A stretch of 64,000 nucleotides of DNA from an uncultured Desulfosarcina sp. (GTDB taxonomy: Bacteria; Desulfobacterota; Desulfobacteria; Desulfobacterales; Desulfosarcinaceae). Made by a program: the position numbers and the translations under genes. The notes below the pieces were generated by a model that saw only the letters and a list, made by a program, of their open reading frames with translations, was not told the DNA's origin and ran no database searches. Below, in pieces: positions 1 to 64,000 of this stretch. The stretch's first letter is position 1. Every line of letters starts with the position of its first letter. The stretch is from the NCBI GenBank assembly GCA_963674945.2, contig CAXXWQ010000002.1, forward strand, positions 64,001 to 128,000, given 5' to 3'.

Positions 1-1004
1 AGGCTGCTAATATACAGTTCGGGCGTTCCATTTCCGTTTACATCGGCTGCGTCCACACTGATATAAGTGCTTTTGCCGGAATCGGCGGCAACCTCTTTTT
101 TGATCAACCGACCGTTTTCCATGCGGTAGATGGATACTTCGTTGCCTGAAACAACAACCAATTCCTTGCGACTGTCATTGTCAACATCCGCTATTGCCAG
201 GCCGGTGATGAGGGCCTTGAAATTCCGGCTTCTCCAGAAGGTCTGTTCCTGGTCGGCAGTACTTGCCGTGGCCGGGGCGGTAACCACGAATGCCGGATTG
301 GGAGCCTGGTAATTCGTGCCGGCGGTAGCAGGCACCGGGTTTTGTACGGTTGTACCGGCAGGAGGGCGGGGGGCGGCGTTATCATCGGGGTGCAACAGTT
401 TTTCCGGATGCATGCGCGGATCATAGTCCGGCGCTGTCGGTTGTCCCTGGGGGACAGGTACCACGGCGATATTGGGTTGGGCAGCCGGCTGTGTTGCGGG
501 ACGTTGAACGGTACCACGTCCGAAGACGGTCTGGTTGATGTTGGTGGCGAACTGGTTGATCTGCGGGATCACTCCCCCCATACTGCTGGTCTGGGCGAAA
601 AAGGGCATCGGTGGTTGCTGCCCGTTGACATCCACCATTTTGGCATCGATGCTCACACTCTCTCCAAGCACCGTAATACTGCCGAAAAGCACGTAATCGG
701 CCTTCAATTTCCCCCCTACCAGAAGGGCTCGGCTTTCGCCGTCGAAATTGTCTGTCTGTGCCAGGGCCGTCCTGATCTCGCTTTTGTCGATCACTTCCAC
801 CCGATCCCGCCATTCGATACGGGAGGCGAGCATGTCCACGATCCCCTCCTGCAGAAATGTCAGGTCTTTTTCCGCGTTTACGTCAAAGGGCAGGATTGCC
901 ACCCGCGTGGTGGCGGCAATGGTCGGTTCTGCGGCGAAGAGAAACAGCAGGGTGATTACTATCGGCAGAATGATTCTGCTTAGATTATGAGGTTGCTTTT
1001 CCAA
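1..1004 (-). CDS. Secreted FG-GAP/VCBS-repeat protein with N-terminal TolB-N/CsgG-like domain (3' end runs off the window)
   Basis: Not in the ORF track. Manual translation from TTG at 1004 (AGGAG RBS upstream) gives MEKQPHNLSRIILPIVITLLFLFAAEPTIAATTRVAILPFDVNAEKDLTFLQEGIVDMLASR..., then a Pro/Ala/Thr linker and FG-GAP-like motifs ADVDNDSRKELVV and ADVNGNGTPELYI. Confidence 0.8.
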   Translation of the reverse strand, partial: MEKQPHNLSRIILPIVITLLFLFAAEPTIAATTRVAILPFDVNAEKDLTFLQEGIVDMLASRIEWRDRVEVIDKSEIRTALAQTDNFDGESRALLVGGKLKADYVLFGSITVLGESVSIDAKMVDVNGQQPPMPFFAQTSSMGGVIPQINQFATNINQTVFGRGTVQRPATQPAAQPNIAVVPVPQGQPTAPDYDPRMHPEKLLHPDDNAAPRPPAGTTVQNPVPATAGTNYQAPNPAFVVTAPATASTADQEQTFWRSRNFKALITGLAIADVDNDSRKELVVVSGNEVSIYRMENGRLIKKEVAADSGKSTYISVDAADVNGNGTPELYISS

Positions 1005-1019
1005 GGGGGAACTCCTGTT

Positions 1020-1436
1020 TTAATGGCGCATCGGTTGTATTGGGTAAATCGTGACATCGATATGCTTCTGAAAGAGAAGAAAGTCGTTATCGTTGGTTAA
1101 GATAGACATTTTATGATGAAAGGCAGCCGCACAAATGAGAAAGTCCGTATTGGAACCTTGGATACCATTTGAACGGCAGGTAGTGAAGAATTTGGCCGCG
1201 AGTTCATAGTCGTCGGGAGAATGCTTTAGATCAGGGAACGCTCTAAGTATGCTTCTAAGTTTTTCAAACGGAGCTTTTGATTTTACGCTTGATAAAATTT
1301 CCTGCCGGATGGCTCCCATCATTTGAACACGCCCGTCGGCAATCAGATCGTTTAAGGCGTTCATTTCAGGTCCTGCGATTTGGTTTTTTCTGCGTAGGGC
1401 GAGAGACCAGATGCAGGTGTCGACAATCACTTTCAC
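1020..1436 (-). CDS. vapC: PIN-domain toxin (VapC family)
   Basis: 138 aa; N-terminal VIVDTCIW, acidic PIN residues (QE, TDFLI, TNDNDF); GTG start overlaps the antitoxin stop. Confidence 0.9.
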   Translation of the reverse strand: MKVIVDTCIWSLALRRKNQIAGPEMNALNDLIADGRVQMMGAIRQEILSSVKSKAPFEKLRSILRAFPDLKHSPDDYELAAKFFTTCRSNGIQGSNTDFLICAAAFHHKMSILTNDNDFLLFQKHIDVTIYPIQPMRH

Positions 1437-1636
1437 TATTCGACGTTCCGCTGGGCTTTGTAATCGTAATCGGGATCGAGATCGATTTTGCCGAATAGTT
1501 TGATGATTTCCATCTGTTTCCGGCGTTGGATGTACTCTCTCAATGCTTCTGTTACGACGGCTTTCTTCGTCTTCAACCCACTGATTTCCTTGGCTTCGTT
1601 TATTAATTGGTCATCTATGGCAAGGTTGGTTGGCAT
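1436..1636 (-). CDS. vapB: Type II antitoxin, VapB family
   Basis: MPTNLAIDDQLINEAKEISGLKTKKAVVTEALREYIQRRKQ, an RHH-type antitoxin pattern; AGGAG RBS; directly upstream of the PIN gene. Confidence 0.88.
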   Translation of the reverse strand: MPTNLAIDDQLINEAKEISGLKTKKAVVTEALREYIQRRKQMEIIKLFGKIDLDPDYDYKAQRNVE

Positions 1637-1651
1637 TTTTTGCACTCCTTT

Positions 1652-1688
1652 TTACACAAAAACTTACACATAAAGACCAGGAAGTCAA
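1652..1688 (-). promoter_or_regulatory. Putative vapBC promoter with candidate operator repeats
   Basis: Minus strand TTGACT-N16-TAAGTT; TGTGTAA direct repeat at 1664-1670 and 1652-1658, the first overlapping the -10. Confidence 0.4.
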
Positions 1689-1703
1689 TCTACGCTAAGC
1701 TTT

Positions 1704-3131
1704 TTAATTCAATTTTTTCCGCAATATCTCATTGACCACCTTGGGATTGGCTTTCCCCTTGGTCTGCTTCATCACCTGGCCCACGAAAAAGCTCATGAGC
1801 TTCTTCTGGCCGCCCTGGTATCGGGCCACTTCATCGGGATGGTCGGCGATGATGGTATCGACGATGGGGTCGATGGCCGATGTATCGGAGACCTGCACAA
1901 GGCCCTTCTCCTCCACGATGGTTTTGGCGGTTTTTCCGGTTTCGGCCATGGTTTCGAATACGCTTTTCGCGATCTTTCCGCTGATCACATCGGCATCCAG
2001 AAGCTTCAGCAGCCCCCCCAGATTTTCCGGGGAGACGGGCGAATCGTCGATCGTAAGCCCCTTTGCGTTCAAGAGGCCCAGAAGATCCCCCATGATCCAG
2101 TTGGCCACGGGCTTGGGCTGGTCGAAATGGTCCAGACAGGCTTCGAAATAGTCGGCCAGTTCGCGGCTTGCCGTCAGGACCCGGGCATCGGCGGAAGGAA
2201 GGCCGAAGTCTTTCATGTACCTGGCTTTCCGCTGGGCCGGCAACTCCGGCATCTGGGCCCTCATTTCATCGATCCAACTCTCGTCGATGACCAGGGGAAG
2301 AAGGTCCGGATCGGGAAAATAGCGATAGTCATGGGCGTCTTCCTTGCCCCGCATGGAGACGGTCTGCCCCTTGTCCGGCTCCCAGAGCCGGGTTTCCTGG
2401 ACCACCTGTCCGCCGTCGAGGATGATCTCTTTTTGTCGGGCGATTTCGTGGGCGATGGCTTTTTCCACGTGTTTGAAGGAGTTGAGGTTTTTTACCTCGG
2501 TGCGGGTTCCGAAGGTAGTGGAACCGGCCGGCATGATGGAGACGTTGGCATCGCATCGAAAACTTCCTTCCTCCATGTTGCCGTCACTGATGTCCAGATA
2601 GCGCAGGATGGACCGCAACTGACGAAGGTATTCACCGGCGGCCTCCGGACTGCGAATGTCCGGTTCGCTGACGATCTCCATGAGCGGCACCCCGGTCCGA
2701 TTCAGGTCCACGCGGCTGATGGGACGGTCCGGATCGTGAATGAGCTTTCCGGCATCCTCCTCCATGTGAATGCGGGTGATGCCGATGTGCAGCATCTCAT
2801 CGTCGACTTCGATGTCCAGGTGGCCGTCGGTGGCAATGGGCAGTTCGTATTGGGAGATCTGGTAGCCCTTTGGCAGATCCGGATAGAAGTAGTTTTTTCG
2901 GGCGAACCGGCTTTCCGGTTGCACGGTGCAACCGGTGGCAAGGGCCATCTTGATGGTGTAATCCACCACTTTTTTGTTGAGAACCGGCAAGACGCCCGGC
3001 ATGCCAAGACAAACCGGACAGGTGTGGGTGTTGGGCGGCGATCCGAAGGCGGTGGAACAGCCGCAGAAAATCTTGGTTCGGGTTTTCAGCTGGGCATGTA
3101 CTTCCAGGCCGATAACGGATGTAAATTCCAT
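1704..3131 (-). CDS. gatB: Asp-tRNA(Asn)/Glu-tRNA(Gln) amidotransferase subunit B
   Basis: [45 protein letters not shown]-terminal YqeY-like FFVGQVMK. Confidence 0.98.
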
Positions 3132-3214
3132 GGGATCATTCCATGTGGATTTCGGTTAAAGTGATTATTGGCGTTGGTCGTCCACATCGCGATTATCTTG
3201 ACTCATTCCAATAT

Positions 3215-3359
3215 CAGTGTCCATCCAGAAATAGGAAAATTTGTTCGAGATCGAGGCGCACGAAAAATTTTACCGGAGGCATATGGTTGATATTCCGAGG
3301 ATAAAATTTTTCGTGCAACGAAGATATCGGGCAAATTGGCCATTTCTGGATAGACAATA
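3215..3359. mobile_element. MITE-like palindromic element
   Basis: Terminal inverted repeats CAGTGTCCATCCAGAAAT / ATTTCTGGATAGACAATA; internal perfect 15-bp IR GCACGAAAAATTTTA / TAAAATTTTTCGTGC; no ORF; ends resemble the IS end at ~24305-24325. Confidence 0.75.
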
Positions 3360-3519
3360 GCGAGCACTATCACCAACGGCAACGATTGTAAAGACTAGCA
3401 GGCATGGGATGACAGGGCAACCACATTTGGTGTACTATTTTGCCAGATCAGAAAACATATGATTATTCACAAAAGGAAAGGGTGTACCCTAACCCATCAT
3501 GGCAAAAGGAGGAACGCGC

Positions 3520-4296
3520 ATGAACGAGACCGTATCCTTTACTCATCTGGACAATCATCTCGGTGAAATTACCCTCAATCGTCCCGATCAACTCAATACC
3601 CTGACGATGGAAATGGCATCGCAGCTTACGACGGCGTTGCGAAGGGCAGACACCGACCCATCGGTACGGGTTGTGATCCTCAGGGGATCGGGAAGGGCCT
3701 TTTGTGCGGGGATCGACGTGGGTGGTTTCTCCGATAAGAGCACGATGGCCTATCGGGACTGGGTGGCCGCCATGGAGGCACCACTGGTGACCATGGGCCA
3801 AATAAAAAAGCCGGTGATTGCCCAGGTACAGGGCGTTGCGGCGGCAAATGGAGCCGGACTGGTGGCCGCAGCCGATCTTGCCATCGCCGCCGACAATGCC
3901 AGAATCGGTCTTACCGCCATCAATGTGGGGCTCAACTGTGTTGGACCGGTCATCCCCGTGACGCGATCCGTCGGACGCAAGCGTGCCCTGGAACTATTGT
4001 TGTACGGCGAGTTGATATCTGCCCCAAAAGCCCTGGAAATGGGGTTGATCAACAAGGTGGTGCCCGCCGCGGATCTCGAGATGGAAACCCGAAGATGGGC
4101 CGGCATCCTTGCCCAAAAGAGCCCGATCGCCGTCCAAATCGCCAAGTCGGCCTTTTACCGGGCCGCGGACTTGAGTTACGATCAGGCCTTCGAATACATG
4201 AACGAGGCCTTTGCCCGGCTCTGCTCCACCGAAGATGCCAAGGAGGGCGTCGCGGCATTTTTGGAAAAGCGAAAGCCCACATGGCATGAAAAGTGA
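3520..4296 (+). CDS. Enoyl-CoA hydratase/isomerase (crotonase) family protein
   Basis: ITLNRPDQLN, GRAFCAGID, KPVIAQVQG, EDAKEGVAAFLEKRKP; AGGAGG RBS before ATG 3520. Confidence 0.92.
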   Translation: MNETVSFTHLDNHLGEITLNRPDQLNTLTMEMASQLTTALRRADTDPSVRVVILRGSGRAFCAGIDVGGFSDKSTMAYRDWVAAMEAPLVTMGQIKKPVIAQVQGVAAANGAGLVAAADLAIAADNARIGLTAINVGLNCVGPVIPVTRSVGRKRALELLLYGELISAPKALEMGLINKVVPAADLEMETRRWAGILAQKSPIAVQIAKSAFYRAADLSYDQAFEYMNEAFARLCSTEDAKEGVAAFLEKRKPTWHEK

Positions 4297-4508
4297 CAAA
4301 TGATCATGAAAGGTGAAGGTTCGCGAACCGTGCAGTGATAAAAGAAAGCGGATCGGGCTGGAAAAAGGGATTTTCGTTGCGTTGCGGCTGTCAAGAAACC
4401 GAATTCGGGCAAGCTCGGAAGGCAAGCCATTTGGTCTTGCCCTCTCTATTCAAATCACCTAAAAGAAGAGGGATTGTATTTAAACGGTTCACAGCGAGGG
4501 TATTTTCC

Positions 4509-4916
4509 ATGGGCGCCACCCATGAAATCCAACTGACAGTCCCCTTCCATGATCTGGACCCCATGCAGGTCGTGTGGCATGGAAATTACTTCAAATACTT
4601 CGACAAGGCCAGATTCGCCCTGTTCGAATCGGTAGGGATCGATCTGTACCACTACCTGACGAACCACCAGATGGTCTTTCCCATCACCCGTTCTTCCATC
4701 AAACACATCCAACCCCTGCGTTTCGGCGACCGATTCATCTGCCGGGCCAGGGTTACCGAGGCGCGCTATAAAATCGCCATGGATTTCGAGATCCGTCTTT
4801 CGGATACCGGAAACGTCTGCACCCGTGGCAAAGGGGAGCAGGTGGTCGTGAAGCTGCCGGACATGGCCCTGGATTTCGAGATACCACCGGAAATCACCCG
4901 GGCGTTGGGGTTCTGA
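4509..4916 (+). CDS. Hotdog-fold acyl-CoA/ACP thioesterase (4HBT/YbgC/ApeK-like)
   Basis: VPFHDLDPMQVVWHGNYFKYFDKAR motif; ATG 4509. Confidence 0.9.
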   Translation: MGATHEIQLTVPFHDLDPMQVVWHGNYFKYFDKARFALFESVGIDLYHYLTNHQMVFPITRSSIKHIQPLRFGDRFICRARVTEARYKIAMDFEIRLSDTGNVCTRGKGEQVVVKLPDMALDFEIPPEITRALGF

Positions 4917-4918
4917 CC

Positions 4919-6631
4919 ATGAACGTTGGCCTATCCGCGGCGCTTACGGCCGGTTGTGAACGGCTTTGCGCCTGGTCTGACCTTCTGGATGAGATCAACG
5001 TGTTTCCCGTGGCGGATGCCGATACGGGTCGTAATCTCAAAATCAGCCTTTCTCCACTGATCGGTCTTGACGGTTCCATGGCCCGGCGGCGTCGGCAGCT
5101 GATCGCCTCCGCCACCGGGAATTCAGGAACCATTGCCGCCGCCTTTCTCTCCCCTTTTCTGGAGAAGATCGCCGAATCGCCCCTGTCCCATGCTGTTTCA
5201 GCGGGCAGATCCGCGGCGTGGCAGGCCGTTGCCGATCCGAAACCGGGAACCATGCTCTCGGTGTTTGACGAACTCGATAAAGCTGCAGGATCACTTTCCG
5301 GGAATCCGGAAAAAGCGGATATCGACCACATCGTCGACGTGTTGGCGGAGGCCGTTGGATCCACGGTCCGGCAACTGCCCCAACTCGAACAGGCGGGCGT
5401 GGTGGATGCCGGCGCCCTGGGCATGTTCATTTTCTTCGAAGGATTCTTTCGGCACCTGATCGGCGACACGATGGCGCTGGAACCCATCGGTCGCCGTTTC
5501 CGCGGCAGTCTGCATGTGGCGGGTGCGGTCGGCCCCACCGGTTATGTAGGATATTGTGTGAATGCGGTACTTTCCGTACCGGATGCCGCCGGTGTCCCGG
5601 ACATGACCGCTCCATTGGGTGACAGCGTGGTGGCCCTGCCCGACGGGGACCGGGTTCGACTCCACCTGCACACCCGAAACCGTGAGGAGACCCGGGATCG
5701 GCTGCAATCCGTAGGAAGGATCATCCAGTGGAAAGAGGCCTCCATGGAGGTGGAAATGCCGAAAACCACGACATTGGGGGCGACCCGTGCGGTTCACCTG
5801 ATGACCGATGCGGCCGGTTCCATATCCCGATCCGAGGCCCGGGAACTGGGGATCACACTGCTGGACAGCTATCTGGTAACGGGTGATGCGCGCGTACCGG
5901 AAACCCTCTTCGATGAAAAGCGGCTCTATCGGCAAATATCCGCCGGCCATCGTGTCACCACGGCACAGGCATCGGTGTTCGAAAAGTACCAGAGCTACCA
6001 GAGCGTCGTGGATCGATACCGCCAGGTCGTCTACCTGACCGTGGGGTCGGTCTATACGGGCAATTTCAATGCGGCCGAAAGGTGGAGGAACAAGAACGGC
6101 AATACCGACCGGTTCATGGCCGTGGATACCGGGGCGGCTTCTGGCCGTCTGGCGTTGATCGTGCGCATGACGGCACACTCGACCCGGGCGGAAAAATCGA
6201 TGAATCGCACCGCGGACATCGCACGGCAGTATGTGGACAACTGCGATGAACTGGTATTTCTGGATCAGCTGAAACATTTGGCGGCGGGCGGGCGAATTTC
6301 TAGATCCAAGGGCTTTTTCGGCGATTTGCTGGGCATGAAACCGGTGATCCGTCCGGCGAAAGACGGTGCTGCCAAGGTGGCCACCTTGCGAAAACGGAAA
6401 GATCAGCTTCCCTTTGCCCTGGATTATCTTTCGGCACGGTTTTCCAAAAACGAGCCGTTGACCCTTCTCCTTCAGTATGCCGACGAGGAATCGCGGGTGC
6501 GAAAAGAGATTTTGCCCCGATTCCGAAACCATTTTCCTCGATCCAGGATTTTGGTGACCCGGCTGTCGTTGACTTCCGGGGCACATATGGGGCCAGGGAC
6601 GTGGGCCGTGGCCTATTGCCCTGAAATATAG
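4919..6631 (+). CDS. Dak2 (FakA-like kinase)-DegV (FakB-like fatty acid binding) fusion protein
   Basis: N-terminal INVFPVADADTGRN, ATGNSGTI, GVVDAGALG; C-terminal DegV motifs MTDAAGSI, TTAQAS, LAAGGRI, GAHMGPG. Confidence 0.88.
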   Translation: MNVGLSAALTAGCERLCAWSDLLDEINVFPVADADTGRNLKISLSPLIGLDGSMARRRRQLIASATGNSGTIAAAFLSPFLEKIAESPLSHAVSAGRSAAWQAVADPKPGTMLSVFDELDKAAGSLSGNPEKADIDHIVDVLAEAVGSTVRQLPQLEQAGVVDAGALGMFIFFEGFFRHLIGDTMALEPIGRRFRGSLHVAGAVGPTGYVGYCVNAVLSVPDAAGVPDMTAPLGDSVVALPDGDRVRLHLHTRNREETRDRLQSVGRIIQWKEASMEVEMPKTTTLGATRAVHLMTDAAGSISRSEARELGITLLDSYLVTGDARVPETLFDEKRLYRQISAGHRVTTAQASVFEKYQSYQSVVDRYRQVVYLTVGSVYTGNFNAAERWRNKNGNTDRFMAVDTGAASGRLALIVRMTAHSTRAEKSMNRTADIARQYVDNCDELVFLDQLKHLAAGGRISRSKGFFGDLLGMKPVIRPAKDGAAKVATLRKRKDQLPFALDYLSARFSKNEPLTLLLQYADEESRVRKEILPRFRNHFPRSRILVTRLSLTSGAHMGPGTWAVAYCPEI

Positions 6632-6668
6632 GCCTATATGTTAAAAACAGTAACAATGGAGATGTTGC

Positions 6669-6974
6669 GTGATGAGATATTTCGTTAGAATCGCTTTGAT
6701 GATGGCGGCCGTCAGCGTGCTGTTCGTATCCGGGTGTGCCTATGTCAATGTGAAAACGCCGTATGACGCGGACTTGAACCAGACCACCTTGGGGCCGAAA
6801 ACGGGTATGGCCCAGGCCCACAGCGTCCTGTGGCTTTTTGCCTGGGGAGATGCCAGTTATGCGGCGGCGGCGAAAAACGGTGGCATCACCACCATGCAAC
6901 ATGCCGATCAGGAGGTATTCACCGTCTTGTTCGGTCTCTATTCCCGGTGGCGGGTGGTGGTCTATGGCGAGTGA
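6669..6974 (+). CDS. TRL-like family lipoprotein
   Basis: Lipobox VSGC; KTGMAQAHSVLWLFAWGDASYAAAAKNGGIT and VVVYGE end typical of TRL-like proteins. Confidence 0.75.
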   Translation: MMRYFVRIALMMAAVSVLFVSGCAYVNVKTPYDADLNQTTLGPKTGMAQAHSVLWLFAWGDASYAAAAKNGGITTMQHADQEVFTVLFGLYSRWRVVVYGE

Positions 6975-7377
6975 TAACCGGATGAATCGCGGGTGGCATT
7001 GGTTTTGGCGACTACTGATGGTGGCTGTTGCGGCATGTGCTTCGGGGTGTGGCACAGGGCCGCTTGTGGGGATCGTCTATACCAACGTCAAGCTTCCCTT
7101 TACCAGGGATCTTGCCAATACGCCGGTTCCGGCGGACTTGCCCCACTCCGATCGGGTCCTTGAGATCAAAGAACCGCTTTCCGGGCTGGGGCTGTACACG
7201 CGTCTCAATTCCAACGCCTTCGGCGATATCGCAAGGCAAAACGGTGTCGACCCCCTCTATTTTGCCGATCAGGAGGTGTTCAGTATCCTGGGGGTGTACA
7301 AGACCCATCGGGTATTCCTCTACGGTAAAACCATACCGGATCCGTCACCGACACCCGGCCTGGCGGAGGGTCCGTGA
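6964..7377 (+). CDS. Second TRL-like lipoprotein (start 6964 or 6982)
   Basis: Lipobox ASGC, GIVYTNVKLP, ADQEVFSILGVYKTHRVFLYG paralogous to the upstream ADQEVFTVLFGLYSRWRVVVYG. Confidence 0.7.
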   Translation: MASDNRMNRGWHWFWRLLMVAVAACASGCGTGPLVGIVYTNVKLPFTRDLANTPVPADLPHSDRVLEIKEPLSGLGLYTRLNSNAFGDIARQNGVDPLYFADQEVFSILGVYKTHRVFLYGKTIPDPSPTPGLAEGP

Positions 7378-8108
7378 ACGTCCAAAGGATGACAGACGAC
7401 GGGGGGAATCCGCGATATGCCGTCGTCATTCCCACCTTCAACCATGGGAATCGGGTCGATTCCGTGGTTGACCAGGCAAAGGCACTTAAATGTCCGTTGA
7501 TCGTGGTGGATGACGGTTCGACAGATCGCACTGCACGTCGATTGGAGGCCATGGCGGGCATCTGCGTTCTACGCCACAGGCGAAACCGGGGAAAGGGGGC
7601 GGCCCTGATCACCGGCATGACCGAGGCCGCCAGGATTGCCGACTATGCCGTTACCATGGATGCGGACGGTCAGCATGATCCGGCCCAGGCCAGACGGTTG
7701 ATGGCGGCCGTCCCCAAAGACCGGCGAGTGCTGGTGGTGGGATGCCGGGAGATGGCGGCTGCCCCGTGGACCAGTCGCAAAGGGCGGGCCTTTTCCAATT
7801 TCTGGGTCCGTGTTGCCGGGGGGCCGATGCTCTCCGACTCCCAGAGCGGGTTCCGTATCTATCCCTTGCCCGAGACACTTTCGCTGGGGGTGATCGCCCG
7901 CCGCTATCAATTTGAGGTGGAGGTGCTGGTTCGGGCCGCCTGGCGGGACATTCCGGTAAAGGAAGTTTCCATTGACGCCGATTATGGTGCGCGGCTGCCC
8001 CGCATCTCCCATTTTCGACCGTTTGTGGATTTTTTGCGCAATTTCGGCGCCTTTGCTCGACTTATCACACGAAGGGTGTTTACACCAACCCTATGGCGGC
8101 TCCGCTAG
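7374..8108 (+). CDS. Glycosyltransferase family 2 (DPM1/ApeJ N-terminal-like)
   Basis: VVIPTFNH, VVDDGSTD, NRGKGAAL, MDADGQH, DSQSGFRIYP, SHFRPFVDF. Confidence 0.92.
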   Translation: MNVQRMTDDGGNPRYAVVIPTFNHGNRVDSVVDQAKALKCPLIVVDDGSTDRTARRLEAMAGICVLRHRRNRGKGAALITGMTEAARIADYAVTMDADGQHDPAQARRLMAAVPKDRRVLVVGCREMAAAPWTSRKGRAFSNFWVRVAGGPMLSDSQSGFRIYPLPETLSLGVIARRYQFEVEVLVRAAWRDIPVKEVSIDADYGARLPRISHFRPFVDFLRNFGAFARLITRRVFTPTLWRLR

Positions 8109-8186
8109 TGCACAATTGTGGTTCAATACATTTCGGGATAGGTCCGGGCGATCCGGAGAGGAAAAATACCAACGTTGATTTTTAAC

Positions 8187-8221
8187 CTCGAACATTGAAC
8201 ATCGAACGTCCAACATCGAAT
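8187..8221. repeat. Degenerate 7-bp tandem repeat (5 units)
   Basis: CTCGAAC ATTGAAC ATCGAAC GTCCAAC ATCGAAT in the intergenic gap. Confidence 0.7.
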
Positions 8222-8399
8222 GATACGATCGCTTCGCTCCATCGTTTTTATGTATGCATTTTTTATCATCCCAAGGCAGGATAAAAAATGAGAGCCTTAA
8301 TTTGACGTTCAAGTTCTTGTGGTTTGTTTTTCAGCCGAGTTTCAATATTCAAAACGGCGATTCTCGGGTTTACGACCCTTCGAAGGGCCTTTATTTGAT

Positions 8400-9266
8400 A
8401 TGAAAGCTGCGTTTTATCGACATCTATCCAGTTTGTCCCGAAAATGGGGGCCGTGGTTCTTCAGCCTGGTCGCAGGCGGCATCGCAGCCGGGTATTTTCT
8501 GCTATTTCCCAAACGGGTGGCGGTGGGCGTGCGCTTTTATCGCAGGCTCTTTCCGCACATGGGGCCGGCAGGTCACCTTTGGTGCACCTTTCGGCAGTTT
8601 ATCGATTTTACCAACGTATTTCGGGATCGGATGCTGATTTTCGAGCCGAACCGGATCACCACCGATTTTGCGGGATGGGAACGTCTGCGCGATGCCTCGG
8701 GCGACCGGGGCGGCATCCTGCTCATGTCCCATGTCGGCAACTGGGAGGTGGCGGCCAGACTGCTTAAAAAGACCATTCCCGATCTGCGCCTGATGCTCTT
8801 TATGGGAGTCCGGCAGAAGGAACAGATCGAGGCCGTTCAGAAACAGACCGTCAGAAGCAGCGATATTCATGTCGTGGGGGTGGACGAATCCGGCGGTTCA
8901 CCCTATGACATCGTCGAGGGGATCCGTTTCATCCGACGAGGCGGATTGGTCTCCCTTGCCGGTGACCGGGTCTGGCAGGTCGGGCAGCGAACCCTTCCGG
9001 TCCGTTTCCTCGGGCATATCGTTCAATTGCCCGCCGCACCATATGTGTTGGCCATGGCCGCCGGTGCGCCCATCTATGTCTTTTTCGCCCTGCGAACCAA
9101 GCGATTCCACTACCGCTTCAGTGCATCACGGCCCATATGGGTGGCGGCGACGGATCGTAAGGAGCGCAATTTCGCCATGGGGCAAGCCGCCCAACAATAT
9201 GCCGATTTGCTGGCGGATACGGTTCGGCGGCACCCATTTCAATGGCACCATTTCGAGCCGTTTTAA
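8400..9266 (+). CDS. LpxL/HtrB-like lysophospholipid acyltransferase
   Basis: HVGNWE catalytic motif, LAGDR, RHPFQWHHF C-terminus; ATG 8400. Confidence 0.88.
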   Translation: MKAAFYRHLSSLSRKWGPWFFSLVAGGIAAGYFLLFPKRVAVGVRFYRRLFPHMGPAGHLWCTFRQFIDFTNVFRDRMLIFEPNRITTDFAGWERLRDASGDRGGILLMSHVGNWEVAARLLKKTIPDLRLMLFMGVRQKEQIEAVQKQTVRSSDIHVVGVDESGGSPYDIVEGIRFIRRGGLVSLAGDRVWQVGQRTLPVRFLGHIVQLPAAPYVLAMAAGAPIYVFFALRTKRFHYRFSASRPIWVAATDRKERNFAMGQAAQQYADLLADTVRRHPFQWHHFEPF

Positions 9267-9372
9267 GGATCGCTGCAATCCACTGCTTTGAATTTTTGGC
9301 AAATTGTAGTAAAAGGCGAGGGCATCTTGATTGCTGTGGTGCATTTTGAAATTGCCATGAAACGATATCTAT

Positions 9373-9636
9373 ATGACACGTCCTGAAATCCAAAAGGCGA
9401 TCATCCAAATTTTCGCCGATCAATTCGAAATCGAAAACCCGGGTCCTACGGAGGATCTGCGGGAGATCTATGAGTTCGACAGCATCGATGCCATCGAGCT
9501 GTTGCGGGAGATCGAGATCCTGCTCGATATTATACTGACGCGCGAAGAGAAGAAGGACGCCATGGAGATCCGCAACATCGAACAGATCGTGGATTACGTA
9601 GTGATGCTGGAAGAAAAGCGCGGCCAACAAAGTTGA
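9373..9636 (+). CDS. Acyl carrier protein
   Basis: 87 aa, acidic, FDSIDAIEL phosphopantetheine Ser motif. Confidence 0.92.
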   Translation: MTRPEIQKAIIQIFADQFEIENPGPTEDLREIYEFDSIDAIELLREIEILLDIILTREEKKDAMEIRNIEQIVDYVVMLEEKRGQQS

Positions 9637-9671
9637 TATAATCAATCTTACGATTGCATCGGATAAACCCT

Positions 9672-10910
9672 ATGGAACGAAGAGTCGTCATTACCGGCGC
9701 GGCGGCCATCACTCCCATCGGCAGTTCCCGTGACAGCATGGTCAAAAGCCTGACCGAGGGGCGCTCCGGCGTTCGTCCCATGAAAGACGATGCGCTGTTG
9801 ACAACCCATCTGTACTGCAAGGTGTTCGGCACGGTCACCGATCCGCCAGTCTTCGATTTTCTTCGGCGGGATCGAAAGACCATGGGGCCGGTCTCCTACT
9901 ACGCCTGCCAGGTGGCCAAGACAGCCCTGGAACAATCGGGACTGTCCGAGGAGTTTATCCAAAGCGGCCGGCTGGGGGTGGCATTCGGCTCCACCCACGG
10001 CAGCCCGACGGTGCAGCGGGACATCTACCGTACCTTCTTCAGCGATGAGGCGGCCAAGCTCAAAACGGTGGGCGCCGTGGACTACTTAAAGTCCATGGTA
10101 CACACCACGGCGGTAAATATCACCAAGATGTTCGGTATTCGGGGGCGGGTGATCAGCTCCTCCACGGCCTGCACCACCTCCAGTCAATCCATCGGTTTCG
10201 GCTACGAGGCGGTGAAGTACGGTCTGCAGGACGCCATGCTCTGCGGCGGGGCCGACGAGTACGACACGACCACCGTGGCGGTTTTCGACAACCTTCTGGC
10301 CTGCTCCACCGATTACAACGATACCCCCCATCTGACGCCCCGGCCCTTCGATCGAAAGAGAGACGGCCTTGTGGTGGGGGAGGGGGGCGGCGCCCTCTTG
10401 CTGGAAGCGTTGGAATCGGCGAAGAAGCGGGGGGCAACCATCTACGGCGAGTTGATCGGCTTCTCCTGCTACAACAACGGGGGGGATCTGATCCTGCCCA
10501 ACCGGGACGGCATCACCCTGGCCATCGAAAAGGGTCTGGAAAACGCCCGCATTTCAGCCGAACAGGTGGACTGGATCAGTGCCCACGCCACGGCCACCAA
10601 GATGGGAGATGTCATCGAAGCCCAGGCCATCGCCGCCGTCTACGGCGATCGGCCATATGTTACCGGCCTGAAGGGATACATGGGGCATACCATGGGATCA
10701 TGCGGTGTCATCGAAACCATCACCGCCCTTTACCAGATGGCCGACGGGTTTATCGCACCCACCTTGAACCTGGATCAGGTGGACGACCGCTGTGCCATGA
10801 TCAACCACGTCACCCGTCTGGTGGAGGCACCCATTCGCATCGCCACCATTCAGAATTTTGCCTTCGGCGGGGTGAATACCTGTCTCTTCATCAGGCGATT
10901 TTCAGAATGA
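9672..10910 (+). CDS. Beta-ketoacyl-ACP synthase (FabF/FabB-like ketosynthase)
   Basis: RRVVITG, STACTTSSQSIG (Cys), SAHATAT (His), KGYMGHT (His), NFAFGGVN; ATG 9672. Confidence 0.95.
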   Translation: MERRVVITGAAAITPIGSSRDSMVKSLTEGRSGVRPMKDDALLTTHLYCKVFGTVTDPPVFDFLRRDRKTMGPVSYYACQVAKTALEQSGLSEEFIQSGRLGVAFGSTHGSPTVQRDIYRTFFSDEAAKLKTVGAVDYLKSMVHTTAVNITKMFGIRGRVISSSTACTTSSQSIGFGYEAVKYGLQDAMLCGGADEYDTTTVAVFDNLLACSTDYNDTPHLTPRPFDRKRDGLVVGEGGGALLLEALESAKKRGATIYGELIGFSCYNNGGDLILPNRDGITLAIEKGLENARISAEQVDWISAHATATKMGDVIEAQAIAAVYGDRPYVTGLKGYMGHTMGSCGVIETITALYQMADGFIAPTLNLDQVDDRCAMINHVTRLVEAPIRIATIQNFAFGGVNTCLFIRRFSE

Positions 10911-11698
10911 AAACGAGTGAACCATCCTTATTGACCAAATGGTATGGCACCATCGCGGACGTTTCCGTCACCTTGATGCTGTGGGCCTACTACACCGTCG
11001 GATTCATCGTCTTGTTTGCACCTCTGTACATCGGCGCATTTTTCGTCTCCAAGGATCTGGCACGTTCGTATCAACGGTTCAACAGCCGTTTCTACAGATG
11101 GTTTTTCGCGTTGCTGCGCCTTCTTGTCCCGGCCTGCCGTTGGCGGGTGGATCCGGCGGCCGAGAAGATCCGCGGGGCGGTGGTCGTGGCCAACCACATC
11201 TCCTATCTCGATCCGATCCTGCTCATCTCCCTTTACCCGCGTCACACCACCATTGCCAAACAAAGACTGTTCTTCATTCCCCTTTATGGCCGCATGCTTC
11301 GCCTCTCCGGCTATCTTCCCGCATCGGCGGACGGCCCGCTTTCGGATTTACTGGTGGACCGTATGGAACAAATGCCCGATTTCCTCCGACAGGGCGGAAA
11401 CCTCATTGTCTTTCCCGAGGGCACCCGAAGTCGTGATGGTCATATGAGTTCTTTCAACAAGGGTGCATTCAAGATCGCCCGCATGTGCAGCGCCCCGATC
11501 CATGTGCTGTACATGGAAAATACGGACCGCCTCTTTCGGCCGGGTCGGTTTCTGTTCGATACCCGATCGGCGAACGAGGTTCGCGTGACGCACCTCGGGT
11601 GCCTTACGCCCGCCGACGATCGTGGCGGTTCTTCCCTCGTCGCCCTGATGGACACTGTCCGTGGGCTTTTCGAAAATCACAGCATGGAGGCGCAATGA
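10907..11698 (+). CDS. PlsC-like 1-acyl-glycerol-3-phosphate acyltransferase (ApeD-like)
   Basis: NHISYLD and FPEGTRS motifs; ATGA overlap with the KS stop. Confidence 0.92.
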   Translation: MKTSEPSLLTKWYGTIADVSVTLMLWAYYTVGFIVLFAPLYIGAFFVSKDLARSYQRFNSRFYRWFFALLRLLVPACRWRVDPAAEKIRGAVVVANHISYLDPILLISLYPRHTTIAKQRLFFIPLYGRMLRLSGYLPASADGPLSDLLVDRMEQMPDFLRQGGNLIVFPEGTRSRDGHMSSFNKGAFKIARMCSAPIHVLYMENTDRLFRPGRFLFDTRSANEVRVTHLGCLTPADDRGGSSLVALMDTVRGLFENHSMEAQ

Positions 11699-13179
11699 AG
11701 ATCTTGCTATTGTCCATGCCTGACGTGGCACCGGTGATCATGCACGAGTCGGCCTTTCATATGCCCAACCTGGGAATTGCCAGCATCGGCGCCAACATCG
11801 ATCCGGGCCATGACGTCTACGTAGTGGACCTGATTCGAAAACGGACAGGGCTGAAAAAACACCTGGTCCGCATGCTGACCGCTATCCGGCCCGATCTCGT
11901 GGGGCTCTCCACCATGACCTGGCAATATGCCACATGCCTCAAGATCATCCGGCTGATCAAAATGATTTTGCCCGAGGCAAAGATCGTCATCGGCGGATAC
12001 CATGCCACGCTCATGGCCGAGGAGATTGCCGCGTCCGCCGATGCCACCGACATCGATTTCATGGTACGGGGGGAAGGGGAAGAGGCCTTCCGGCGCCTGG
12101 TGGCGGCGCTTTCGGATGAGGATCGACTGGAAGACATTCCCTCTATTTCCTACAATACCGATCATGGCTTCGTTCACAATCCCAAGGGCGACCTTCTGGA
12201 TCTTTCGCGCCTGAAATTGCCCATTCGGGACAGGCGGCGATTGACCTGGGGGTACCACATCATGAACCGCAACGCAGAGGTGATGGAGACATCCAGGGGA
12301 TGTACGCGCAATTGTAATTTCTGCAGCATCCGGCACATGTATGGCCGCGCCTTCCGTCACTTCCCGTTGAAACGAATCCTGGCGGATATCGACGACATCT
12401 ATTACCGCCGAAAGGTTCGCTGGATCTTCGTTTCCGATGACAACTTTGTGCTGGACCCGGATCGGGTGATTCGCATCTGCGACGCCATCATCGCCCGCGG
12501 GTATCGCAAACTCTATTTCGTGGTCCAGGCCGACTGCGTGACCATGTCCCGCAACGAGAAGATGGTCGAAAAGATGGCCCGGGCCGGTTTCAAGTCGATC
12601 TTCCTGGGCATGGAAAATGTTTCCAAGAAGAACCTGGCGACGGCGAACAAGGGTGACATCGTGGACGCCTCCAGAAAGGCGATTCAGCTTTGCCACAAGT
12701 ACGGGATCATGGTCGTGGGGGGCATGATCTTCGGTTTCCCGGACGACGGGGAAAAAGAGATCATCGAAAACTATCGCTTCCTCAAGTCCTCCGGCGCCGA
12801 TACAGCGTATTGTCAAATTCTCACCCCATACCCGAAGACCGGCATCCGAAAACAACTGATGGATCAGGCTCTGGTCACCAACCCTTTCGACTATTCCCGA
12901 TACAACGGCATGTGGGCCAACGTGAAAACCCGCCACCTTTCGTCGGAAGCGCTGCAGTACTATTTTTGGTACCATCACCAGAAGATCATGGGATGGTGGG
13001 CGCCATCACCCCACATTCGGGCCCAGAGCCGGCTGTGGACCTCCATCTGGATATACGCTTTCAAGCCGATCATGAAGATCATCGTGGCACGGGAACAGGA
13101 GCGATACGGCTGGCGGGGACGGTTCGAACGGGCCATGCGTGCCAGGGCCGCGGTCAACCGCTTTGAGGATTTGGACTGA
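11695..13179 (+). CDS. Cobalamin-binding radical SAM protein
   Basis: N-terminal B12-binding domain (PNLGIASI, IGGYHAT, RGEGEE), CTRNCNFC; GGAGG RBS and ATGA overlap. Confidence 0.93.
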   Translation: MKILLLSMPDVAPVIMHESAFHMPNLGIASIGANIDPGHDVYVVDLIRKRTGLKKHLVRMLTAIRPDLVGLSTMTWQYATCLKIIRLIKMILPEAKIVIGGYHATLMAEEIAASADATDIDFMVRGEGEEAFRRLVAALSDEDRLEDIPSISYNTDHGFVHNPKGDLLDLSRLKLPIRDRRRLTWGYHIMNRNAEVMETSRGCTRNCNFCSIRHMYGRAFRHFPLKRILADIDDIYYRRKVRWIFVSDDNFVLDPDRVIRICDAIIARGYRKLYFVVQADCVTMSRNEKMVEKMARAGFKSIFLGMENVSKKNLATANKGDIVDASRKAIQLCHKYGIMVVGGMIFGFPDDGEKEIIENYRFLKSSGADTAYCQILTPYPKTGIRKQLMDQALVTNPFDYSRYNGMWANVKTRHLSSEALQYYFWYHHQKIMGWWAPSPHIRAQSRLWTSIWIYAFKPIMKIIVAREQERYGWRGRFERAMRARAAVNRFEDLD

Positions 13180-13198
13180 AGAAGAAAAAGAAAACAAC

Positions 13199-13816
13199 GT
13201 GGGCAACTACGAAAAAATCACCGAAAGTAACCTGAAACGGTTGTACGACAATCCGCCGACGGATCTTGCGAAGCGTCTTCCAGGAAAGAAAAAAGAAGAG
13301 CGTTTTACGTTTTCCGCCTTCGGCCGGACCTGCCGTCTCTCACCTGACGGAATCCTGCTGGATGGTGAGAAACCACCGGGTGTGATCGCAATTCTCCTTT
13401 CCCTGTACGCCCTTCATGTGACACCCGAGGCGCCAGTTCTCGAACCCCTGCGGGCTTTTAAAGAACTTCCCAATTCTTCACCCTACGTGGGGGCCTTTTC
13501 CTCGCACACGGAACAGATTCTGGTGCCGGCGGTTCATCGCATCAAGGACCGGATCGATTCTATCGTTTCCCATTTGTCAGGCCGGGATGCCCCCGATTCG
13601 GTGGGCGGGGATTTCGCTTTCGTGGTGCGCCCCCTGCCCAAGATTTCTCTCTGCTATATCTTCTACGAGGACGATGAGGATTTTCCGCCGTCGGTAACCT
13701 GTCTTTTCTCCAGCAACGCCCACCGGTTCATGCCCATGGATGGGTTGGCCGATGTGGGGGAGTACACGTCGAAGACGATTTTGTCTTTGCTTCAGCCCAC
13801 GCTCAGGGATTGGTGA
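13199..13816 (+). CDS. DUF3786-like protein
   Basis: AFKELP..YVGAF and PLPKISLCYIFYEDDEDFPPSVTCLFSSNA pattern; GTG 13199. Confidence 0.7.
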   Translation: MGNYEKITESNLKRLYDNPPTDLAKRLPGKKKEERFTFSAFGRTCRLSPDGILLDGEKPPGVIAILLSLYALHVTPEAPVLEPLRAFKELPNSSPYVGAFSSHTEQILVPAVHRIKDRIDSIVSHLSGRDAPDSVGGDFAFVVRPLPKISLCYIFYEDDEDFPPSVTCLFSSNAHRFMPMDGLADVGEYTSKTILSLLQPTLRDW

Positions 13817-14025
13817 TAGATTACCATCCGATGTACCATGCATTGATATTCGAGCTTCTGCGGAAGACATTCTTGAATCAGTTAATAAATCGAGATCAAA
13901 AAGTTGAGCATGTTGCCAGATCTGCGTGTTTTGCTAATAGCCATTGGAAATAGAGATCCAATTTTCTTTTGATACTGACGCTTATCTGTACTTTTGATCC
14001 AGTTGCGATTCGGTATTGCTATCCA

Positions 14026-15099
14026 TTAATAGTATCGTGGCGGGTAATACGCGCCCCATTTACTACCGATAATTTTCCTGCCACATGAAAGCTTTTGGTC
14101 CAAGCTTTCGAGGCTCGCGAAGGGGCCCGACATCGAATTGATTCCAGTATAGCTGGAAACCAGAAGGTATTGCCCATCTTCGAGGATAACACCTGCACCG
14201 GTATGAAGTCCATCCCAGGGATCGTCATACCATTTTACACTTCTCATAAATGTTTTATAGCCGGAACGCTTTAGCATGAACTGTGCGAAATATGCCGCGT
14301 CCGTGCACTGCGCCTTCTTTTCGAAGAAGGTAGCGTAGACACCGCTGGCTTGGGTTTTGCGAAAAGAAAAATACTTGTTGATATAGTAGCTGACAAGTTC
14401 CGGGGAGTTCAACCTTTCGGCAACCGTATAAAATACCTTCCAGCGGGATTGATCGATAGCAGTTTCAATTTGCGGCCAATCATTGATGTTGAAAATCTTT
14501 CGTTTCCTAATGAAATCATCCATGATATAATTTTGGAGTTGTAGGTCATCATGCCGTTTTACGAGAAACGCATATTCTTCCGCCTCTGATTGAGTCTGAA
14601 TCCTGCTAATGATCAGGTGGATGTTTGAACGTTTCATCAACAGACTCTCCTCATTCCATGCCGCATTAAGGATTTTTTCTAGAGTGTAGTGCTGGTAGTG
14701 TCCGGTCGAATCGCTTTGTTCCTTCCTGGATTCTATTTCTAAGATTAGATGGGGTCTGCATTCACCCTTTTCGTCGGTTCTTTTTTCAATTTTAAGGCCC
14801 AAGAGTCTGCCGGAAGCACCCATCTTTTCGTCTTGGATCAGCCAGAACAATGCCTGCAGAGGGGAACAATAGTTCCGTTGTGCCGGCATGCCTATCTCAT
14901 CCATAGCTTTAAAAATTCTATTAAACCTATCGGGGACGAACTGGTAGATTTTGAGCAGGTTGAAAAGGGCTATACATGAAGAATCGGTTCTGAACTTCCT
15001 AATCTCTGGAATCTTCTTCACTTCATATGCCAAATTGGGATTTAAACGGTTGAGTGTGGAAAGGCTATTTTCTATAGAGGGAACAAGCATCATTTTCAT
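14026..15099 (-). CDS. Hypothetical protein with C-terminal transglutaminase-like Cys/His motif
   Basis: 357-aa ORF; KKAQCTDAAYFAQFMLKRSGY followed by GLHTGAGV; no clear RBS, so the start is uncertain. Confidence 0.55.
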   Translation of the reverse strand: MKMMLVPSIENSLSTLNRLNPNLAYEVKKIPEIRKFRTDSSCIALFNLLKIYQFVPDRFNRIFKAMDEIGMPAQRNYCSPLQALFWLIQDEKMGASGRLLGLKIEKRTDEKGECRPHLILEIESRKEQSDSTGHYQHYTLEKILNAAWNEESLLMKRSNIHLIISRIQTQSEAEEYAFLVKRHDDLQLQNYIMDDFIRKRKIFNINDWPQIETAIDQSRWKVFYTVAERLNSPELVSYYINKYFSFRKTQASGVYATFFEKKAQCTDAAYFAQFMLKRSGYKTFMRSVKWYDDPWDGLHTGAGVILEDGQYLLVSSYTGINSMSGPFASLESLDQKLSCGRKIIGSKWGAYYPPRYY

Positions 15100-15140
15100 T
15101 CAATAACCATTCAATGCCGTAGGTGAACCGCCGTTTGTTA

Positions 15141-16517
15141 TTATAAACACTGTGTGTCAAAGAAGGCTTGCCGCACCACGGCAGGAACGTTTGTTGCCGC
15201 ATCATCGAAATTGCCACTTATTCTGAAGTCGGATTCTTTCTCATCAAAAAAGAAAGCTTTATCTCCGAAGGCAGGCCTCAATTCGTCAATCCAGCTTGCA
15301 TTTTTATCAAATTCAGCGAAAAATGGTTTTTTCACCCAGTCGGCAGATCGGCCTTGGATGAAAGACATGGAGATATACTTTTTCCCGTTTATTTCAGGAA
15401 TTCCGTCTATTTTAATCTTCCCGTGGCGTGCTGACATACTCGGTCCCCTGACCGTCCTTGCCATTCCGCTAACCTGACTAAAAGCCTTTTTAAAGATACG
15501 ATACGCATCAACCAAAGGAATGGAAAAAAACCTGTGGGAACCGGTATTTCTGGGCACAAACATATAATATGGAATGATGCCCATGTTCACCTGATCCTCC
15601 CACATTTTTTTCCAGACAGCGGGAATGGCGTTTACATTATTGAGCAGCGGGGATTGCGACCTGATTACGGCGCCGGTTTGCCTGATGCGTTTCACTGCCT
15701 CACGAAAGGCAACGGTGGACATCTCGCGATGATGATTAATATGCGCCATTATGGAAAGATGAATTCCAGAATCGACCACTTTTCTAAAAAGTTCCAAAAT
15801 CTTATCTGAATCTTCATCAGTCAGGTATCTGTAGGGCCAGAAAGAGAGGGACTTGGTCCCGATTCGTATTGTTTTTAGATTGGACAATCCTGAATTCAGC
15901 AGGACATTGATGTATGTTTCCAGGCGTTTCGCCTTCATTATCATGGGATCTCCACCGGTAAGAAGCACATCGGTAACTTCACGATGCCTGCTGAGATACA
16001 ATGCAGATAATGCCGCTTGTTTCAATGCGATCTTATGATCGTTCATTCCGACAAACTGCGGCCATCGGAAACAGAATGTGCAGTAGGCATGGCAGGTCTG
16101 CCCCTGGGCTGGAAATAGCAGTACGGTTTCCCTGTATTTATGCTGGATGCCATCGACTCGATTCCCATCCAGCTCAGGAATATTGCATTCAAGTTGACCG
16201 GCCGGGTGCGGATTAAGCCCAAGCCGAATTCTTTTGATCGTCCGGTTGATGAGGGATTTGTCCGTACCGTTTTTTAAAATGCTGGATACCAGATCGAAGT
16301 TCTTTTGGGAAATCAGTTCTTTGTGCGGGAAATTGATCATGAACAAAGGATCATGTGCAACATTGTCCCAATCGATTAATTCATTAACCACATAATTATT
16401 GGTCTTAAATGGTAAGACTCTAGAAACGACATCGATATCGGAGATAGTAGCTTTTTCAAGTCTTCTTACCTGCTCTATCTTTTTGTAATTTTTCCGTGTA
16501 AACGGTTCATATTTCAT
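15141..16517 (-). CDS. KamA-family radical SAM (lysine 2,3-aminomutase-like)
   Basis: QHKYRETVL, CHAYCTFCFRW, VLLTGGDPM, PYYMF, GPSMSARHGK. Confidence 0.9.
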   Translation of the reverse strand: MKYEPFTRKNYKKIEQVRRLEKATISDIDVVSRVLPFKTNNYVVNELIDWDNVAHDPLFMINFPHKELISQKNFDLVSSILKNGTDKSLINRTIKRIRLGLNPHPAGQLECNIPELDGNRVDGIQHKYRETVLLFPAQGQTCHAYCTFCFRWPQFVGMNDHKIALKQAALSALYLSRHREVTDVLLTGGDPMIMKAKRLETYINVLLNSGLSNLKTIRIGTKSLSFWPYRYLTDEDSDKILELFRKVVDSGIHLSIMAHINHHREMSTVAFREAVKRIRQTGAVIRSQSPLLNNVNAIPAVWKKMWEDQVNMGIIPYYMFVPRNTGSHRFFSIPLVDAYRIFKKAFSQVSGMARTVRGPSMSARHGKIKIDGIPEINGKKYISMSFIQGRSADWVKKPFFAEFDKNASWIDELRPAFGDKAFFFDEKESDFRISGNFDDAATNVPAVVRQAFFDTQCL

Positions 16518-16648
16518 AGAGTTATGCTTCGTCGGATGAGCCTTTCTGAAAGGCATCGATAATTGCGGAAGAAACCTGCCGGATCGTTGTTTTCGTGTGA
16601 GTCGAAAAGAGTAGTGCTCTGTCCGTTTTGATCGCTATTCAAAGATAA

Positions 16649-17011
16649 CTATCGATTGATCTCATCCCTAATTGACTCCCAGATGTTGTTGACTTCTTCA
16701 CGCCAGCCATTCACGAATGCGTCATTGTGGACCCATTTGAATCTCTTTGATTCTTCTGGACATATCTTTTCAAGTGAGGTGAAATAAATACTCCTCATAA
16801 GAGAAAAATAATTCGCATCATGCTTGGCGTTGGAACGCTTAACAGCATCCTTGAGTTCTTGGTAAGATGCCTTGCGAACCCATCTTTCCGCGATCCGCTT
16901 CCCCGTTTTAAAAGCTTCATTGATACCTTCGGATTGGCGATCCAACATTACAGATTCCTTCAATTCGATCGCCGCTTTTTCAGCCTTTAATTTTTCAACC
17001 ACCTTTTTCAT
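16649..17011 (-). CDS. Hypothetical protein
   Basis: 120-aa helical ORF with AAGG upstream; no motif recognised. Confidence 0.6.
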   Translation of the reverse strand: MKKVVEKLKAEKAAIELKESVMLDRQSEGINEAFKTGKRIAERWVRKASYQELKDAVKRSNAKHDANYFSLMRSIYFTSLEKICPEESKRFKWVHNDAFVNGWREEVNNIWESIRDEINR

Positions 17012-17084
17012 GTCTTGCCTTTATACTGTGTCGTTTCAGTCTCTAAACGACGGAGATTTTGTGTTTATTGCAGAGCATTGGGTC

Positions 17085-17169
17085 TAATACCCCGCCGCTT
17101 GCGCCGATAAAATTGATTGAGCTCAATCATTCGTTGATACTCCGTCCGCTTACGGCTGTGCAGTTCATT
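17085..17169. repeat. Degenerate IS200/IS605-end-like palindromic repeat remnant
   Basis: Two related motifs TAATACCCCGCCGCTTGCG and GATACTCCGTCCGCTTACGG...AGTTCATT around a perfect palindrome TGATTGAGCTCAATCA (17114-17129). Confidence 0.45.
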
Positions 17170-17258
17170 TTAAACCAAGGCAGGTAAGTCGACGATGGGA
17201 TCGCTAACCACCAATATTCTTTTAGACGTGTGGATGATTGATCGGTATGGAGCAGATG

Positions 17259-17285
17259 GCATCCCCTCGGACTACAAAGGGATGC
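17259..17285 (-). terminator. Hairpin downstream of csp
   Basis: GCATCCC...GGGATGC inverted repeat ~22 nt after the csp stop; no strong U-tract. Confidence 0.4.
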
Positions 17286-17307
17286 TGGATCGAATGACAG
17301 CTATCGA

Positions 17308-17508
17308 CTATACGGCTGTGACATTTTTGGCGGAAGGGCCCTTCGGTCCTTGCTCTACATCAAAGGTTACGCGGTCACCTTCGTTGAGGGATTTGAAGCC
17401 AGTTGAATTGATCGCTGAATGATGAACAAAGACATCTGTTCCATCTTCCTGCTCAATGAATCCGAATCCTTTGCGATCATTGAACCACTTAACTGTTCCA
17501 TTGGCCAT
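17308..17508 (-). CDS. csp: Cold-shock protein (CspA family)
   Basis: [33 protein letters not shown] (RNP1/RNP2), 66 aa, AAGGAGG RBS. Confidence 0.97.
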
Positions 17509-17512
17509 GATA

Positions 17513-17671
17513 GCATCCTCCTTTCTTATACTATTTTCAATGTCACTGACTGGAGGGTGCCATTTTTGCAAATGGTATTAACCTACAGAGAGGATCCGTC
17601 CTGAAGTGAAACAAATATAGACAGGACTTGATTGAATGTCTCAATAATAACCTGTTTTGCATATTAAGCAA
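17513..17671 (-). promoter_or_regulatory. csp promoter and structured 5' leader (copy 1)
   Basis: TTGCTT-N16-TATTAT (17671-17644); ~125-nt leader with GTCCTG/CAGGAC stem and CCCTCC complementary to the GGAGG RBS; homologous to 19248-19408. Confidence 0.65.
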
Positions 17672-17703
17672 GTTAAATATTTGATCGACGCAATATTAGC
17701 TGC

Positions 17704-18936
17704 CTATGCAAGTTTTCTCGCTGCCGATATTCTTCTATCATATCTTTTTCTTCCATTACAAAATTTCGATGCGGTTTTTTTATTTTCCTGCGAGCGACAA
17801 ACAAAATTGGATGATGCTCCACCGTAATTAATCGTTGGTAAAATTCTTTGCTCGATTTTAGAACCAATTGCTCGACGAATTGCATGAACTATTTTTTTAT
17901 CTTCATCGGTAATGAAAGTAAACGCTTCGCCGCTGCAAGTTGCGCGGCCTGTTCGTCCTATTCGGTGGATATATGCATCTGGTGTGGAAGGGATGTCATA
18001 ATTAATAACATGTGAAATCCTATTCACATCGATACCGCGTGCTGCGATATCGGTTGCTACCAAGATCTTGAATTTTCCGTCGCGAAAGCCATCAAGTGAA
18101 GCCTGTCTGCGCGACTGGGAGAGATTCCCCTGTAGTGCTGCCGATGCATATCCTGCAGTTGAAAGCTTTTTGCCTAAGTTTTTGGCACGATGTTTTGTTC
18201 TGGTAAAAACCAGGACCGATTTCGTATCTGTGTTTTCAAGCAGAGTTAGCAGTAGTGCTGTTTTTAAATGCTGAGCTACCGGGTAAAATGCATGGCTGAC
18301 GGTATCTGCAGGGGCGGTGGCACCAACCTGGACAATAGCGGGATCATTCAAAATGCTTCCAGTTAATCGTCGAATTTCGGGTGGCATGGTTGCTGAGAAG
18401 ACAAGAGTCTGACGTTTTTCGGGAACATGGTTGAGAATCTGCCGGATATCCGGAAAAAATCCCATATCCAGCATATGGTCGGCTTCATCCAAAACTAGTG
18501 TTTCCAGTTGGGAAAGATCGATGCTTTGGCGTCGAATATGATCGAGAAGACGACCAGGACAAGCAACAACAACATCTGCCCGTTTCACTTTTTGAATCTG
18601 CTGATGGATTCCTACGCCTCCGTAGATAGCAATGCTTCTAATACATGTCCGACTTCCAAGAACTTCAACTGTTTGATGTATTTGTTCAGCCAACTCGCGA
18701 GTCGGTGCGATAATCAGGGCTCGAATGGGTCCTTGGTTGCTCTTTACTAACCGGTGGAGAATCGGCAGAATGAACGCTGCAGTCTTGCCAGTGCCGGTTT
18801 GTGCCAGCCCCATCACATCACAGCCGTTTTGTATATACGGAATAACTCGTGCTTGAATAGGGGTCGGGTTTTCATAGCCTGCTGCGGCAATACCTGTGGA
18901 AATCAATGGATGAAAAGTAAAAGCTTTAAAGTTCAA
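17704..18936 (-). CDS. DEAD-box RNA helicase (RhlE-like)
   Basis: Q motif PTPIQ, AQTGTGKT, PTRELA, DEAD, SAT, ARGID, HRIGRTGR; TTG start. Confidence 0.96.
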   Translation of the reverse strand: MNFKAFTFHPLISTGIAAAGYENPTPIQARVIPYIQNGCDVMGLAQTGTGKTAAFILPILHRLVKSNQGPIRALIIAPTRELAEQIHQTVEVLGSRTCIRSIAIYGGVGIHQQIQKVKRADVVVACPGRLLDHIRRQSIDLSQLETLVLDEADHMLDMGFFPDIRQILNHVPEKRQTLVFSATMPPEIRRLTGSILNDPAIVQVGATAPADTVSHAFYPVAQHLKTALLLTLLENTDTKSVLVFTRTKHRAKNLGKKLSTAGYASAALQGNLSQSRRQASLDGFRDGKFKILVATDIAARGIDVNRISHVINYDIPSTPDAYIHRIGRTGRATCSGEAFTFITDEDKKIVHAIRRAIGSKIEQRILPTINYGGASSNFVCRSQENKKTASKFCNGRKRYDRRISAARKLA

Positions 18937-18960
18937 TAAGTACCTTCTTTCTGTGCTCCA

Positions 18961-18992
18961 AACAAAAAAGCCCCGGAGAAATTCCGGGGCTT
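18961..18992 (-). terminator. Intrinsic terminator in the helicase 5' leader
   Basis: Minus strand AAGCCCCGGA-ATTTC-TCCGGGGCTT, whose terminal TT starts a T6 run followed by GTTT. Confidence 0.8.
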
Positions 18993-19036
18993 ACGTGATT
19001 TTTAGTTACAACCAGGAACACTATTAGTTGCCGATG

Positions 19037-19065
19037 ACTATACAAGGAATAAAATTTGCTGTCAA
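19037..19065 (-). promoter_or_regulatory. Sigma70-type promoter for the DEAD-box helicase
   Basis: TTGACA-N17-TATAGT, near consensus. Confidence 0.75.
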
Positions 19066-19247
19066 GCGATTTCCATGTATCCATCCAATTGCATTTTTTT
19101 GTAAAATAAGGATTCCATATCAAAGCTATCTTGGATAGGCTATGGTGTGAGTATAGCGTTTTTTGAACAAAAACCTTACTGCATTTTACACTTCTTTGGA
19201 ACAACTGATTGAATTTGCATCATTAATAAGTATTTTAAGAATTTAAT

Positions 19248-19408
19248 TTGCTTTGTGGATGAAAATGGACTACTGTATGAATATTCAATTAAGTCCTGCC
19301 TCTATTCATTTAGCCCTCGGGACAGCTCCTTTCTGAAGGAAGACCTTCATTCGATAAAATGGCGCCCTCCAGTTTGCGACATTGAAAATTATTAAGAAAG
19401 GAGGATGC
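19248..19408 (+). promoter_or_regulatory. Orphan csp-type promoter and structured leader (copy 2)
   Basis: TTGCTT-N17-TACTGT, then a leader colinear with copy 1 up to AAGAAAGGAGGATGC, but no csp ORF follows. Confidence 0.7.
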
Positions 19409-19453
19409 CCTTTTCTTTTCCAACCGTAAAGAAATAACAGCTAAGGGGGTAAC

Positions 19454-19602
19454 TTGGCAAGATCAAACTATACATTTGCAAAACATCAAAAAGAAATAGA
19501 GAGAAGGAGAAAGAAGAGAAACGAAAACGCAAAATGGACAAGGGCAACACCACTGGGGAAGATATTACAGATACGGCTGACGATGATGGAGAGAGTACAT
19601 AA
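19454..19602 (+). pseudogene. Small basic protein, probably frameshifted
   Basis: RBS AAGGGGG plus TTG gives MARSNYTFAKHQKEIER; the adjacent frame from ~19504 continues KEKEEKRKRKMDKGNTTGEDITDTADDDGEST*. Confidence 0.5.
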
Positions 19603-19626
19603 AGTAACAACCTTGAGAGAGGCATT

Positions 19627-20018
19627 ATGCGTCAAAAATTCTTGATTTCTCGAAATTTAGAAAAAAAGAATTAAGGATAATGGAATATTCCGTTGTTGAC
19701 AAAGACTTGAAAAAAGTGTCATCGGATAGTTTGCGCGAGGATAATTTCTCATTAGTCGGCGAAAAAACATATAAAAGTGATGCTATCCTTGATTCCATAG
19801 CCCGAGGGGATACTGATTTGATTGGAACCCTTCGTACTCATAATATATTTCCTATTAGCACGTATGCTTCTAAAATAGCTAATAAGATCAGAGAACTATA
19901 CGCCCTGTCCAGAGACTTCACTGCAGAACTTTTTTTTGATGATTGTGATTTGATTTCTATCGAACAAGATGTTGATTGGCATCCAGAATTCTTGCCAGCA
20001 TGTTCAATCGATAGGTGA
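19627..20018 (+). pseudogene. Conserved hypothetical protein split by a 1-nt loss in an A7 run
   Basis: GAGAGG RBS plus ATG 19627 gives MRQKFLISRNLEKK; one more A at 19661-19667 joins it (ELRI) to ORF 19680..20018 MEYSVVDK. Confidence 0.55.
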
Positions 20019-20244
20019 AACGCACTTTAGGCCATAATGGTCGGCATCGCTTTTCAGTTTGTATCCTCTAATATCCACCTCAACCTTTGTTAATCCTTAA
20101 GAAAAGAATGTGTTCGTTATTCAAAAAAGGATATAACAAATATGGGAGATGCACCTGCCGCCATTGATGAAGCAGATGACTATCTGGGAAGACACAATAT
20201 GACGAAAAAATTGGAATTATTACAGATTAAAGGAATTTGAATTA

Positions 20245-20529
20245 ATGAATATATACATCGGAAATTTATCATTCAACACTACGGAAACCACTTTGAAGTT
20301 CTTATTCGACGAGTATGGCGATGTCGAAAGCGTTAAAGTCATAAAAGACCGCTTCTCCGGTCGATCCAAAGGATTCGGTTTCATCGAAATGCTAAGCAAT
20401 TCGGAGGCGGACAAGGCAATCAAAGCCTTGAACGGAAACCTAATTGATGGCAACAATATTAAAGTCAAGCCGGCGGATCCCGGCGGAAAGCGGCCTAAAA
20501 AACGATCCTTTCGTAGAAGAAATTATTGA
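20245..20529 (+). CDS. RRM RNA-binding protein
   Basis: NIYIGNL (RNP2), RSKGFGFIEM (RNP1), basic tail. Confidence 0.95.
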   Translation: MNIYIGNLSFNTTETTLKFLFDEYGDVESVKVIKDRFSGRSKGFGFIEMLSNSEADKAIKALNGNLIDGNNIKVKPADPGGKRPKKRSFRRRNY

Positions 20530-20663
20530 AGATTGTCGAAGTCGGCCAAACTGCCTTTGTCGCTCTTTTCCTGGTATTGACTCGCGTCTTCGGCGTCCGA
20601 GACCGGGACCGCACATCCGACAAGGCCTCGTGATTGTAGCCTTCACTGACAAGAGAAAATCCA

Positions 20664-22151
20664 ATGACCCAAATGATGCAGGCGCCAAACAAAGGTGTTT
20701 ATCCAACCATTATTCAAGGCGGGATGGGAGCAGGCGTATCCGGTTGGAAGCTGGCCAGGGCCGTCTCCCTGACAGGTCAGTTGGGCGTCGTTTCCGGGAC
20801 TGCCCTGGAGCAAATACTCGTACGAAAACTACAGTTGGGGGATCCGGGCGGTCATCTCAGACGGGCGATGAGTTTTTTCCCCGATTTGGAAATGATCCAA
20901 AGAATCGAGGATGCCTTCTTCTTACCGATGGGAAAACCCAGCGGCGGGCATTTCAAAGCGACACCGATGTTCTCCCTACAGATGCCTCGATTGCTTGAAG
21001 AGCTATCCGTCGTTGCAGCTTTCAGCGAGGTGTATTTAGCCAAGGAGGGGCATGATCGGGCTGTCGGCATCAACCTGCTTAAAAAAATTCAGTTGCCGAA
21101 TATTTTCGCCATTTATGGCGCCATGCTGGCCGATGTCGACTTCATGCTGATGGGGGCGGGCATTTCGAATGAAATACCCGCGGTGATCAATCGCCTGTCC
21201 AGGCATCAGGATGTCTCGCTCAAAATAGACGTTCAAGGCAAAAAGGAGTCGGAAGGATTCCGGCTGAACTTCAGTCCGCGCGCCTTTCTGCAGAAAAAGG
21301 CGCCGGAACTAAAACGTCCCAGGTTTTTCCCCATTATCTCGTCTTCAACCCTGGCCAGAATGATGTTCAAAAAGACGGAGGGGGGCATTGACGGGTTTGT
21401 CGTAGAATCTTCCCAGGCCGGAGGGCACAACGCTCCACCTCGAGGAAAGCTGATTTTGACCCAGGAAGGCGAGCCTGTTTACGGCAAGCGGGATGATATC
21501 GATATTGCGGAAATCAAGGCTCTGGGCCTTCCTTTCTGGCTTGCCGGTGCCTGGGGCACTCCCGAAAAGCTGATCCAGGCATTGTCCGCAGGTGCCGAAG
21601 GCATCCAGGCGGGTACCGTCTTCGCTTTCTGCAAGGAGGCGGGGTTGACGGAACCGTTGAAGCGGCAGGCCATCGAAAGCATCCTGCTCGGAGATGCCTC
21701 GGTTTTTACAGATGCCAAAGCCTCTCCGACGCATTTCCCTTTCAAAGTGTTACGCTTGAAAAACAGCCTGTCCGAACCGTTTGAATATCTGAGCAGAACG
21801 CGTATATGCGATCTAGGGTATTTGCGAGAGATTTATGCCAGGGAGGATGGGAGTATCGGATACCGCTGTCCGGCGGAACCGGTCGATGCCTATTTAAAAA
21901 AGGGAGGGAAGCCGGGAGGCACCGACCAAAAAAAGTGTTTGTGTAATGCGCTGCTTTCAAATATCGGATTGGGGCAACGTCGCCAGGACGGTTATATCGA
22001 AAATGCGTTGATCACCACAGGAAGCGCCATCCTTTCCATTTTCCGACTGCTGCGAAACAAGCGCTCATATTCCGCTACAGATGCGGTGGAATGGCTATTG
22101 GCCGATGCGCAATGCGGTGAAAACCCCGCCGCCTTTCGGAAAACGGCCTGA
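20664..22151 (+). CDS. Nitronate monooxygenase/FabK/FabX-family FMN enzyme with Cys-rich C-terminus
   Basis: IIQGGMGAGVS, AGGHNAP, GAEGIQAGT; C-terminal ICDLGYL, RCPAEP, CLCN. Confidence 0.85.
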   Translation: MTQMMQAPNKGVYPTIIQGGMGAGVSGWKLARAVSLTGQLGVVSGTALEQILVRKLQLGDPGGHLRRAMSFFPDLEMIQRIEDAFFLPMGKPSGGHFKATPMFSLQMPRLLEELSVVAAFSEVYLAKEGHDRAVGINLLKKIQLPNIFAIYGAMLADVDFMLMGAGISNEIPAVINRLSRHQDVSLKIDVQGKKESEGFRLNFSPRAFLQKKAPELKRPRFFPIISSSTLARMMFKKTEGGIDGFVVESSQAGGHNAPPRGKLILTQEGEPVYGKRDDIDIAEIKALGLPFWLAGAWGTPEKLIQALSAGAEGIQAGTVFAFCKEAGLTEPLKRQAIESILLGDASVFTDAKASPTHFPFKVLRLKNSLSEPFEYLSRTRICDLGYLREIYAREDGSIGYRCPAEPVDAYLKKGGKPGGTDQKKCLCNALLSNIGLGQRRQDGYIENALITTGSAILSIFRLLRNKRSYSATDAVEWLLADAQCGENPAAFRKTA

Positions 22152-22330
22152 CCGATGAGCCTGCCTGCACCGAAAAGCAGCGCAAGGCATCATCGCGGGA
22201 ACGAGCCATACGATAAAATGCCGCTGCACGCAATGGTGGCACGACAGGAAAAAACGGATAGAAATAGGCAGGAAAAAGCTATATACGACAATGCAGCGAG
22301 TATTTTCAGATCTATGAAAGGAAAATTAAA

Positions 22331-22672
22331 TTGAAGCTCTATCTTGGCAATCTATCTTACGATACTACGGAAGAGGACCTGAAATCGACCCTGCAGGAAT
22401 TTGGGCGGGTCGAATCTGTCACCATTATCAACGATAAATTCAGCGGTCGCTCCAAAGGTTTTGGATTTGCGGAAATGGCGTCTCGAGATGAGGCTCATTC
22501 CGCCATCGAAGGCTTGAACGGTAAGGAGTTCAAAGGAAGAACGCTGAAAGTCAACGAAGCCCGTCCCAAATTGGAAAACCGCAGCAGCAGAGGCGGCTAC
22601 GGTGGCCCTAACCGCGGCGGAGGGCGTGGAAGCGACCGGGGAGGCCAGGGGCGCGGTAGAAGAGAATACTAA
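22331..22672 (+). CDS. RRM RNA-binding protein with Gly/Arg-rich tail
   Basis: KLYLGNL, RSKGFGFAEM, LKVNEARP, RGG tail; TTG start. Confidence 0.95.
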   Translation: MKLYLGNLSYDTTEEDLKSTLQEFGRVESVTIINDKFSGRSKGFGFAEMASRDEAHSAIEGLNGKEFKGRTLKVNEARPKLENRSSRGGYGGPNRGGGRGSDRGGQGRGRREY

Positions 22673-22872
22673 GCTGCAGTCGACTGAAATGTGAGTGCCG
22701 ATGGTCACTTCTTGGATGTCTTCGCCCTGCCTCCAGTATTTGTACTACTTTTTACGTTAGTGTTTGGATCAATTTTCGGGGGTCAGGTCACCACTTCCCT
22801 GGGAGTTTCTAACAGTGCTTTGATGTCTTCCATTTTTTCTTTAACGCCAATATAACCTTCCTCAAAAGCCCC

Positions 22873-24325
22873 GTTATTGATAACACTCCTACCATTTGTG
22901 ACTATGTTCTTCAAGATCTCAACAAAGGAAAGGGAAAAAAGCGCAATACCGGAGCCGAGGGTATGAGCGCGGACCAGGTTATCCGAGCGGCAGTTGTGAT
23001 GCGCCTTTATTCCTTCACTTATGAACAACTGGCTTTTCATATCTACGATTCTCGGGCACTGCGGCGTTTTTGTCGGATCGGTTTTGCTGACAAAGGTTTC
23101 GGAAAATCTGCTCTCAATTCGAACATCAAAAGAATTTCCCCGTACACATGGGAACGCATTTCAAGGGACCTGTTGGTCCACACCAAAGACGAAAGCATCG
23201 AGAAAGGGCGAAAGGCTCGCATCGATTGTACCGTGGTTGAAAGCAATATTCATAAACCCTATGACTCAATCCAATTATTCGACTGCGTGCGAGTTTTAAC
23301 CCACTTGCTCTACAAAGCCCGTGATGATTTCGACATCAAGATGATCTTTACCGACCATCTGCGCCGTGCCAAGCGTAGAATGGTCGGCATCCAGTATGCG
23401 AAAACAAAAAAGCAGCGTTTCCATCTGTATAAGGACTTGCTCAAGGTCACCCAAAAAACCATCGGCTACGCTATCAATGCCGAAAAACTTTTGGGATCGC
23501 TTTACCCGACGGATATCCGAATGTTCGAATTGCACAACGACATCAAACATTACGGGGATCTGGCCAGGCAGGTATACGATCAGACCTACCGGCGTGTCAT
23601 TCAAGGCGAAAGCGTACCCGCCGACCAAAAGGTGCTCTCTATCTTCGAAGAACACACCGACGTTATCGTCAAGGACAATCGGGATACCCACTATGGCCAT
23701 AAAATTTGCCTGACCGGTGGCGCCTCCAACTTGATCCTGGATTGTGTGATCCTTGAAGGCAATCCTGCTGATACGGATTTAGTCGCGCAAATGCTGGATC
23801 GTCAAAAACAGATCTACGGCCGGTACCCCTTGAAATTGGCCCTGGATGGCGGATTTGCCTCCAAGGACAATTTGTCGAAAGCCAAAGAGCGAAAAATCAA
23901 GGATGTCTGCTTTGCTAAAAAGCGCGGACTGAAAGAGACGGATATGTGCCGGAGCAAATACATATACAATAAGCTTCGAAGATTCCGAGCCGGCATTGAA
24001 GCCGGAATATCTTGGCTAAAGCGCAGCTTCGGCTTAACACGCTGCACATGGAAAGGGTTCCGTTCTTTCAAATGCTACGTTCTGTCATCGGTTGTTGCCG
24101 CTAATTTACTAACGATGGCCAGAAAGAAATTGGCGCCGGTCTAAAAGGCAACTTCTGGCCGACCGCTGATCAATCCAGCGGATAAGTGGGCCCAAACAAT
24201 GGATTTTATAGTCATAAGACCATAAATACTGAGCTTTATCACTGGAATTACTTCACAACGAAGCATCGGCATTCATTTTTTTTCGCTGAGAAGACAAAAA
24301 TCACCCATTTCTGGATGGGAACTAG
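22873..24325 (+). mobile_element. 5'-truncated ISNCY/IS5-like insertion sequence
   Basis: Transposase-like frame extends up to ~22873 (VIDNTPTICDYVLQDLN...) without a start codon; right end CCATTTCTGGATGGGAACTAG; no matching left end seen. Confidence 0.75.
22963..24144 (+). CDS. DDE transposase (ISNCY-like), probably missing its N-terminus
   Basis: RIDCTVVESNIH, LDGGFAS, RFRAGIEAGISWLKR, FGLTRCTWKG. Confidence 0.88.
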   Translation: MSADQVIRAAVVMRLYSFTYEQLAFHIYDSRALRRFCRIGFADKGFGKSALNSNIKRISPYTWERISRDLLVHTKDESIEKGRKARIDCTVVESNIHKPYDSIQLFDCVRVLTHLLYKARDDFDIKMIFTDHLRRAKRRMVGIQYAKTKKQRFHLYKDLLKVTQKTIGYAINAEKLLGSLYPTDIRMFELHNDIKHYGDLARQVYDQTYRRVIQGESVPADQKVLSIFEEHTDVIVKDNRDTHYGHKICLTGGASNLILDCVILEGNPADTDLVAQMLDRQKQIYGRYPLKLALDGGFASKDNLSKAKERKIKDVCFAKKRGLKETDMCRSKYIYNKLRRFRAGIEAGISWLKRSFGLTRCTWKGFRSFKCYVLSSVVAANLLTMARKKLAPV

Positions 24326-24744
24326 TTTAGGAAATTTCAAGCAGCAAAAGGGCATTTTTTCTATTAGTGGAGACGTACCATTTTACTTTTACAACAGGAA
24401 ATTGCGTGACAAGCAGAACGGAGGCTGAAATGTGCGGAAGATTCGTTGGTTTCAGACAACTTCAAGAGTTAATACAAAACTTAAAAGTGTTCCAGTGTCG
24501 GCCGAGCACTTTGCCAATAGTGCCCAGTTCCTAATCACGGATTTAACCTCAAGAATATTTTCAGTATTCCTTTACGTACAGGTAATCCAATGTAGTCATT
24601 TATGCGGGAAGCCATCTGACGCTGTAGATGTGGTGAGATCGGCAATCCCAACGGGTCTAAATATTCGATGAAATAATTGAGCCATCGGATTAGAATTTCC
24701 GGGTATTTTTCTTTCAAGAAAATTTGAAACGCTCAGTTTGAATC

Positions 24745-26319
24745 TTACCAGCTTACGGTAACCATGTTTGAGCAAATCGATGTTCCTGCCTCGCATATTT
24801 GGTAGGTTGCAGGGTCTCCGGCGCTGAAGGGCCCATGAATATATGTCCCATCGTTGAACGTAGTGTCAATTTTCGAACTGTCACGGTAGACATCCACAGA
24901 CGTTGAATTTGCGCCGGACCAAGTGAGGTAGGCATATTTAAAATTTCTGATCTTATACGCATAAACAGCAAGATCAATAACTGCATCCTGGCTATACTCG
25001 CCGCTGGTATCGGTCGTCTGATTATCGTTAATTGTTACCGTTTGACTGGTTGGTTTGATCCAGCCGGGTATCGTATTGAACTCCAATAGATGATTGCCAA
25101 CCAAAAGTCCGTTCTGCGTATCTCCACCGCTGTTCCAATCCCCTCCATCCACTCGCCATCTGGCACCTGCTGAAACAGCTTCGGGCGGGTAGATTGTCAC
25201 TTTCAGAGAACCTGTTGCAGGATCTTGGATAACCGTATGTGTCAGGTCGGCAATGGTGATTGCCGCCGTTCGGCTGTCGCCGGTATTGGGCGAAACCGTG
25301 TACGCTACAGTACCATCACCGATACCGCTGGATCCGGAGGTGATCGTCACCCATGTTGCATTCGCCTCAGCATACCACTCGCAACTGGTCGACGATGTAA
25401 AGAGGTAGAAATTGCCGGTTCCACCCCCTGAAATGATCGTGTTGTTGGTGGAAGAAATCGAATAGGTGCAATCGGAGGTGATAAAGATTCTTGTTTCCGA
25501 TTCAGCGCCAATGTTGGCATATAGATCAATCCCCGAGATTTTCCAGTAGTACTCTGTTGATGGTGTCAGCATCGCAGGCGCATAAGTTGAGCCGGGAGTC
25601 GTTTGATCAATGATAATATCATAAAAATCTTCGTCCTTTGCAACCTGCACAATGTACTCCACAGCATTGATGCAAGGCTCCCACTCAAGAGAAGAAGCGT
25701 CCGGATCAACGATATCGCCGTCGTTTGGAGAAATCAGGGCGGGAATAAACCGATAGGCATCGACGCTTACATTCTCGTTGTTTTCACCGGCGATTATCGT
25801 AACTCCGGTTACTTCCCCCCGCCATTTCACGTTGCCGTTCAAATCTTCTGCCAATAACACAAAGGCTCTATCCTCACCTACCGGAATGCCCTTTATCGTG
25901 CCGCCGTGTGCCTCACAGTTCCATGGGCCGCCAGTGACCAGAAATGTGCCGGTTGAGGTATCGTATACATTGCATACAACATACTCGATGCCACTTTCCA
26001 GACAATTTAAAGAAGTTTGCAAAGCCGTCGAATCTTGAAAATACTGCGTGTCATGCCATCGGATGGCCAAGGAAGTCGATCCGGTATCAGAATGCCCTGC
26101 AGTCGAAACACCTTGGACATGACTTCCGCAGCCCCATGGCAGAGAAATGCATAAAAGAAATATCAGAGATGCGCAAAAAAGGTCTCTGGTCGATGTAGGA
26201 AAAAAGTTTCGCGTCTTAGCGCGGCGTTTCTTCCTATTTTCATCCCTCCGGTGAATAGGAAAGATATTGCCGGTACTGAGAATGGCTGCAATACTGCCTG
26301 TGTAGTCCCGATTAACCAT
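24745..26319 (-). CDS. Modular surface lipoprotein (FN3-like, BACON-like and further beta-sandwich domains); start uncertain
   Basis: Hydrophobic stretch plus LPWGC lipobox-like motif; YYWKISG FN3-like; CTYSIS...WVTITSGSSGIGDGTVAYTVSPNTG BACON-like; C-terminal YQICEAGTSICSN. Confidence 0.7.
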   Translation of the reverse strand: MVNRDYTGSIAAILSTGNIFPIHRRDENRKKRRAKTRNFFPTSTRDLFCASLIFLLCISLPWGCGSHVQGVSTAGHSDTGSTSLAIRWHDTQYFQDSTALQTSLNCLESGIEYVVCNVYDTSTGTFLVTGGPWNCEAHGGTIKGIPVGEDRAFVLLAEDLNGNVKWRGEVTGVTIIAGENNENVSVDAYRFIPALISPNDGDIVDPDASSLEWEPCINAVEYIVQVAKDEDFYDIIIDQTTPGSTYAPAMLTPSTEYYWKISGIDLYANIGAESETRIFITSDCTYSISSTNNTIISGGGTGNFYLFTSSTSCEWYAEANATWVTITSGSSGIGDGTVAYTVSPNTGDSRTAAITIADLTHTVIQDPATGSLKVTIYPPEAVSAGARWRVDGGDWNSGGDTQNGLLVGNHLLEFNTIPGWIKPTSQTVTINDNQTTDTSGEYSQDAVIDLAVYAYKIRNFKYAYLTWSGANSTSVDVYRDSSKIDTTFNDGTYIHGPFSAGDPATYQICEAGTSICSNMVTVSW

Positions 26320-26365
26320 AGGATACTCCCAACGTAACGTATCAACCGAAATATCAGCAAAAAAA

Positions 26366-26704
26366 TTACCAGGTGATCGAAGCATCTCCCGTCCCGCCAC
26401 CAGCAGCACCATCACCACCACCGCCACCACCTATCGCCAAGGCCGCACAGCCAACGGCAAGTACGCCAAGGCCGATCCATGCCCACTTGCCGAAGCCTTT
26501 TTTCTCCGTCTTTTCAACCTCCGTCGGCGGTATATCTTTTTCCGGCGCGGACAATGCCTCGGGCTCATACCGGGTCTTGGTATCCAACAAATCGGCTTGC
26601 GCATACAACGAAGCCGCATTACAAAACAAGGTGCTACCTGGAAAATTGATCGCGACCATCGACAGAATCACCCAGCCGATGATGCACCTTATCGACATCC
26701 TCAT
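26366..26704 (-). CDS. Small exported/membrane protein with C-terminal TM helix and Gly-rich tail
   Basis: AGGAG RBS; signal-like N-terminus; KKGFGKWAWIGLGVLAVGCAALAIGGGGGG...SITW. Confidence 0.65.
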   Translation of the reverse strand: MRMSIRCIIGWVILSMVAINFPGSTLFCNAASLYAQADLLDTKTRYEPEALSAPEKDIPPTEVEKTEKKGFGKWAWIGLGVLAVGCAALAIGGGGGGDGAAGGGTGDASITW

Positions 26705-26728
26705 GGATACACTCCTTTGGTGGTGGTG

Positions 26729-27199
26729 TCAGGGATCGGCATATTCAGCCAACGTAAACGGTCTTGCATCCACTAACTCACCATCGACGTATACGACAAC
26801 CTTCCAATCTCCGGGTATGTCGGCCGCCGGCTCGTAATTGATGGAAATCCGGTGCCAGGCAGTCAGTTTGGGCAGGTATTTCCCCTTGTTTACGGTGATC
26901 GAGTAATCGCTGCTGACCAGATAGATACCGCCATCCGGTGCGATCCATTCCCATCGAATCGTATGGGACCCGGTCACGTCGTCAAGAGAGAGAAAGGCGA
27001 CTACCTGTTTGTCGTTGTTGAAAAAATTGCTGGTTCGCCCTACCGGAACACCGACCGTTCCGGAGGCGTCGACATCTCTCGCCAGCACGATGCCGTTGAA
27101 CTTCGGCAGCGGTGCGTTTTCAACCATCTTTTGGGAGGCACATGAAAGTATGAGTAAAAACACACCAAATCCAATGAATAAATGAATTCGCCTAATCAT
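26729..27199 (-). CDS. Lipoprotein with single Ig-like domain
   Basis: Lipobox ILSC; IRWEWIAPDG, PGDWKVVVYVDGE. Confidence 0.75.
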   Translation of the reverse strand: MIRRIHLFIGFGVFLLILSCASQKMVENAPLPKFNGIVLARDVDASGTVGVPVGRTSNFFNNDKQVVAFLSLDDVTGSHTIRWEWIAPDGGIYLVSSDYSITVNKGKYLPKLTAWHRISINYEPAADIPGDWKVVVYVDGELVDARPFTLAEYADP

Positions 27200-27253
27200 T
27201 TCTGTTTCTTGTTAAAATTAGGGAATAAAAAATAACTGATCATTTAAGCGATA

Positions 27254-27269
27254 AGCAAAAATCGTGCAA
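27254..27269 (-). promoter_or_regulatory. Imperfect sigma54 -24/-12 element
   Basis: TTGCAC-GATTT-TTGCT versus consensus TGGCAC-N5-TTGCW; one mismatch at the conserved GG. Confidence 0.3.
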
Positions 27270-27465
27270 GCTAACGTTAATTTGACTATTTAAATTATAA
27301 TATTGAATAGTTACATAAATCATAGAAGCAGAAAAATGGTATCAAATCAGGAGAAGGAAATACTAATGTGGAGATAAATACATATATTTTATGAACATGA
27401 TTACGTATCTTCAGGTTCGCCTGACCTGTGGCATGGCCAATGACGCTGCAATCGTCCCGATAGGC

Positions 27466-29205
27466 TCAGGATTGAATGCCATACTTTTTCATCTTCCGCC
27501 ACAATGTCGTGCGTTCCATTCCCAGTTCACTTGCCGCTTTTTGCCGATGGCCGTCCGCCTTTTTGAGGGCTGCCAGAATACGCCGTCGTTCATAACCACT
27601 CCCTTTGTCCACCTCGCTGGAAGATGGAATTTTTACCGGTTGCGGCGTTATTACCCAGTCGGGTAAATGCTCCGGTTGAATCATCGTTTCGCGGCAGACG
27701 ATCAAGGAATGCTCCAGAATATTCTCCATCTCCCGAACATTTCCCGGGTAGTCGTAGTTGAGAAGAACTTTCATGACCGCGTTGGAGATGGCTGCGACGG
27801 GTGCCGATCGTTTTGCACACAGATTGCGTATGATGTGGCGGATCAAGATGGGAAGGTCTCCCCTGCGATTTTTCAATGGGGGGAGCTCGATGTGCAGGAC
27901 ATTGAGACGATAGTATAGATCTTCTCTGAACAATCGTTGTTCCACGAGGTTTTTAAGCCGTCGGTTCGTTGCCGAGATGATGCGCACATTCACCTTTCGG
28001 GTGCGTCGGGAGCCCAGGGGGTAAAACTCCTTGTCCTCCAGAACCCGAAGCAGCTTGGCCTGAAGGGAGAGGGGCAGATCGCCGATTTCATCCAAAAGGA
28101 TCGTTCCCCCCTCGGCCTCGGAAAAACGACCCGGCTTGTCCCGATCAGCGCCGGTGAAGGCGCCCTTGACGTAACCGAAGATCTCTGACTCGATGAGGCT
28201 TTCGGGGATGGCGGCACAGTTCACTTTCACCATCGGTGCCTTTGACCGTGGGCTGATCGAGTGGATTACTTTGGCCAACAGATCTTTACCCGTTCCCGTG
28301 TCCCCCTCCACCAATACGGTTGCGTCACTCGGGGCCACCACCGATACCATATCGAAGATCCGTTGCATGGCCGGATCCTTTCCGATCATGTCGTGAAAGG
28401 TGTACTTGTCCCTGGTGGCCCGGTCCAGTTCATGGGCCAGGGTCATGTCATGAAACGTTGCAAGACCTCCGATGATCACGTCCTTTTCGTCTCTTAAAGC
28501 GATGTAATTGGCTCGAATGGGAATGACGATGCCATCCTTGTCAATCACCCGTCCTTTATGATTGAAGCGATTTTTTCCCGAAGAGATGGTTTCCTTGAGC
28601 GGACATAGATCCGGTGCATGTTCATCGGAGACGATGGTGGCGCAGGATTGGCCCAGTATCTGATACCGATTGTATCCGGATATGGTCTCGGCGGCACGGT
28701 TGAAGAAATTGATCAATCCGCCACGGTTAACGGAGAAAATGCCCACATCCATGTTGTCGAGGATGATTTTTAATCTCCTCTCCTCGTAATGCAGCCGGTC
28801 GATCAATTGGGTAATGGGCGAATGATCCTGAATAATGGTCATGCATCCGTCGATGTTCCCATGGTAATCGTAGATGGGGGTGGCCATCAGCGTGCACAGG
28901 TGCCGCTGGTCTGCATCCTCGTTCACCTTCGTGACCGTGCAGCAATCATCGGCATCATCCGGATGGTCAATCACACAGGATGCCGTGCAGGGAACACCGG
29001 TGAACACCTCCCGGCAGTCCAGGTGGATTACCTCGTTTTCCCTGAGCCCCAACAGCGCCTGGGCACAGAGATTGATGGCGGTAATACGCCGCTTGCCGTC
29101 GGCTACGAAGGCACCGATGTTGAGTTCGTCCATGACTTCCAGCCAATGGTCGCATCGGATACGTTGCTGTCGATCAAACGGTATTTTTCCCATTGTCATC
29201 CTCAT
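27466..29205 (-). CDS. PAS-PAS sigma54-dependent Fis-family activator
   Basis: Two PAS-like segments, GDTGTGKD, GAFTGA, LDEIGD, FREDLYYRL, PGNVREM, C-terminal HTH. Confidence 0.96.
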   Translation of the reverse strand: MRMTMGKIPFDRQQRIRCDHWLEVMDELNIGAFVADGKRRITAINLCAQALLGLRENEVIHLDCREVFTGVPCTASCVIDHPDDADDCCTVTKVNEDADQRHLCTLMATPIYDYHGNIDGCMTIIQDHSPITQLIDRLHYEERRLKIILDNMDVGIFSVNRGGLINFFNRAAETISGYNRYQILGQSCATIVSDEHAPDLCPLKETISSGKNRFNHKGRVIDKDGIVIPIRANYIALRDEKDVIIGGLATFHDMTLAHELDRATRDKYTFHDMIGKDPAMQRIFDMVSVVAPSDATVLVEGDTGTGKDLLAKVIHSISPRSKAPMVKVNCAAIPESLIESEIFGYVKGAFTGADRDKPGRFSEAEGGTILLDEIGDLPLSLQAKLLRVLEDKEFYPLGSRRTRKVNVRIISATNRRLKNLVEQRLFREDLYYRLNVLHIELPPLKNRRGDLPILIRHIIRNLCAKRSAPVAAISNAVMKVLLNYDYPGNVREMENILEHSLIVCRETMIQPEHLPDWVITPQPVKIPSSSEVDKGSGYERRRILAALKKADGHRQKAASELGMERTTLWRKMKKYGIQS

Positions 29206-29914
29206 CGTGTAAGGCGAGGGTCATGACATCGCGGGTGCTTTGCTTATCGTCGATGATCACAGCACGGGTCACTGTCCGGATGAGGTGGAGGGTTGCCTGC
29301 CTTCGCGGAATTGGACAATCGTATCGCTTGCTCTATCGATCATCAGGAGGGCATTGGGAGCGAGTGCGGCAAATTCAGCAAATTTTCATCATCATAGGCA
29401 ATTGTCGCTGGTTCGTCAATACGGCCTCCGTCGTAAACATGTGTCCCTGTCCACCAGGAAGGGGACGGGGCCGGAATATACTGGTATTTAGTGATGGATA
29501 TCACATCATTTTCACTTCCACCTTGTATTACTTATGTAAGTCCGAACCCGACGGCTTGCCCATTTGTGTATCAAACTGGGCACACAACTGGCAACCGCGA
29601 AAAAGGGCATCAAAAGGCGGTGGTTTTATAGGCGGGCGGCGCTTGAAGCGAATCGTCCGGCGCTTGAAACAGAGGGATGGAATTTCAGCATGAATGCCCA
29701 ACAATCTGCAGAGGAATTCGTTGCGACTGCTTTCCAGCGACATTGTGTGGATATCGAGAAAAAGGAATTGGTGGGGAAATTTCGATTCGATTTGGTTGAT
29801 CCCTGGAAACGGATGTGGCTTTGGGATGAAGATAAAACACCGGAACTGCTGAACCGGCTATGAATTCGGAAAAAGCAATAATCATTCGCTTACGTATTCA
29901 TAAAGGAGGATATC

Positions 29915-32305
29915 ATGGCAAAAATGACCAAAAAGGAGGAGGGGTCGATCCTGATGCGCGGCGGGGAGAAAATTGCGCTGGTAAAAGTCGATAATCAGTT
30001 CTCCGCTTTTCTTCGATCCGGCGTGGATTCGACGGCCAAATCGGCTTTTAAATCAGCCGATCGTAAACAGGCGTTAAGCAAGCAGATGGGAGTCTATGAA
30101 GTTAGTCCCAGCAATCTCAATAAAGTGATGAAAGATGTGCGCACAGATAAAGATGTGTTGTTTTGCCACCATGTCTATGCTGCTGCCGAACATCCTGAAT
30201 CCAATTTCTTATTGACGGATCAGATCATCGTTCAATTTAAGGAAGGCATTTCTTCTAATCAAATTACCGAGGTACTGAAAAAATACCACCTTGAGATTGT
30301 GGAAGAGTACACCGATCGTTCTAATAATTTTCTTCTGCGTGTTACCTCTGATTCCGGTGCAAACCCACTGAAAATATCCAACCGACTACATTCGGAGGGT
30401 CTGACGGAATATGCGGAGCCGAATCTGGTCGTTCAGTATAAAAAGTATTTTGAGCCTTCCGATGCCAGATATACCAAACAGTGGCATTTGAAAAACAGAG
30501 GCGGCGTCGAACTCGTGGCCGGTGCCGATGTCAATGCGCCTGAAGCTTGGGATATTACGACCGGATCGCGAGGCGTCATCGTTGCGGTCATCGATGATGG
30601 TTTTGATTTGGATCACCCCGATCTGCAAGGGCCGGGAAAAATCGTCGCACCCATCGATTTCGGTTTGCGAACCCCTCCCACCTATTCAAACCCTGAACCT
30701 GAGATCATTTCGGACGAGCGACCTTACCCTGAAGGTGAAGACTATCACGGCACACCCTGTGCCGGCGTCGCAGTCGCAGAATTGGGTGGCGGTGATGCCG
30801 TGGGAATCGCTCCGGAATGTTCCTTGATGCCGATCAGGTGGCCTTTTTACGGCACAGATAGCATGGTCTCGGCGATGTTTACCCATGCCTGTCAATCAGG
30901 AGCTGCGGTGATTTCATGTAGCTGGGGGCCGGGTCCCGGCATAAATCCCATCAGTTCAAAATTCAGTCAGGTTTTGCATGATACGGCAACACTCGGTCGA
31001 GGCGGAAAGGGGTGTGTGATCCTATTTGCAGCGGGAAATGATAATACACCTATCAATGATACGATCAACGGCACCCGCCATTTCAATGGAGAGGCAGGGC
31101 ACCCTGATGTGATGGCGATAGCTGCTTGTACCAGTATGAATAAAAAGGCGGCGTATAGCGGTTGGGGGCGCGAAATTTCGGTGTGCGCACCAAGCAACAA
31201 TTTCTGGCCCGGTGATGTCAGCCGCAAACTTCCTGGTCGGGGGATTGTTACCATCGATAATGGCACGCATGGATCAGGGTTCGATCCAGGACTCTATACG
31301 GAACGTTTCGGCGGCACATCCAGCGCCACACCATTGGCTGCAGGGGTGGCGGCGCTGGTCATCGCTGCCAATCCAACGTTGACGGCAGCACAGGTACGGG
31401 AAATCTTGGAGACCACTGCCGACAAAATCGAGGATCACGATCCTGATCCGCAACTGGGCATCTCCAAGGGCACCTATGAAGCGAATGGACACTCGGAATG
31501 GTTCGGCTATGGAAAGGTTAATGCTGGAAAAGCTGTGCGCAAGGCAAGGAATGATGTCAGGATTTTAGAGATAAGGCAAATTGCGAACCTGCCTATTCCG
31601 GATGCTGATCCGGCGGGCATCGTGAGCCGAATTGTCGTTGATCAAGATGCTCGAATCCAGAACCTCAAGGTTACCGTGGATATCCTGCATTCATATATTG
31701 GCGATCTGATGGTCTACTTGGTCGCTCCGGGTGGATATCGTGTCGTCCTCCATAATCGCGAGGGGGGGCGTACGGAGAATCTTTTGACGACTTTTGATGC
31801 GACATCTGCTCCCAAACTTATGGATCTCAATGGCGTGAGTGTACGTGGGGTCTGGTCCCTCGAAGTTTCCGATTACGCCCGATTTGATGAGGGCGTTTTA
31901 AGGCAGTGGACATTGACGGCTGCTGTAGATGATGATGGCTCCATCCAGATTGAATCACAGCCTTCACAATCGATCCCTGACAACGAACCCAATGGTATTT
32001 CGGACCGGATATTGATCTCCCAATCAAGGAATATTTCTCAGATTGCTATAGAGATAGATATTACCCATACTTGGATTGGTGATCTCAGGGTAGTACTCAC
32101 CGGACCTTCGGGGGCGCAGGCGATTCTCCATGATCGTTCAGGGTCAAATGCCGTCAACATTCAGCGTGTGTTTGATGCGGCGAATGCACAGGATCTGAAT
32201 CGATTCCTCAATACAGATGCTCGTGGGGAATGGGTGCTTTCGGTTTCGGATCATGCCGGAAGAGACACGGGTAAGCTCAATCGTTGGGGTATCCGGATCC
32301 ACTGA
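29915..32305 (+). CDS. S8 subtilase with two proprotein-convertase P-domains
   Basis: VIDDG (Asp), YHGTPCAG (His), FAAGN, GGTSSATP (Ser); tandem IPD...H(S/T)(Y/W)IGDL...G.W.L.VSD domains; AGGAGG RBS. Confidence 0.93.
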   Translation: MAKMTKKEEGSILMRGGEKIALVKVDNQFSAFLRSGVDSTAKSAFKSADRKQALSKQMGVYEVSPSNLNKVMKDVRTDKDVLFCHHVYAAAEHPESNFLLTDQIIVQFKEGISSNQITEVLKKYHLEIVEEYTDRSNNFLLRVTSDSGANPLKISNRLHSEGLTEYAEPNLVVQYKKYFEPSDARYTKQWHLKNRGGVELVAGADVNAPEAWDITTGSRGVIVAVIDDGFDLDHPDLQGPGKIVAPIDFGLRTPPTYSNPEPEIISDERPYPEGEDYHGTPCAGVAVAELGGGDAVGIAPECSLMPIRWPFYGTDSMVSAMFTHACQSGAAVISCSWGPGPGINPISSKFSQVLHDTATLGRGGKGCVILFAAGNDNTPINDTINGTRHFNGEAGHPDVMAIAACTSMNKKAAYSGWGREISVCAPSNNFWPGDVSRKLPGRGIVTIDNGTHGSGFDPGLYTERFGGTSSATPLAAGVAALVIAANPTLTAAQVREILETTADKIEDHDPDPQLGISKGTYEANGHSEWFGYGKVNAGKAVRKARNDVRILEIRQIANLPIPDADPAGIVSRIVVDQDARIQNLKVTVDILHSYIGDLMVYLVAPGGYRVVLHNREGGRTENLLTTFDATSAPKLMDLNGVSVRGVWSLEVSDYARFDEGVLRQWTLTAAVDDDGSIQIESQPSQSIPDNEPNGISDRILISQSRNISQIAIEIDITHTWIGDLRVVLTGPSGAQAILHDRSGSNAVNIQRVFDAANAQDLNRFLNTDARGEWVLSVSDHAGRDTGKLNRWGIRIH

Positions 32306-32467
32306 TCCATGATAGCGTCGTTCAGAGAAACTGGTACCGAGGACATTTTCGACGAAGTTGAAATCACAGACTGCCACCGATGAATCTGTTGGTCGGAGAC
32401 TTTTCAGGAAGCGCCGTCCAATACGTCCGGGCAAAATGCTATTCGAGTAGTGTTGGTTTCGGTTGCT

Positions 32468-34081
32468 TCAGGGCTTCGTCTTTTTCTCACCAAATCCGAT
32501 CTTTTGGACCAGGCTCAGCGACCCGATGCGGCCGATCATATAATCGATGGCTTCGATCTTGAAAATCCGGCCCCACAAGCCGGTCAGAAATACGAAAATG
32601 GCCGAGACGACGACAATCATCAAGACATCACAGATCAGCGTGGCAACTCCGATCAAGGATTGAAGTTCTCGGTGCACCAGCCAGAGGATCGCACCGATGG
32701 CCAGGCCGGCGAGGATCGCTTTTCCGTAGGCTTGGTAAACGTCGACGGCCCCTTTGTTGTCGCTGCGCCGGTTCCAGACCGAGAACAACAAGATGGTCTG
32801 GAGCAGAGCGGATGCGGAAATGGCCAGCCCGACACCGGCAATGCCCAGCATATGCAATCCGAACCAGTACACCGGAAGGCTCAACACCACGGCAATGGTG
32901 CCGAAAACCGTCGGCAGCAGGGTGTTCTGGGTGGCATAGAAACCGCGGTTGACCACGGTCTGAGTAACGAAGGCGATGGCACCGACCATCAGACAGGCAA
33001 GGATCAGGGCCGTCATCATCGTATCGTCTTCGGTAAACCGGCCCCTTTCGAAAAGCACGCGCACGATCTCATGTCTTAGCACGGCCACCAGAACGGATAC
33101 CGGGATGACAACGGACAGATAGCGCAGCACTTTGTTGATGGTGTCGTTCAATTCCTGAATTTTTCCCCGGGCGGCCAACCGGGCCATAAAGGGGTAGGAG
33201 GCGACACCCACGGCCTGACCGAAAAAGCCCACCAGGATCATCATGACGCGCATGGCATAATCGATCCAGGCAATGGCGCCGGTGGGCAAAAAACTTCCGA
33301 AAAATTTTGAGAACAGTTCGGTGGAAAACACCATGGTCAGCCCGATCATCAGGGGAAGAGTCAGGAAAATATAGCGTCTTAGATCCGGATGACCAAGGTC
33401 GATGGTCGGTTTAAATTTCATGCCATTGCGCATGGCGCCAACAACCTGTAGCAAGAAGCTGCCGATGGCCGCACCTGCCAGCGCCCCCCAGCAAAACCCC
33501 TCCACGCCCGCATGGCGGCGTAAAAGCCACCCTCCGGTGATGATGCCGACGTTGTAGATCAGCGGCGCCAGGGCCGGAAAGACAAAGCGATTCTTCGCAT
33601 ATTGCACGGCCATGAGCATGCCGCCGGTGAAAAAGAAGAATTGGGCGGGAAGGGTGATACGGGTCATTCTGACTGCCAGGGAAATGAATCGGGGGTCCTT
33701 GCGTCCCGCCGCCAGAACCGGCACGATGGTGGGGGCGAAAATCATTGCCGCGATGATGAGGACCGCCAGAATGACTCCGAATACCGTCAGGATATTGGAA
33801 AATGTATGCCAGCCCGTATCTTCCCGGTTGTCGGCAAGGTAGTGGGAAAAAATGGGGATAAAGGTTACCGAGAGAAAGCCGCTGGCCAGGATATGATTGA
33901 GTATTTCGGGCAGGATAAAGGCAACACGATAGGCATCGACATCTGTTCCCGCGCCTGCCAGGGCGGCCAGTACCATCTCTCTTACAACACCGGTGACGCG
34001 GCTTAAGAAGATACTGGTCATCATGATGATGGTGGCCACACCGATTTTTTTGAATTGGCTTGAGGCTTCCGTCTGGTTCAT
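32468..34081 (-). CDS. murJ: Lipid II flippase MurJ (MviN)
   Basis: LSRVTGVVRE, DAYRVAFILPE, FIPIF, LFERGRF, RGFYA; many TM segments. Confidence 0.93.
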   Translation of the reverse strand: MNQTEASSQFKKIGVATIIMMTSIFLSRVTGVVREMVLAALAGAGTDVDAYRVAFILPEILNHILASGFLSVTFIPIFSHYLADNREDTGWHTFSNILTVFGVILAVLIIAAMIFAPTIVPVLAAGRKDPRFISLAVRMTRITLPAQFFFFTGGMLMAVQYAKNRFVFPALAPLIYNVGIITGGWLLRRHAGVEGFCWGALAGAAIGSFLLQVVGAMRNGMKFKPTIDLGHPDLRRYIFLTLPLMIGLTMVFSTELFSKFFGSFLPTGAIAWIDYAMRVMMILVGFFGQAVGVASYPFMARLAARGKIQELNDTINKVLRYLSVVIPVSVLVAVLRHEIVRVLFERGRFTEDDTMMTALILACLMVGAIAFVTQTVVNRGFYATQNTLLPTVFGTIAVVLSLPVYWFGLHMLGIAGVGLAISASALLQTILLFSVWNRRSDNKGAVDVYQAYGKAILAGLAIGAILWLVHRELQSLIGVATLICDVLMIVVVSAIFVFLTGLWGRIFKIEAIDYMIGRIGSLSLVQKIGFGEKKTKP

Positions 34082-34207
34082 GTTTACCCAGGTTCATCTA
34101 TTCATAAATTTTCAAGAAAATATTGCACCAACGTTCAACGATTGTAATAATCTGTATCGTAGACAAAAGTTGAAACGCCCCGTGTAGGTATAACCAAAAG
34201 GTGGTCC

Positions 34208-35386
34208 ATGCAACAACCATTTTCCTTCACCGCTATGCCGAAGCTGATTTTCGGTGCCGGAAAAACGGATCAACTGTCATCCATCGTTTCTTCTTTCGGC
34301 GGCAGCGTGCTTTTTGCCACCGGCGCCGGTTCCCTGGAGCGATCCGGGCATTTTGCACGCATTTCTCAGGACCTGCGTAGCATGAATATCAAGGTGCATC
34401 ACTGCCCCGTCGGCGGTGAGCCCTCACCCGCAGCCGTGGATGAAATCGTTTCGCGGCATCGGGGAAAGGGGATCCGGGTCGTGCTGGCCGTGGGCGGCGG
34501 CAGTGTGATCGATGCAGGCAAGGCAATTGCCGCCATGCTGGAGGAGGAAGGGAGTGTGGTCGATTTTTTGGAAGGGGTCGGCACCCGAACGCCGTCGGGC
34601 AGATCGCTTCCGGTCATTGCCGTGCCGACAACATCGGGTACGGGCAGTGAGGCGACGAAAAATGCCGTGATTTCCCAAACCGGCGACGAGGGGTTTAAGA
34701 AATCCCTGCGGCACGACAACTATATTCCCGCGATGGCCCTCATCGATCCGGTTCTGTGCACGACTGCACCCCAGCCGGTAACCGCCGCCTGCGGAATGGA
34801 TGCCCTGACCCAGTTGATGGAATCCTACGTCTCCACCAAGGCGTCGCCGCTCACCGATGCGTTGGCCATGGACGGTATGCGATATCTCATCCCGGCTCTT
34901 CCACAGGCCTTTGGTCACGGCGCCAGTGATGTCGGCTGCCGTGCTGCCGTGGCCTACGGCGCGTTTCTTTCAGGGGTTACCCTGGCCCACGCCGGTTTGG
35001 GCGTGGTTCACGGTGCGGCCGGTCCCATGGGTGGACTCGTTGCGGTCCCCCATGGCGTGGCCTGCGCCAATCTGTTGCCCTTTGCGGTAAAGGCCACCAT
35101 CGATAATCTGGTCTCTGCAGGTACGCCGGCGTCAGCGGCCGCCTTGGAGAAATTTGCCAGTATCGGAAGGCTGTTCGGAGCCGATTGGCATGCACCGGTA
35201 GATTGTTGCCGCCATCTTGTTTCTCGGCTGTATGACTGGCTGGATGAGTTGTCTCTGCCCCGCTTGGGCCGGTTCGGCGTGACGACTGATCAAGTCGACC
35301 GGTTGGTTGAAATTGCCGCCAACAAAAACAATCCACTGCCGTTGACCAGAAGGCAGATTCGGCAGATGATTCTTGACCGATGCTGA
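34208..35386 (+). CDS. Iron-containing alcohol dehydrogenase
   Basis: GGGSVIDAGK, PTTSGTGSEAT, GMDALTQ, GLGVVHG, PHGVAC. Confidence 0.95.
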   Translation: MQQPFSFTAMPKLIFGAGKTDQLSSIVSSFGGSVLFATGAGSLERSGHFARISQDLRSMNIKVHHCPVGGEPSPAAVDEIVSRHRGKGIRVVLAVGGGSVIDAGKAIAAMLEEEGSVVDFLEGVGTRTPSGRSLPVIAVPTTSGTGSEATKNAVISQTGDEGFKKSLRHDNYIPAMALIDPVLCTTAPQPVTAACGMDALTQLMESYVSTKASPLTDALAMDGMRYLIPALPQAFGHGASDVGCRAAVAYGAFLSGVTLAHAGLGVVHGAAGPMGGLVAVPHGVACANLLPFAVKATIDNLVSAGTPASAAALEKFASIGRLFGADWHAPVDCCRHLVSRLYDWLDELSLPRLGRFGVTTDQVDRLVEIAANKNNPLPLTRRQIRQMILDRC

Positions 35387-35689
35387 CGGTTCCCCCGTTT
35401 GCGTTGAAAGACTCAACTTCTGTCCGAGTATTATGGACCTATTTGTGAGGATTCTGCCAGTTCTCATATTAAAAGCCAGGAGCTCTAGACGAGAAATCTC
35501 ACTTCATTTATATTTTCTATTTCATTCGGTGTCCACTATTTTTTTAAACTAATTGATAATATAAACGATCTCTCCTTTTTTATCTGCCTGCCATAAAATT
35601 TTTACGTATTTTTCTTATGTCCTATACGGCATAACCGATAAAAACAGTGAGATGTTGTGTTGCTAACACAATTAAAACAACAAAACGCT

Positions 35690-35716
35690 TAAAGTTATTC
35701 TCATATCAAACGATAA
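35690..35716 (+). promoter_or_regulatory. Putative sigma28 (FliA) promoter for the MCP
   Basis: TAAAGTTA-N11-AACGATAA versus consensus TAAAGTTT-N11-GCCGATAA; upstream of a chemoreceptor. Confidence 0.45.
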
Positions 35717-35834
35717 GGCGTTTTATGGATATCTTTGAACAGTTATATTTTAAATAAGCTGCGTGTTGAGTAGAAGCTGACTCGAATGCCAAGTGGAATC
35801 TGAATTGAATGACCTTTATTGTGGAGGAATCCGA

Positions 35835-37865
35835 ATGGGAATCAAAAACATGACCCTCAAAACGACATTGAAAACGACCCTCAGAACGAAATTGATTTTC
35901 AGTTTTGCGATTATAATTGTTCTTCTCCTTCTCGTTTCGATGGTAGGTTACAGGGCGTCCCGACAGGCATCCATAGGATTTACACAATTCCATGAGATGG
36001 CACGTGACGCCGATCTGTCCGAACGCCTTCAATCCAACATGTTGATGATGCGCATGAATGTGAAGGATTTCATCATCAGGGGCAGCGACGAAAATATAGA
36101 GCAATACGATCACTACCTTAAGATAATGAATGGATTTTTGGAAGAGGCCAAAAAGGAGATCCATGATCCGGAAAGGGCCAAAAAGGTAGCGTTCATTGAT
36201 AAAGAAGTGCGTGAATACCAGCGTTCTTTTGCCAAGGTCGTTGAATTTAAAAAGCAGCGCAACCATATGGTCCATGAGATTTTGGATCTTGACGGCCCGC
36301 GTATGGAAAAAGACCTTACCGCCATCATGACATCAGCCGAGAAGGATCAGGATCTCAAAGCCACGTTTCATGCCGGATTGGCCCTGCGGAATCTTATACT
36401 TGGGCGTCTTTATGTGGCAAAGTTTCTGGAAACAAATACGCCCGAAAGCGCCGAAAGGGTCGCTGCTGAATTCGCGGCATTTGAGAGTGAACTGTCTGCG
36501 CTGGATGCTTGTCTGGATAATTTCGAGCGGAGACTTTTTCTGGAAGGGCTCAATCGCACCGAGAAAAAATACCTGCAGACATTTAAGGACGTAGCCGCCC
36601 TTATTAATACGCGCAACGAGGTCATCACCGGCACACTGGACCGCATCGGACCGGAGATCGCAAAGAAGGTCGAAGAGATCAGACTTTCCATCAAAACCGT
36701 TCAGGATGACATCGGTCCCCGCCTGCAGGCCGCCAACAAAGATTCCATGCGAAGGATCGGGCTCGCCACCGTAGCAGCACTGCTGGCAGGGGGACTTCTG
36801 GTTTTCTTCCTTGTTCGCAATGTAGCCAATCTACTTGGTGGTGATCCTTCCGAAATTGCAAATGTGGCCCACAACATCGCAAAGGGAAACCTGATCATAG
36901 ACTTCAACGGCTCCAAGAAGGGACAAAAAATCATCGGCGTTTACAAAGACATGGAAACCATGACCAACAACTTGAAGCGCATGTTTGCAGATATCAATAA
37001 CGGCGTCGAGACGTTGACCTCCTCGGCAACCGAGCTTTCGGCCATATCCGAGCAGATGACAGCAGGCGTCCAGACCGTTGCGGAAAAATCCAACACGGTT
37101 TCCGCAGCCGCCGAAGAGATGAGCACCAACATGACCAATGTGGCCGCAGCCATGGAGCAGTCGGCGACCAATACCAACATGGTGGCCACGGCTTCTGAGG
37201 AAATGTCCTCAACCATTGACGAAATCGCGCAAAATGCCGAAAAGGCGCGCTGTATTTCAGAGGAGGCTGCAGGAAAAGCATCCAACACGACCACCAACAT
37301 GAGTCAACTTGGTAAAGCCGCCGATTCCATCGGCAAGGTGGTTGAGACCATCACCGATATTTCCGAGCAGGTCAACCTGCTGGCCCTGAACGCCACCATC
37401 GAGGCGGCCCGGGCCGGCGAAGCGGGAAAGGGCTTTGCCGTCGTGGCCAATGAGATTAAGGAATTGGCCAAGCAGACCGCCGATGCCAGCCAGGATATCA
37501 AGGGAAAAATCGATGGGATTCAGGGAACCACCACTACCACGATGACGCAGATTTCAGAGATTACCAAGGTGATTACGGATGTTAACGAAGTCGTGAACAC
37601 CATTGCCACCGCCGTCGAGGAGCAGTCTGCGGCCACCAAGGAGATTGCCGGTAACGTGGCACAAGCGTCCACAGGCATACAGGAGGTCAGCGATAATGTC
37701 GGCCAGAGCAGTTCGGTGTCCGAAGAAATATCCAGAGATATCGCCGCTGTAAGCCAATCCATGGAAGAGATGTCCACAAGCAGCAGCCAGGTAAATCTCA
37801 GCGCACAAGACCTGTCCAAACTTTCCGAAAATCTCAAGCGATTGATGGAACAGTTTACAATTTGA
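35835..37865 (+). CDS. Methyl-accepting chemotaxis protein (helical periplasmic sensor)
   Basis: Two TMs, [42 protein letters not shown]. Confidence 0.97.
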
Positions 37866-37951
37866 AGCAAATGTCCTGCAACTGGATTAAAACCCATGCT
37901 TCCACTGTCGGCGTGATAAATGTGGTGGAGCACACGGAAGTAGGTGGGCGA

Positions 37952-38134
37952 ATGATATTCAAGGATGTTGAGGAAATCCAGTCTCTTCTGGATAAAACGA
38001 CTTCAACCAAAGATCGGCTGCATACCAGCCTCATGCTTCTAAGCGAAAAAAAGGAAGAACTGAGGCAGCTGATTGCGCCGCTTGAGTCAATATTGGAACT
38101 TGTAAGGCAAAGGCATGAAGACACGAATAGATGA
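37952..38134 (+). CDS. Small coiled-coil hypothetical protein
   Basis: MIFKDVEEIQSLLDK..., 60 aa, AGGTGG upstream. Confidence 0.4.
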   Translation: MIFKDVEEIQSLLDKTTSTKDRLHTSLMLLSEKKEELRQLIAPLESILELVRQRHEDTNR

Positions 38135-38455
38135 TAATCATCGGATCGAATGAGCCTTTTTCCGCTCCCGAAATCCGTTACAAAGGATGAACTCGCAAAA
38201 AACCGGATGCAGGACATTTTTCGAAACCGTAAAAAAAGGGGGTTGTGCATTTTATCGCCGCAACTTTGCATCGCTTCTCCATCAATCGTGGCACTCGGAG
38301 CACTCACGGAGTAAAGGTGGTTTTTGTCGATGCGAACATTTTTTGTTCGCCTTGACAGAATGGTGAAAAAATAGGATCTTTATTTTGTGCGAACTGAAAA
38401 GTTCGTCCACAGAACGATCATAAAACAGGCCCTTACCCAACTTTGCCAAGTGAGA

Positions 38456-40510
38456 ATGATGCCCAACGCAGACGGTCATAACGGCGCACGAATCGTATCC
38501 TGGCTGGCCTTCGTTGTTACGGCGTTCATTGCCCTGTTTCTTCCTGTTGGTTTCTTTTCCGTCTCATACCAGTTCGAGTCCGGACAATTGGTTGCAGAAG
38601 CCGAACTCATGGCAAGGAGCATTTCACGCATCATCGAAGAAAACCCAACGATGTGGCACCTCGAAAGAAAACGCATCGAAAAGGATGGGGCGTGCTTAGT
38701 ACCGGGAGGCGGCCGGGGTGCATGGCAAGTGTTCGATGAAAATGGACACATGGTGACGGGGTGTATGGACGGTCTTCTTTCTCCTTTCATGACAAGATCC
38801 CAAACGCTGCTGGTTGCCGGCAATCCCGCGGGAACCGTAAAAGTATTTCGCCCCATGCGATCCTTGCTGAAAAATAGCCTCATATTCACTCTTGGGATGC
38901 TTCCCCTGGCTGCGGGTTCCTTTTTCATTGTAAGATACATTCTCATGAGAGCGATTCAAGAAAACGTCAAAGATTCTCTTAAGAAGGAACGGGACAGGGC
39001 GCAGCAATATCTCGATATCGCAAGTGTAATGCTCGTCGCATTAGATGAGACTGGGTCCATTACGATGATAAATCGCAGGGGTTGTGAGGTGCTGGGGCAA
39101 GCGGAAGATGAACTTCTCAACAAGAACTGGTTCGATCATGTTCTCTCCGAAAGGGAGAGGAAAGAGGAACATGATCTTTTTTTCCAGATGATTAAAGATC
39201 TGATGCCAACCAGAAGGGGAGTTTGCCCGGTTGTGACAAGTGACGGTGAAGAGCGGATCATAGAATGGTACCATAGCTTGTTGACTGATGCCGGCGGTGG
39301 TTCTACGGGCGTGCTCAGTTCAGGAGAGGATATTACCGAACGGGTGAACCTGGAATCCCAACTGCGGCATATTCAGAAAATGGAAGCGATCGGACAACTC
39401 GCAGGTGGTGTTGCCCATGATTTCAACAATATCCTCACCGTGATTATCGGATTTTGCAGCTTGATGAAGATGCAGATGAGCGCAAAAGATCCGAACCAGG
39501 AGAACCTCGATCTGATTCTCGATTCAGCGGAACAGGGGGCCGACTTGACACAAAGCCTTCTGATGTTAAGCCGCAAAGATAAACTCAATCCAAAACAGGC
39601 CGACTTGAATGAGCTTGTCGACAATGCCGGCAAACTTATTACACGAATCATCGGTGAAGACGTTCAACTCAAGGTTTTTCGGACCCAAACGCCCCTATTG
39701 GTCTTCGTTGACAGGGGACAGATCGAACAGATTTTGATGAATCTAAGTGCGAATGCAAGGGATGCGATGGGAAAGGGAGGGCACCTGACCATTGAGACGA
39801 CGAACTATACCATCGATAAATCATTCATCCATGCTTATGGATTTGGAACACCCGGTGAATATGCCCAGATCACCGTATCCGATACCGGCCATGGATTCGA
39901 TGAAGTTATCCGCGAAAGAATTTTCGAGCCTTTCTACTCAACAAAGGAGCCGGGAAAAGGAACGGGTCTCGGATTGTCCATCGTCTATGGGATCGTAAAA
40001 CAGCACGGCGGTTTTATCACTGTATACAGTGAGCGTGGAACAGGTACCGTGTTTTGTATCTATCTTCCGCTTATGGAACAAAAGGAAAAAGCAGAGGGCG
40101 ATACCAAGGTGAAAAATTTGCCGATGACGGGAACAGAGACAATTCTATTGGCCGAAGACGCCCCCGAAGTGAGGAAATTCGAAGCATCCATTCTTGAGGA
40201 GTTCGGCTATAAGGTCATCCTTGCCAGGGACGGCCAGGAGGCCGTCAATCTCTTTTCCGAAAACCGGGAGCGCATTCGGCTTGTTCTCATCGACGCCATC
40301 ATGCCGAAAAAAAGCGGGCTTAGCGCTTACAAGGAGATGCAAAACATCGAACCGGAGGCGAAATTCATCTTTACTTCCGGCTATGCAAAAGAGATCATTC
40401 GGATCCGGGAGGATTTTGAAGAAGAAATAGAGCTGATCACCAAACCGATTCAACCCATGGAGCTTTTGAAAACGATCCGGCAAACCCTTGATGCAACTTC
40501 ATCCAACTGA
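38456..40510 (+). CDS. Membrane PAS hybrid histidine kinase/response regulator
   Basis: Two TMs, PAS, GVAHDFNNIL, NARDAM, DTGHG, GKGTGLGL, receiver LAED...IDAIMP...KP; start uncertain. Confidence 0.95.
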   Translation: MMPNADGHNGARIVSWLAFVVTAFIALFLPVGFFSVSYQFESGQLVAEAELMARSISRIIEENPTMWHLERKRIEKDGACLVPGGGRGAWQVFDENGHMVTGCMDGLLSPFMTRSQTLLVAGNPAGTVKVFRPMRSLLKNSLIFTLGMLPLAAGSFFIVRYILMRAIQENVKDSLKKERDRAQQYLDIASVMLVALDETGSITMINRRGCEVLGQAEDELLNKNWFDHVLSERERKEEHDLFFQMIKDLMPTRRGVCPVVTSDGEERIIEWYHSLLTDAGGGSTGVLSSGEDITERVNLESQLRHIQKMEAIGQLAGGVAHDFNNILTVIIGFCSLMKMQMSAKDPNQENLDLILDSAEQGADLTQSLLMLSRKDKLNPKQADLNELVDNAGKLITRIIGEDVQLKVFRTQTPLLVFVDRGQIEQILMNLSANARDAMGKGGHLTIETTNYTIDKSFIHAYGFGTPGEYAQITVSDTGHGFDEVIRERIFEPFYSTKEPGKGTGLGLSIVYGIVKQHGGFITVYSERGTGTVFCIYLPLMEQKEKAEGDTKVKNLPMTGTETILLAEDAPEVRKFEASILEEFGYKVILARDGQEAVNLFSENRERIRLVLIDAIMPKKSGLSAYKEMQNIEPEAKFIFTSGYAKEIIRIREDFEEEIELITKPIQPMELLKTIRQTLDATSSN

Positions 40511-40563
40511 ACGGTTTGGACACCGTAGTGCAATGCACGAACGAAAAGACAGAAAAAAACCTT

Positions 40564-42360
40564 CTACCCTGCTTTAACCATTTCCATGAATTCGTCTTCC
40601 ATGAGTACTTCTTTCTTTAGAAGGGATTCCGCCACCTTGATCAGCGTTTCTTTCCTGTTTTCGATCAGGTCGGTGACATGTGATTCTCTCTGTTGAAGAA
40701 TCTGGCGAACCTCCTCGTCCAAACGGGCAGCAGTCTGCTCACTGTATTCACGGGATGCCCCGCCGGATGGATTGCCCAGAAATCCCGGCCCCGGATTTCG
40801 CGGATAGGTTGACAGCCCGAGGGTTTCGCCCATGCCGTATTCGGAGACGATGGCCCTTGCAATGTCCGTTGCCCGCTGCAGGTCGTTGTGTGCACCGGTC
40901 GTCACATCCAAGAACATGATCTTTTCGGCCACCCGGCCACCCAGCAATACATCGATCTTGGAGAGAAGTTCCTGACGGCTCATCAGGTACCGGTCCTCGG
41001 TTGGACGCTGCTGGGTGTACCCCAGGGCCGCCAGTCCCCGGGGAACGATGGATATTTTGTGTACGGCATCGCACTCCGGCGTCAGTGCCGCGACCAACGC
41101 GTGGCCCACTTCGTGGTAGGCCACGATCTTCTTTTCCTTCGGATTGATCACCCGGTTCTTTTTCTCCAGTCCACCGATGAGCCTGTCTACGGCTTCGTCC
41201 AGTTCAGTTAGACTTACTGCTGCCTTGTTTTTTCGTGCAGCAAGCAACGCGGCCTCGTTGACCACGTTTGCCAGGTCGGCACCGGAAAATCCCGGTGTCT
41301 TTTGGGCGATCACCGTAAGGTCCACATCTTCTGCAAGCTTGATGTTTTTGGCGTGGATTTCCAAAATGGCTTTTCGGCCGTTCACGTCGGGGCGATCCAC
41401 CAGCACCTGCCGATCGAATCGGCCCGAACGCAGCAAGGCGGGATCGAGTACTTCGGGCCGATTCGTGGCGGCCATGATCACCACGCCTTTTCTGCCGTCG
41501 AAACCGTCCATCTCCACCAGCAGCTGGTTCAGGGTCTGCTCACGCTCGTCGTGACCGGCTACCATGCCGGCGCCGCGGGCCTTTCCCAGAGCGTCCAGTT
41601 CGTCGATGAAGATGATGCAAGGGGCTTTTTCCCGGGCCTGGGTGAACAGATCGCGCACACGGGCGGCACCCATGCCCACGAACATTTCAACGAAATCCGA
41701 GCCGCTGATGGCAAAAAACGGAACGCCGGCTTCCCCTGCCACCGCACGGGCCAGCAAGGTCTTGCCGGTTCCCGGTGGTCCCACCAGCAGAATTCCCTTT
41801 GGCATCCGGCCGCCCAAATCCTGGTATCGTTTCGGTTCGGTGAGAAAGGAGACGATTTCATTCAGCTCATCCTTGGCTTCATCGGCACCGGCAACATCGG
41901 CGAAACGGGTATCGATATCGTGCTCACCCACCAGCTTGGCCTTGTTTTTTCCCAGCGTCATCATTCCGGCGGCACCGGCCTGCATGCGCTTCATGAGGAA
42001 AAACCAGATGAAGTAAAAGATGGCGATGGGAATCAACCAGGAAAAAAGCGTCTTGAAAAAAGTGTTTTCAACCTGTCCCGAGTACTTAATATTGTGACCG
42101 GATAACTTGGTAGCGAGATCGTTGTCCACGCGCACGGTCTTGAAAAAAATTTCATTCCCCTTATCGTCAAGCATTTTGCCGTGAATGGCGGTTTCGCTGA
42201 TGGAAATTTCCTTGACACGGTCGTCCTTCACCGCCTGAATGAACTCACTATAGGGAATGATGCTGGGTTTGAACTGGGCAATGAGAAGATTTTGGAGGAT
42301 CAACACGCCCAATATGGCCATCAAAACGTAGGAGAGGTTGAATTGATGCTTTTTTTCCAT
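40564..42360 (-). CDS. ftsH: ATP-dependent zinc metalloprotease FtsH
   Basis: Two TMs, [39 protein letters not shown]. Confidence 0.97.
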
Positions 42361-42405
42361 GTTTACACCTTATTATGTTATTCAATAAAGAACATCCGGT
42401 GCTTA

Positions 42406-42574
42406 GGCCCAGGCCAGAGATGATTGATTCTGCCGTATGATCATTACAAGAATCCAGGAGTCAGAATTCAGCGTCGCTGCCGACCTTTGGCCGGTTTGAA
42501 CGACAACGGAAACTATGCCATTTTGGCGTAGTTTCATACGAGAATCCAGAATCAGGTATTCGCCTTCGGCTCGA
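42406..42574. repeat. Intergenic direct repeat, copy 1
   Basis: CAAGAATCCAGGAGTCAGAATTCAGCGTCGC (42447-42477) and ATCAGGTATTCGCCTTCGG (from 42551) recur at 43129 and 43164. Confidence 0.75.
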
Positions 42575-42621
42575 TCCATTTTTCAAGGGGAGCTCAAAGC
42601 AGACTCCTCCGGTTCCGGACT

Positions 42622-43050
42622 TTACTCTGATTGTGGCATCGAACACCGTGGACCGTGTCGATAAAACCATCCCATGGCGGCCACGGCACCGATTATCCCA
42701 CCGACCCAGTCGGCAAAAAGATCATACCCATCGGCTGACCGCGTCGGCACCAGTGACTGATGAAACTCATCGCTGGCCCCGTAAAGACCGGTGAAGGCGA
42801 TGCTGATAATCAGGAGCCAAACGTCTGAAAGCCCGGGATGCCAGGTGCGCCGGGCGGCCCGGAAAAACAGTGCGGCCAACAGGCCATAGACGCCGGCATG
42901 AAGGAACTTGTCCCAATGGGGAATATCGGGCTTGGAATCGAATGTCTGGAAACAGGACTGAATGAAAATTGCCGCGCAAAGCACGATGACGGGAAACCAT
43001 TGGATAACCGGACTGTTTTGTCCAGAGTCGTTTTTCATGGTCGCTTTCAT
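42622..43050 (-). CDS. VanZ-like membrane protein
   Basis: DKFLHAGVYGLL, YGASDEFHQSLVPTRSADGYDLFAD. Confidence 0.9.
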   Translation of the reverse strand: MKATMKNDSGQNSPVIQWFPVIVLCAAIFIQSCFQTFDSKPDIPHWDKFLHAGVYGLLAALFFRAARRTWHPGLSDVWLLIISIAFTGLYGASDEFHQSLVPTRSADGYDLFADWVGGIIGAVAAMGWFYRHGPRCSMPQSE

Positions 43051-43086
43051 GGAATCCAATGCCAAAATAGTAAAATTTGGTCCTCT

Positions 43087-43187
43087 GGGCCAGGTTACAA
43101 GATAAATGGTTCTGGCGTATGATTGTTCCAAGAATCCAGGAGCCAGAATTCAGCGCCGCCAGCATCAGGTATTCGCCTTCGGATCGA
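43087..43187. repeat. Intergenic direct repeat, copy 2
   Basis: CAAGAATCCAGGAGCCAGAATTCAGCGCCGC plus ATCAGGTATTCGCCTTCGG; similarity to copy 1 extends ~40 nt to the left. Confidence 0.75.
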
Positions 43188-43374
43188 GCCATCCATTGAT
43201 GAAAAAATGCCAAATTCCATGCACCAAATAACAAATGGTTTACAAACCTCAATGTGCAGTTTCTATTTTTCCCGTTTGGTTTGTTTGGAATCTGGATATT
43301 GGGATTTTTACATATGGGTGGAGCGAAGCGACAACATCGCCACTATGACTTCTTGCTCCTGGATTCTGCAGTTT

Positions 43375-45300
43375 TTACCTTCCGTCCTTTTGAAAAAGGT
43401 CCATCTCCAACCGACGCTCGGCCACATGTGCCCTTACGTCGTCAACGAACTTGTCCATGGGGATGCCGTATCGGACCGTCCCGTCCAGGGTGCGCACGGA
43501 TGCGGTACCGGCTTCTTTCTCCTTGGCGCCGCAGGTGAGGATCAGCGGCGTCTTGGCCAGCTGGGCTTCCCGAATTTTGCGATTGAGACTCTCGGTCCGG
43601 TCATCCACCTCCACGCGCAGCCCCGCATCGGCAAGGGTCTCGGCCTGGTCTCGGGCGAAGGAAACGAGGTCGTCGTTGATGGGCAGCAAGACCACCTGAA
43701 CCGGTGCCAGCCACAGGGGAAATTTACCCTCGAAGTGTTCGATGAGGATTCCCAGAAACCGCTCGATGGAACCAAACACCGTCCTGTGAACCATAATGGG
43801 CCTGTGTTTCTCATTGTCCTTGCCCACGTAGGTCAGATCGAAACGTTCGGGAAGACTCATGTCCAGTTGAATGGTGCCGCACTGCCATGTCCGTCCCAGA
43901 GCGTCCTTGATGTGTAGATCGATTTTCGGGCCGTAGAAGGCGCCATCACCCTCGTTGATCCGGTATTGTTTGCCATAGGCATCCAGCGCCGATTGCAGTC
44001 CCTTGGTGGCCGTCTCCCATTGTTCGTCGGTTCCGATGGATTTTTCCGGACGCGTGGAGAGCTCGAGATGAAATCCAAGGCCGAACTTGCCGTACACCTG
44101 TTCTTCCAGGCGCAACAGATTGTGAATCTCATCCTGGATCTGATCCGGCATCATGAACAGGTGTGCATCATCCTGGTGAAAGGCCCGAACCCGAAAGAGG
44201 CCGTTTAGTACACCCGACAATTCGTGGCGGTGTACCAGGCCGATCTCGGCCGCACGAATGGGGAGTTCCCGGTAGGAGTGGGGGCGGGTGCTGTACAGGA
44301 GCATGCCGCCGGGGCAGTTCATGGGCTTGATGGCGTAGATCTGTTCGTCCACCTCGGTGGTGTACATGTTCTCCCGGTAGTTTTCCCAGTGACCGCTTTT
44401 TTCCCACAGCCCCCGCTGGAGGATGATGGGGGTCTTGGTTTCCACGTAGCCAGCCTCCCGATGGGCGTCGCGCCAGAAGTCCAGCAGGGCGTTCCAGACA
44501 GCCATTCCCTTGGGGTGGAAAAAGGGCATGCCCGGGGCGTCGTCGTGGAAGCTGAAAAGGTCCATGGCCGCGCCGATCTTTCGATGGTTCCGTTTCTTGG
44601 CCTCTTCCAGGAGATTCAGGTATGCCTTGAGTTCCTTCTTGTCGAAATAGGCCGTTCCGTAGATCCGCTGGAGTTGGGCCTTGGATTGATCGGCGCGCCA
44701 GTAGGCACCGGAGACCCGCATCAGCTTGAAGGCACGAACGAAACCGGTATGGGGCACATGGGGGCCCCGGCACAGGTCGGTAAAATCGCCCTGCTCATAA
44801 AAAGAGATCGTGCCATCGGCCAGTTCGGAAATCATTTCGGTCTTGTAAGGCTCATTTTGGTAAAATTTCAATGCCTCGGCCTTGGATACCTCCCGGCGCT
44901 CGATGGGTATTTTTGCCTTGACGATGCGTTTCATCTCCGTCTCGATCTTGGCAAATGCCTCTTCGGAGAGCGGTTCCATATCGATATCGTAATAGAACCC
45001 ATCCTCCACGACGGGACCGATGGTGAGTTTGGCATCGGGATAAAGGTGCAATACCGCCTGGGCCATGACGTGGGCGGCACTGTGCCGCATGATCTCCAAT
45101 GCTTCGGGGTCACGGGTGGTAATCAATCGGACGGTCGCGTCTTTGTCGATGATACCGTTCAGATCGACAAGGCTGCCGTCTACTTCCATGGCCACGCAAT
45201 CGCGTGCCAGTCCCTCGGAGATGCTTTTGGCGATCGTCAGTCCCGAGACAGATTCCTCAAAGGGCTTTCGACTTCCATCGGGAAGTGTGATATGAACCAT
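43375..45300 (-). CDS. thrS: Threonine--tRNA ligase
   Basis: TGS domain, RHSAAH, DLCRGPH, KPMNCP, AFYGPKID, WQCGTIQLD; ATG 45300. Confidence 0.98.
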   Translation of the reverse strand: MVHITLPDGSRKPFEESVSGLTIAKSISEGLARDCVAMEVDGSLVDLNGIIDKDATVRLITTRDPEALEIMRHSAAHVMAQAVLHLYPDAKLTIGPVVEDGFYYDIDMEPLSEEAFAKIETEMKRIVKAKIPIERREVSKAEALKFYQNEPYKTEMISELADGTISFYEQGDFTDLCRGPHVPHTGFVRAFKLMRVSGAYWRADQSKAQLQRIYGTAYFDKKELKAYLNLLEEAKKRNHRKIGAAMDLFSFHDDAPGMPFFHPKGMAVWNALLDFWRDAHREAGYVETKTPIILQRGLWEKSGHWENYRENMYTTEVDEQIYAIKPMNCPGGMLLYSTRPHSYRELPIRAAEIGLVHRHELSGVLNGLFRVRAFHQDDAHLFMMPDQIQDEIHNLLRLEEQVYGKFGLGFHLELSTRPEKSIGTDEQWETATKGLQSALDAYGKQYRINEGDGAFYGPKIDLHIKDALGRTWQCGTIQLDMSLPERFDLTYVGKDNEKHRPIMVHRTVFGSIERFLGILIEHFEGKFPLWLAPVQVVLLPINDDLVSFARDQAETLADAGLRVEVDDRTESLNRKIREAQLAKTPLILTCGAKEKEAGTASVRTLDGTVRYGIPMDKFVDDVRAHVAERRLEMDLFQKDGR

Positions 45301-45382
45301 TTTTTTATATTTGCCTTCCTTACGGGGTTGCGCATTCAATACAGAGACGATATCAAATAATTTATTGATAAACAAACAACTT

Positions 45383-46573
45383 ATGGAAAGTATGGAAAAT
45401 ATCCAGTCGGGTCAAGTAAAAAATCACAACGCAATCACCACGCCGGAATACCGCCTCATTCAGACTACCGCCGAGTTGGAACGCTTTGTCGAACGGATCG
45501 CAAACGAAAAGATCATCGCCGTGGATTTGGAAGCCGACTCCATGTTTCATTTCCAGGAAAAAGTTTGTTTGATCCAGATGGCCGCCAATGGTGAAAATGT
45601 GGTCATCGACCCTTTGGAGGTCGAGGACTCCGCCCCCTTGCATCCCATATTCAAGGACGAGGGAATCTGCAAGGTGTTCCACGGTTCGGATTACGACGTC
45701 CGGTCGCTCTATCGGGATTTTGCCATCGAGGTGAATAATCTGTTCGATACCCAGTTGGCCAGCATGTATTTGGGGGAGCGGGCGACCAGCCTGGAAGCCG
45801 TGGTCAACAAACGTTTCGGCATCAAGCTGGACAAACAGTATCAGAAAAAGGACTGGTCCCAGCGTCCCTTGCCCGAAGGTATGATCGAATATGCCGCATC
45901 GGACGTTTTCCACCTGATTCCCTTGGCGCGCCAGATCATGGATGAACTCGAAAAGAAGGAGCGGCTGCACTGGGTCCAGGAGGAGTGTGCGCTGCTTTCC
46001 GATGTCAGGCCGATGGAAAACGGCGATGAACCACTGTTTCTTCGGTTTCGCGGTGCCGGTCGCCTTCGGCGGCGGAATCTGGCGGTTTTGGAAGGGTTAT
46101 TGCAATACCGCAGGAAACTGGCCGTCAAAAAGGATCGCCCCCTGTTCAAGGTATTTTCCAATAAATCCATGCTGAAAATTGCCCAGGAAATGGCAGATAC
46201 CCCCGAGGCAATGGAGGCCGCGGGCTGCCTGAGTGCCAAACAGATTCGGATTTATGGTAAAGCCCTTTCCAGAGTGGTCCGGGCAGCCACGGCAATGGAT
46301 GAAAAGGATCTGCCCGTTTACCCGCGTCGGCGTCGACCCTCCGTTTCATCCAAAGTGCCGGAGCGGATCAAGGCCATCAAGGAATGGCGGGACAACCTGG
46401 CGGAAAATCTGGAATTGGATCCCTCCCTTTTGTTCAACAAGGCACTGATGACCGCCATCGCGGTCCAGCATCCCAAAAGCATCGAGGAACTACGCAAAAT
46501 CGAGGGCATGCGCAACTGGCAGGTGGATACTTTCGGGCCGGATGTCATCGGCATACTTTCAAAAATCCCCTGA
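45383..46573 (+). CDS. rnd: Ribonuclease D with HRDC domains
   Basis: AVDLEAD, FHGSDYD, FDTQLA, DWSQRPL, YAASDV; C-terminal HRDC; start 45383 or 45392. Confidence 0.9.
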   Translation: MESMENIQSGQVKNHNAITTPEYRLIQTTAELERFVERIANEKIIAVDLEADSMFHFQEKVCLIQMAANGENVVIDPLEVEDSAPLHPIFKDEGICKVFHGSDYDVRSLYRDFAIEVNNLFDTQLASMYLGERATSLEAVVNKRFGIKLDKQYQKKDWSQRPLPEGMIEYAASDVFHLIPLARQIMDELEKKERLHWVQEECALLSDVRPMENGDEPLFLRFRGAGRLRRRNLAVLEGLLQYRRKLAVKKDRPLFKVFSNKSMLKIAQEMADTPEAMEAAGCLSAKQIRIYGKALSRVVRAATAMDEKDLPVYPRRRRPSVSSKVPERIKAIKEWRDNLAENLELDPSLLFNKALMTAIAVQHPKSIEELRKIEGMRNWQVDTFGPDVIGILSKIP

Positions 46574-46673
46574 AACAACAACTGCTTCGAAGCGTATACA
46601 AGTACCATATAAAGGGCTGGACTTTCGGCCCGACACTATATATACACTATTTGTGTGTCGGACACCTCATGGT

Positions 46674-46797
46674 CAGTGCCCATCCAGAAACGGCACCTCA
46701 TGGCCCATGCCGGCGTTTTCGCTCCGTCGAAATCCTCAACGTAGCGCTGCTACGGCCCTGGCATGCGCCATGATCCACCATTTCTGGATAGACACTG
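46674..46797. mobile_element. MITE-like element
   Basis: Terminal inverted repeats CAGTGCCCATCCAGAAA / TTTCTGGATAGACACTG; same end motif as 3215-3359 and the IS right end. Confidence 0.75.
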
Positions 46798-47081
46798 TTC
46801 GGGCCTTTTGGATGGCAATATCGAACCTGAACTGATCGTTTCAAATTTTCTTGAAAGATAAAGTAACCTGAGATTGTAGATCGATGCCTCAAGGTCAGGG
46901 CGTGGTTATTTTTACTAAATAGCACAAAGGATTCCGACACATCCAGGCATGACTTTATATTCATTCGATAACAACCTTCTATTGTAGGCCCACAAAACTC
47001 AATGTATTTGAGGAAGCGGAGCTATCGGCTTGATACCCACCAGATGAGCTTCGTGTAATCGTATTATTCCGATCTTTTATA

Positions 47082-48002
47082 ATGAGAAAAAAGATCCGCT
47101 GTCCGGACTGTAACGGCACAGATATAAAAAAAATAGGCCCAATTCCGCCAACAGATGTCTTTGCTGGCATCCAATTGTCTTCACCGATTCCAGGCGGGGC
47201 CTTGTATCGTTGCCGAAAGTGCCACTTGGGTTTTCGGTGGCCACGAATATCTCAAGAACTGCGCAGACAGTTGTACATAGGTGGAAACGAACATGCATGG
47301 AAGATTCCAGCACAACAAAGGCACGATTGGATTCTTGCCTGCGATTGGATCAGGCCACTCTTCCCCTCTTCCGCAAGAATTTTGGATGTCGGTTGCTATG
47401 ATGGAAAGTTTTTAAGTTCGCTTGAAGATGGCTACCAACGGTACGGCATCGAGATTCATCCAAGTGCCCGACAGCGTCTTTCCGAAAAAAGTATTAACAT
47501 ATTTGGATCAGATATCGATAAGTTGAGTGGCACAAAGTCAAAGTTTGACTGCATTACCGCTTTTGACTTCATCGAACATGTAGAATCCCCCAAATCTTTT
47601 CTTTCCCAGTGTGCGAATGCATTGAAACCTGGTGGATACATCATCATTTCTTCAGGCAACCTGGATGCTTTGTCTTTCCGTCTCATGGGAAGTCGGTATT
47701 GGTATTGTACGAATGCCGAACACTTATCTTTTATCAGCATGAAATGGCTTTACCGGACGGTACCAAAACTGGGATTGAAAATAAACAAATTCAAAACAAT
47801 TTCTCACGAAAGCACTCATATGGCATCGAAGATAAAACAGCCGTTAGTATGTATCGGCTATAGATTGTTGCCTCAATTTTTTGGCTATTTGAGAAGGCGC
47901 GGCTGGGGGGGGAAAGATGCGGTTAATCACCCGGAATTGGCCGAATATCCTCCTGTATGGGGTTCTGCAAAAGATCATTTTATCGTTTTAATGAAGAAAT
48001 AG
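47082..48002 (+). CDS. Class I SAM-dependent methyltransferase with N-terminal Zn-ribbon
   Basis: CPDC...CRKC, ILDVGC, FDFIEHV, LKPGG. Confidence 0.9.
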   Translation: MRKKIRCPDCNGTDIKKIGPIPPTDVFAGIQLSSPIPGGALYRCRKCHLGFRWPRISQELRRQLYIGGNEHAWKIPAQQRHDWILACDWIRPLFPSSARILDVGCYDGKFLSSLEDGYQRYGIEIHPSARQRLSEKSINIFGSDIDKLSGTKSKFDCITAFDFIEHVESPKSFLSQCANALKPGGYIIISSGNLDALSFRLMGSRYWYCTNAEHLSFISMKWLYRTVPKLGLKINKFKTISHESTHMASKIKQPLVCIGYRLLPQFFGYLRRRGWGGKDAVNHPELAEYPPVWGSAKDHFIVLMKK

Positions 48003-48025
48003 TATGTGATATTTTAAATCAGCTA

Positions 48026-49228
48026 ATGAAGTTTTATACTATCAAACCAGTGAAACAATCACAAATTGCCAGAATTAAAGAATTAGACGGTATTCGTGGT
48101 ATCGCGATTCTACTTGTATTGATTTGGCATTACATACGTTGCCAAGTCAGATATGATAAAGAGAGTATATGGGCTTATTTATCAGCAACTCTCAATTTGA
48201 CTTGGAGTGGGGTTGATCTGTTTTTTGTGCTTTCAGGATTTTTAATTGTTGGCATTTTGTTGGATGCAAAAGGTGCCGAGTCATATTTCAAAACTTTTTA
48301 CGCAAGAAGGATATGCCGGATTGTACCGTTATATTTATTGATGCTTTGTCTCTTTCTTATTATTCCTTTGATTACTTCAGCACCGAATGAATGGCTGTTT
48401 GCCAAACCTCTGCCACTTTTTAGTTACTTCACATTTACCCAAAATTTCTTTATGCATAACAATGGGTTTGGTCCGCACTGGTTAGGCGTAACTTGGTCTT
48501 TGGCCATCGAAGAACAATTCTATCTATTTATACCTGTTTTAATTTTTTTGTTAAGCCGGAGGCAATTGTATTGTGTTTTTTTTACTTTAATCGTAATGGC
48601 ACCGACTTTTCGATTAGTAATAGGAGATCTGGGTGCTTATGTGTTTCCGTTTACTCGTTCCGACGCTATTCTAATGGGGGGATTGCTGGCGTTACTGCTC
48701 AGAAATCCAAGTGTGCGAAAAAAAATTGTAGATAATTATAACTACTTGCTTGGTGCGTTTTTCATTTTTCTTTTTGGGTCTTCTCTGTTTATCTTAATGC
48801 GTGCTGGGATTGGAGGTGTGTTCGTTCATTTTTGGCTAAGTGTACTTTACAGCTTATTTATCGTTGTCTGTCTTTTCGGTAATAGAAAAGTAATCGACAA
48901 ACTGGTTTCAAATAGAATCTTCGTTTGGCTGGGACTCCGATCTTACGGAATATATTTATTTCATCAACCCATCAGCGGAATGATTCACAATTTCATGAAT
49001 GGCAATGAAGAGCCAAGTTTTTCTAATCTATCAGAGTTTTACCCAACGTTAATCGCTCTATTGGCTGTTCTTCTTTTGGCCGAAATATCGTATAGGTATT
49101 TTGAATCCATATTTCTCTTAATTGGTAAAAAATTTACTTATGAATTCATCGATAAGGACGAGAATCGTATACCAACTATAGAAAAAAAAGCCGTAACTCA
49201 ATTCTCATGTTTCAACAACAATGCTTGA
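48026..49228 (+). CDS. Acyltransferase family 3 (OafA-like O-acetyltransferase)
   Basis: LDGIRGIA, GVDLFFVLSGF, RRICRI, WSLAIEEQFY, SYGIYLFH. Confidence 0.93.
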   Translation: MKFYTIKPVKQSQIARIKELDGIRGIAILLVLIWHYIRCQVRYDKESIWAYLSATLNLTWSGVDLFFVLSGFLIVGILLDAKGAESYFKTFYARRICRIVPLYLLMLCLFLIIPLITSAPNEWLFAKPLPLFSYFTFTQNFFMHNNGFGPHWLGVTWSLAIEEQFYLFIPVLIFLLSRRQLYCVFFTLIVMAPTFRLVIGDLGAYVFPFTRSDAILMGGLLALLLRNPSVRKKIVDNYNYLLGAFFIFLFGSSLFILMRAGIGGVFVHFWLSVLYSLFIVVCLFGNRKVIDKLVSNRIFVWLGLRSYGIYLFHQPISGMIHNFMNGNEEPSFSNLSEFYPTLIALLAVLLLAEISYRYFESIFLLIGKKFTYEFIDKDENRIPTIEKKAVTQFSCFNNNA

Positions 49229-49295
49229 ACCTTTGACAACATAACCAGACAGAATATTAGATGCTGTGTAGCATCCATACTCATAATAAATTCGC

Positions 49296-50042
49296 ATGCA
49301 ATTGCCACAAATCATCACTAAAACCATTAAAAAATCCCTGCATATGTTAGGGTTTGACATTATCCACTGGAAAAACAGCCCAAGTTTATCACTTCTTGGT
49401 CTTCACAAAATGAAGATTCGAACAATAATCGATGTGGGTGCCAATACAGGTCAATTTGCCCAATCAATTTCTCAACCATTTCCTAGCGCTAAGCTTTATT
49501 GCTTCGAACCCCTTCCCGGCCCTTATTCAAATTTGTCGGAATGGGCGGACAGACAAAAAGGGCGAGTTGTAGCGTTTAATTTAGCCCTTGGAGATGAAGA
49601 GAAAGAAATCGATATGTTTCTCCACGAAACGCATACCCCATCATCTTCAATATTGCATACGACAAAAATCAATGATCGGCAATATCCATTTACGAAAAAA
49701 CAAAGTAAGATCTGTGTGAGGCAAACGACTTTGGATTCTGCGTTTAACTCAGAAGATTTTGAGTTAGAACCAGACATATTGATAAAAGTCGATGTCCAAG
49801 GTTACGAGAATCGTGTTATTGCGGGAGGGAGAAGTACATTTACAGCTGCATCGGCATGCATTTTGGAGATTTGTATTGATCACTTATATGAAGGCCAGGC
49901 GGATTTCGAAGAATTATTCCTCATGTTACGAGATTTGAATTATCAATATGCTGGTAACTTGAGTCAAGTTTACGGCGATGACGGACATTGTGTTTATATC
50001 GATGCGCTTTTCATCAATTTTAGCCCGGCAGATATCGTTTAA
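49296..50042 (+). CDS. FkbM-family methyltransferase
   Basis: IDVGANTGQF, FEP, KVDVQGYE. Confidence 0.92.
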   Translation: MQLPQIITKTIKKSLHMLGFDIIHWKNSPSLSLLGLHKMKIRTIIDVGANTGQFAQSISQPFPSAKLYCFEPLPGPYSNLSEWADRQKGRVVAFNLALGDEEKEIDMFLHETHTPSSSILHTTKINDRQYPFTKKQSKICVRQTTLDSAFNSEDFELEPDILIKVDVQGYENRVIAGGRSTFTAASACILEICIDHLYEGQADFEELFLMLRDLNYQYAGNLSQVYGDDGHCVYIDALFINFSPADIV

Positions 50043-50056
50043 GCAATATTCTTTAG

Positions 50057-51556
50057 ATGGGAAATCGATTCACCAAAAACCTCTTGTCTGCAGCCGTTCA
50101 GACAATTCTCCAAATGGCGATTTTGGTGTTACTCTATCGGTATTTGGTGAATCGGGTCGGGATCGATAATTTAGGAATCTGGTCCATTGTTTTAGCTGTT
50201 GTTTCGGTAGCTCGGATTAGTGAGATTGGGTTCGGTGGGAGTATTGTTAAGTATGTAGCTGCTTACCACTCGCAAGGGAACAAGGTCGCTACAGCTGAGC
50301 TCCTGCAGACAGCAGCGATAAGCGTCGGAGTATTGGTTGCTCTATTTATTTTTATAGCCTATCCACTGCTACGATTGGTTCTGCCCTATGTTTTACCCGA
50401 TGTCGGGCTGGACGCCGCGCAGAATATTTTACCATATTGCCTCGTATCCTTGTGGTTAACATCAATAGCGGAAATTTGGATGAATGCTTTGGATGCATTT
50501 TTCCATAGTGAACTACGGGCAGTAGCTATGATATTTGGAAGCGTTGCCTTTTTTTTCTTTGCGATGTTAGGCGTATCTCGCTACGGTTTGGTTGGGTTAG
50601 CGATTGCACAGGTAATCCAAAGCGCAATCCTTGTTTCGATCGGCTGGGCGATTCTTCGCAAAGTTTTACCTACCTTGCCAGTTATTCCAATGCAATGGAA
50701 TTACATGCGATTTAAGGAAATGATAGGCTATGGTATTCGCTTTCAAACCAATTTTGTCATGACACTTTTGTTTATACCGGCTACTAAATTATTGATTGGA
50801 CGATTGGGTGGCCTATCTTCGGCCGGCTACTTTGAGATGGCTCAACAAATAGTTCTCAAAATCAGAGCAATTGTGGTTGATAGCAACCGCGTTATCGTAC
50901 CGGTTTATGCGAGTATGGAAGCAATTGAACAAGATGTACACAACCTCTATCGGAACAACACGAAAAACCTTTTCTTTTTTATTACACCGGTATTTTCGGT
51001 CTTTATCGCCATGATACCAGCAATTTGCGAGATATGGATTGGTAGTTTACAGCCTCAATTTATCGTAATGAGTAGTTGGATCGCCTTTGCCTGGTTTATC
51101 AACATTGTTTCTTCACCTGCATATTTTGCCTATTTAGGGAAGGGTAATTTATATTGGGTTGTCTTTTCTCACATTGCAATGGGTGGAATCAATATCATTG
51201 CAGGGATCATATTTGGCAATTTATTCGGCTGGAAAGGTGTTCTATCAGCATTTGTTGGAGCGCTGATTCTTGGCAGTATTATTCCCACATGGGCATATCA
51301 TTATGAGCATTGTATTGAACTTAGGCAGGTTTTTAGGCGTTCGGATATAATATCTGTTGTGGTTAGCTTTAGTGCATCGATAATTGCATTGTTAGGATAC
51401 TTAGCGATGGCAAATGCATCGTTGATAGATAAATGGCAACGGATCGAGATAGTGGGCCTATTCATTTGCATTGTTTCAATAGTCATCTTTTTATTAAATC
51501 CTTTACGTTCTAAACTCTTTTCAGCCGGAAGTTCTTTTTTAAGAAGTTATCTATGA
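50057..51556 (+). CDS. wzx: Wzx-like oligosaccharide flippase
   Basis: 499 aa, many TM segments, polysaccharide-biosynthesis pattern, cluster context. Confidence 0.82.
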   Translation: MGNRFTKNLLSAAVQTILQMAILVLLYRYLVNRVGIDNLGIWSIVLAVVSVARISEIGFGGSIVKYVAAYHSQGNKVATAELLQTAAISVGVLVALFIFIAYPLLRLVLPYVLPDVGLDAAQNILPYCLVSLWLTSIAEIWMNALDAFFHSELRAVAMIFGSVAFFFFAMLGVSRYGLVGLAIAQVIQSAILVSIGWAILRKVLPTLPVIPMQWNYMRFKEMIGYGIRFQTNFVMTLLFIPATKLLIGRLGGLSSAGYFEMAQQIVLKIRAIVVDSNRVIVPVYASMEAIEQDVHNLYRNNTKNLFFFITPVFSVFIAMIPAICEIWIGSLQPQFIVMSSWIAFAWFINIVSSPAYFAYLGKGNLYWVVFSHIAMGGINIIAGIIFGNLFGWKGVLSAFVGALILGSIIPTWAYHYEHCIELRQVFRRSDIISVVVSFSASIIALLGYLAMANASLIDKWQRIEIVGLFICIVSIVIFLLNPLRSKLFSAGSSFLRSYL

Positions 51557-51644
51557 AGAATGAAGATAGCATACATAACCGTTTATGACAAAACAATGCG
51601 TCTTAATTCTAATAAATAAAATACTCGTTATAAAAATATAATAA

Positions 51645-52901
51645 ATGCGCAAAGCAATTCAGCAGATATTAATTGATTCCATTATTTTCTTAATTCCTGC
51701 CTTAAAATTTATTGAAATTGAAACAGTTGGAAGGCTATTATTTACCGATATTGTATTTTTAGCTTTATTTCCGATAATTTTAATATTAAAATTTAATAAA
51801 TTACACAAACGAATAGTAATTCAAATCATAATATTAGGCTTAATTTGGCTTTCAAGCCAAGTGCTAACAGATATAATCAGGGGAACACCTAGTAATGATT
51901 ACTATCGCGGATGGGCAAAGATTATTGTAACAACTATTCATTTCTGTATAATCTATCTTATAATCAATAATAATCGGCGAATTGTTGTTTTTATACTTGG
52001 ATTATGTGCCGGCGATATACTAGGATATTTTTTTAATCCGAATATTTACTCCCTATATTTCCCATGGAAATTTGGATTTGGCTCTCCGGTAACCTATATT
52101 TTAATTTTATTGGCCTGCATATTTTTTAATAGATATTTTGTTATCAGCATTATCCTTCTTATATTTTCAAGTATAATAAATTTATACATGGACTTTAGAT
52201 CCTTGTCCGGGATATGTTTTATAACAGTCATATATTTATTAATTCAGGAGTCTGTGCTCAAAACAAATAATATCCAAGCTCGTTTGAAATTAAAAGATAT
52301 TGTTGTTCTTTTTTCCATATTACTCCTTTCCGGCCTTACATTTTTAAAAGGTTATGAAACTCTTGCAAAAAAGGGCTTGCTGGGCGAATCTGCGCAAATG
52401 AAATATTATTATCAATCCTCTGGAGATTATGGAATTATTGTAGGAGGAAGAAGCGAAATCCTCATCTCCATCTATGCAATTGTTCATTCGCCTTTGGTCG
52501 GATATGGTTCTTGGGCAAAAAATTATCAGTTCATTGAACTTCTTAACAATTTTATGAATAATTTAGGATATGTGCAACCATTCTTAGGTGCGTCTGATGT
52601 AATACCAACACACTCCCATTTTTTTGGTTCATGGGTTGAATCTGGTATTGGTGGTGCTTTATTTTGGGGTTTTATAATAACGTTAATCCTTCGAGTATTT
52701 ATTACCAGACAGAATAAAAACAATTTAATGACACCACTTATTATATTTGTTTCCTTTCATTTATTATGGGATATCTTTTTTTCGCCATTTGGATCCGACC
52801 AACGGTTTATTGAGCCTCTGTTTTTTACAATCATGATAAATTACCTTCCGGAAAATTATACCGAAAGAGCTAGATCAATTTATGCACGGTCTATCGGATA
52901 A
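51645..52901 (+). CDS. Putative Wzy polymerase
   Basis: Very hydrophobic, AT-rich, THSHFFGSWVESGIGG periplasmic-loop motif. Confidence 0.72.
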   Translation: MRKAIQQILIDSIIFLIPALKFIEIETVGRLLFTDIVFLALFPIILILKFNKLHKRIVIQIIILGLIWLSSQVLTDIIRGTPSNDYYRGWAKIIVTTIHFCIIYLIINNNRRIVVFILGLCAGDILGYFFNPNIYSLYFPWKFGFGSPVTYILILLACIFFNRYFVISIILLIFSSIINLYMDFRSLSGICFITVIYLLIQESVLKTNNIQARLKLKDIVVLFSILLLSGLTFLKGYETLAKKGLLGESAQMKYYYQSSGDYGIIVGGRSEILISIYAIVHSPLVGYGSWAKNYQFIELLNNFMNNLGYVQPFLGASDVIPTHSHFFGSWVESGIGGALFWGFIITLILRVFITRQNKNNLMTPLIIFVSFHLLWDIFFSPFGSDQRFIEPLFFTIMINYLPENYTERARSIYARSIG

Positions 52902-53688
52902 GCGTCTAAAGATTTCTATTGTAACAATTTCATATAATCAAGGCAAATTTTTAGAACAAACAATCTTGTCTGTAATCAATCAATGTTACGAAAATATAGA
53001 ATATATAATTGTAGATCCGGGGTCTACCGATAGAAGCCGAGAAATTATAAATAAGTATTCGGACCATTTTAGCCATATCGTCTTAGAGCCTGATGCGGGA
53101 CCTTCCGATGGACTGAACAAAGGGTTTTTAAGAGCGACTGGTGATATATATGGTTTTATAAACTCGGATGATAAGCTGTTACCCGATGCATTACACAAAG
53201 TATCAGAGTTTTTTAAAAACAATAAACATGCCGATGTCATTTCGGGGCATAGCCTGATCATAGATGAAAGAAATGAAATTCTAAGAAAATGCTACTCGAA
53301 TAAATTTTCTCTCAAAATGAATGCATATGGCGCATGTACATTGATGCAGCCATCAACATTTTTTCGAAAAGATTGCTTCCATAAAACCACTGGATTTAAT
53401 ATTAAAAATTGTTGCTGTTGGGATGATGAACTTTTTGTTGATATGGGTTTAAATGGGGCATCATTTCATATAATCAATGAGTTTCTGAGTTCATTTCGAA
53501 TTCATTCAAACAGTATTAACGCCTCAGGGTGTTTAGATCAAGAAACATTAGAATATTATGATCGGAAATTTTATAAAATCATCAATCGAAAAAAAGAAGG
53601 GAAAGATGCAATACTGAGTCTCTATTACAAATTGATCAAACATATTAGAAATCCATCAAATTTGATAGAAAAGTTACGAAAAAGGTAA
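52882..53688 (+). CDS. Glycosyltransferase family 2 (WcaE-like)
   Basis: SIVTISYNQ, VDPGSTD, INSDD, QPSTFF. Confidence 0.92.
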   Translation: MHGLSDKRLKISIVTISYNQGKFLEQTILSVINQCYENIEYIIVDPGSTDRSREIINKYSDHFSHIVLEPDAGPSDGLNKGFLRATGDIYGFINSDDKLLPDALHKVSEFFKNNKHADVISGHSLIIDERNEILRKCYSNKFSLKMNAYGACTLMQPSTFFRKDCFHKTTGFNIKNCCCWDDELFVDMGLNGASFHIINEFLSSFRIHSNSINASGCLDQETLEYYDRKFYKIINRKKEGKDAILSLYYKLIKHIRNPSNLIEKLRKR

Positions 53689-53936
53689 AATTTATAAGAG
53701 AACGCTTCATAGAAGCTATGAAATTCATATATTTTCGTCAACTTCCAATAGAATGATGAAAGATAATGGTAATTAAGATAGCCTAATTAACTTTATATCC
53801 TCTTTATAAAATTGGAATTAATTGGGTCGGCACTACCTAATGCATACTTTGTTAAAGAGATATGACTTCTTGCCGTTTGCTAAAACCGATTTATATTTGA
53901 AGGTTGCTAAAGGAAAAAATATAAGGAAATAAGTAC

Positions 53937-54758
53937 TTGGCAACGATCACCGCGATAATTCTCACACTAAATGAAGAGAATAATATTGAGTCATGTCTTT
54001 CCTATCTAAATTGGACTGATCGAAATCTCATTGTTGATTCCGGAAGTTCTGATAAAACCATTGAGATTGCAAGAAAACTTGGCTGCGATATATACTCGAA
54101 TTCTTGGGAAGGATTTGCCGCCCAGCGAAATTGGGCACTTGAACATACCGAAATTACAACGGAATGGGTTTTGTTTGTTGATGCTGATGAAGAAATTACT
54201 CCGGCTTTACAGACGGAAATACGTAAAACCCTTGAAACGACAACGAATAATGCATTATATCTTTGCTCAAAAATAATGTTGTTTGGGAAATGGGTGAAAA
54301 GAAGCGCAAACTTTCCCGTATGGCACCCTAGAATTTTGCGCTACGGCGAAGCTAACTTCAAAAATGCGGTAACCGGACATGGAGAAACCTGGGAGGTTCA
54401 GGGCAACACCGGCTACTTGCAAGAGCCCTATACACATTATGCATTTTCAAAGGGACTCGGCTTCTGGTTTGAAAAGCACAACAGATTATCCGGCATTGAG
54501 AGTGAGGCGTATAAACGGAATCAATGTACAAGTGCCAGAAAAATGAATAGCCTTTTTTCAAAAGATAAACACAAAAAAAGGCAGGCTCTCAGGGCGCTTT
54601 CTTACAAACTCCCCTTTCGTCCTTTCATCAGGTTCTTTTATAATCTGCTTATTAAAGGTGGAATTCTTGATGGCCCAGCCGGATGGACCTATTGTTCCCT
54701 TTATTTAGCCTATGAGATAATGATATCTGCGAAAATACAAGAATTTCGGCAATCATGA
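53937..54758 (+). CDS. Glycosyltransferase family 2
   Basis: ILTLNEE, VDSGSSD, QRNWAL, FVDADE; TTG start. Confidence 0.92.
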   Translation: MATITAIILTLNEENNIESCLSYLNWTDRNLIVDSGSSDKTIEIARKLGCDIYSNSWEGFAAQRNWALEHTEITTEWVLFVDADEEITPALQTEIRKTLETTTNNALYLCSKIMLFGKWVKRSANFPVWHPRILRYGEANFKNAVTGHGETWEVQGNTGYLQEPYTHYAFSKGLGFWFEKHNRLSGIESEAYKRNQCTSARKMNSLFSKDKHKKRQALRALSYKLPFRPFIRFFYNLLIKGGILDGPAGWTYCSLYLAYEIMISAKIQEFRQS

Positions 54759-54795
54759 AAATTCAGCCAATTGTTGCTTTGATAACTCTTGTTCA

Positions 54796-55995
54796 ATGAA
54801 GGTAGTTTTTGTCACAACCCATTACCCTCCATCCAAAGGATTCGGGGGGGTATGCGAATCGGGATATGGATTATCAAGAGCCCTGGCACGCTCAGGAGTA
54901 ACCGTAGACGTGATTACGAGCGATTCAACGTTAGGTGACAGGCTACCCTTTCCGGCGTTTGCCGACTACGAAGAAAATAACCTGAAAATTTTTCCATTCA
55001 GATATCTGTACAGCGAAAAGAATTGCTTTTCCTGTGAAGCGATAACGGTTCTTCGAAAGCTCATTCCAAAAAGCGATATTGTGCATGTCAACGGTATTTT
55101 TACTCATCCTGTGGCTCTTGGTGCCATGTTTTCAAGGTACTATAAAAAGCCTTACCTCGTCACCACACATAATGGACTGAATCCAAAGATATTTAAAATG
55201 CGGCGAATTAAAAAAAGGGCCGGGTTTCTGGGCTACGTAAGAAAAGATTTGCAGTACGCCAACTGCATTCACGCGACCTCCAACAAAGAAATGCACGCTA
55301 TCAAATCGATGGGAATTAAAAACACCTTTACGATCATTCCTAATGGTATCAATCCATCTGATTTCGAAAACCTTCCCAATAGCAGTGTTGCTGAATATAA
55401 GTGGCCCGCTCTCAAAGATAAGGCAGTTGTTCTATTCTTATCGCGCCTGGGTCCTGAGAAAGGATTGGATCTACTTTTACCTGCATGGGATACTGTAAAA
55501 GAAAAATGCCCTGATGCTTACCTGGTGATCGCCGGTCCGGATTCCAATGGCTTTTCTTCTTATGTACACAAATTGGCAAGCCAATCCCTTTTCCCAGAAT
55601 CGATATTCTTTACCGGCGGTGTATGGGGAAAGGATAAACTCTCGCTTTATTCAAGGGCTGAAATTTTCATACTTCCATCCCATGCGGAAAATTTCGGCAT
55701 CGTCATCGCCGAAGCCCTTGCATGCGGAAAACCTGTGATCACGACTACGGCAACGCCTTGGAATGATATTGAAAAAAACAAATGTGGGAAATGGGTCCAC
55801 GCAAATAGTAGGGACATAGCGAAAGCTTTATTGGATCTATTGTCGATTTCAACAGCGGAGAGACAGCAAATGGGACAAAGAGGCAAAAATTTTGTCACAA
55901 GATCCTACAGCTGGGATATCGTTGCCGACAAATTCGTCTCTGTCTATCAATCCATATTGAGCGGTAATGAGGTTTGCCCTCAACCCAAACTTTAA
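54796..55995 (+). CDS. Glycosyltransferase family 4
   Basis: IIPNG, FLSRLGPEKG, ENFGIVIAEALACG. Confidence 0.93.
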   Translation: MKVVFVTTHYPPSKGFGGVCESGYGLSRALARSGVTVDVITSDSTLGDRLPFPAFADYEENNLKIFPFRYLYSEKNCFSCEAITVLRKLIPKSDIVHVNGIFTHPVALGAMFSRYYKKPYLVTTHNGLNPKIFKMRRIKKRAGFLGYVRKDLQYANCIHATSNKEMHAIKSMGIKNTFTIIPNGINPSDFENLPNSSVAEYKWPALKDKAVVLFLSRLGPEKGLDLLLPAWDTVKEKCPDAYLVIAGPDSNGFSSYVHKLASQSLFPESIFFTGGVWGKDKLSLYSRAEIFILPSHAENFGIVIAEALACGKPVITTTATPWNDIEKNKCGKWVHANSRDIAKALLDLLSISTAERQQMGQRGKNFVTRSYSWDIVADKFVSVYQSILSGNEVCPQPKL

Positions 55996-56020
55996 ACGAT
56001 ATGGTCCAGAACATTACTAT

Positions 56021-57079
56021 ATGAAAATTACCATATTATGGTCACAACTCGCCGACTATTCGATCGCTTTTTTTAAATCGCTAAAAGAACAGTGTGGGTG
56101 TGAAATTCAATTGATATACCAGCCGGTCAGCCATGATGCCCCGTATGGAAAATTTGACTTGTCATTTTGCATCGAATCGGATGAGGATTCATCCGAAAAA
56201 AGAAGCACAATAGAAACCCGCTGTATTCAGTTTAAACCTGATTGTGTTTTGATGAGTAGTTGGGGATTTCCCCATTATATGCGTATCGCAAAAAAGCTAA
56301 AGGATAATGGTTGTTATGTTGTCTCGGCCATGGACAATCAATGGCGCGGCACCATCAAGCAGTGGCTCGGAACCGTCTCATCGCGATGGTTTTTGAAGAG
56401 ATCGATCGATACTTTTCTAGTAGCTGGTGATCGCCAGGCTTTATTCGCCAGAAAACTTGGCTATGACGATGTGATGTACGGTTGTTATGCGGCAGATATT
56501 GAAAAGTATCGCATCGAAAAACAACTGAGCAAGCGAGAGAAGAACTTTCTCTATATAGGAAGATTAAAAAAAATAAAGGGTGTAGATATTCTTATCAATG
56601 CCTACCAGATATATAGAGATATGGTTGATAATCCTTGGGGGCTTATAATAGCCGGTACAGGCGAGATGGAATCGATTGGAAAAGGGATTAGCGGCATACA
56701 GCATCTCGGTTTTATGCCACCTGACCAGATCCCTATTACCATGGCATCAGCAAGATGTTTAATATTACCCAGCCGGTTTGAGCAATGGGGGGTGGTAATA
56801 CACGAGGCATCGGCTGCAGGACTTCCAATTATTTCCTCTCATGCATGCGGGGCCGTAACTGCATTTGTACGAGATGGTGTTAACGGCTACATAATCCCTC
56901 CAAAAGCTAACAAACTATCTCAGGCCATGTACCTTATTTCTGAAGCTAGTGATGAGGAATTAGAATTGATGAGTGAGTATAGCAAAAAACTATCAAGTCT
57001 GTGGAACCCTCATATCTTAGCCAGATATTTCTGCTCGAATATAAACTTTCGCTGCAAAGATACAATTCTTCTTTCATAG
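56021..57079 (+). CDS. Glycosyltransferase family 4
   Basis: YIGRLKKIKG, EQWGVVIHEASAAG; ATG 56021. Confidence 0.92.
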   Translation: MKITILWSQLADYSIAFFKSLKEQCGCEIQLIYQPVSHDAPYGKFDLSFCIESDEDSSEKRSTIETRCIQFKPDCVLMSSWGFPHYMRIAKKLKDNGCYVVSAMDNQWRGTIKQWLGTVSSRWFLKRSIDTFLVAGDRQALFARKLGYDDVMYGCYAADIEKYRIEKQLSKREKNFLYIGRLKKIKGVDILINAYQIYRDMVDNPWGLIIAGTGEMESIGKGISGIQHLGFMPPDQIPITMASARCLILPSRFEQWGVVIHEASAAGLPIISSHACGAVTAFVRDGVNGYIIPPKANKLSQAMYLISEASDEELELMSEYSKKLSSLWNPHILARYFCSNINFRCKDTILLS

Positions 57080-57082
57080 CAA

Positions 57083-58264
57083 ATGCGTATTGCCATACAC
57101 GACTATGCCGGATTTTCGTTTCTTTTCGATCTGAGCAATGAGCTTGCAAAAAGAGGTCACACGGTCTTGCATCTTTTTACCGAATCCAGTGGTGGCCCAG
57201 ACGGTATGATCGACCAAAAGCCATGCAAAGGGCTTTTCATCAAAAATATCCATATGGATCGCGTAAACAAAGACCATTTCTTGAAAAGATGGCAGCAGGA
57301 ACGAAAATATGGTGATCTTGCCGTGGCCGAGCTTAACAGTTGGCGCCCGGAGATCATCATTTCAGCGAACACACCATTGATGGCACAAAAAAAGATTATC
57401 GGTTGGGCGGATAGGAAGCGGGTCACCTCTGTATTTTGGCTCCATGATTTGCTGAGTGTCGCCGCTAGATCAATCATTTCCGACATTCATCCCGTCATTG
57501 GTCGACTGGCATATGCATATTTGAACAGAATTGAAGTCAGAGCCTTATCCCGGGCAGATCATATCATCGCCATTACAGATGATTTCATTCCCTTTTTGCG
57601 GCAATGGCACATCGACCCCACAAAGATCGGAATTATTCCCAACTGGGGGCCGATCGAGCGTATTCCCGTTTTACAGAGAAGAAACTTCTTTTCAGATCAA
57701 CATGGATTGAATGACAAATTCGTCGTTTTATACTCGGGCACCTTGGGCAAAAAGCAGGGGATTTCACTGATCATTGAAACCGCCACAAAATTGACCGGGC
57801 ATGATGATATCTGTTTTGTGATTGCGACAGACGAACGCGGACACGATTATTTGAAATGGCAATTGGCCGGCAGGGTTCTTCCCAACCTGATGCAGCTTCC
57901 GCTGCAGACACCAAGCCGCTATCCGTATCTTCTGGCATCGGCGGATCTGCTGTTGGTTTCTCTTGACAAAGAAGCGGGAGCTTATTGCGTTCCCTCGAAA
58001 CTCTGGGCTGCATTTTGTGCCCAGAGAGCGTCGATCGTTGCCATCGACAGAGAAAACCTATGTGCACGAATAACAAATGAGATCAGCGCCGGTGTGGTGA
58101 TCAGCCCGAATTCAGTTGACCAGTGCGTGTCGGCAATAACGGAACTGAAAATCAATGGGCCACTGCGATTGGATATGGGAAAACGGGCAAGGCGTTACGC
58201 AGAACGATTTTTCCCCATATCGAACGTCGCCGACACTTTCGAAACAATACTTGAAGCCAGATGA
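57083..58264 (+). CDS. Glycosyltransferase family 4 (WcaI-like)
   Basis: IIPNW, LYSGTLGKKQG, VPSKL. Confidence 0.9.
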   Translation: MRIAIHDYAGFSFLFDLSNELAKRGHTVLHLFTESSGGPDGMIDQKPCKGLFIKNIHMDRVNKDHFLKRWQQERKYGDLAVAELNSWRPEIIISANTPLMAQKKIIGWADRKRVTSVFWLHDLLSVAARSIISDIHPVIGRLAYAYLNRIEVRALSRADHIIAITDDFIPFLRQWHIDPTKIGIIPNWGPIERIPVLQRRNFFSDQHGLNDKFVVLYSGTLGKKQGISLIIETATKLTGHDDICFVIATDERGHDYLKWQLAGRVLPNLMQLPLQTPSRYPYLLASADLLLVSLDKEAGAYCVPSKLWAAFCAQRASIVAIDRENLCARITNEISAGVVISPNSVDQCVSAITELKINGPLRLDMGKRARRYAERFFPISNVADTFETILEAR

Positions 58265-58273
58265 GGTAATCGG

Positions 58274-59635
58274 ATGGGCAATGGTAAATCCAAGCTTCTT
58301 TTCATCATCGATCTGACATTCCTGCTCTTTTTCTTCTTCTTTGTATATAAAGGTTATACGGGTGAGACGACGATACCGTTGAAAGGAAGCATTTTGATGG
58401 GCCTCGTCGTCATCGCATGGTTCCTGATATCGGTCGACTCCAATATCCTTCGGATCGACACCACATCCCATACAATCGATACGCTGAAAGATATTTTCAT
58501 TGCCTATTCGGTATTAAGCACCTTCACGATCGCAACCGTTGCCATATTCGGTGAGTTCAGGCCCAACGACAAACTGATCCTCTACCCGCTATTGTTCAGT
58601 GCCATCTCTTCCGCGATCCTGCGTCTGTCCTATCGGATCATCAACAGACAATTTTTTAAATACGGGTATCGGCAAAAATCCGTATTGATAATTGGAAGCA
58701 GGGGGGCGGCCAGACAACTCATTAACAAGCTGTTATCCACGCCCGAACTGGGACTAAAAATCTTTGGGATCTTGGCGGACACGCCCCCTGAAGGTCAACT
58801 GAAGAAATACTATTTGGGGAAGATTGAGAAATTTAATAAAATATTGGGAACGCATCCCATTGATGAAGTCATCATTGCCAAACCATTGACAGAAGTGCAG
58901 ACCATTACGCGCATTGCCGAGAGCTGCGAGGGACGGGGTGTGCGATTTTACATCGCGCCGGACTTTCACAATATTATTCCCAAGTGGACAATCCTCACAT
59001 CACTTGGCGATATTCCCGTTATTGCCTTGCGAAACGAACCATTGAACGTATTTGGCAACCGCATCGTCAAGCGCATTTTTGATATCCTGGTCTCTTTTTC
59101 CGCTCTTCTGCTTCTTTCCCCCATTTTGGCATTTATTGCCATCTCCATTAAGATGACCTCCCCCGGCCCCGTTTTGTTCAGGCAAAAACGAATCGGAAGC
59201 AACAATCTCGAATTTACATTGCTCAAATTCAGAACAATGACCGTTCAATCGCCTGCTGAATCGAATACCACCTGGACCCTTCCCGATGACCGGCGCGTAA
59301 CACCTTTCGGCAAGGTATTGCGTCAAACCAATCTGGATGAATTGCCACAGCTCTGGAATGTCCTCGTCGGTGACATGAGTATTGTCGGGCCGCGTCCGGA
59401 ACGAAAGCATTTTGTAGAAAAATTCAGTATGGAAATCCCCAATTACCGAACGCGGCATCTGATCAAGTCCGGTATCACCGGTCTTGCCCAGGCCAATGGG
59501 TGGCGAGGTAACACATCGATCCGGAAAAGAGTCGAAAATGATCTCTACTACATAGAGAACTGGAGCCTTTGGCTCGATCTGAAAATCATCGCAAAAACAT
59601 TTTTAAACCCTGCAGCATGGAAAAACGCCATATAA
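58274..59635 (+). CDS. Undecaprenyl-phosphate sugar phosphotransferase (WcaJ-like priming enzyme)
   Basis: [43 protein letters not shown]. Confidence 0.95.
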
Positions 59636-59668
59636 CACGTTTTTATGAAAAAGAGTTGAACACGTTGC

Positions 59669-61099
59669 ATGGGTAATCATCTGAAAACAATTACTGCCGC
59701 AATATCCCTTTTTATCATCGGCACCATCCCCATCCTCTTTGCCGCCGTGGAGCCCTGGGTGTGGTCGGTCTATAGCATGCTGATGATCGTTGTTTTCCTG
59801 TTGCACCTTTGGTTTCCATCCGTTCCCAATTCTTTCCATGCGCCCAGATCAGCCATGAGCTTGATTGTTCTCTTTTTCATCTGGACATTCATTCATGGCC
59901 TTCCATTGCCCTATTCTGTTTTTTCCCATCTCAGCCCCGCACGGGCAGATATTCTCTCCCGTGCTGCCACACTCATCAATACAGAACATTCATGGGAGGC
60001 TCTTTCCTATCTTCCGGCAGTTTCCTTGAATTGGTGGGTCTTCTTACTCAGCCTGGGCCTGTTTTATTTTGTGGTCACAGACCAATGTGTACAACCGGAA
60101 ATGGGCAAACGCATCGTTTTCGTCATGATTGCCATCGGGCTCATTGAAGCACTTTATGGACTTTTCCAGGCCCTTTCGCCGTCCATGGGGGTGCTCTGGG
60201 TCGACTACATCGCGTCTTACATGGGCAGGGCTCGGGGAACTTTTATCAATCGCAACAACTTTGCCGGGTTCATGGAGATGATCTGGCCACTGGCATTGGG
60301 TGCAACCTTGGCCATGGCCGGCCGGTTCACATCATTCAGGGAGGCACTCCACTCCGACAAGCTCAACCGGCAGGCGCTGATGGCCCTGGGGATTATCGTT
60401 CTCCTCCTGGCATTGGTTTTCACCCGTTCCCGCGGCGGCATTATCAGCGGGCTGGCCGGATTTGCCTCTTTTTTGATCCTGGGGCGGCCCGGCATGAAAG
60501 AATTGGCGAAACAAACGCGAATCCTGATGGGTGGCGTTTTTCTCTTGCTTGGAATCTACACGGTTTCCATCGGCATCGGACCGATCATTCAACGATTCTT
60601 GTCCATACGGGGTGACGGCAGCTCGCGGCTGGACATATGGCACGACAGCCTTCCCATCTTACGCGACTACCCGCTGGGCATCGGCCTGGGCAACTATGAA
60701 ACCGTGTTTGCCGTTTACAACCGGTCGCTTACGTCGGACAAGGTAGTGAACTACGCGCACAACGACTATTTGCAGCTTCTGATCGAGACCGGCTGGATCG
60801 GGTTCGCCTTGCTCATGGGGGCTCTGTTCATCTTTTTGTACAGTAGCGCCAGGAAAATCCGTAAAATCGACTACAAAAGGAATCCCCTGCAATTTTACCT
60901 GTCCGTCGGCGCTTTTTCCGGAATGGTTTCCATGTTGGTTCACGGCCTTTTCGATTTCAATTTCCAAATTCCCGCAAATTGTCTCTATTTTACAGTACTC
61001 ATGGCCATTATCGCAGGATGTGTACAAAAGAAATCGCCGCCAAGTGAGAAACACACACACATGACACGTTCGGAGAACGTTGATGCCCGTCTGCAATAA
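59669..61099 (+). CDS. O-antigen ligase family membrane protein
   Basis: GTFINRNNFAG, TRSRGG, GIGLGNY, AHNDYLQLLIETG. Confidence 0.88.
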   Translation: MGNHLKTITAAISLFIIGTIPILFAAVEPWVWSVYSMLMIVVFLLHLWFPSVPNSFHAPRSAMSLIVLFFIWTFIHGLPLPYSVFSHLSPARADILSRAATLINTEHSWEALSYLPAVSLNWWVFLLSLGLFYFVVTDQCVQPEMGKRIVFVMIAIGLIEALYGLFQALSPSMGVLWVDYIASYMGRARGTFINRNNFAGFMEMIWPLALGATLAMAGRFTSFREALHSDKLNRQALMALGIIVLLLALVFTRSRGGIISGLAGFASFLILGRPGMKELAKQTRILMGGVFLLLGIYTVSIGIGPIIQRFLSIRGDGSSRLDIWHDSLPILRDYPLGIGLGNYETVFAVYNRSLTSDKVVNYAHNDYLQLLIETGWIGFALLMGALFIFLYSSARKIRKIDYKRNPLQFYLSVGAFSGMVSMLVHGLFDFNFQIPANCLYFTVLMAIIAGCVQKKSPPSEKHTHMTRSENVDARLQ

Positions 61100-63485
61100 G
61101 CGCAACGTCATCTTTGTTCATATACCAAAATGTGCGGGGACATCGATAGAAGTCGCCCTGGGTTGGGCAAGTGCCTATCCACGCATCGGAAGGGAAATAA
61201 CAAAAACGGTGCCCAATTTCATGACATTGTTTGGCGGCGACCTGCAGCATTTGACGATACGTGAGATTGCTGAATATTTTCTTTCTTCTAAAACATCAAA
61301 CTACTTTTGTTTTGCCATCGTTCGAAACCCCTTTGACAGGCTGGCATCTCACTTTCTCTGGAAGAATTACAGATTTAAAAAGGTGGATCAAAAAGTTGAA
61401 GCATTGCGTACGGATTTTCGCGTTTTCGTTGACCACGTCCTGGCGCCATATGCAAAGACGCAAGCGTTCACTTCACCGCGGGACGGTTACCTGCACTGCG
61501 GCGTTTCCACTGGTCCTTCTCTTGCAATCAACAGCATTGGCCGGCATCTTATGCCCCAGTGCAGTTATCTTTTTATAAACGGGCAATTGTGTGTCGACAA
61601 ACTGATCGCCTGTGACGACCTCAATCCAGAGTGGGCGTTGCTTCGAAAGAAGATCGCGGACCTGGCGCCTTTGGAAGTACGAATGAAATCCGAGCATTCA
61701 TTCGATTATACCGAACTTTATGATGACCCGCTCAGATCAAGGGTTACAACCATGTACGAGGCTGATTTTGCCTTGTATGAATCTTTGTTGCAATCCAATA
61801 AAAGCACCATAGAAAAAGATGTGGACGCCGACTTTCAGTTCGCCGGGAAAACTAATCTTCACAGTGACCGGATTGATTGTCAGGGAGAACCAAAAGTCCC
61901 CAATAAAATCTTCATGTATTGGCATCAAGGATGGGAACATGCGCCCTTTGTCGTAAAAAGATGCCTGCATTCAATTACAAAACAGAATCCGCAATGGGAA
62001 ATCAATCTCTTGGACGCAAACAGTGTGTCCGATCATGTAGACATCCCGGAAGAAATAGAAAAAGAGAATGATTTTCCCTTATGTGCTCTTTCGGATATCA
62101 TCAGAATCGAGTTGCTCAACAAATATGGCGGCGTTTGGATGGATGCAACGATCTGGTGTCACGTTCCTTTGCGGGATTGGCTGAACTCAGTCTGTAAAGC
62201 CGGGTTTTTCGCTTTTTCCAAACCGAACCCCGGATTGCCGCTGTCCAGTTGGTTTTTGGCTGCCACGACCGACAGCTATATCATCCGAACGTGGCGAGAT
62301 GCCACAAGACAGCTCTGGGACAGCAGTCAATTCTTGGAAGAAACGCGCCCATTTTGGAAAGAATGGACAAAATCCGAGTATTATTTTTGGTTTCATAACC
62401 TGTTCCAAGATTGTCTCGATACGCATAAACGGTTTAAAACCATCTGGAATCATGTGCCGACCGTTTCGGCGGATGGCCCCCATTATCTTCAACACCAAGG
62501 CCTCCTCCATCCGCTTTCCACCGAAGCCGTTTACCACATCGCAACTCGTCAAAGCAGTGTGTACAAGCTTACCCATAAAATATCCCTGGGAGAAAATATC
62601 CAAGGAACAAATATCGGTTTCCTGTTGAAGCAACCGGACATAGATATTGCCGGTCTTGACCCCGGAGTATTGCAGTCAGGGTCGATATATCAGTTGAGCG
62701 TAACCCGCTCAATCCGGAATGAGGTAGAAAATGCAATCGACACCGTTAAAAGAGCAATTGCATTAAATACTGAAAACGCCCTTCTCTATCACCACCTGGG
62801 CAACCTTCTATTTCGAAGCGGTGACATCGACGGCGCCGAAAGCGCGCAATTGAAAGCCATGGACCGCGACCCGGAATTTTCGGCGCCCCATGTCCAGCTC
62901 AGTCGCATTTACAGCCGAAAGAACGACATCGATAAGGCCGTAAAATTCATAAAAAAGGCCATCCAGTTGAAAGATGACGATCCCAACGCGTATCACCACC
63001 TGGGCAACCTGCTGTTTCGAAACGGCGACCTTGACGGCGCCGAAAGTGCGCAATTGAAAGCCATGGAACGCAACCCGGACATTCCCGGGCCTTATGCCCA
63101 GCTCAGTCGCATCTTCAGCCGAAAAAACGACATCGATACGGCATTGCGATTTATTAAAAAGGCCGTAAAGCGAAAAGATGATGATCCCAACGCGTATCAC
63201 TTGCTGGGAAATTTGCTATTGCAAAAGGGCGATCTTGACGGTGCCGAAAGTGCACAATTGAAAGCCGTGGAGCGCAACCCGGACATTCCCGGGCCCTATG
63301 CACAGCTTAGTCATATCGAATTTCGAAAGAAGAATATCGACAAGGCGATCGTTTTTATAGAAAAAGCAATTGAATTGAAAAAGGACAATAAAAACTTTTA
63401 TCATCACCTTGGAAACCTGCGCCAACAAATTGGTGACAGCCAGGGGGCCAAACAAGCTCGACAAACGGCGGAAGATCTCAATTGA
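61083..63485 (+). CDS. Sulfotransferase / capsular-polysaccharide-synthesis glycosyltransferase / TPR fusion
   Basis: FVHIPKCAGTS and RNPFDRLAS (PAPS-binding); YWHQGWEHAP and SDIIRIELLNKYGGVWMDAT; C-terminal TPRs. Confidence 0.85.
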   Translation: MPVCNKRNVIFVHIPKCAGTSIEVALGWASAYPRIGREITKTVPNFMTLFGGDLQHLTIREIAEYFLSSKTSNYFCFAIVRNPFDRLASHFLWKNYRFKKVDQKVEALRTDFRVFVDHVLAPYAKTQAFTSPRDGYLHCGVSTGPSLAINSIGRHLMPQCSYLFINGQLCVDKLIACDDLNPEWALLRKKIADLAPLEVRMKSEHSFDYTELYDDPLRSRVTTMYEADFALYESLLQSNKSTIEKDVDADFQFAGKTNLHSDRIDCQGEPKVPNKIFMYWHQGWEHAPFVVKRCLHSITKQNPQWEINLLDANSVSDHVDIPEEIEKENDFPLCALSDIIRIELLNKYGGVWMDATIWCHVPLRDWLNSVCKAGFFAFSKPNPGLPLSSWFLAATTDSYIIRTWRDATRQLWDSSQFLEETRPFWKEWTKSEYYFWFHNLFQDCLDTHKRFKTIWNHVPTVSADGPHYLQHQGLLHPLSTEAVYHIATRQSSVYKLTHKISLGENIQGTNIGFLLKQPDIDIAGLDPGVLQSGSIYQLSVTRSIRNEVENAIDTVKRAIALNTENALLYHHLGNLLFRSGDIDGAESAQLKAMDRDPEFSAPHVQLSRIYSRKNDIDKAVKFIKKAIQLKDDDPNAYHHLGNLLFRNGDLDGAESAQLKAMERNPDIPGPYAQLSRIFSRKNDIDTALRFIKKAVKRKDDDPNAYHLLGNLLLQKGDLDGAESAQLKAVERNPDIPGPYAQLSHIEFRKKNIDKAIVFIEKAIELKKDNKNFYHHLGNLRQQIGDSQGAKQARQTAEDLN
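62787..63398 (+). repeat. Three 204-bp tandem units (two TPRs each) plus a partial fourth
   Basis: Codons for YH(H/L)LGNL begin at 62787, 62991, 63195 and 63399. Confidence 0.9.
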
Positions 63486-64000
63486 TCGACCTGCACTGCC
63501 ATATCCTGCCGGCTTTGGACGACGGTCCGGAAACCGAGGCGCAGAGCCTGGAAATGGCCGTGGTCTTTTCTCGGGCAGGCTATCAGACCGTCGTTGCAAC
63601 CCCCCACATGGTGCCGGGAAGCCATTGGATGCCCGGTGTCAGCCAGGTTCGGGACCGTGTGGATGCACTGAATCAAGCGATTCGGGCAAAGGGCCTGAAA
63701 CTCGAAGTCGTCCCCGGTATGGAGATCGCACTGGATCCCATGATTCCCGACCTGTTGGACCAGGGACGGCTGCTGCCCATCGGAAACACATCCTGCCTGT
63801 TGATCGAGCCGTCCTTTCAACAAATGCCCGAAGGATGGCAGCGGGTGATCTTCACCATTCAGGCCTTGGGACACACGATTCTCCTGGCCCACCCCGAGCG
63901 CTGCCCAGATTTGGCGCTTCAACCCGATTTGATACCGCAACTGATCGCATCGGGCATCTATCTTCAGCTCGATCTGGGTAGTTTTATCGGCCGATACGGC
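63482..64000 (+). CDS. CpsB/CapC-family PHP tyrosine phosphatase (runs off the window)
   Basis: Not in the ORF track. TTG 63482 gives MIDLHCHILPALDDGP...ATPHM...GMEI...LAHPER. Confidence 0.92.
   Translation, partial: MIDLHCHILPALDDGPETEAQSLEMAVVFSRAGYQTVVATPHMVPGSHWMPGVSQVRDRVDALNQAIRAKGLKLEVVPGMEIALDPMIPDLLDQGRLLPIGNTSCLLIEPSFQQMPEGWQRVIFTIQALGHTILLAHPERCPDLALQPDLIPQLIASGIYLQLDLGSFIGRYG

Follow-up and report, generated by a model that had tools for sequence, protein, structure and literature searches.

A structured ~125-nt csp leader RNA of Desulfobacterales, a candidate two-state translational switch

The textbook example of cold sensing by RNA is the 5' leader of csp mRNAs, on which work has been almost confined to enterobacteria and a few Firmicutes; ROSE and fourU elements, in which an upstream complement pairs with the Shine-Dalgarno (SD) sequence, are opened by melting at high temperature. 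The Desulfobacterales are the dominant marine sulfate reducers. The leader RNA of this order described below is most readily compared with the 5' UTRs of E. coli cspA (Rfam family RF01766) and of cspG, cspB and cspI. In E. coli the fold at 37 C sequesters the site where ribosomes bind (RBS) as well as the start codon, and a shifted fold is present at 10 C, according to PMC13271884. The Desulfobacterales leader resembles the E. coli leaders in being a long csp 5' UTR with (predicted) alternative folds, one of which sequesters the RBS, in having an AT-rich region upstream of the -35 box, in being carried by only some of the csp paralogues (here six of ten), and in its location, as in RF01766, in the 5' UTR of a CspA-family gene. 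However, there is no homology in sequence or structure, and the Desulfobacterales leader differs in having a helix that closes on the 5' end, four hairpins and a 16S-like CAYCCUCC anti-SD. With the S. aureus cspA 5' UTR hairpin, as PMC5815144 describes it, the leader shares a conserved U- or pyrimidine-rich hairpin tract that could be bound and melted by Csp for negative feedback, but it is larger, has a dedicated anti-SD and is not known to carry an RNase III site or to be processed, Csp binding being putative here. The pairing of the SD with an upstream complementary stretch is common to ROSE and fourU elements, whereas the Desulfobacterales SD is predicted to be paired up to 45 C and the expected direction of the response is the opposite one (cold).

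The leader was found in a 64,000-nt stretch of DNA (the window) and belongs to a structured csp leader RNA family of ~125 nt that is restricted to Desulfobacterales and new to Rfam 15. It is unrelated in sequence and fold to the studied csp leaders, occurs in multiple copies and is present in about three-quarters of the genomes of the order that were searched; being multi-copy and widespread, with clean covariation, it could therefore enter Rfam as a new family. As an independent evolutionary solution it would let kinetic trapping and Csp feedback be tested as a general principle, and it appears to mark a cold-shock regulon, two uncharacterised proteins among its members, in sulfate reducers that live in cold marine sediments.

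The first-pass annotation had put the element forward as a candidate undescribed one, and scans of the window and of the leaders found it absent from Rfam. At gathering thresholds the Rfam 15 scan of the whole window gave no match, and scans at relaxed thresholds, both of the region and of the individual leaders, yielded RF01766 at 33 bits by way of the coding sequence and otherwise noise. The RF01766 (cspA thermoregulator) alignment extends over leader, coding sequence and 3' end and the coding part alone aligns well; the leaders alone did not match RF01766 at E values up to 10, and membership in that family is ruled out by a score of 33.3 bits against a gathering cut-off of 78. Literature searches turned up no account of a csp leader from Desulfobacterota.

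Two leader copies in the window and their predicted promoters

Leader copy 1 (17637 to 17509, minus strand) and copy 2 (19283 to 19408, plus strand) are colinear homologues with 82% mean column identity in an alignment that includes flanks, and BLAST aligns them over 125 nt with 77% identity (E 7e-18), in agreement with the homology that had been proposed for the two stretches. The motifs quoted in support of that proposal were all located, namely ATTCAATYAAGTCCTG, CAGGAC/CGGGAC, CCT/AGG, AAAATGGC(A/G)CCCTCCAGT, GACATTGAAAAT and TAAGAAAGGAGGATGC, as was the preceding -35 box, TTTAAYTTGCTT standing in front of each leader. The similarity is far beyond chance, with eight copies in the genome and hundreds in relatives.

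The predicted promoter of copy 1, of sigma-70 type as read from the sequence (17644..17671, minus strand), consists of a -35 TTGCTT at 17671-17666, a 16-nt spacer and a -10 TATTAT at 17649-17644; that of copy 2 (19248..19276, plus strand), read in the same way, consists of a -35 TTGCTT at 19248-19253, a 17-nt spacer and a -10 TACTGT at 19271-19276, and by comparison with a paralogous locus it lies inside a ~110-bp segment (19155-19264) that is missing there. In each copy leader nt 1 is 6 nt past the -10 box. Of 145 homologous leaders, 132 have a promoter-like site whose end is 3-10 nt ahead of nt 1 (mode 6 nt), as judged by a looser, custom-made pattern (TTGNNN, N16-18, TANNNT); the csp promoters were not listed by a stricter consensus promoter scan because their -35 matches at only three of six positions.

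Copy 1 (17509..17637; nt n is window position 17638-n) is the 5' UTR of csp and matches the covariance model at 149 bits. On the basis of the RNAalifold structure and pair counts its helices are P0 (17636-17631/17541-17536), P1 (17627-17622/17603-17598), P2 (17593-17591/17584-17582), P3 (17575-17570/17565-17560) and P4 (17550-17548/17544-17542), with the anti-SD CACCCUCC at 17559-17552 and the SD GGAGG at 17521-17517, all on the minus strand. The csp gene taken from the ORF list (17308..17508, minus strand, ATG at 17508) encodes a 66-aa cold-shock domain protein (Pfam CSD PF00313, E 1.6e-30).

Range of the family and covariation of its helices

Eight leader copies were found in this Desulfosarcina genome by the covariance model, with E values from 1.6e-30 to 2.4e-5. 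Model R1 found the leader in 109 of 151 Desulfobacterales genomes (81 of 110 genera) and model R2 in 114 of the 151, compared to 5 of about 146 genomes of other orders of the phylum, in support of the lineage specificity that the first-pass annotation had proposed. One search of fetched loci covered 100 sources, L167-L171 falling outside it. Among the carriers is the genome of at least one isolate, Desulfosarcina variabilis str. Montpellier. A pattern match labelled Hydrogenispora (L177) had no covariance model match and is taken as chance. A csp ATG stands at the end of 139 of 146 distinct leaders, and conservation is strand-specific and runs from the predicted +1 to the start codon.

The architecture comprises a five-helix junction, whose joining strands are conserved, and a helix that sequesters the SD, the conserved CAYCCUCC following directly after P3. 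Among 103 sequences changes on both sides occur at six of six pairs of P1 (92.5% of cells paired) and at five of five pairs of P3 (90.6%), and the structure as a whole is 86.9% paired vs 29-50% with slid partners, where alignments fitted with the covariance model are biased towards its structure and kinship among the sequences inflates shuffle statistics. RNAalifold, run independently, recovers P1 and P3, and a MAFFT alignment of 146 leaders that was not fitted to the structure has P0 paired at 75%, P1 at 91.5%, P3 at 82% and P5 (see below) at 82.5%. Pairing is thus kept despite divergence, as had been noted for the two copies of the window, with compensatory changes at all P1 and P3 pairs across genera. 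The support for P0, P2 and P4 is weaker. P0 pairs leader nt 2-7 with AUUGAA ~95 nt downstream; the pairs of its core (3:101 to 6:98) are retained by 110-137 of 136-144 sequences and include some changes from C-G to U-A, and its outer pairs are poor (2:102 is paired in 33 of 138 sequences).

Predicted burial of the SD and a possible kinetic switch

In the predicted helix P5 the 3' arm of P3 together with CAYCCUCC can pair with GGAGGAUG and with the spacer as far as the start codon. This helix is paired in 81.1% of cells vs 33-66% for slid partners, its SD side being conserved for ribosome binding in any case, and nt 75, 77 and 78 vary in step with their partners in both P3 and P5 (e.g. pair 77:126 is GU in 71, GC in 42 and AU in 21 sequences). 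Opening of the SD is predicted to cost a median of 6.5 kcal/mol vs 3.6 when the upstream sequence is shuffled, and the cost is above that of the leader's own control in 90 of 98 cases; the proposed pairing of CCCTCC with the SD is accordingly upheld, both by this difference and by the 81-82% of cells that are paired. The CCUCC core is degenerate (three or fewer of five pairs) in 35 of 103 leaders, and an offset of this degeneracy by a stronger P5 extension was rejected, the correlation not being significant (Spearman -0.14, p 0.16). A second anti-SD, the P2 pyrimidine tract UUUCUUUCU paired with AGAAAGGAG, was also rejected (82.6% paired, no change on both sides, slid controls at 54-78%), and this pairing counts as a possible alternative only.

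Predicted folding of 90 sequences distinguishes two states. In the nascent leader the median pair probability is 0.51-0.81 for P0 and 0.93-0.98 for P3; in the full leader it is about 0 for P0, 0.04-0.10 for P3 and 0.76-0.92 for the P5 core. In equilibrium folding from 0 to 45 C the SD stays buried, with a median free-SD probability below 1e-4, and opening it becomes costlier on cooling (6.5 kcal/mol at 37 C, 9.6 at 5 C); the leader is therefore no simple melting thermometer. The costlier opening rules out an equilibrium thermometer that turns on in the cold, and the free-SD probability does not fit an SD thermometer of the melting (ROSE/fourU) type. To be switched on by cold the leader would require either kinetic trapping or a protein, and since the SD is predicted to be buried at equilibrium at every temperature from 0 to 45 C, cold induction in the scheme below would depend wholly on the inferred kinetic trap.

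The family likely acts, with moderate confidence and as judged from modelled folding, as a two-state translational switch. During transcription P0-P4 are predicted to form and to leave the SD free; once the SD and spacer have been transcribed the more stable P5 would take over, displacing P3 and P0 and burying the SD. Refolding from the open to the closed state would be far slower in the cold, so that after a temperature drop new csp mRNA would remain translatable for longer, and accumulating Csp chaperones would speed the closure, a negative feedback suggested by analogy with E. coli cspA and cspG and S. aureus cspA. The median refolding barrier, as estimated on 35 sequences, grows from 5.1 kcal/mol at 37 C through 6.8 at 25 C to 9.8 at 10 C. 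The P0-P4 fold lies a median of 21 kcal/mol above the predicted minimum-energy fold. The P5 core could also be a pseudoknot that leaves P0 intact, a form that the folding model cannot represent. A DEAD-box helicase and an RRM protein encoded nearby were counted as context in favour of the switch. More tentative is the wider proposal that a hitherto undescribed kinetic-trap RNA thermosensor family, with a P3 3' arm that covaries with its partners in both P3 and P5, governs the Desulfobacterales cold-shock regulon and that the leader drives a conserved operon encoding a ~50-aa Lys/Arg-rich protein and a 117-aa MRQK protein; if this is true, both proteins would be new cold-shock effectors.

The conservation of P2 bears on a different, rather unlikely, reading, in which the leader serves chiefly as an autoregulatory platform for protein binding: Csp would bind the P2 tract and loop GUUUCKUUCUGAAGG and remodel the leader, and temperature would act only via Csp levels. 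The P2 loop and pyrimidine tract are highly conserved without a need for pairing (TCTG in 119 and TTCTGAAGG in 54 of 146 leaders) and include the conserved GUUUCKUUCUG; the CLIP peaks of E. coli CspC and CspE share a GXUCUG motif (PMC9426608) and S. aureus CspA binds a U-rich motif in the hairpin of its own 5' UTR with resulting feedback (PMC5815144). However, the specificity of Csp proteins is low and they bind many U-rich sites, and the anti-SD and the competition between P3 and P5 would be left unexplained; Csp binding of this kind is compatible with the two-state switch and not exclusive of it. The anti-SD is equally without explanation if the leader is mainly an mRNA stability element, a still less probable role in which P0 would tuck the 5' end away from 5'-end-dependent RNases and, being weak and AU-rich, would form more readily at low temperature. 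E. coli cspA mRNA is stabilised in the cold, the P0 core pairs are kept with the C-G to U-A changes given above, and the predicted probability of P0 in the nascent leader is 0.44 at 45 C and goes up to 0.81 at 0 C, but in the full leader P0 is predicted to be lost to P5.

The five-helix junction with its conserved joining strands and SD-sequestering helix could also be taken as the aptamer and, in the anti-SD/SD helix, the expression platform of a metabolite or ion riboswitch. Such an assignment is highly improbable: what lies downstream is nearly always csp (139 of 146) and not a metabolic gene set, which suggests no ligand, and no Rfam riboswitch family matched. Least credible of all is that the similarity is due only to recent duplication, or to a site that acts at the DNA level (for instance a repressor operator), and that the RNA has no function. 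Two genome copies are indeed 95% identical and lie within a segmental duplication, but the leader occurs across at least 81 genera, P1 and P3 showing compensatory changes, and its conservation is confined to one strand between the predicted +1 and the start codon.

Copy 2 and its remnant operon

Copy 2 (19283..19408, plus strand; nt n is window position 19282+n) matches the covariance model at 144.8 bits. It retains P0 (19284-19289/19381-19386), P1 (19293-19298/19318-19323), P2 (19327-19331/19336-19340), P3 (19347-19351/19358-19362), P4 (19372-19374/19378-19380), the anti-SD CGCCCUCC at 19363-19370 and an SD at 19400-19404. Compared to the paralogous csp leader (G000 C4:839405, minus strand) it is 90% identical up to GGAGGATGC, past which it skips 249 bp to the 3' arm of the paralog's csp terminator, across a GGATGC repeat that marks the deletion junction (19403-19408). 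This jump indicates that the csp of copy 2 was deleted; copy 2 is, as judged from sequence comparison, a derivative leader and no second working csp leader. The duplicated csp leader of the first-pass annotation therefore stands for copy 1, which precedes csp, and falls for copy 2, which has lost its own.

What follows copy 2 appears to be the remainder of a conserved csp operon. A ten-codon remnant frame, MPFSFPTVKK (19405..19437, plus strand), is by alignment to the paralog terminator a product of the deletion, made up of the 3' arm and U-tract of the old csp terminator. The small ORF MARSNYTFAKHQKE... (19454..19645, plus strand) is a homologue of the ~50-aa Lys/Arg-rich protein, its frame broken in a purine run near 19500; in other Desulfobacterales its homologues (MARSNYQFNKRQKELARKKKKEEKRQRK...) come after csp and before the MRQK gene. 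The MRQK-family gene (117-aa family; 19627..20018, plus strand) is the third gene of the conserved operon; a Pfam search with the MRQK protein gave no match and the ESM Atlas no usable match. In the window a 1-nt indel in an A-run parts MRQKFLISRNLEKK from the MEYSVVDKDL... frame (19680-20018), and copy 2 now lies upstream of two frame-broken genes of the csp operon.

A csp leader family of the Desulfobacterales

The two copies of the csp leader in the window, at 17637->17509 on the minus strand (copy 1) and 19283->19408 on the plus strand (copy 2), are colinear homologues, with a mean column identity of 82% in an alignment with flanks; BLAST aligns them over 125 nt at 77% identity (E 7e-18). 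This confirms the duplicated leader of the first-pass annotation, whose quoted motifs are all found in the window sequence. Copy 1 abuts the ATG (17508, minus strand) of a csp gene whose 66-aa product has a cold-shock domain (Pfam CSD, E 1.6e-30). Both copies have a -10-like hexamer, TATTAT or TACTGT, 6 nt ahead of the leader start, and a -35 TTGCTT, within TTTAAYTTGCTT, 16-17 nt ahead of that hexamer. A TTGNNN-N16-18-TANNNT site ending 3-10 nt before leader nt 1 (mode 6 nt, 81 cases) was found for 132 of the 145 leaders whose upstream 60 nt could be read; thus conservation starts at the predicted +1. The A+T content of the leader upstream regions is 82% at -60 to -39. A stricter consensus promoter scan does not list the csp leader promoters because their -35 box agrees with TTGACA at only 3/6 positions.

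BLAST of the 7.08-Mb genome containing the window yielded six leader copies, and a covariance model built on these (R1) found eight credible copies there plus one weak antisense overlap, six of the copies lying ahead of csp genes and two ahead of non-csp genes. Since tblastn detects 10 csp genes in this genome, four are without the leader, a division that parallels that of the cold-induced and constitutive csp paralogues of E. coli. The leaderless genes, at C4:2552642, C4:481240, C4:1483934 and C3:1576568, have no detectable family member. R1 matches 109/151 genomes of the same order, in 81/110 genera, and a broader model, R2, matches 114/151, the genomes listed in its class-level sample being all from that order. 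Among other orders of the phylum, 5 of ~146 genomes match, from three families. Plain BLAST finds the leader in 18/24 genomes of the same genus and 6/16 of other families. An exact-pattern scan of named genomes gave at least 113 loci, the carriers among the matches listed including Desulfosarcina variabilis str. Montpellier, other Desulfosarcina, Desulfobacter, Desulfobacteraceae and Desulfobacterales MAGs, and the Olavius symbiont Delta 1; a Hydrogenispora-labelled pattern match did not match the covariance model and was taken as chance. Two full-length model matches are in MAGs labelled outside the Desulfobacterota, Nitrospinaceae (L187, 100 bits) and Pseudomonadota (L172, 51 bits); these MAGs may be mis-binned or carry an outdated label, or the leader may have been transferred horizontally.

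The link to csp is close. In 139 of 146 distinct leader sequences, taken from the leader alignments A3 and A4, a csp ATG is found exactly at the leader end, and in one more the csp is truncated by the contig end. Three others precede a gene of the 117-aa MRQK protein family (two of them in the genome of the window), one an unrelated secreted-looking protein, one has ACG at the expected ATG position, and one has its downstream region cut off. As to novelty, the Rfam check proposed in the first-pass annotation was run, and no Rfam 15 family reaches threshold anywhere in the window. The 33.3 bits of RF01766 (cspA) fall short of its cut-off of 78 and derive from coding sequence, and this family does not match the leaders alone even at E up to 10. 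Searches of the main text of papers found no description of a csp leader in this lineage.

Conserved helices and pairing with the Shine-Dalgarno sequence

RNAalifold applied to the six copies of the window genome gives five helices: P0 (nt 2-7 UUCAAU with nt 97-102 AUUGAA), P1 (GUCCUG with CRGGAC), P2 (UCCU with AGGA), P3 (CCAUUU with AAAUGG) and the small helix P4. On A4, whose 103 sequences were aligned to the model and are hence fitted to the structure, 86.9% of cells are paired, versus 29-50% with partners slid 1-3 columns. Changes on both sides occur at 6/6 pairs of P1 (92.5% of cells paired), 5/5 of P3 (90.6%), 6/6 of P0 (79.7%), 2/4 of P2 (82.0%) and 2/3 of P4 (89.9%). P1 pair 12:65, for example, is GC in 39, UA in 33 and CG in 9 sequences; P0 pair 4:155 is CG in 89, UA in 5 and UG in 5, the strength of P0 being in its core. 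Because A4 is fitted to the structure, two independent checks were made. Of these helices RNAalifold on A4 returns P1 and P3 alone, with compensatory changes at all 11 pairs. When the 146 distinct leaders are aligned by MAFFT, free of structure, the share of cells paired is 75.1% (P0), 91.5% (P1), 82.7% (P2), 82.0% (P3) and 91.1% (P4). P1 and P3 are therefore solid conserved helices, and the earlier observation that pairing is kept despite divergence is upheld; P0, P2 and P4 are weaker, though plausible.

Directly 3' of P3 the motif CAYCCUCC is complementary to GGAGGAUG, i.e. the Shine-Dalgarno (SD) sequence and the next three bases, and the P3 3' arm (AARUGG) prolongs this complementarity into the spacer ahead of the start codon, as a 12-position helix, P5. 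The SD pairing that the first-pass annotation had drawn from CCCTCC is borne out, P5 being paired in 81.1% of A4 cells, versus 33-66% with slid partners, and in 82.5% of cells on the MAFFT alignment. In the latter, extension pair 78:125 is GU in 73, GC in 29, AU in 16 and UA in 13 leaders, 77:126 is GU in 71, GC in 42 and AU in 21, and 75:128 is GU in 46, GC in 43 and AU in 26. As nt 75, 77 and 78 also belong to the covarying P3 3' arm, complementarity to two partners is maintained. Other evidence speaks against P5. Ribosome binding constrains the SD side in any case, and the CCUCC:GGAGG core forms at most 3/5 pairs in 35/103 leaders; the expected offsetting of a degenerate core by a stronger extension was not significant (Spearman -0.14, p 0.16). 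The P2 pyrimidine tract could be an alternative partner of the SD region, but is without covariation and has high slid controls.

In the window (17516-17506) and many A3/A4 homologues, GGAGGAUG also contains a conserved AUG that lies in another frame than csp. Many homologues have a mini-frame of 3 codons (MLS or MLL) starting at this AUG, with a UGA stop that shares bases with the start of csp (AUGA); the AUG is provisionally read as part of helix P5 rather than as a coding frame.

Predicted folds and the mode of regulation

All energies are predicted by the nearest-neighbour method, with extrapolation to low temperature, and the folding model cannot represent a pseudoknot, for example one of P0 plus the P5 core. 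At no temperature between 0 and 45 C does the median predicted probability of a free SD reach 1e-4 (102/103 sequences, one with N being excluded). Opening the SD at 37 C costs a median of 6.5 kcal/mol versus 3.6 with the upstream part shuffled, and the cost exceeds the leader's own shuffled control in 90/98 leaders (5/103 excluded for no aligned ATG, no SD motif, or N); thus the SD is sequestered as a conserved feature of the family. At 5 C the cost is 9.6 kcal/mol. Since the SD is predicted to be buried throughout 0-45 C and to cost more to open in the cold, the leader is no thermometer of the melting type; of the thermosensor-like leader first proposed, sequestration of the ribosome binding site stands and the response to temperature is putative.

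Folding at two transcript lengths (90/103 sequences, 13 excluded for gaps at scored columns) points to two mutually exclusive folds, with the SD predicted to be buried in the stable one. In the nascent leader, ending at the P0 3' arm with the P5 core not yet transcribed, median pair probabilities (0-37 C) are 0.51-0.81 for P0 and 0.93-0.98 for P3; in the full leader to the AUG (0-45 C) they are ~0 for P0, 0.04-0.10 for P3 and 0.76-0.92 for the P5 core. The covariation-supported fold lies a median of 21 kcal/mol above the minimum-energy fold. A heuristic estimate of the barrier from the first to the second fold, made on one row in three of A4 (35 sequences), climbs from 5.1 kcal/mol (37 C) through 6.8 (25 C) to 9.8 (10 C); by an Arrhenius estimate, cold would slow refolding by a factor of hundreds to thousands.

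The E. coli cspA/cspG/cspB/cspI leaders are described as exchanging an RBS-sequestering fold for a shifted one in the cold (PMC13271884), and S. aureus CspA as binding its own 5' UTR at a U-rich hairpin motif (PMC5815144). A GXUCUG motif is reported as common to E. coli CspC/CspE CLIP peaks (PMC9426608), and the near-invariant P2 loop KUUCUGAAGG resembles it; we treat this likeness as a lead only. By analogy with these systems, an open fold formed co-transcriptionally would persist in the cold and allow translation, and Csp chaperones would then speed closure, giving feedback. The leader is a new RNA family, like the known csp leader switches in its presumed mode of working and different from them in not being a member.

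Among rival readings, Csp binding as the primary mechanism is unlikely. That P0 protects the 5' end and so stabilizes the csp mRNA is less probable still. A riboswitch is very improbable, and leader similarity without any RNA function, set beside the two-sided changes in P1 and P3, has marginally the least to commend it. The switch between two folds is our preferred reading.

A csp-less operon and neighbouring cold-shock-type genes

Copy 2, taken in the first-pass annotation as a csp leader, proves to be a derivative that lost its csp by a 249-bp deletion. Compared with the leader of a paralogous csp (C4:839405, minus strand; locus L041), it is 90% identical up to GGAGGATGC; after a gap of 249 bp the alignment picks up again with GGATGCCCTTTT, which belongs to the paralog csp terminator (3' arm plus U-tract). 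A 6-nt repeat, GGATGC, is common to both sides of the junction (SD region and terminator 3' arm), which together with the alignment jump indicates that the csp of copy 2 was deleted, leaving at 19403-19437 a 10-codon remnant frame and the terminator U-tract fused to the SD. A segment of ~110 bp at 19155-19264, missing from the paralogous locus, supplies the TTTAATTTGCTT -35 box, so that in copy 2 a newer promoter comes after what is left of an older one (TTGGATAGGCTATGGTGTGAGTAT, ~19131-19154).

In the operons of other Desulfobacterales the leader is followed by csp, next by the gene of a ~50-aa Lys/Arg-rich protein (MARSNYQFNKRQKELARKKKKEEKRQRK...) and then by that of the MRQK protein; at loci L298, L300, L302 and L304 the small protein is given as MARSNYQFNKRQKE.... 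Given the loss of csp after copy 2, 19454-20018 is the remainder of this conserved operon. The MRQK family occurs in 124/151 genomes of the order, has no Pfam match and no usable ESM Atlas match, and has the leader upstream on the same strand at 12 of its best 30 loci; it and the ~50-aa protein are candidate new cold-shock-linked proteins. Compared with their homologues, both downstream genes of the window have the frame broken by a single base, the small ORF in a purine run at ~19495-19510 and the MRQK gene in an A-run at ~19655-19670, which may reflect decay of this paralogous operon or homopolymer errors of long-read assembly.

Cold-shock-type genes cluster at 17308-20529, where csp and a DEAD-box helicase gene are joined by the csp-less leader operon and the gene of an RNA-binding protein with an RRM domain (20245-20529), and a segmental duplicate at C4:837-843 kb has a helicase flanked by two csp leaders. 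The window helicase gene (18936-17704, minus strand, TTG start) has a strong sigma-70-like promoter at 19065-19037 (minus strand; TTGACA N17 TATAGT, 11/12 matches). An intrinsic-terminator-like hairpin with a U-run at 18992-18968 (minus strand), ~30 nt ahead of the TTG, is kept in the paralogous locus; it is a candidate attenuator of transcription, on which Csp might act by antitermination.
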